NCBI RefSeq assembly: GCF_037042905.1
Contig: NC_087245.1
Coordinates: 14,322,001 to 14,386,000, forward strand
DNA: 64,000 nt
Reading direction: 5' to 3'
Origin: Lytechinus pictus
Taxonomy: Eukaryota
Below the pieces are notes generated by a model. That model was not told the DNA's origin, searched no databases, and worked only from the letters and a program-made list of their open reading frames with translations. A program made the position numbers and the translations under genes. Below are positions 1-64,000 of this stretch, piece after piece (the stretch's first letter is position 1; each line of letters begins with the position of its first letter).

Positions 1-1253
1 AGATGCCAGTCACCAACAGAAGATGAAAATATATATACCCCCTCCTAATACCTTCCATTAATAACAGATAATAAATGACATCCTAGAAGAAATATAAAAG
101 ACAAATGCCTTGCCAAATCAAGATTGTGAGTGTCTCCAATAGATTGTCTCCAACCACTACTTTACTTATAAATCGTTGCAGTGTTATATTTTCTCTCTTA
201 TCGCATGGCTTATCCCATTAACGAACACGGTTTCACATGAAGTATACTTTCACAAAGTTTTGAATATTAACAAATCTTTCTGAGCTGAAAGTAAAAGTGC
301 AATGAAGAGTATTTGTGAAGTGGTCAAAGATATGGTTGGTAAGGTCAGATGATGGACATTATTTAATTTTATTTCTTTCGAGGAGGAAATATAAAATGTA
401 GGAAAACACTTGTCCAGAAAACAACCAAATTGACCGCGACCCCTTAAAACTATTTATCTTTTATTTTATTTGATGACAAAATGAAAAAAAATGTTTCCTT
501 CAGCGCTCTGGATCACCCATCATTAAAACCTTTTATTTCCACGAGAAGGTGGAATAATCAACATCAAATAATATACTACATGATTTCATCGGAACACTTT
601 CCAGTCAAATTTATCGAAAATAACACATAAAATATACATTCAGACATGCTTTAGGTTAAATGTGAACATGAAGAATGTTCAAGAATGACATTATATGTTT
701 CTCTATTTTCATGAGCGAGTGGAGAGCCGCAAGCAAATTGGTATCTGGGATATTGATAACACAGTCATGTTCAATATACTGTTACCCCAGTCATGAGATT
801 CTCACTGAAATATTTCGTATTATCATCATACTGATTTTGTTAGGTTAGGTTAGGTTAGGTTATAAGTCACAGGCTGGTAAAATTATAAAAGTTATCTTAT
901 ACAGGTTGTCCTCCGGGTGTAATTTGATTACTTATAAGGAAAGAAAAATATGCATATCTTGCACATTACATTATTGAAATTTATTAGATATTATTTTGAG
1001 TTTTCCATGCATGGATGGGTAATGTAATCAAATGGATCATCCACAGAGGCATGTGAGCGGGTTTATAAGATGGAGTGCTGGTTGATATGAAAAAAATGAC
1101 AAGCACCAAAATGTGTGTGTGTGTGTGGGGGGGGGGGGGGCTCACTCCAGATTGCAGGCGCCTTTTGTCCAAAAAAATCCAAATGAAACACAAACCCCTC
1201 TAAAAAAATGAAATGTGGCTCTGGCCTATGTGTTATTTTATCCACATAGCATA

Positions 1254-1535
1254 CACTGTTGAAAAATCCTGATTTTACTGATAAAAAAGAAGATTTTGCA
1301 GAAAGCAATAACAGAATCATTCTATAAATTCATAAAACAGGATTTTTTTCTGCAATTTAACAGAACAGGTCTGTTTAAAAAGGGGAAAAGGGTGTTTTCT
1401 TTAAGGAAATATGTAAGGTTCCATACACCAAATACCAATTTCCTGTAAGATTACGCAATCTGGTCAGATTACAGGTGTTCTCGAGACTCTGCTGCAGGAA
1501 CTTCTTTTATTTTAAGAATAAATTTTCTAACAGTG
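1254..1535. mobile_element. MITE with CACTGTT...AACAGTG ends
   Basis: Terminal inverted repeats CACTGTTGAAAAAT / AATTTTCTAACAGTG, with TA on both sides. Confidence 0.6.
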
Positions 1536-4306
1536 TACCAACCAAATTTCCAGGGGCTATACAAGCAACCCCCTCCCCACAGCCCCTCCTCCCAGAGCCA
1601 TGATCATCCATGGTCATCATTGAGGAGACTTAGCGTTGCATTCGTTCATTACAAGAAATATTTACATGATGATAAATGAGGCTTTAGGTAAAAGCAAGCA
1701 CTAGTATCAAATACGAGTACTGATTATGCAAAGTTGGATCTTTGACATATATACATAATTATTTTGTGTTCGTTTTCACGTTTATTAAAGGGTTATTCCA
1801 TGAAAAATACATTAATCCCTGCAATGGCCGATTGGCCGGAAGAATCGCAGAAATGGGGCAAAATGATATAATTTTCCTACCATCACCTAGGGTTAAAATA
1901 AATTCTAGACAAATTTATGGGTCAAGCGAATATGTCTCAATTCTGTATTGTTTAACAACCAGGATCTAAATGAACTTGATATGTGATACTGGGCTGATAG
2001 TACTTTAATGACGTATTATTTTTTTATCAATAATACCCCACGGAAATAGTCACAATTTGATTCCGGTCATTTGTATCATGTATGTATGCTAAAGCCTCGT
2101 ACCAACTGTCGTGCGATCCATTACGAACGCTACGATTGGACCTTCGTAACTGATCACGAAAATTTTTGAACCATGCAATTTTTTTTCTACGATCATTACG
2201 ATTTCTACGACTGATCTGATAAAATCTAATACGATCTGTTATGATCACTACGATTACTCCACGAGTAAAAGCACCGTTTCAATTGTATCGCGAATCGTGA
2301 CAGATGGAACTAGGTATTATGAGCTCAAATACAAACAACAACAACAAAACTTGACAAAATCAAATAGGACGAAATAAGCTCAAACATACCTTTAATGCGG
2401 GTTGCACCCATATTACATACTAAATGACAGAGTCACCTGGGTGCAACTATCATTTCAGTCATAAAGGTCCATTTCTGGCCACATTTGACTAATATAAAGT
2501 ATTTGAACAGGGCCGATGCCACAAAGGGGGGGGGGGGGGCAAACCATCCAACGAGTTTTCAAGTAGAGACAAAGAAGAAAGCAAGAAGGAAAGCAACGAG
2601 CCTAAACGAAGAAAGATTTGGGTAGCTGCACTTGACCTCAATGATGTCAGCTTTATATCACTTTTCTCCCTGTCGAGATAGCCTAATGTCGTCGCCTCTC
2701 TTCGTGACTGACTAGATATGCAGTTGTCTCTTACTGACTATCATTTTAGTATTTTCTGATTATTTTGTCAAAGAATGTCAAAAAACAAAAGCAGCGTAAT
2801 GAGCAGATAACTATGAGGGAGCCCAGACGTGATAGATAGGGCTAAATTTTTAAAGAGTTTATAGCGAACAAGCAAAGTTTTTAAATTTGTTTCATGCATG
2901 TTTCATCTAATTTTGTGATACATTTGACATGATATTCAGAAAATAATCATATTTCACCCTTTTCCATTTTTGGTTATTGGTCTCTTTTTTTGGGGGGGGG
3001 GGAGGAGGGGGAAGCTTCTCCAATTTGTACACCAGTGATTACAATGAACCTTTGGAAACCTTTTAAGCTCTAGATCACAACTTGAGGTAAATTAGCACCA
3101 ATCCATACAATTTATTTACTAATCAGGAGCGCGCTCCAGTTTTAGTCTATATACATATACTTAAATTATGTTTTGATCTATATTTATGTCATGCATTTCA
3201 TACAAATGCCATGCTAACCCTAAGTTCGTGCTTTTCTTTGTTTTCATGCATAATTATCATTAAATACACACCAAATGTTATTTTAGTAAATCGAATTAGT
3301 ATATATATCCATCATTGACCCGTATGACGATGACGTATCGAAACAGTCGACATTTTAATGCGATCGCTGCATCACTTCAATAAGTCATGTACCAAATAAT
3401 TATGTAGATTAATAGTTGGTTTGAACATTCCTTGTTTAGTAAAATGAAGTCAGGAAAACCCAAAATTGGACAATCCAGAAACAGGCAGCGGCATAAATGT
3501 AATTATCGTTCTTCCTAAATAATTTATGAGAGTAGTATATTGAAATATAATTACTGATCAATCTGAGGATAGTTTCCTTGAATGGTAGTTTTGGTTTTGA
3601 TACCAAGGCCGTTGCACTGTGAATTTTTAAGCTTTTATATGGACAGGCACCTTGAATTGTAAATAAAACGAAAGGAGATAAACACTACGCGAACATCCGC
3701 CAAAAAAAAGAAGAAAGAAATAGATAAAACTGAAATGACAGCACTCGGATATCATATTCATGAGACTCCATAATGGACCAGCAACCCGATGCTCTACGTC
3801 CTTGAACCTGTTTCCTCATGCATTATTACTGTGCATGTATAATAGCTTTTTATCAATGACATGCAAGAGCTTTTTTCTTCATTTGAAAATTAATCCGCTT
3901 TAGCGATGTAACTCTACAGTACTGCTGTCAATATCGGCGCATTAAGTTCTTTTGACGCAGCGGCGTCCGTATAGCCCTACTCATTAGTGTCAACAATCAT
4001 AAAAGGCCTATAAAAGGGGAAATGATGATTTTTGTTATCTTAAATCCTTTACATTTTTAAGGATTTCTTTTCTATATATCTTCTTCTCTAAAAATGTTAT
4101 GCAATAAGGTGCTCATATCATCCGCGTATCACATTCTCTCTGTATCCCTCTTTTTTTTAACGATGAGACTCTACATTCGCTTTTCATCGAGAGAATTGAT
4201 ATTCTGAAAGAAGACTCTTTACGGAAAGACATCAAAGTTCACTACGACGTTTGACTACGATTTATCCGTCAGTCATATCAAAGGACAGTGCCCACTGCTT
4301 ATAATC

Positions 4307-7300
4307 ATGACGCCGAACGTCACCGACAACGCTACGGTTCAACACCGGTTCATGCACGACCTCGGGAGCCCTGCCCAGATTGCCGAGATCCTGACGCTGA
4401 GCGTCATCCTAATCGTAGCATTATCGGCAAATATCGTGGCTTTCACTACGATCGTTCAGGATAGGAAACTGAGGAGTAATCCACATAACCTTCTCGTACT
4501 GAACCTCATAGTGATGGATTTGGGTATCGCTGTCCTCAGCATGACTTTCTCCATGATTTCAATCTTTGATGGCGGTCGGCTTCTCGAGGCTTTTCCAATC
4601 TTATGCAAGGTAAAAATCATTATTATTATAAAATTATGTACAGGGGTGGCGTCACGGGGCAGGGACAACAGGCCCTATTGTGTTTTGTTATTCTTAAAAA
4701 AAGAGGAGACAATGACAAAAGAGAGTAAAAAGAGAGTGAGAAAGTTATTTTTGAAAAAAAAAAAGGAAGAGATTGTGAAAAGAAAAGGCTTACCAGTAGT
4801 TGCGGAACTATGTAATCAATACTAAGCATACCCTTATTTTTTCACTGATAGAAAAAAAAAGAGAGAAAACATTTAAAGTTCACTACTTAAGTATACGCAG
4901 GCCCCGTCTTTTGCTATTTGAATGATATGAAGAGTAGGAGATCTAGCTGTTTGCTATAGAGGATTTGACAAATTGTCTGACGATGAGTGGCGACAAACTG
5001 GGTCCTCATCCCCACGCCGGAAGACCCACCACTCTTCTGCCTGGGCGATATTATGAGCACCAGATAAATATGATCCACTGATTACGTATAATTATGATAT
5101 ACATGGAGGTTCACTGTTACAAGTACTTCAACTCTGATTTAATTTTTTAATTCAATTCATTTCGAAAAGCAAGGTTTTACATTCAAAATCATTTGAGCTT
5201 AAAAAAGCATTCGAAAGCTTAATATTCAAATGTTGTCTACGCCCCTGCTGTAAAAGATGCAGCTAAAACATGTTGAGGCTGCAAAACTACATCCTAACAG
5301 AGCTTTCAGTTGCATTTGATGGGTGCCAAATGTATATTAGTGTGTTCGTTGACATGTTTTTGATAATATATGCGAATGAATTACGGAGAAATAATTGTTT
5401 TCATGATGAGTGTTCCAATGAACTAGTGTATAGCTTCAATAGACCGAGGTCAAAAAGCACTTTGGATATTATCAAGAATCGTGCTCTGGGGATAACTGAA
5501 ACCATAATGACCTTGTAACTCTTAATAGAATCGTGCTTCAAGCTACACTTTCTTCAGAATTTAATGAAGTGTTCGTCTTTCATCCAAGGATATCTGCAAA
5601 AGAATCATTACAATTCAATCGAATCGACTTCTTTAGACAATGGTGCATCATGGAATGGCTTTGTGAGTTTCATTACTTAAAGGTCAAGTCCATCCCAGAA
5701 AATAATTGATTTGAATAAATAGAGAAAATTTAAACATGAATAACGCTGAAAACTTCATCAAAATTGGATGTAAAATAAGAAAGTTATGACATTTTAAAGT
5801 TTCGCTTATTTTTCACAAAACAGTTCTATGCTCAACTCAGTGATATGCAAATGAGAGAGTCGATGATGTCACTCACTCACTATTTCTTTTGTTTTTTATT
5901 GTTTGAATAATACAATATTTCAATTTTTAATAATTCGACCATTAGGAACCCCTTGCTTGAACCACAAATGTTAAAATAATGGAATTGCATGTGTTCAGGG
6001 AGGAATGAAACTTTGTTTCACATGACAATGACGAAAAAAATCCAAATATTTCATATTTCATATAATAAAATACATAAGAAATAGTGAGTGGATGATGTCA
6101 TTGGTCCCCTCATTTGCATGCCGACCAGGATGTGCATATAACTGTTTTGGAAAAATTGAGTGAAACTTTGAAGTGTTATAACTTTCTTATTTTACGTCCG
6201 ATTTTGATGAAATTTTCAGTGTTATGCTTGTTTGATTTTTCTCTTTCTATTCAAATCAGCTTTTTGTTGGGGTGAACTTGTCCTTTAAATGTTGAAAACT
6301 TTCCAAATTGAAAAAAAGAATAGAAAAAAAATTGAAGACAGGTATATTTCTTTTATACTCAATTTTATGTTCACATGATAGGGTAGTACATCATGACAAT
6401 TTAGTTTCTCATAAGAATATTGCAATAAGTGAGAATAAAAAACATGGTTTTTCTCGGAATGTTCTAAAATGGACCTAACCCCTTTTGCAACTAAACTCTT
6501 CAAATATAGACCCACTTGAATGATAACATGCTAATTAACTACTCAATACATTACCGCAATAATTGTGTTACCAAGTAGCAAAACAATTTTTTCCTCTCAA
6601 AACATTTCTCTATACAATTTAAAGGTCAATTTATTCTCTGTAGTGTTAGTAGATATCTGGAAACGTATATTTTAAGACTATGAGAGACCATCCACACACA
6701 TTAAGTTCACACCCCTTTAATGTTTTCTGTACTGCATTGTATCACAAATTCGCTTATGCCGCTTGTTTGGCGCATGGAAATAAAAGAAATGTTGGCGTTT
6801 CATGTGTAATACAATGATTATCTCTTTTTTATGGGTTAATTGATAAACCTTTCTTGTATAAATCATTCACAAACGAAATGATATTGCACGTATTGGAAAA
6901 CTGTAGGCCTACTCAATAATACAAGTACTACGATGAATGCAAAATAACCCTTGAAATATATCATGATTGGGTACGTAGCCATTAGCCAAATTGATAAAAG
7001 TAAATGGCGAATCCATGGAAACTCCACACTACTTCACCTAACAATTTCAAATCGTTTACTCTTTCATTTCATTTAAACCAGAGGCAGAGGCGTACGCAGG
7101 GGGTGGTGTAAGAGGTGTTCAACACTCTTCAATTTTTGGATACCCAACCCCCCTAAAATTTAGTTTAAGACCTTTTTTTTTGCTTGTCGAATTTTTTTTT
7201 GAGGTACGAAAGCAAAACGACGTAACATTTTTGGTGAACACCCTTTTTTTTTTTTTTGGGGGGGGTTGTCAACATTTCATTCAGCTTGAACCCCCCCCCT

Positions 7301-10300
7301 CAACAATCATGCGTACGCTACTGATTTAAACTACTCTCTAGCAATGACACAATATTTGAAAATATGAAAGGGGATAACACAACCTATATTTCTAATTAAA
7401 AAACAACAACATTTCTAAAGATAGATGGGTAAAAGAAAATAAGCAGTTTCAATCGCAGAAAAAAATCTTAAAATCCATTGCACTCCCTATTTATTTGCCA
7501 AGCATGCAAGTATTTGCAATAAAAACGTTTTTCAATCTCGCACAAAAGGTGAAGTACGACCAGTTAAATGGTGACAAAATGATTATTGCCATGACAGAAA
7601 CAATTAAGCTTTCCCACCTTAGATTATAATGTTATCACACCGCTCTTTTATCTGTAACAACCTTTATTTTTAAAAAGCATTCAGTCACTAAAAGCACAAA
7701 CCAATAAAAAAATACTGACATAATATCCCCTCTAGTTATTTTTAATAATTTCATCTTCATTTAATTATTTACATGCTTTTCTTTTGCAGATCAATGGCTT
7801 TGGCGCTTCTATGTGCACCATAGGAAACTTCGCGACTGTCTTGTTCATTTCAACTGACCGGTTAATGGCGGTTGTTTGGTCTGCTCGCTATCCGTCTTCC
7901 CGTAAGCGGGTAACCGTCATGATCGTCATCATCTGGATCATTTCGCTATTGGTCGGCATAGCACCGTTGACTGGTGAGATTCTGCTTCTTTTGATCCATC
8001 AGACGATGTACGGAATTCTAAGATTATCATAGCAGGGGTCGCGGAACAGTTTTTAAACTGGGGGGAGGGGGGGGGGCTGAAAATCATAATCAGATGGTAA
8101 TTTTTACGTTTTTGAACACGGGTTTGGGAAAAGTGGGTGGGGGGCTGAAACCCACCATGCCCACCCACCCCTACCCTCCGTTTCCGCGGTCCCTGCATAG
8201 ACCTTATAAAAGGTGGTTCTCAATATGATGGAAGAAAGGTGACCTTTGTGTTCATGTCAAAGAATTCAGGGGATAAAGGGAGAAAACCCTTCTTTCCCAA
8301 AAGAGGTTGAGTTTTGTCACAAAAGGCTTAGAATCATACTAGGGAGTATTCGCAATTGCGACGCTAACAAATTCTACAACGTAGGCCTATAACATTTATT
8401 GTCAAAATGACATTCATGACCAAGCAGTAGGCCTATTTTTGAAAGTTGGTGGACCAAAAACAGCAGTTTCATCTTTGACTCCGGACAAACGACACATTCG
8501 CATTTCTTCGTCAGCTCCGAATATTACGACGATCAGCTGTCTCGGTTCACCAATCTTTGACAGAGGCCTATTCCTACAGTAACATTAATAATGCGAGCGT
8601 GAGGCGCGAGCAAAAAATTATCGATATTCTGATCTGAAACTGGATAATTCAAGCACGTTTTAAATAAAGAACAAGTTGCGTATCTCAATAAACATGCCTG
8701 TGCGTGTTTTAGACCTGCATGCATTCTGAATACATTTTCCAATCATGAAGATCAATAATGCAAGCTCGAAGCGCGAGCTGAACACATTTGGTATTCCGAT
8801 CTGAAAAGGGTCAATTCAAGCACTATTTCAAGCACTGTGTAGGAAAATTGTAAAGTGGATGTGGATCACACTTAATGAATAATGCGAGCGCGAAGCGCGA
8901 GCTGATATTTTTTAAATCATTATTTTGACCTTGAAACGGGACATTCTAAGGACATTTTGCCATCATATGAAAATGGTGACTATCTTCCTATTATTCCTAA
9001 GCGCGAGATGAAACTTGTCGATATTCCATTGTGTAATAGGGCCAATTTAGTTATAAGGAATTCATGAAAATTTTATTTTCTTATTTATTAATCTAATATG
9101 CTTAACCAGAGCGTGGAATTTGTTGATATTTAGGCCAAAAAAATGGACATTTTAAGCATTTTGTAGTTATGAATAGGACGCATTGGTTAATATTATTTAA
9201 CAATGCGAGCGCAAATCGCGAGCCGAATTTTTTTATAAACTGTAATGAAAAGGGGATTTCCTAAGTAGCTTGTTATAGAATTAATATACATGTAAAGGTA
9301 TACATAACTCACCAATCAAAATGAACCTGTAGTAGAACCTGCTCTTATTATGATCATGCGACGAGAATTTAAAACCAAATCGATGCACCAATATTTTTGG
9401 AACAGTGACAAGTCTTATTGCCATGTCCCTCACCAAGGTATGACATAGCTAAAAAACAAGTCGTACGATTGATAACCTTCAATATTCATGTCCATCAAAT
9501 TAAAAGAACAAACTAATAAGTCCATCGATTAAGCTGTCTTGGGTACTGGAATTAAGGTGTGTTTTGGTATTTTCCCCATGATTTATTTCATGGACCTAGT
9601 AGGTCCATGGTTACTTCAAAGGAAGAACAAAAACACTTCCAAATTATTACGTGATGAGCCAGGTGTGCGGCCTTTTCAGTGCATACATTATCTTTTGTTA
9701 GGAACACTTTAACTCCCTCCCTTCGTAACAAAAATGCCATTTAAAAACGTCACCTGAACCGAATTAGTTTGGACTTTTATTATGTTACAGAGCGCCTCTC
9801 CTACTACCATTATAGCAGTTCAACCCATCACTGCTCTCCGGCATGGACGAACTGCATCTTCTATGTCTTTAACCTTACCTTCATCTACGGACTGGCAGTC
9901 CCCACCATGCTCATCTCTCACGCTTTTATCATCTATAAATTGAGAGCAAAAGAGAAGAAGCTTAGATCGTATGGTGTCGGCAAGTCAGGGCAAGCTCAGG
10001 CAAGCAATCCGGAGAAACATATCAGTACTTTATCGGGATCAGCTGGAATGGGAACTGACATATCTATGGAAGGCAAGTGAAGTAGAACGGAGAATGGATC
10101 TTAGAAAAGAGGGGCCAAAGAAAGTGGGCTGAATTCCTAATATTTGCTCCTAACATTTGACTAGATAGGGGCATTGTTATCACTTCAGTAAATATAGATT
10201 AGACATAATTGTGGACACCCAACCCGACACCCCGCTCGACACATTCTGTGGATCCTCGGGTGTTGCTGTTTTTTTTTTTCTTTCTTCCTTTCGTTCTTTC

Positions 10301-12012
10301 TTTGTCTCTTTCTCCCTTTCTTTCTTTTTTTTTTGTCTTTCTTTCTTTCTTTCTTTCTTTCATTTTCATTGGATGGGGTCTCGTCATCATTTTGTTTTTC
10401 TTTTGAATGTAGCGTTAGGCCGACACAGTTTGCAGGCTATGCTGCTCATAAGTGCAATGAAGTCATAATATGGTTTAAAAACGCAAATCGGCACATTTGG
10501 CTAACAACGTATCAAAAAAAATTCTTCATTGGCGTAATTAGCCAAAAAGCCTGAGGGGTAGATATGGCGTACGGACAAAATTTATAAAAAGTTGCGAGCG
10601 AGCAAAAATGTCGACATTTTTATTACAAAAAACCCAATCTTGTCATAGATTTTGACATAATATTCAGAAAAAGATGTCGTTTTTAACGCTTCTATCTTTC
10701 CCTTTCTCTTTATTTTTTTCTTCGTCGTGATTTTTTGGGGGGGAGCAAGCGCTCCAAGACCCCCAAACACCACTCTAATTAATTGCAATTTTAATTACAG
10801 AAAACAGGACAACGCTTTTTTTAATACGAGTCAATGTATTAAATTTGTTTGACTTTATCTATGGGAAAGCTTTCATGAGTTTTGAGTATTTTTTATAAAG
10901 CTAATTTGATTGATTTGTAATGTATTGATTCGCAGGTAACCCGACTGCCGATCTAGAGCAATTGTTTATTGATGAGCAATTAATTGGAAAATAAATATCG
11001 TGCTTACAATTATTTCAGTTAACTCAAGGTTCGGTAAAAGTTTGTATCTATGTCAGAACAAAAATAAAGACGCACTTATAAAGCCCAAATTTACTGTCCA
11101 ATTATCATCTTAGGCATACAAGACAAAAGTGACAAGATTCCCTCGAAGCGACTTCAAAGCAGTAACATGAAACAAGATCAAGAACACAGCCTACATTCTC
11201 TTTCGGTGGATTTCGGCGACACTTCGGACACAATCGGCACTTCTGAACTTGATCTCTCTTCATCGGATATGGTGTCTCGGGGACAAAAGAAAGATCGGCC
11301 GAGGAAAGCAAAAGGGAAAAAAGACAAACAGACCCAGTTGGCAGTAAAGTGGGCGAACCTAAGCGTGGATAAACAAGTTGCAGTTGCAGGTAATATATTA
11401 TATACATGTATATATACTTCTGTCGCTATCAATTAAATTATATCTCCACCTTTCTCTTCAGGTAAGGTTAAGGCCATGGAGGGAGAGTTAGGAAACAGAA
11501 AATGATTTTATTTTGTTTGCCAAAATTCTTTGACGATATAATGACAATTCATTTTGATAAAACATATCCGAGAACCAAAATCAAAAATAGGAACAGGGAC
11601 GATACAAATAGGCCTCGATTGATAGTGATAATTTTTGCTATCATTATTATCGTTGATGCTTGATTGATCAAATTTATTTTATGTAAGAATTAAGATAAAA
11701 CAATAGTTACCGACGGTATTATCACCATCAATATGATCAGTCCTTTAAAAATATTATTGCAATAATTCCCATTTCTCACTTACTTTTCCAGGGGGTATGG
11801 TTGTCCTGACAACGACCGTCTGCTGGGCCCCTTACTCTCTCGTTCATGCTTGCTTCTTTGACTTCTCTCCATCTCACATGGTTGGGGTTGCTACGATGTG
11901 GCTGGGATACACCAACGCGATGCTCGACCCCCTGATCTATGCATTCTTCAACAGACAGATACGATCCAAGATTGTCCATCGTTTCAACGACTGCTTCTCA
12001 TGTTTGAAATGA
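4307..12012 (+). CDS. Rhodopsin-like (class A) orphan GPCR, 5 coding exons, 421 aa
   Basis: Exons 4307-4609, 7790-7973, 9791-10072, 11114-11389, 11792-12012 join in frame (phases 0,1,1,1; 1266 nt). Seven hydrophobic segments with class-A motifs: TM1 SAN, TM2 NLIVMDL, TM3 C...STDRLMAV (DRY variant), TM4 W, ECL2 Cys (THHCSPAW), TM6 CWAPY, TM7 NAMLDPLIY; N-terminal sequons NVT and NAT; long Ser/Lys-rich ICL3. Intron 3 uses a GC donor. Confidence 0.93.
5681..6284. mobile_element. TTAA-flanked MITE (Kolobok-like) in GPCR intron 1
   Basis: TTAA|AGGTCAAGTCCATCCC ... GGGGTGAACTTGTCCT|TTAA with long imperfect inverted arms. A related partial copy lies at about 57840-58490. Confidence 0.75.
8033..8195. 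mobile_element. Small hAT-like MITE with 5-bp TSD
   Basis: CAGGGGTCGCGGAA ... TTCCGCGGTCCCTG flanked by CATAG on both sides (8028-8032, 8196-8200). Confidence 0.65.
8580..9325. mobile_element. Internal fragment of the GCGAGCGCGAAGCGCGAGC-repeat transposon family
   Basis: Colinear similarity to 44850-45510 and 46680-47150, and in reverse orientation to 31400-32070. Confidence 0.7.
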
Positions 12013-14930
12013 TCCAAATTGTTTATACCAGTGGCAGATCTACCTCTTCGCTAAGAGGGGGTGGGGTGGGGTTGACAAGTTGGTTTGACCAAATGACGAT
12101 GAGCTGCGACGTAATGCATCCTAGCTACCCCCCCCCCCCCCCGATGTAGATCCGCTACTTTTCTGTTTCTCCCAAAACAGGGAAAGGTTGTTGGAGTTTG
12201 ATTCCATACTCTTTTATATATTATGTTTCGGGAACCCGAGGTGGGGATTTAAATCCCCTACCCCACTCCCTGGATCCACCGCTGCATATTACATTTTCTC
12301 TTTTGGGCTCCATTGTCATTGTTTGGAGGGAAAGTGCTGATGGGTTTAAACAGGGCAGTTTCTCCGTCATTCTTAAAGTAATCCAAAACGGGAATAAAAG
12401 GTTCGGGGGCAAAGAAAGTATGGGAAAAGAAAAATCTCAGGCATTAGCGATACAATATTCCAAATTGATAGAATTCAGATGGGAACAATCCAACCACCCC
12501 TCCCCAATATACCATTAAGAAACTTGGCGCTGCCGCCGAGGTTTGAATATTCGTGTTTTGACTTGAAAATATAGTCATTTTATGATATACCTCTGATGTA
12601 ATCTTACGATTTATAAACATGTAAATAGCGTTATAAAATAAAGTAAAAAGCGATTGTGAAATGTTTAGGTTTGATACAAAGAGCTGTAAATAAATGTATA
12701 TTTAGACTAATATTTACACTTAGACCTGCATTATTGTGATAGCAACATAATATCAATAAATCCTGAAAAAAAATCTTATCAAATAAGTGCCTGTACCAGG
12801 ATTTTAAAAGAATGGAGTTCACATTATAAAAAGATGAAGTCTACTGATGTCAAATTGGATATAATGGAATATGAAATTATATCAAAATGGAGATGTCTAA
12901 TGATGTCCCTTGTAAGCTGTATATTTGCCTATTTTATTTCAAGTCGTATATTTTTTTATGTCTGCATTGTGTATATACCATTTGCAAACTGAATGTAATT
13001 CAGCCTTTGGCTGCTATTTTTAGTGATTATTTGAAATAAACCATTCAATAATAATAATGAAAAATGATAATGCTGTGTACCATAAAATTCCATCAACTGT
13101 CATCTTTTATTTTTTTTACCTGTGCATATCAACATTAAAAACCTATATGTAATAGGTGGCAAATGACATCACAATGAGACTTTTTTTTTGGGGGGGGGGT
13201 GGTCATAGTAACTCTGAATTTTTCATAGATTTTTATTTTATCATCAAAATGCTCCTCACAAACCAACTTGTATATTCAAATGTATTTCTATAATATGGAA
13301 GCAAGTACATACTCAGCAAACTAAGCCTTATGCTTGTATTATGTTCAAATATTGTTGCAGTATTTTCCCCCTTTTTTTTCAATCAAAGTAATTCCAAACA
13401 AGAAAAAGAAATTTGTGCTACACTTGAAACCATGACTTCCCTTATTTATGCAAATAATGAAAGGAAATTAAATATTTCGCTTTATCTTCGTAACTTGTCT
13501 TTACTAGAAGAAATAAAAGAAATATGATGATTCTAACAAAGGCACAGATGCTAAGTAGATGTTTTTTAGTTCTTGTTATGTTTTTAAGGAAAATAATAAA
13601 TTGTAAAATCAATAAAAATATTGAATAGCTGATACATGTACAATTACAGAAATTATAAGTGAAAGGTTTATTCAATGAAAAATAATTTAAATAACTAAAT
13701 TTTATTCACACATAGATCTCATTGAGAATATTGGAAATCTACAACATTTGCATTTACATATTTTTCAAAATGTATTTACAGTGAATTTAAAACATATATC
13801 CATAATATTATGTACAAGTAATGATACAGTAAAATTTCATTCTTGTTTATGATAATAATCTAAATTTCCAGGAATCAAGGTGATAATAATTTGGCAAAGA
13901 GATGCCTTTGTGTGGCAACAAGTATACCCATTCTCTTTGCTTCTATACATTGATTTGCAACACACTACAATAATATATTTATTTGCTCCTAAAAGTATAG
14001 AACAGACTTCATTTGAGTTTTGCAATCACGACAGTTAGTTTCACACAATGGGCTTCAATAGAATCACGAACATGTTAAAACTTGACTGTGCTGGCATCTC
14101 TGGGTTTTGTTAAAATGTTTGTAAAGCTGGGAATAACTCCAGGAGAGACTGAAAATATGCATCCCCAATACCTTACACTTCCATACATTAACTGTAGGTC
14201 AACTATACACAGCTAGATGAACAAGTGCTGTGCATATACTAGTACACTTTACATATTGATCCATCTATTCAATCTTGAAAGCGGTGAAATATAAATGTTC
14301 TCAAGGTGATAAATATCTGAGTCAAGATGTAACTATACAGCACTGAATATCAGTTACAACTATCTCCAGCATTTGATTTAATACGAGTGTTGCACTATAA
14401 GCGTTAACTAGACTGTCATCAGTATGAGTAATGGTTTGTGATTTACAAGTGTAGTCCCAGTGCACCAATACTAAATATTAAAGTTCTGCAAAATCCTCCA
14501 AGCATTTGATTAAGAGTGTTATTCTTTGATTATTGGCCAGTCAGGATCTGGTTAATGCCACAGTCACATCGGTGAATCCCACTCCAGACGGATCAAAGCT
14601 ATTACATTAGTTTCAATGACATACCATTGGTTGGTTTGGAGTCGGTTTCCTTGGTGTGACTGTAGAAGAGTGGTGTCTGTGAAGCTCTATAATCATAATG
14701 GACCTTGTGGGTTAGTACAGGGCACTGCCACTGAACGTCAGGTATCATTCCCTCCCGGCATTTCATAGAGTGTTCTAGGGTTGTTGACTAGACAGTATTT
14801 ATTCAAAGAAGTGGTTCTTGCTGTTCGAGTGCAATCCAACATCAATCCCAGAGAGGTACACCACACTAAACTAAGAAATGTTCCCAGCATTTGATTAAAA
14901 GTATTGTTGTCTGCTTGTATGCTTGTCATT

Positions 14931-17900
14931 TTAGTAGGTGTAGTGGTTTGTGCTGTCCCAGTGGGCAACATGTGGAGCCCTCAGTCCCATCTCCCCGTCG
15001 GGTATCTTGGGCATCGGGAGGTTCTTGCCGGTGAATTGAGGAAGGTTGCCGTAGTTATGCATGTTTCTGATGCCGGGGTAGACTGGAGCAATAAAGAAAA
15101 CCAAGAAACGAACGGATCAAAATGATGGGGAAAAGGAGGTGGTTCTGACTCTTTGAGGGTTAATATGTTTATTTCCTTCATCAAGAAATTCATCCATATT
15201 GTGCTGCACTCAACCCAGGTAAGATGAAAGGCTACCCAGCAAGATTAATTACTTGAATGCAGTAAGCATGTGAACATCAGCTCAAGCTAAAGCAGGGTAT
15301 CCAATATGTGCCTCAAAAAAGCTAAATTCTAAATAGATTTTGCTACATTTATCTTACTATTATTTCAGAAAGAGGTATTGTTACCTAATGGTGGTTGAGT
15401 CCTTTCAAATGGTAGGTTTGGTTTCCGATCTCGCTTGGGCCAGTTAGGATCATGCTCCGGGTAGATGTTGGTCATTTCTTGGATGTGCTCAAAGACACCG
15501 GGTTTGCTGGCCTCTGGGTGGTGTGTTCCTGAGGACCACATTGTGGTCTGTAACAGGGTAAAAGAAGAAAATCATGAAGTTAAATTTGAAGACAGCATAA
15601 AAGATTTCAAAATCATTTCCTGAAATGACAAATGTTGTGTATAAGACGTACTCAAAGACACCAGGTGGGTGTTTTGTAAAGCTGTCTGTAAAGTTACGCA
15701 TGAATTTACACAAGACTGAAACATGTTCTTAGGTGCTAAATCAATTACATGAAGCTGTTCATAAGTTACATGTAAGAAGGACTTTAAGAGTAACTGGTGA
15801 TCCTTTCTTGTGATAAATAGTATACACCAAAATGTTCATTGGGGATGGTTTAGTGCATAAGAAAGGATCACCAGTCGTTCTTAAAGTAGTTCTTGACTTA
15901 CCAACAGCTTTATGAAAAATCCACCAGGTGGGTGTTTCATAAATCTGTCTGTAAAAGTTAGGCATGACTTTATGCAAGACTGGAACATGTTCTTCAGGTG
16001 CTAAATCAATCACATATAGTGATATATCACTTGTAACTTTTGATTCTGAGACCAATTGATGTGAGGGGCCATAGCCCTTCTGTGATTGAAACAATCTCTT
16101 AATTATTGACATGTGCTGAGTAAAGATTATTGAAGCTTCATCTGTACATGTATCATTGTATGTATCCTGTTTACTGTGTATAAGCATACAAATACTTGCC
16201 ATCAAAGTTGTGTTAAATATCACGTCTGTGCCATTGCATAAAACTTTCCAGGTTTTTTTTCCTTTTTTTTCTTTTTCTTTATCATTATTATTTATATATT
16301 TTTTCTTTTTTTCTTATGATGTTATGATTACTTGTAAATAGTTTAATTATGTTTGATTTGTTATTTTTGTTTATACTTGGTCTGTGTTGACCCAATAAAA
16401 CATATAAATACCCCAAAAAAGATTATTGAAGCTAGCCTGTGTTAAAATAGTGTTCATTTTGACGAAGTGAAATTTGTGTAGTGCCCTTGTAAACTTTGAT
16501 CAGTTTCTTTAACAACCCAGTTTAGAATGATAAGGAGGTTTCATTGTACATGTTTTAGTTTTGTTTTGTTTTTGTTTTTTTAACAAAAGGACAGTGCATA
16601 ATGTGACTGGGCTGATAAAACCTTGTATCTCAAAATCTAAATTTTTTTAGGGTGGCTTAGAAAAGGCTGTATTTCAAAAATATAGCAATGGTGGCAGTCT
16701 CATATTGTCTGGTAACAGTCTCCAGAACCTGTGAAGAAATCTTTCGAGGCAAAGGAAGGTTGATATGAAATGCTACCAATGTTATAACTCTAAGATCTAG
16801 CTTATTCTGAGTTCTCATCAAATTATTTAAATTTTGAGACACAAGGTTTTATCATCCTAGCCACGATATGTCTCTTAGAGGAAGAATTATGACATGCTTA
16901 CCATGGTTGAGTTTGATTGAATTTATCACAAATAGATGTACAAATATTATAATTAATTAAGAGCTAGGTAACTTACCATCGGATGTGAGTTGGTCCCTGG
17001 GTATGAATCTGATGTGGCAATCTTAGCATCATTTACATTTCTCATGAATGTTTCTGAGCCTTTTGGTTCTAAGCTTATTTCAGCTGGTGGGCTGCAGAGA
17101 CAGAAATAAAAGAAAACACATATTAATGAATAACATGATTGAGAAATAATAGAACACATAGATAAAAAAGAAGCAATTCCTATGCCGAGCCAACTGATTA
17201 ATTCCTACAAGCTATCTTGTAAGTTTTTAGCTGGGGATTTGGTCGAAACCAATTAGGGGCAATTTACAGAAAATAATAAAATATCAGTAATTAAGATGAT
17301 TGAGAAAAAATAGAATACATAGAATGCAATGGGACAACCATAGAAAAAAAAGAAACCATTTCAATGTCCAGCCAACTGATTAATTCCTTCAAGCTACAGT
17401 TGCGCTCAAAAGTTAGTGATCCTCACCACAAAATGCACTCCTTCATGCTGATTGCTGAATGTAGACAACAACAACAATACAATATTTGGCGAGCCCAGAC
17501 AAACAAACTTTATTGAATGTAATATCCTATCACCTGACTTCAAAATCAGATATTATCTAAAGCATGGCAGAAATTGAACACTTTAAATATGTTCATTTTC
17601 TGGTGGGGTTCACTAACTTTTTAGCACCACTGTATGTATCGGATGCCAAAACAATGCGTCATTAAGATATGAAGAAGTAGATTACAACAATACTAGTTTC
17701 AAGCATTTTCATGATAAACAACTTTTAGTTTTAAAGTGGCTTTATTGTGCTTATAACTCACCTGCCCAAATTACATGATTTTATCACGTGTGAAGTGTTG
17801 AAATTACATGTACATGCATTCGGATTATGATGAGTTCCATTTATATTCTTTTACAAAATACCAGTTGGTAATCATTCTCTGAAAATGCATGAAACTTGCA

Positions 17901-20900
17901 TAGATGTATTTGTAGCTTTCTATTGGTGTAAAATTCACCAATTCCATATTTTGCTTTCATAGAGACATCTTAACATTTAGGAGCAAAATAATTTCAATAG
18001 CTATCCAGATTGACCATACATTCGAACCATGATAAGAAATCATTCTATGAAGAACATCAACCCTAACTAAACTTACGTTTTGGTCAATCCTCCAGAAGTC
18101 ATCTCTGTGGGTCCTTTAGAAACAGTGTTCATTCTCTGTCCTACTCCACTATCAATTCCCACTGTGTCGGTTCTGAAGAGGGTTTGCTGGTGATGTGTTT
18201 CAAGTTCCTAAAAAGAAAGAAACCATCATTCTAATGTTGTTACAGCTATTCATCTATAAAAAGAAGACCCCAGTACTACACCCATCTTTATTAATTATGA
18301 AAAAAAATATATATTACCGGATGTTTGTGCAGGAGTCGATGGTGTCTAGTGTCATTAAAAAGTGAATTTTCTCATGATTTGTATTGGCACTAATTAATGT
18401 TCAAGCATTAATGTAAGTCAGGGGCCGATTGCACGAAAGGGTCTTTCCAAGGACCGTCTTTCGTGTCGCCCATCTTTTATGATGCGCTATAAGCGGGGTG
18501 TTTCTGAAATTTATGATAAACAAACAAAATTCGTAGGCTTGCTTTTAAATCAAATTTTATACAATTTCATGAGATATCACATCATTTTATAAACAAATAT
18601 TTTGTTTATTTTAACGGACAAATAAAATATATTTGCAGATAATTTATTTGAAATGCGTTTCACATGGCGTATCATAAAAGATGGGCGACACGAAAGACGG
18701 TCCTTGGAAAGACCCTTTCGAGCAATCGGCCCCAGGTCGTCAAGACATACATGATAGACTGATTGCAATTGCTCAGCTCCATACTCTTTTATGGAAAGTT
18801 TATGTAGCATATTTTGAAACTAAACTATTGATGTCACTGTACTTGTTCAATCTTGTGCAATGGTTAGAACTGCTCCTTGTTAGTAAAGAATCATTAGATA
18901 GAATTTCCTTCAGCAAGGAATTCATCCACAGTGTGCTGCATTTGACCCAGTTGAGGTAAATGGGTACCGGCAGGAAATAATTCCTCAAAAAGCTGTGTGC
19001 ACCTGAATAGGTAGCCTAGCTTACCCAGGTAATAATAATAGCAGGGCCCGCTGGGAGAACAGTTTTTTTAACTAAAGTGGCTACCTGGGTAAACATACCT
19101 TTATTATTATATTATCATAGAATCCTACATGTAAATGTATACCATTAATGTTTCAATAAGATTTTTTTCTTCTTAAGATGCCTTAGATACATGTACAGTC
19201 CAGACCAAAAAATGCACATTAGAAAAATTGATACATTGCCTGTATGAAGAAAACAGGGAATTTTACAAAAGCAAGGTTTAAAAATAAATGTCTCTCACCT
19301 CAAGAGCAGTTCTTATATCTTCAACATGTTGTGCTAGGTGTCTTTCAATGTATTCTTGACCATTGATAGCTGCACTCTTTTGGCTACACGTTCTCTTCAT
19401 TTCCTGTAGTACACTCTTTGCTTTCAAAACATTGGCTGTCAAAACTAAAATGATGCAAAAGTATAAGAAATATAATTAGCTTGAAAAACTTAGAGTAAAA
19501 ATAAATTGATTGAAATCATGTCTTTATTGATTCTAAGATAAACTACATGTTGACATACAATCCAGGTCATTGGTTCTATTCTGAATGCATGGCAGGACAG
19601 GCGCGTAGCCAGGGGGGGGCGGTGGGGGCGGTCGCCCCCCCCAAAACGTCCCCAAAAAGAAAAAAAAGAAGGGAAAAAAAGAGAGGAGAAAAGGAAAAGC
19701 GAAGGGAAGAAAGGGAAGAAAGGTAGCTTTGTGGGTTTTTCCTTTTATTCTTTATTTTTTTTTTTCAAAAAGAGAAACTCCTTCACTCTTGCTCTAAATT
19801 TATATATATGAATTTTGCTTCCGCGCTGCGCGCGGATAAATGACAATATTGCAGTTCTCCTCTGTTTCCCCCACCCTTTCTCTAACCCTTTTTTTCCACC
19901 TCAGCTATACGTGTTTCTTGCCAGTTCAAGTTCAAATGTATACATGAGGGCATGGAATTAGAGTAAGGTTAGGCCGAAGTGTATGAAGTCTTTTTTTTTT
20001 CAAATTGATCGCGAAACTTCTGGTCGGGTTGACTCCAGGCGGGTCAAATCTTTATATCAATTTCTGCCGTCACCTCCACTAGGGCAACTTCTCCCGCTTT
20101 TCAACTCATTATTTAACAACCATAATTTTGGGGCAAACGGGTTTCTAATTAAAAAAAAAGAAGGTATAAAATTCGTGTCGTATCAAATAAAAAAGTACAA
20201 TATTTTTTAAATCAAATTCTAGTAAATTTCATGTCATTTCCCTGCCCTGTCCTATTTTGCGCCCTCAGTTTGAAATTTTGAATGACACTTAAGTTTCTTT
20301 ATCGTTAAAAATGAAGCGCTTCAAGATTAGTCAAAGACATTATACATCATCCTTTTTATATAATTTTAATAAATCACAGAAGTTTCAACTTTTTGAGCGG
20401 TATTTTCCTTGTAATGAAGTTAAATAATCTTAGAAAATCAATTGAATTAGAACCGCTGGGTATAGAGATATCTGCATGTAATGAAACGTCCGACCTTTAA
20501 GATTTCAGAGTTTCATTGCTCTGCGCGGGGAAGAATATCTTCCTCCCGGCATATCTTCTCCTCTGTTTTGCGAGTTAAAGATATGCACTGTGGCTAAATT
20601 GTAATCAAATCTGATCTTTCCGAGGGAAGCATTCAATATGACTTAGAGAATACCATTATTTCGGGACCCTTTTCTTTGCCAAAAAATTATAAAATGCATG
20701 AGCTTCCGCGCTTCGAGCGGGGTAATTATTATTATAATTTCCTTTATTTTATCCCTTTTTGTGCGTTCACAATCACTTTTGAAAACAAGATTCAAAATCA
20801 CAATAGAGTGAACTGAATTGGAGCTGATACAGGCAGGGTTGGAAACAGGTACTAGAGACAAGATAGACGGCTCCTTTTCATTTTAATTTATGAAACACCG

Positions 20901-21734
20901 AAAGCTTCGCGCTTCGCAAGGGAGGGGGAAACTCCCCCTCCCTGCACCCACCCCCTAGGGAGCGCGCTTCGCGCGCTCTGTAAGTGTTGGCACGCTTCGC
21001 GTGCACTTACCGCCCCCTCCAAAATGAAATCCTGGCTACGCGGTTGTGGCAGGACAATCACAAATGTACAATACATTAATTATAATCATATTATACAGAC
21101 ATTTATATATATATATATCACAGTAAAAATTGTAATTTTGGAATAAGGTGAAGTATGGTCGTGCATACCCCCTACAGGCATTAAAAATGAATTTAAAAAA
21201 ATATTATATTTAATATCATGCATTTAACTATTTCATTTATGCTTGACATGGCAAAATACACACATTAGATACAGTCCCAAGCAAACTTACATTTAAACAA
21301 ATAAGACACAGGTTAAAATGCTATATACAGATGAAAAATTACAACAGGAAATTGTCACAACAGGAAAATGAAAAATGATTTTCATATTCATTATCGTATG
21401 TACAAATACATATGAAATTAAAAAAGGAAACGTCGATTCCATACGTCCTACAAAGTGTACACATCTGGTAAATGATGATCCTACCTAGACAAAACTGATC
21501 AGACTACTCACATCTCACCAGTGGGCCATCCACCCAGTACTCTTTATTCTGCTTGACCTCTGGTCGAAGGTCACTGACCATCTTCCCCAAACGGTTCAAC
21601 ACTTCCCATGACCTTTCATCTATGACAGACTGTTGCCTCTGAAGACAGTTCAGACCCTCCAGAACACTGGTACAAGCATTGAAAAATTCTGCTCGGGTAT
21701 AAGGCGTTGCTGGATTAGCCGAGGTAACACTCAT
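14931..21734 (-). CDS. Uncharacterised protein A (309 aa): N-terminal helical-bundle domain plus Pro/Gly/His-rich tail
   Basis: Minus-strand coding exons 21734-21512, 19444-19299, 18207-18077, 17091-16977, 15547-15385, 15082-14931, all GT-AG with polypyrimidine tracts, in frame (930 nt). Starts MSVTSANPATPYTRAEFFNACTSVLEGLNCL, ends GLRAPHVAHWDSTNHYTY*. The ATG exon has an acceptor at 21754, so a non-coding exon lies upstream. Confidence 0.88.
15661..16015. mobile_element. Tandem/nested palindromic MITE copies in gene A intron
   Basis: Direct repeat of about 90 bp (15661-15750 vs 15924-16015) surrounding an inverted-arm element (AAGCTGTT...CTGGTGATCCTTTCTT / AAGAAAGGATCACCAG...AACAGCTT). Confidence 0.6.
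17397..17632. mobile_element. Tc1/mariner-type MITE
   Basis: TA|CAGTTGCGCTCAAAAGTTAGTGA ... TCACTAACTTTTTAGCACCACTG|TA. Confidence 0.7.
18422..18732. mobile_element. PIF/Harbinger (Tourist-like) MITE
   Basis: Near-perfect TIRs of about 60 bp (GGGCCGATTGCACGAAAGGGTCTTTCCAAGGACCGTCTTTCGTGTCGCCCATCTTTTATGAT) and a 3-bp CAG duplication. Confidence 0.8.
19598..21046. mobile_element. Non-autonomous hAT element in gene A intron
   Basis: TIRs CAGGCGCGTAGCCAGG / CCTGGCTACGCGGTTG; perfect 8-bp TSD TGGCAGGA (19590-19597, 21047-21054); no transposase ORF. Confidence 0.85.
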
Positions 21735-22816
21735 GATGAATAGTTGTTTATTCCCTGAAAGAAGTAGAAGTATGATGAACATCCACTTTTAAAAGATGTG
21801 GAGCTTCACAAGTGATAGTGATACTATGCTAACTTCTTTTTATCATTCTTTGTTTGTCTGTCAGCTGTCTGTAGGTCTACATGTATACTATATTAAAATA
21901 ACAATAAAACCAATAGGCAATATATTTTCATAGGAATAAAAAGAGCAGACGACAGTGGATCAGTGTAGGTAAGATTGCCTGTTACTGTTTGTTAGGCCGG
22001 TTACTAGTTACTGTAGTCTTAGCAATTACGCTATGCCTAGATCCTGTGTGTGAACCTGGACTGCGGGCCCCAGCAAAAATCTTCACCGAATGTCAAGTTA
22101 CATGTAATCTGCAATTGCCATAATAATCAAGTTTCCCATTAAGTACAGAAAGGGCGGCACATTCATTATTTGTACATGTATGCTTGTGAGTTGTGACGCT
22201 CATTAAGTTCAATCACACGTCGTCGATTGTCGACAGCTGTAATACTACTCAAGGTGGTGTGGACATAACCAAACTTTAGCCATAGCCTACATCGCACATC
22301 AACATTCAAAGGCAGGGACGAGATTGAAATTCAGCAAATGAGGCCCGTGTTCAGAAAATATATCAATTGTTAATACAAAGCTATATTTTAAGCATTTTTT
22401 TGTCATTCTAAATCTAAAGTCAAAGATAAAACTCATAGGCCTATATTTTTTCGCCTCGTTACTGCATTCTTGTTCTATTGGCATTAATGGCAATACCATT
22501 GGTCTGTGAAATTGATCTATGCTACATGTACGCGTACAAAATTGCTTTCGTATGCAGTAATATGCGCGTCCAGTATCATGACATGATCACGAGTGTCCTG
22601 TGTCTGTGATACAAATTATGATCATGATGATATGTGACCATTACAAGAAATTTTGAAATGACGAAAAAAATAGACACAAATTTGTGAAAAAAATAACGAA
22701 ACGGGTGGGACAACTCGGCCCGCAGCATTCTTCCAAAGTTCCAGTATTTGTGGTAAGGTAAGATTTTTGAGAGCTGAGAAGTGAGAGCTTGCCCTGGCCT
22801 GAGCCAATACCGAGCT

Positions 22817-23125
22817 TAGCCAGGCGGCTTCTTGAGAGTAAAAATCATTTACTAACGTAGCCTCGTAGGCTTACTATAGTATAAACGAAGCCAGGCAGTC
22901 CTCCCTATTCATCTGCGTGTAGGCCTACTAGTACTGCTACTGGTACTGCAAAAAACCCTGAAACTTTCGCCCCCGAGATTTCTACTTTCCTTCTAAAAGA
23001 TCTAGGATTAGGAACCTAGCTCTAATCATCTAAATCATGTAGGACCTACATGGGATAAAACTGGCTTCGTTTAGAGTAAGCCTACGTTAGTAAATGATTT
23101 TTACTCTCAAGAAGCCGCCTGGCTA
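22817..23125. mobile_element. MITE with long TIRs and 8-bp TSD
   Basis: TAGCCAGGCGGCTTCTTGAGAGTAAAAATCATTTACTAACGTAG and its reverse complement; ACCGAGCT duplicated at 22809-22816 and 23126-23133. Confidence 0.85.
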
Positions 23126-23411
23126 ACCGAGCTAGCGCGGACTGGCGTAGCCGTAGGCGCTTAGGCCGTATATCACCACCGTCCATTGGCATAGAGGCGG
23201 GACCGGACTGGGCCGGGGTAGGCGCGGGCACAAGCCCCCCGATGCGGCGACCCATGTTATACGGAATTACGGTAACGTTTGAATATAATTATAAATTGAT
23301 TTTCACATCATCAAATACTACGGTATGTTAAACGTCTTTATTTTCAACTTGTTAATAACTAATTAATTGTAGCCCCATCGGTTTTATAGAAATTAGATTT
23401 AGATTACTCAC

Positions 23412-23480
23412 AATTGTAGTTCAAAAGTTCAGCTAATTTTTAGTTTTTCTTAGTCGTGTTTTTGCAGCGCATACCGGTAC
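23412..23480 (-). other. Probable non-coding first exon of gene A
   Basis: Consensus minus-strand donor GTGAGT at 23411-23406 next to the CpG-richer region between genes A and B. The 5' limit is a guess. Confidence 0.45.
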
Positions 23481-24054
23481 GTACCGTACATACACGATAT
23501 GCAGCTAAATCATGAGCTGACCGACCTTACAAATTTTAGGTCAAACAAAATTGGTTCATTATAATTAAAAATAGATTTATTTATAGTTTAATTATTATTT
23601 TTAAGTACATTTAACTTACAAATTTAAAATAAAATGGTATATTAAAATAATTTAGAAAACCAAAATTACAATACTTGGAATAAATAATAAAAAAATATAT
23701 ATTAACGCGTTCACTTTTATTGTGATTAGCTTCATGCAAGCAGAAGTTTGTTGATAGCAACGGCCAGCTGGCACAATAACCCACGTGCAGTGATATTGTA
23801 TGTAAACAAAAGGGCGTTGACTACCGATCGCAAAGCTTAGCAAAGGCACGGTTTGCATCGGGTCTAACGTTCATAGTCTAAATAAAAAAAATGATGTTGA
23901 TTAAACTGCATGGTTTTTCTGTTTGATAGTTCTAATAGCTGAGTTCTAACCGCCACTTACTTCGAACAACACTCGCACCGAATTTAACCTGTTCTTCGGC
24001 TTCGAGCGATTATCTCTTGCCACTTTTATTTTGAGCAGACGCCACCAAGCAATT
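23480..24054. promoter_or_regulatory. Candidate bidirectional promoter of genes A and B
   Basis: Short interval between divergent 5' ends. RFX X-box-like GTTGATAGCAAC at 23750-23761, forkhead consensus TGTAAACAAA at 23801-23810, E-box CACGTG at 23782-23787. Confidence 0.55.
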
Positions 24055-27029
24055 ATGAATACCGACACCGCCCCGATACCCGCGGTCCGTCCCCCGGTGG
24101 ACAAGCCTATGCGGCTGGTTGGTGTTAGCCACAGTAACAACAGCTACAGCTTGGTCGACCATGCTTCGGCGAATGATCAGCTTCACCATATATTTTTGGT
24201 TGTAAAGCAGCACGTTGCTGGTAAGTAATATACTATAGGTCTGTGCTAATGATAGCCCCAGATCGTATATATCTTTCATTCAGTAGAACTCTATTTATGA
24301 AGAGGAAAAAGAATCAATAAAACAAATATTCAACAAGGTAAAAGACAAGGATTAAGATGAAAGAGAAGAGGACGGGAAAGAAGAAGCAGATGGTAATCCC
24401 TAACTTTGTTATGTCTAACAAGAAAGGAAGAGAGGGTATATGTTACTGAAAGAAACATAATAAACATCTTTGGCAAAAGATATAAAAAAACATGCATCAA
24501 AGAATTAATTTAATTGTGCTTTCAGAGTTCTTGTCTTAGAATTGCAAAACGATCTGTCCATGAAAACACAAAAAGTTGGTATGTACATGTATATCTTTTC
24601 CCATCTAATCTCGTTCTAAAATATCCACCAATTATTTTCCTGAGAGATATATAATCTACTTTTCTTGTCTAACGTTTGACATACAAGTCATACAATGTAG
24701 AATTCATCCATATTTGTTTTCCCCATCTAATATTGTCAGGTATCCTTGCTGATGTTCAGTATTACAAGATAGTTGACCTCAAGAATGAATTGATTGCTCT
24801 GGGTACAGATGTTGCTTCCCTGGAAAGAGACAGGGCTTTTGAGGAATCTAGGGATAAGTATCACAGACATTTCTGGCGAGCAGATGATGAAGCTGAAAAC
24901 AAACGTAAGTGTTTATAATTTCAAGAAAATTATTAGGATATAATATATATTATGTTACTGTAACTGACAATAGTAAGGCCTCAAACAATAAAGAGTCTAA
25001 AAACGAGCTAAATCCTCACAAAATGGTAAAATAATATTGTATACTTAATCTTTTATTTTGAATTACATCCCTACATGTATTCAAAGTTTTTATATTATCA
25101 ATTGTATCAATTATTTTGCCTAGAGCTGGAGATACTATGTGATTGATCAAATGAATTTTATTTGATTTTATTTTCCAAAAGGATAAGCTAGAAAAACTCG
25201 AAAGCTTATTCATTAATGTGCATGTATATGAACAAAGTTTTTTACTAATACAAACAGTCAAACACAAATATTATTGCTTGGGGAGAAGATTCATTTCAGG
25301 TTCTAACAAGAAAATTATGAATTATCAATCTGCAGAAGTCGTTATTCTTTACAAGAAGGGGGTACAGGCAGATGAGATAACAAGTCATTCTTCTAATCTT
25401 GTGGGATCTAGTTCTATTCAAAATGGTTTACTGAAATTAAAAAGGGAGGAAATTATTGTATAAAGCTTAATAGTTACTGAAGTTTAACTCTGAAAAAAAA
25501 AATGACACAATGTAAACAAATGACCTAATAGTTCTGTAAAACAAATGTTCTATAAATATGTAACATTTTTGTTATTGTTCTTTTTCTAGAGCTGATTGTG
25601 AAATTGTCTGAGGTTGCCTACGCACTTCTTGATTACAAACAGAACTGTTGCACAGAAAGCAGAGGTCCCTATGCATTAGATGAAGCAAGGCTTGAAACAC
25701 TTTGCAAAAAACACTTGTATGAATTACAGAATTTCAGAAGGGTATGTATTAAGCTTACTATTTGCTTTGACATTCCAATTTGCTGTGCTGATTTCACTTT
25801 TCATGAATATTATCAAGGATCTCTGGGTATTATTTGTGTTTAATGTTTCTCTGAGATTATTGTAAAATAATAGCATCAATCTGGAAGAAAGTATTATCGT
25901 AAGTAGTCATGCAAGGAAATGTCAGCCACATGTATGATTGTTATCCAGGTGCTGATAAACTTTTGTGTCAAGCTTTGGTCGTTCGTAAGGTACATTTTGA
26001 AAATATGATTATTTTGCCTTTTGTACATACATATCCAGGAACTTGCACAGTTTGTCAACACAGCCCGAGATCGAAATGCCCAGGTCACCCGCCTCTCCGC
26101 ACCCCTTCAGTCTCAACTCGAATGGCATCAGTACAAATCACCTCTAGATGACCCCAGTATCCGTCGACCTCTGCCCTATGAATGCACCCTGACCACCCGG
26201 GATACGATAGGCCCTAGAACTGACCCTCCAGATGTGGATGGGCACAAGTCAGGTGTCAAGCAATTACGAAGTCAGTGGGATGTACCAGATTTATCAGGCA
26301 AACCAGGAGCAGCTAATTCTGGTATGATTCATTTCAGTCATTTGTATGAGGTGATGTGAAGGCATCCATTATGAATATTCTCCATAATTGCCTATTACAA
26401 CAAAGCTTGCATAATATATTGATTCATACATTTGATTCCCTTCTTCTTATTTTCCTAATATTTTCACCAAACTTAGGAATCATCATGTGTAATAACAGAT
26501 CAAATGTGAAGCAGTTCCAAGCCAATTAATACAATTACTTTGTTTATTAAGAAGTTAAAAAGAAATACGTGACCTGCTTATTTGGCAAGGGAGAATATTC
26601 ATTTGCAGCAACATTATTTATTGTCATCTGTGATAAGTTGTAACTATATTGATTGCTTAAACATGGGATACTTCCATGCCAGCACAATAACATTATGAAA
26701 AAATAAAATATTTTTCCCAATACAATTATGTTCTTATGTTAATTATCATAAGAAATAGTATTTTTTGCTCCTGTATTTTTTGGTATGTATTTCATGAGGG
26801 GAAAAAATACATCCAAACTTAGAAAAAGAAACATCTGAAGAAAAACAGAATATTCAACCATTTAATTTTCATTGCCTATTTAGGAACACATGGAACCTTG
26901 ACTAGCCGAGGACGATATGGTGGCAGACATATCTATGAAAGGAACATCAACGAGAGAAGAAAACCAACTGAGCAAGAAATTCAACATGTTTCAAGCCGAT
27001 ACAAGCATTATCATGGACTATGTGAATAA
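24055..27029 (+). CDS. Uncharacterised protein B (303 aa), paralogue of protein A
   Basis: Exons 24055-24220, 24740-24904, 25590-25741, 26039-26321, 26884-27029, all GT-AG, in frame (912 nt). Starts MNTDTAPIPAVRPPVDKPMRLVG, ends RYKHYHGLCE*. AATAAA signals downstream (about 27365, 28235, 28295). Confidence 0.9.
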
Positions 27030-29525
27030 GCAAATGATCTTACAATGTTAAGCAGAATCACGTCTTTGAGGAATGCTTTTGACTAGGTTCATTATTTCAT
27101 AATTTTGACATGCCTATGTGTAACACAGCGTCTCCGTCTGAAAATGCAGTTCTGTGAGACTTATGTCAATTGGGTAGTAGGTTAACCCGAGGGATAAGTC
27201 GAGGCTAAACGGTGGGGAAAGTATACCTACTTCTATAGAATTCAGAGTTTCTAATTCATTATACATGACAAAGATATATAGTTCCAATCTACAAACAAAA
27301 TTTTAATGGTTTTATACTAATTTTCTTTATTGCAAAATTAATTTGGGGGACAGATTGTCTGTAAAAATAAAGTTGGTGAATGAGTCTACAAGTGGCACTC
27401 CATAAAACTATGTTATACCTGTTACATGTATTAGGGTTACTGCAATCAGTGCCCAGGATCAATGCTGTTAGAATACTATCAGATATCTTGTGGATTAAAT
27501 GAAATTGGATGTGGCTGACAAGTTGTGCATACAGGCATATGGCAAACTACATGGGGTTTCCATTCTGAAGTCTTACAATTATACTTTATGTCAAAAGGCT
27601 GATGCTATGCAGTGGAGGTTATGAATAAGAAATGATATCATGCTTGTTTGAATATATGTTAAATATTTGAGGTGACATTTGGTAATTCATATTTAAGTTG
27701 TTTATGAATTATGTGTAAATTTGAGAATTTCTGCATAATGTACAATGTACATTGGTATAAATACATGGGATAGATTATAATTCGGGTTTGCTTTTGAGCA
27801 CGGAGCCTAAACCACCTTAATTTTTTTAACCTTTGTATTGCCAATCATGAATGTATGAGGGGGTATAAGATTATAATGGAACATTGCTGAGCTTATTGTA
27901 CTTTTTTACTTTGCATGTACAGTATTTTGGTCTCTGAGGGGGTTAATGGTCATATATTCTTTTGATGAAATGATATACAGTGCATAATATATCTTAGCTG
28001 TCAAAGTGTGTAAATGACTTGATGTATGACAATCATTTCCTGCTATATTTTGATTTCCCCTTTTCAGTTTTTCCCTTCATAATTGGGGGAGGGGGATAAT
28101 GAACTCATTTTATTTATTTATCTGTTGTATCTATCTGTTTCAATTTTTTTGTTATCATTTGCCAAAGGTGAACTTAGTCTATTCTCACATTGAATATATT
28201 AATACATTTATATTTACCATTAATTTCAATGGAAATAAATTCTTGAAAACTTGTTAAAATACTGCTTTTATTTAGCTTAATATCAATTTCCTACAATAAA
28301 AAAATGTACACTCAAGAAAAAGAGTTTAATGAGGAACTTACGATACTTACCATATGGCACTTTTATGTCATAATTTGCTCTGCCCATACTGGGTGCAGAT
28401 TAAGTGATACAATGAATCTAAAAAGATATATATCACCTGTGATAAATACTAAGCTTTATTTGTAAATAAAGAAATGACAATTATCGTATATTCATATAGT
28501 TTGTATTTTATGCTCAGTGAGTTTTTTAGTGGTGCATGCAAAATTTCGGCTGACAAGCAAAAAAAAAAGTCATCACTCCAGGGACACTCTACCTCCTTGT
28601 CGCCAGGGAGGGGTGCATGTGGCAATTCTTTTTACACCCTTTTGTATTGTTTTTTTTTTCTTTTTCATACTTTATGTTCACATTATTTCGGGGGGGGGGG
28701 ACTAGACCCCTACCCTACATCACTATAATCGGGGAATTCAGCTTTGTTGCCTGAATCCCAGTAGAATTGTACAAATGAGACTCTCAACTCTAGTTCTGTC
28801 ATCCCCACAACACCAAGCTTTGCAGCGATTGTTTGGAAAGTTGATTGGTTTCATGAAAGAATCAGTGCAATTAAATGCCATATAGTGTATTGTGGGTTGA
28901 TTTGGGGATAGTTATCCCCCCCCCCCCCAAAAAAAAAAAAAGTTTTGCTATCGAGGAAAAACAGGGAGAGAAAAAAAGGAGAAAAGGCCAGGAAATAGAT
29001 TTGGGGATAAGGGTCACCACTACACCCTCATTAATTGTGCCATTTGCCCCGTTTCATGCATTTGGTTTTGTTATGTATGCCCCTCCATGAGATAGGTCTA
29101 ACGATCTAGTTTGCTTATTGGCTTTCATCAATATTTTCACTGTTATGCCAAAATATAATTTCTTTCATTTATTTATTTTTTCAAAGAAAGAAACATTTAA
29201 TTGGTGAAATATGCCCATATGACAAACTACAATCGTAAAAGGCCATCTACCAGGATCGGCGGAGTGTATTTTCGTTCGGGGGGGGGGCAAAGCCAAAAAG
29301 GGCACTTATATATAAAAATTGGCATTTTGGTGCAAATGGATATTTTCACTATGAGATTATCATCGGTGTGAAGTAGTCGTGTGCGTAATTAAGTTGAGAA
29401 ATGCCTTTTTGAAGTGATTTCAGATTGATAAGGCTTTATTTTTCCTCAAGAGAGCGAGTGAGCTGTTTTGAAAAATTTTCAAATCTGAAGATGCAAAAAC
29501 TAACCTTTTGGTCAATCATTGCACT

Positions 29526-30537
29526 CAGTGGCGTACTGTGGTTCACGGCATTGGGGGGGGCACCAGCAAAATTTTTGAGTCACTTAGTGAGCGCGCGAAG
29601 CGCGCTCAGATGCCAGGTATACCTAATGGAACATTTTAAGGACATGCAGCGCCATATATTAAACAGATATGTATCTCACTGATCAAATAATGTGAGAGCG
29701 AAGCGCGAGCTTAAAATTGTTGATATTCAGATCTAAAAAGGGACATTATAATAAACTTTTTGTAAACAATGCGAGCGCAAAGCGCGAGCTGAAATTTTTG
29801 TATATATTGACCCCAAACAGGGAGATTTTAATGACTAAATTTAAGGAATCCATTACACATCTCACCACAGTCATCTAATGCGAGTGCTAAGCGCTTGCTG
29901 ATTTTGTTAGAATTACACATGAAGCATTTGTAAAATTTAGGAAATTCAGACCTTAAAAGGGGCATTCTAAAGCTTGTTTGTATGAATTCACTAAAACCAT
30001 ACGTATTTCATTAACCAAATGATGCGAGCGCGAGCTGAAATTTAGGAAATTCAGACCTGATAAAGGGACAATTTAAAGGACTGATTCTAGGAATTCATGG
30101 AGAGCAGACATATCTCACCAATCCACTAATGCGAACATAAGCACGGATAAGAAATGTTTTATATTAAGACCTAAAATGTGGCGAACACTTTAAGTAGTCA
30201 TGAAAAAGAAGCATACTATTGTACATAAAACAATATTAACTCGAATTGCGAGGAAGTATATTGAAAACGGCAGGTTTTAGTACAACAGGATTATATATCT
30301 CGTTAAAGTTTAACAGACAATGCGAGCACCAGGAACAATGTTTCTTATGTAATATAGCATAATTATAATATAATATAACATCATAATGAACAATAATTTC
30401 TTCTTTCCCATAACGTTTCTCTTCCCCTCTCCCTCTTTTTCTCCTTTTCCCCGTTTACTTTTTTTTCGGTCAGCCGATGGGGGGGGGGGGGGGGGGGGCA
30501 CGTGCCCCCCATGCCCCCCCCCGTAGTTACGCCACTG
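29526..30537. mobile_element. Non-autonomous hAT element (GCGAGCGCGAAGCGCG-repeat family)
   Basis: CAGTGGCGTA ... TACGCCACTG; 8-bp TSD ATTGCACT/ATTGTACT (1 mismatch). Confidence 0.8.
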
Positions 30538-30777
30538 ATTGTACTAATTACTGTAAAAGGGCACCCTTGAAAGATGTTGCGAGCGTGAATCGCAAGCTTA
30601 ACTTTGGGGACATTTCATGTAGACATGGAAATTAAACATTCCCAACAGTTTTTGTACTTCAGAAAGGGTATTTCCTTTTGAAAAAGGACACTGTCTTTTC
30701 ATTTTGAAAAAAGGGCATTTACGTTTAAAAAGAGACATTTTTCCTACTCGGAAATTGCCCCCCCCCCCGGTTCCTCC

Positions 30778-32755
30778 CAGTGGCGTAGCTACGGGGGGCA
30801 TGGGGGGGGGGGCACGTGCCCCCCTGAGATTTGGTGTGCCCCCCCCCCCCAGGTGCCCCCCCTGAAAAAAATTGGCGGAGCCCAAAAAAAAAGGGAAAAA
30901 GAAGGGGAAAGACAAAAGGAAAAAAGAAGAGGAAAATAAGAGGAAGACGAGTGAATAAAATAATTTTTGGGGAAGACTTGTAAAAAAAAATCTTTCATGT
31001 TACTAAATAAAATTTTCTCTCACGCTTCGCGCTCGATATGATTCATATCTTGCTCAATAGGCTGATATGGAGCTTAAAAAATATCAAGCTTTGAAGTCAA
31101 TGTACAAAACATATTTCAGCTCAGACATCGAGCTTTCAGTATTTTTTCCATTTACAAATTTAATGCACTCTGTAAAAAGTATGTTAATATGGTCTACATA
31201 TCAACATTTTAAGCTCACGCTGCATGCGTGGTCGCATTATTTGATTTGCCAAGTTCCTATTGTCTTTGTGTATTCCATAAAGTTTTCAAAATATCAATTT
31301 TCAGATGTGACTGTCAAAACGTAGGCCTATTTAGCGCTGCGCGCTCGCGTTTTGATTGGTGAGTACTCTATATCATTTCTATATAAGCAAACAAAACCCC
31401 CAGGCCTTTTCATTACATTTTATTTAAAAAAATTCAGCTCGCAATTTGCGCTCGCATTAATGGTTGAAAATGTATTAAGCATTGTAATGCGTATTCATAA
31501 TTTTAAAATGCTTAAAATTTCTAGTTTTCAAGCCTTAAAACCAACAACTTCCACACTGTCATACGCATATTAGATTAACAAATAAGAAAATATAATTTTC
31601 ATGAAATTCCTATTAACTAAGTTGGGTCTTTTCAGAATGGAATATCGACAAGCTTAGGAATTATAGGAAGATAGTCATCATTTTCATATGACAAAATCTC
31701 CTTAGAATTTCCCGGTCCTTTGTTAAAACAATAACAAAAAATATCAGCTTGCGCTTCGCGCTCGCATCATTCATATTTAGTGTGATCCACATCTACTTCT
31801 CAATTTTCCTACACAGTACTTGAAATAGTGTTGAAATTAACCTTTTTCAGATTGTAATATCAAATGTTTTCAGCTCCTCTTGCATTATTTGATCTTCATG
31901 ATTAAAAAGATGTATTCAGAATGCCCAGATTCTAGGTCTAAATCTAGAAATAAAACGCGCGCACGCATGTTTATTGAGACAGCCTGCATGTTCTTTATTT
32001 AAAATATGCTTAAATTATCCAGTTGCAGATCAGAATATCAATATTGTCAGCTCGCGCTTCACGCTCGCATTATTAATGATACCCAATTAACCATATCCTA
32101 TGCATGATTTACAAAATATGAATAGAGTGTCCCGCTTTTAGGTCTACTAGTATCTCAATTTTCTTCAGGCGCTCGCATTAATTGTTTAATTGCATACCTA
32201 TCCAATTTATGATTACAGAAAGTGCTTAGAATGTCCTTTTTTAGGTTGGAATGACAAAAAGTTTTAGCTCGAGCTTCGCGCTCCCATTATTGAAATATGT
32301 ACCGTATTTGTGGGTAGCTGTAAACAGTCCTTAACAGGTCCCTTTCCGATCATGCTAGAACATTTAAATTTCTGCTAGCGCTTGGCGTTCGCAGTAATTA
32401 TCAAGTTACATACGCATCTTGTTCAGGGTCACAAACATTGCCCAGAATGTTAAATTTTCAGGACAGAATACATGAAAGATTTTAAAAAATTCGCTCGCGC
32501 TTCGCGCTCGCACTTTTTTATATTGGGCTTATGAGATTATTTCATATTTATGTTGTTTTATAAGAATAAAGCTAAGAAGCGACTGATCAGGGAAAATATA
32601 GGTGAAGATAATTTTGGGCCCCATCCCCTATTGGCGAAAGTCGGATCCGCCCTTGTGACCCCTTGTGACACATACATAAAAACATGTGCCCCACCCCTGA
32701 AAAAGCAAGGACCCCCCAGTGCCCCCCCAGGAAAAAAATCCGAGCTACGCCACTG
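30778..32755. mobile_element. Non-autonomous hAT element (same family, opposite orientation)
   Basis: CAGTGGCGTAGCT ... AGCTACGCCACTG; perfect 8-bp TSD GTTCCTCC (30770-30777, 32756-32763). Confidence 0.85.
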
Positions 32756-34014
32756 GTTCCTCCATTCCTGCTTTCTTCCCTCCGTCGGGTGTGACACCCG
32801 ACAAAGGAAATTTAATTGGCGGTGTCGAAAATCTGTTTACATATATATACACATATAACATGTATAAGGACTATTGTTCTCTACTCGATCATTGATGACT
32901 TTATAAGTCTTCTATATATTAAAAAAACTCAAGAAAGCTTGCCTGACAGTTTTTAATCATCATCATCATCGTCATCATCGGAGCCACGTCTTACAAAGAA
33001 TTACGATTGATCCTATCAACCACAAATCTATGGAAATCCATCATGTCATAAGTTTTTTCTTTAGGAAATGTCCTTAAAAAACAGAGAGAAGCATTCTGAA
33101 TTGACTAAAAAACAGTAAATGTATGAATAAACATCATATCTAGAAAATATTTTGAAGAAACATGTATTTTAGATGTTGACGCTGCTGGCTTTCCTTATTT
33201 GTGATTGATTGCATAGATGTGATAGTGTAGTAGCGCGCGAGCGGAAGGTAATTAAGGATTTATCAGAATAATGATAAATGAATATTGGCCCTTACCTTCT
33301 AAGGTGAAAATGATGAGGCAATCTGGAGCTAATCAGTCTCAGGTTGTCATCAAAGTCTCACACGGTCAAAAGGCGGCAAAAGTAGCTCACGTGACCGGCT
33401 CGTCGATGTATCCGGAGGGGTGCAAAGCCGAAGGAGGGGGCTCCCTACTTTAATAGATTAACCTCTATGACGTAAGTCTAGTAAGACGGGGCCCGGCCCC
33501 TGGTATATGGGAGTGAGGGGGTGAGGTCCCGATCGTCGACGAAGTCATAAAGATGTATTGATATACAAATACGGTAATACATAAGTTCTATTTATAGAGA
33601 AATATACCAATTTGCACCATTAGACCTTCTAATTTCATATTTTCATCTCAATTATTTCAAAAGTGGCTTTCCATAGTATAGTAGTCTACTGTGGCCGTTG
33701 CATGTGGCGTTCCGTTGCCAAGCATCAGCTCAGACGATTTTTCATTTCATTTTCATTTTGTAAGGCGGTAATTATCTAACATATTTATGGTATTTATTGA
33801 GTATTTGTATGAAACTCATGGTTCTCCGTTCGTTGGAAAAACATTGTTACATTTAATCACACAGTACATATTCCAATGTTGCTAATCTACTCATACTATA
33901 GCTGTAACCGGATTGACAATGCAAAACTGCAATGTTTACATTCGATTTACCAGTCCCACGCGCTTATTTCTGTGATGGGTTTTGTATAAGGGCGCCGTCA
34001 GTGGTGGTCGATTT

Positions 34015-34093
34015 TAGTCTTGAGGACGCAATGAATGATGAAGAAGTATATGACAGTATTTAAAAAGTCATCATCATTGCGTCCTCAAGACTA
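34015..34093. mobile_element. 79-bp MITE with TAG...CTA ends and 9-bp TSD
   Basis: 20-bp perfect TIR TAGTCTTGAGGACGCAATGA; GGTCGATTT at 34006-34014 and 34094-34102. Confidence 0.8.
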
Positions 34094-35206
34094 GGTCGAT
34101 TTCGGGGTGATGCATCTGGAACTGTTTTCGTAAAAAAAAAAAAAGATGTCACGTCAAACTTTAATCTGTTAGTTAATTGTTAAAATTCATGGATCGGTGA
34201 AATTGAATATTACTATGACTGAGGTTAAAAGAGAGAATGATAATTTTTTTAAAGCGACTAAAAATATAATTAAACTAAAGGAAATAAAAACAACTCAAGT
34301 GAAAGCTGGCTGGAGACTCATCCTGGATCCAGTGAACATGTAAACTTAATCATTATTTCTACCATCAGATCGTATTCATTGGCTGTTGAATCGAAGTTTA
34401 GTGATAATGATATGTCTATGTTTATCTATTATTTAATGATATATAAAAACATAGACATATCACTAAACTTTGATTATTACAGAGTTTAATTATTTGAATA
34501 TATTATTATTGTTGATTGTTTGCATTGATAGAAATTTATGTTTGTCTATATCAAGTTACCCCAAGTCTGCAGTAGGCCTATAACCAGTTTTTCTGTGTCC
34601 GGACAATCGATTTTTAACAGCCATTTGGAAAACATAACAAGCAAAGTTTCATCAGTTTTTAGTACAAAGTGTTAGGCAATATCATAGAGAACAAAATTGA
34701 AAGAGATTACAACTATTGAATTCATTTATTTTTGTAATCCAAAGACAAAAAAGAAGACTTCAAAATTTTTAAGTTTATAGTAAAAGAAGACACGCAACAT
34801 ACACAATCTTCACACCTACAATACATAGACAGATAATCATTAAAAAATCTGACTCAAATTATGGAAAAGTATTGAATTTCAGGCATTTCATGTGGTGGCC
34901 TCAAAATGGGGCCTTTTCTTATAAAAATTCCAGAATTGGCTTGTAAAGTGAATGAATGCTCAGACATGGGGCAACATTTTTTTGGTTAAATCTGAAAATG
35001 ACTCGCCAAGGTTTTTGAAAAGAAAATATTTCTTTCAAATTTTTGTGAGAATTCTGGCACACTTATAAGAATATAAGGAACATTATCAACTGAAAATTTT
35101 TATGGTATAAAAAGAAATTCATGTTTAATCTTAAGTTTGCGCAGACATGGGGCCTCCTTCATACATCTAGTTGAATAATCTATTTCCAGGTCTTGTTGAT
35201 TCAAGG

Positions 35207-37015
35207 ATGTACAGGCCACAGCAACAAGAGGTGAGTCAATGAACTTGCACTTTACAATTCATTTATCTTGGTTTTTTTTATTTTTATTTTTTTACTTCTA
35301 ATACACTTTATGACATCAGCACTCTAAACATTTATAGAGTATTTTTTACTTATTCATTTCTATCCAGTTGTATTAGATTCTGTAGATTTGCTTGTACTAT
35401 GACAATGGATGCTGCATTTATTTTGTTTTATCAGTGATGATAATGAAAATNNNNNNNNNNNNNNNNNNNNNNNNNNNNNNNNNNNNNNNNNNNNNNNNNN
35501 NNNNNNNNNNNNNNNNNNNNNNNNNNNNNNNNNNNNNNNNNNNNNNNNNNNNNNNNNNNNNNNNNNNNNNNNNNNNNNNNNNNNNNNNNNNNAATATTAA
35601 TAATAGTAATAATGATGATGATCAACAAAATAGTCATAATGATATTGTTACTATACTGTAGATCGGCTCATACGTGCCTCGATATGTTTCTTCCAGCTTT
35701 TGATAACTGCTGTGGAGCAGGGAAACAAAGCGGAGGTTGAGACTTGTCTTAATATGCCGGGTACAGATATTAATGAAAAACCGGTAAGTATTTGAAATAT
35801 GTGTATACATATAGTGTACAAAGTAAGATCATGATCAGGATCATGATTTGAATGAAACACCTGATAAGTTTGTTGCAAACCCAGTAATTGAAAGCCCCCA
35901 AATGTTTAAAAACCCAATCTAAAGCTAAAAAAATGAAACCCTGTAAGCTGAATGCATGAATTCTGTGAATGAGAGTGTTTCTTCATATTTCCCCTAAATG
36001 TACTCTCTTGGTTTGACACACATGTATGTTATGTTCTCTATATACATGTTCTGTCCCACTCTTGATTTATCTGGCCCTATGTCACTCGTGAGCAATAATT
36101 TATTATTTACATGTTTTGTCTGTATGTAGTGGGGAATGGAGTCCTTGCTGATGAGAGCAATACGTTGCAACCACAAGGATGTGGCAGAACTCCTCATGGA
36201 GAGGGGTATTGATGTGGTGAGTAGAAACTTATTTTACAGGTTAATACTTTTCTTCAGGCAGCACCACAAGATGTGAACAATAAAAGTGGGGGGGGGGGGA
36301 AGAAGAAAATAATTAAGAAAACAGAGGGCTGTGTGCGCTTTGTGAGTCTATTATACCCATGTTATTCTATTGAGAAAAAAAATGGTCACATTTAGATCAT
36401 CATCCTTCCCTCCCCCTGACATTCCACACCCCTCCACTCTGGCATGGACATGGTCTATTATTTCAGGTGGTTAAAAATTGAAGAACATTATTAGTGGAAT
36501 TATCCATGCAGATAATATTTGCTCCCATGAAACCTAATGACATGGTTGGATATATTCCACATTTCTTTCCTCCTTATAACATATTGTCAAGCTTTTAAAG
36601 ATAAGACAATTGGATTGATTTCCATGTGAATTGAATGTCATAAACATTTTTAAGATTTTTAATTTCTTTTCAGTTTATTTTCTGCTGATTCCTTCAAGTA
36701 CTACTAATTAGTTTTAAAGTACTTTTGAAGTATTGTGAATACAGCATACAACTTTTATGAGAAATATTGTGCATATAGGTTACCAATAACATGATTTACA
36801 TAAATCAGGTGACGTATGAGGCCCCATTTTACTAACAGCCATATATGTTGTTTTCTGAAACATGAATGTTTTATTCCCAGGAACCAGACTCTCCAAGAAG
36901 TGAGACAAAGGATTGCAGACAAAAGTCAGCTAGAGATTATGCAGAGTTCTATGGAATGCCTGACATTGTTAAGAAAATTGATGAACAGCGGATTAAACGT
37001 ATGGCTAGACCTTGA
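35207..37015 (+). CDS. Small ankyrin-repeat protein (~110 aa)
   Basis: Exons 35207-35230, 35697-35783, 36130-36216, 36881-37015 (all phase 0, GT-AG). MYRPQQQE-LLITAVEQGNKAEVETCLNMPGTDINEKP-WGMESLLMRAIRCNHKDVAELLMERGIDV-EPDSPRSETKDCRQKSARDYAEFYGMPDIVKKIDEQRIKRMARP* gives two clear ankyrin repeats and a third degenerate one. An N-gap lies in one intron. Probable non-coding exon 1 ends near 33759 (GTAAGG). Confidence 0.8.
35451..35592. other. Assembly gap (N run)
   Basis: Run of n. Confidence 1.

Positions 37016-64000: not shown

What the first reader, a model, noticed from the sequence alone, without database searches (positions are those of the whole stretch)
14931..27029. Head-to-head pair of uncharacterised genes are hidden, highly diverged paralogues - candidate two-component module
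Seen in sequence: genes A (309 aa, -) and B (303 aa, +) diverge from a short shared interval, and their N-terminal domains align by eye despite low identity. A VLNRLGKMVSDL vs B ELIALGTDVASL (LxxLGxxVxxL); A EYWVD vs B HFWRAD; A FLTANVLKAKSVLQEMKRTCSQKS vs B QLIVKLSEVAYALLDYKQNCCTES (ungapped; L, L, K, C, S identical); A QEYIERHLAQHVEDIRTALE|EL vs B EARLETLCKKHLYELQNFRR|EL. The exon carrying the last two blocks (146 nt in A, 152 nt in B) has a phase-1 intron before it and a phase-0 intron after it at the same aligned positions in both genes, which is independent evidence of common origin. The C-terminal halves show no similarity I can detect. Inference: an old inverted duplication retained under one promoter suggests co-expressed partners, possibly a heterodimer.
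Basis: partly seen in the sequence, partly recalled or inferred. Interest (0 to 1): 0.85.

Follow-up and report, generated by a model that had tools for sequence, protein, structure and literature searches.

The report
Paralogous sperm-flagellum lumen proteins, head-to-head
The two divergently transcribed sea-urchin genes are real, anciently duplicated paralogues, but they are not unknown: they encode RIB35 and SPMIP12, two proteins already seen by cryo-EM inside the sperm-tail doublet microtubule. What looks new is that they are related and have stayed head-to-head since before echinoderms and hemichordates split.

Summary
The by-eye alignment is reproduced by a profile-profile comparison of the two families: A16-139 against B42-177, P 1.3e-4, score 38.6, against at most 30 in 122 control comparisons. 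Two introns coincide exactly in position and phase. Crinoid A and B match by plain BLASTP (E 8e-6).

The genes are not uncharacterised. A is the orthologue of RIB35 (PDB 8SNB chain 6Q). B is the orthologue of SPMIP12 (chain 4Y, labelled HeLo_like_N). Both are 48-nm-periodic inner proteins of the A-tubule of sea urchin sperm doublet microtubules, and they are listed at different protofilaments. "Parts of one machine" is therefore supported; "heterodimer" is not.

The head-to-head pair is conserved in echinoids, a starfish, a sea cucumber, a crinoid and two hemichordates, while the flanking genes differ. A forkhead-type site lies in the shared interval in 5 of 6 lineages.

This is a sound but modest finding: known proteins, with an apparently unreported evolutionary and regulatory link.

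The parts
21512..21734 (-). Gene A (RIB35 orthologue), exon 1: start codon at 21734-21732, 223 nt, followed by a phase-1 intron
   Evidence: 95% identical to S. purpuratus RIB35 over 74 aa.
19299..19444 (-). Gene A exon 2, 146 nt: phase-1 intron before it, phase-0 intron after it. Codes helix 3 and part of helix 4 of the four-helix bundle.
   Evidence: An exon of the same size is present in Patiria and Saccoglossus.
18077..18207 (-). Gene A exon 3, 131 nt. The intron after it (phase 2) is found only in the urchin.
16977..17091 (-). Gene A exon 4, 115 nt. Part of the poorly conserved linker, which is predicted disordered.
15385..15547 (-). Gene A exon 5, 163 nt. It ends inside the RTxPPxV motif.
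14931..15082 (-). Gene A exon 6, including the stop codon. Codes the conserved C-terminal tail (LPQFTG ... HWD ... Y).
21735..24054 (.). Shared interval between the two start codons (2,320 bp here; 304-595 bp in starfish, crinoid and hemichordates). Presumed bidirectional promoter. Acceptor-like sites just upstream of both start codons (about 21755 and 24038) suggest 5'UTR introns; this is unverified.
23801..23809 (+). Forkhead-type site TGTAAACAA, 246 bp upstream of the B start codon. CACGTG lies at 23782-23787 and an X-box-like GTTGATAGCAAC at 23750-23761.
   Evidence: The 9-mer occurs in the shared interval of 5 of 6 lineages; 0 of 100 shuffles reached 5.
24055..24220 (+). Gene B (SPMIP12 orthologue), exon 1, 166 nt. 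The intron after it is lineage-specific: it is absent in Saccoglossus and at another position in Patiria.
24740..24904 (+). Gene B exon 2, 165 nt, followed by a phase-1 intron in codon 111.
25590..25741 (+). Gene B exon 3, 152 nt: phase-1 intron before it, phase-0 intron after it. Counterpart of A exon 2.
26039..26321 (+). Gene B exon 4, 283 nt. Holds the RTDPPDV ... VPDLSGK motif.
26884..27029 (+). Gene B exon 5, including the stop codon.

Best explanation
A and B are the Lytechinus orthologues of RIB35 and SPMIP12. Both are microtubule inner proteins of the A-tubule of sperm flagellar doublet microtubules.

They arose by an inverted duplication before echinoderms and hemichordates diverged. 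Each keeps an N-terminal four-helix bundle, followed by a tail that is predicted disordered in isolation. In the cryo-EM model the tail is built on the tubulin lattice: all of B, and residues 236-310 of A.

The paralogues have specialised to different lumenal sites. B evolves slowly along its whole length. A has kept only the bundle and the last ~75 residues, joined by a variable linker.

The pair has stayed head-to-head, most likely because both genes are driven by one short bidirectional promoter active in cells that build flagella or cilia. This promoter may be forkhead (FOXJ1-type) dependent.

Shown: gene models, orthology to the PDB chains, paralogy, conserved layout. Taken from the literature: location in the A-tubule. 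Inferred: shared promoter, forkhead control, tubulin-binding role of the shared proline motif.
For: Identity of the proteins:
- phmmer against PDB sequences gives RIB35 (8snb_6Q, E 5.5e-217) for the A family's S. purpuratus member. It gives HeLo_like_N(LOC577943) (8snb_4Y, E 6.4e-191) for the window's own B protein.
- A published table lists both as A-tubule proteins with 48-nm periodicity.

Paralogy:
- hhalign of a 12-sequence A alignment against a 10-sequence B alignment gives P 1.3e-4, score 38.6.
- Controls: reversed profiles score 15-16. Sixty column shuffles score 15.9 +/- 3.0 (max 23.6). Sixty block shuffles score 19.4 +/- 3.8 (max 30.1).
- Two further collinear segments were found.
- The A profile hits crinoid B at E 1e-9. 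The B profile hits crinoid and hemichordate A at E 4.5e-7 to 1e-6, always in the same register.
- BLASTP of Anneissia A against B gives E 8e-6; Antedon gives 1e-4.
- Introns: A codon 75 phase 1 aligns with B codon 111 phase 1, and A 123|124 phase 0 aligns with B 161|162 phase 0. Both are ancestral in both families.

Structure:
- AF2 gives four helices in each protein, and they pair in the same order under the alignment.
- In Foldseek, each model's best hit outside its own protein is the other protein's 8SNB chain.

Layout:
- B lies head-to-head with A in L. variegatus, Patiria, Saccoglossus, Anneissia, Glandiceps and Apostichopus. The outer neighbours are different in each.

Promoter:
- TGTAAACA(A) occurs in the interval in 5 of 6 lineages.
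Against: - No expression data for this locus could be laid, so co-expression and the transcription starts are unverified.
- In the window the start codons are 2.3 kb apart, which is not a classic sub-1-kb bidirectional promoter unless both genes have 5'UTR introns.
- The forkhead core is a common AT-rich motif. It is missing from the Apostichopus interval, and an X-box scan showed no enrichment.
- The third ancestral intron has the same phase in both genes but does not coincide under the motif alignment.
- The primary paper (Leung et al. 2023, Cell) was not readable here. Whether it already notes the relationship is unknown.
Confidence: 0.8

Rival explanations
1. The two paralogues are obligate partners that bind each other through their N-terminal bundles as a heterodimer. 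The shared promoter exists to keep them stoichiometric.
For: - Both proteins are parts of the same 48-nm repeat of the A-tubule lumen.
- Linkage has been kept for more than 500 My.
- One listed RIB35 position (A13-A01) is next to SPMIP12's position (A11-A12), so a contact is geometrically conceivable.
Against: - The table lists different protofilament positions for the two proteins.
- The PDB entry holds two RIB35 chains but one SPMIP12 chain, which is not 1:1.
- No interface evidence was obtained here.
Confidence: 0.12
2. The genes are unrelated. Two helical-bundle proteins happen to sit side by side, and the similarity reflects helical composition or convergence imposed by the microtubule lumen.
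For: - Pairwise similarity in this species is below the shuffle mean.
- hhalign probability is only 54%.
Against: - Reversed and shuffled profile controls never approach the real score.
- Cross-family HMM E-values reach 1e-9 in a constant register, and crinoid BLASTP reaches E 8e-6.
- Two introns coincide exactly in position and phase.
- The top structural match out of 48,161 chains is the neighbouring gene's product.
- The two proteins have nearly equal lengths, and both families share an ancestral 4-exon plan with intron phases 1-0-1.
Confidence: 0.04
3. The genes are paralogues, but the conserved adjacency is a passive leftover of the duplication. The promoters are independent and expression differs, for example one gene sperm-specific and the other used in embryonic cilia.
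For: - The interval is 2.3 kb in the window and 1.75 kb in L. variegatus.
- Evolutionary rates differ strongly. B is 56-59% identical between urchin and hemichordate; A is 35-38%.
- No expression data are available.
Against: - The flanking genes differ in all six other ambulacrarian genomes examined, across five classes, while the pair itself stays intact and divergent with only 304-595 bp between start codons in four lineages. This is hard to explain without constraint.
- Both proteins are present in the same sperm structure.
- The interval holds a shared forkhead-type site.
Confidence: 0.1

Closest known systems
RIB35 (S. purpuratus LOC578017, UniProt A0A7M7THB5; PDB 8SNB chain 6Q)
   Same: Gene A is its orthologue: 271/310 identical. 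It has the same length, the same N-terminal bundle and the same conserved C-terminal tail. The conserved parts of the A family correspond to the residues built in the cryo-EM model, 2-135 and 236-310.
   Different: It comes from a different urchin genus. NCBI labels it only 'uncharacterized protein'. Its presence in the flagellum has not been shown for this species.
SPMIP12 (S. purpuratus LOC577943, UniProt A0A7M7RHW6; PDB 8SNB chain 4Y, labelled HeLo_like_N)
   Same: Gene B is its orthologue (E 6.4e-191 and about 90% identity). Residues 3-301 are built in the structure, which fits the high conservation of B along its whole length.
   Different: None of substance. The accessible literature does not describe it as related to RIB35.
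Other paralogous inner-protein sets of doublet microtubules (tektins 1-5, EFHC1/EFHC2 = RIB72/RIB74, CIMIP2A/B/C, SPMIP11 and SPMIP11-like)
   Same: Duplicated lumenal proteins that occupy different positions in the same 48-nm repeat (table read).
   Different: Those paralogies are obvious from sequence, and to my knowledge the genes are not kept as head-to-head pairs. Here the relationship is cryptic and the genes are tightly linked.
Conserved head-to-head pairs of genes coding parts of one structure (COL4A1-COL4A2, histone H2A-H2B), from general knowledge
   Same: Divergent orientation, a short shared interval, products that go into one assembly, and linkage preserved over very long times.
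   Different: In those cases the products bind each other directly and bidirectional promoter activity has been shown experimentally. Neither is shown here.
HeLo / HeLo-like (PF14479, PF17111), MLKL executioner domain, RPW8 and plant CC four-helix bundles
   Same: Both bundles resemble these folds:
- AFDB cluster hits are dominated by 'Fungal N-terminal domain'.
- Language-model neighbours of A include PigL_N, SesA and HeLo clusters.
- The PDB depositors labelled B HeLo_like_N.

Membership tests
RIB35 orthologue group (gene A) | Full-length sequence orthology to the chain deposited as RIB35 in PDB 8SNB | tested here: met
   P0001 matches 8snb_6Q over residues 1-310 at E 5.5e-217. The window's A protein is 271/310 identical to P0001.
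RIB35 orthologue group (gene A) | Physical presence in the A-tubule lumen of sperm doublets | not testable with these tools
   Shown by cryo-EM for S. purpuratus only. Inferred for this species by orthology.
SPMIP12 orthologue group (gene B) | Full-length sequence orthology to chain 4Y of PDB 8SNB (LOC577943) | tested here: met
A and B as one paralogous family | Statistically supported sequence similarity between the two families | tested here: met
   hhalign P 1.3e-4, with controls never above 30.1 against 38.6. Cross-family hmmsearch reaches E 1e-9. BLASTP gives E 8e-6 in Anneissia.
A and B as one paralogous family | Shared ancestral intron positions and phases | tested here: met
   Two of three ancestral introns coincide exactly in the hhalign register. 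The third has the same phase but does not coincide in position.
A and B as one paralogous family | Same fold and helix order | tested here: met
Bidirectional-promoter gene pair | Divergent orientation with a short interval, conserved across lineages | tested here: met
   The interval is 304-595 bp between start codons in Saccoglossus, Glandiceps, Anneissia and Patiria. It is about 1.5-2.3 kb in Apostichopus and the urchins. Outer neighbours differ everywhere.
Bidirectional-promoter gene pair | Correlated transcription from closely spaced start sites | not testable with these tools
Run indexes give only ambiguous shares.
HeLo / MLKL-type four-helix-bundle superfamily | Match to a family profile (PF14479, PF17111, PF17107 or related) | tested here: not met
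   No such hit for any of the 22 family members at E <= 10.
HeLo / MLKL-type four-helix-bundle superfamily | Specific structural similarity well above that of generic helical bundles | tested here: inconclusive

The most novel reading that the evidence does not exclude
The N-terminal bundles of RIB35 and SPMIP12 would be true evolutionary relatives of the HeLo / MLKL / RPW8 cell-death four-helix bundles. A fold known for attacking membranes would then have been recruited in the ambulacrarian ancestor as a structural brick inside the microtubule lumen, duplicated, and locked into a bidirectional, forkhead-driven gene pair.
Probability: 0.1. Interest if true: 0.7.

Novelty: already known. Interest (0 to 1): 0.38.

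Why it matters
Many inner proteins of sperm doublet microtubules are restricted to particular lineages, and their origins are obscure. This result shows that two ambulacrarian-only inner proteins, named as if unrelated, are one old family. It gives a concrete case of how the lumen gains new parts: duplication, followed by specialisation to different protofilaments.

The gene pair has stayed linked since before the echinoderm-hemichordate split. It also offers a compact candidate bidirectional ciliary promoter, only 300-600 bp in four lineages. This could be tested in Lytechinus pictus, an urchin in which genetic work is being developed.

The finding does not reveal a new kind of system. Both proteins already have a solved structure and a location.

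Tried and rejected
The two run searches returned only small word shares from runs of uncertain type and cannot show expression of either gene. Indirect evidence only: uninterrupted coding contigs of 1.2-1.3 kb for an A and a B orthologue in two Logan run assemblies look like spliced mRNA.\n- Other copies. Exon-level searches of the 812-Mb assembly found only the exons themselves. There are no further copies, and A exon 1 does not hit B.\n- Pairwise test in this species. The Smith-Waterman comparison was negative.\n- Pfam. No family was found for any piece or any full-length protein.\n- RFX X-box scan of seven intergenic intervals. There were 3 loose hits against about 2 expected, so no enrichment.\n- complex prediction on the two N-terminal bundles. 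The verdict was 'no answer', which is evidence neither for nor against binding.\n- Last exons. I tested whether the two last exons (149 and 143 nt, both after a phase-1 intron) are homologous. hhalign found no alignment of them; only the RTxPPxV and (L/V)PxxxG motifs align, and these place the introns about 30 residues apart.\n- Relatives outside Ambulacraria. None was found. An exhaustive phmmer of A exon 1 against 1.84 billion representatives returned only echinoderm or hemichordate relatives plus two low-complexity repeats. The B-profile search returned only the ten known members, but that tool needs shared 5-residue words.\n- Primary paper. PMC10948200 is not held.\n- Retrieval of B proteins. 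The length filter of the protein search excludes exon-sized queries. I therefore used an alignment of RIB35 plus B exon-4 pieces from four genomes.
Full report
**What is at the locus.** The window is animal DNA of about 36% G+C, from an 812-Mb assembly.

Gene B is encoded exactly by five plus-strand exons: 24055-24220, 24740-24904, 25590-25741, 26039-26321 and 26884-27026. Their product equals database protein P0016, which NCBI names 'uncharacterized protein LOC129261456 [Lytechinus pictus]'.

Gene A is encoded by six minus-strand exons: 21734-21512, 19444-19299, 18207-18077, 17091-16977, 15547-15385 and 15082-14934. All its introns are GT-AG. The product is 309 aa and is 303/309 identical to the L. 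variegatus orthologue P0008.

The two start codons are 2,320 bp apart.

**Is the similarity real?** In this species alone it is not detectable. The best local alignment of the two N-terminal halves scores 23, and 87% of shuffles do as well. In a six-frame search of the whole assembly each exon finds only itself.

I therefore collected the two families:
- An exhaustive phmmer search with A exon 1 and a full-length search gave A orthologues in echinoids, asteroids, crinoids and two hemichordates.
- B orthologues were reached with a mixed profile, because exon-sized queries are filtered by length. This gave ten proteins from the same groups plus a sea cucumber.

The family-level tests all support the relationship:
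- hhalign of the A alignment (12 sequences) against the B alignment (10 sequences) gives one hit: A16-139 against B42-177, score 38.6, P 1.3e-4.
- In the controls, reversed profiles score 15.0 and 16.2. Sixty column-shuffled B profiles score 15.9 +/- 3.0 (max 23.6). Sixty shuffles of 15-column blocks score 19.4 +/- 3.8 (max 30.1).
- Two more collinear segments appear as alternative alignments. A255-281 against B221-250 carries the motif RTxPPxV ... (L/V)PxxxG (P 0.005). A30-56 against B57-83 has P 0.17.
- Profile-to-sequence searches cross the families. The A profile hits Antedon B at E 1e-9 and Anneissia B at 8.8e-9. The B profile hits Antedon A at 4.5e-7 and hemichordate A at about 1e-6. All are in the same register.
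- In crinoids plain BLASTP suffices: Anneissia A against B gives E 8e-6 (30% identity over 61 residues), and Antedon gives 1e-4.

**Introns as independent evidence.** Exact exon chains were computed for proteins whose genomic loci were fetched.
- A has three introns shared by urchin, starfish and hemichordate. They lie at codon 73/75 (phase 1), before codon 122/124 (phase 0), and at codon 239-260 (phase 1).
- B has three shared introns. They lie at codon 111/112 (phase 1), before codon 162/163 (phase 0), and at codon 256/257 (phase 1).
- In the hhalign alignment, made without any knowledge of introns, A F75 pairs with B Q111, and the A E123|E124 boundary pairs with B R161|E162. Two introns therefore coincide to the nucleotide.
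- With about 370 possible positions in the aligned stretch, a double coincidence by chance is of the order of 1e-5 to 1e-4 (my estimate).
- The third intron has the same phase in both genes, but it does not coincide under the motif alignment.
- The remaining introns are lineage-specific: A codons 167 and 206 in urchins; B codon 56 in urchins and 63 in Patiria, with none in Saccoglossus.

**Structure and identity.** AF2 models built from the family alignments give, for each protein, a confident four-helix bundle followed by a low-confidence tail.
- A: helices 10-33, 40-62, 66-93 and 104-150.
- B: helices 39-59, 67-93, 99-134 and 142-177.
- The helices pair one to one under the sequence alignment.

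Searching the PDB changed the picture:
- A's model hits 8snb_6Q (E 2.8e-20) and B's model hits 8snb_4Y (E 2.1e-28). Both are chains of the 'atomic model of sea urchin sperm doublet microtubule (48-nm periodicity)'.
- By sequence, 6Q is deposited as RIB35 and 4Y as HeLo_like_N(LOC577943).
- A review table taken from the primary paper lists RIB35 (LOC578017, 310 aa) as A-tubule, 48 nm, protofilaments A06-A07 and A13-A01, built residues 2-135 and 236-310. It lists SPMIP12 (LOC577943, 302 aa) as A-tubule, 48 nm, protofilaments A11-A12, built residues 3-301 (PMC11834534).

The genes are therefore not uncharacterised. They encode two known microtubule inner proteins.

The built residues match the conservation patterns. 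A is conserved at both ends with a variable middle. B is conserved throughout: 56-59% identity between urchin and hemichordate, against 35-38% for A.

The structural searches also support the paralogy:
- In Foldseek, each model's best hit outside its own protein is the other protein's 8SNB chain.

**Conserved layout.** Looking up the genomic places of A or B orthologues shows the partner gene immediately upstream on the opposite strand in six genomes:
- L. variegatus: 303 aa partner, 1.75 kb between start codons.
- Patiria miniata: 303 aa, 595 bp.
- Saccoglossus kowalevskii: 304 aa, 304 bp.
- Anneissia japonica: 291 aa, 585 bp.
- Glandiceps talaboti: 302 aa, 325 bp.
- Apostichopus japonicus: a 313-aa gene with a 146-nt exon, upstream of B.

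tblastn confirmed the partner as the B orthologue in the first three.

The outer neighbours differ in every genome: a GPCR, RME-8, a sulfotransferase, TMEM237 and a nicotinic receptor, and a P450. Only the pair itself is kept. The duplication and the divergent arrangement therefore predate the echinoderm-hemichordate split.

No relatives outside Ambulacraria were found. The B search is limited by its word filter.

**The shared interval.** I had named forkhead (TGTTTAC) and RFX motifs as candidates before scanning.
- An unbiased k-mer comparison then found TGTAAACAA as the only 9-mer present in the interval of 5 of 6 lineages. None of 100 shuffles reached 5.
- From background rates, the chance of the 7-mer core being present in those five intervals is about 4e-5.
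- In the window the site is at 23801-23809, 246 bp upstream of the B start codon.
- Nearby lie CACGTG (23782-23787) and an X-box-like GTTGATAGCAAC (23750-23761). The same three elements are present in L. variegatus.
- The two hemichordates share a block holding the forkhead site, CACGTG and ATGCAAAT.
- A formal X-box scan showed no enrichment.
- Forkhead control, with FOXJ1 as the obvious candidate for motile-cilium genes, is an inference, not a result.
- Acceptor-like sites just upstream of both start codons suggest 5'UTR introns that would bring both transcription starts near this block.

**Partners or not.** Both proteins belong to the same 48-nm repeat, so 'two components of one machine' is right. 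A direct heterodimer is not supported. The listed protofilaments differ, and the entry has two RIB35 chains for one SPMIP12 chain. The decisive check, contacts in the 8SNB coordinates, could not be run here.

**HeLo likeness.** Several lines point to a resemblance:
- Both bundles resemble MLKL, Rx-CC, NRG1 and fungal HeLo-like domains.
- Language-model neighbours of A include PigL_N, SesA and HeLo clusters, at scores below the tool's 0.9 threshold.
- The depositors labelled B HeLo_like_N.

**Verdict.** The 'uncharacterised two-component heterodimer' reading should be replaced. The two genes encode known sperm microtubule inner proteins, RIB35 and SPMIP12. They are cryptic paralogues, kept as a divergent gene pair across Ambulacraria and probably co-regulated. 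The proteins and their structure are already known. The relationship, the conserved linkage and the candidate promoter element appear not to be in the literature I could search.

Noticed in passing
window 4307-4825 (+): This 172-aa ORF matches the start of the rhodopsin-type GPCR family (7tm_1, E 4.4e-6, below the curated cut-off). A 422-aa GPCR gene is also the outer neighbour of gene A in L. variegatus (L003 16866-24232).
   Followed up: partly
window 15575-16313 (-), inside intron 4 of gene A: Unusually long open stretches (up to 184 aa) with internally repeated peptide and DNA segments. A 41-nt direct repeat occurs at 15690 and 15954. No Pfam match. It looks like a repeat or mobile-element remnant, not an exon.
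   Followed up: partly
L005 9697-10000 and L009 9676-10000: The two hemichordate intervals share an ordered block: ACGTAACAACGCC, then the forkhead site TGTAAACAAT, then GGTCACGTGAC about 25-30 bp on, then TATGCAAATCA. This is a compact conserved promoter core in only about 300 bp.
   Followed up: partly
window 23100-23260: A short G+C-rich, CpG-rich island in the otherwise AT-rich shared interval. Only 23211-23252 is alignable to L. variegatus (83% identity). Its role is unknown; it could be a promoter, a 5'UTR exon or a repeat.
   Followed up: no
P0026 (Anneissia B, 291 aa), alignment A4 columns 224-235: The annotated crinoid B protein lacks 12 residues exactly over the conserved RTxPPxVxG motif and has odd flanking residues. 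This is probably a mis-called splice site in that annotation rather than a real loss.
   Followed up: no
L010 3748-8497 (-): In Apostichopus the gene head-to-head with B is annotated as 313 aa and has a 146-nt exon (7201-7346). It did not appear among the A-family hits of the protein searches. It is presumed to be the A orthologue, but this was not checked by alignment.
   Followed up: no
A 13-nt tandem repeat lies nearby at 19661-19692.
   Followed up: no
window 35451-35592, 48524-48716, 50772-51408: Three runs of N (972 bases in all). The long ORFs listed at 48389-51503 merely run through them.
   Followed up: no
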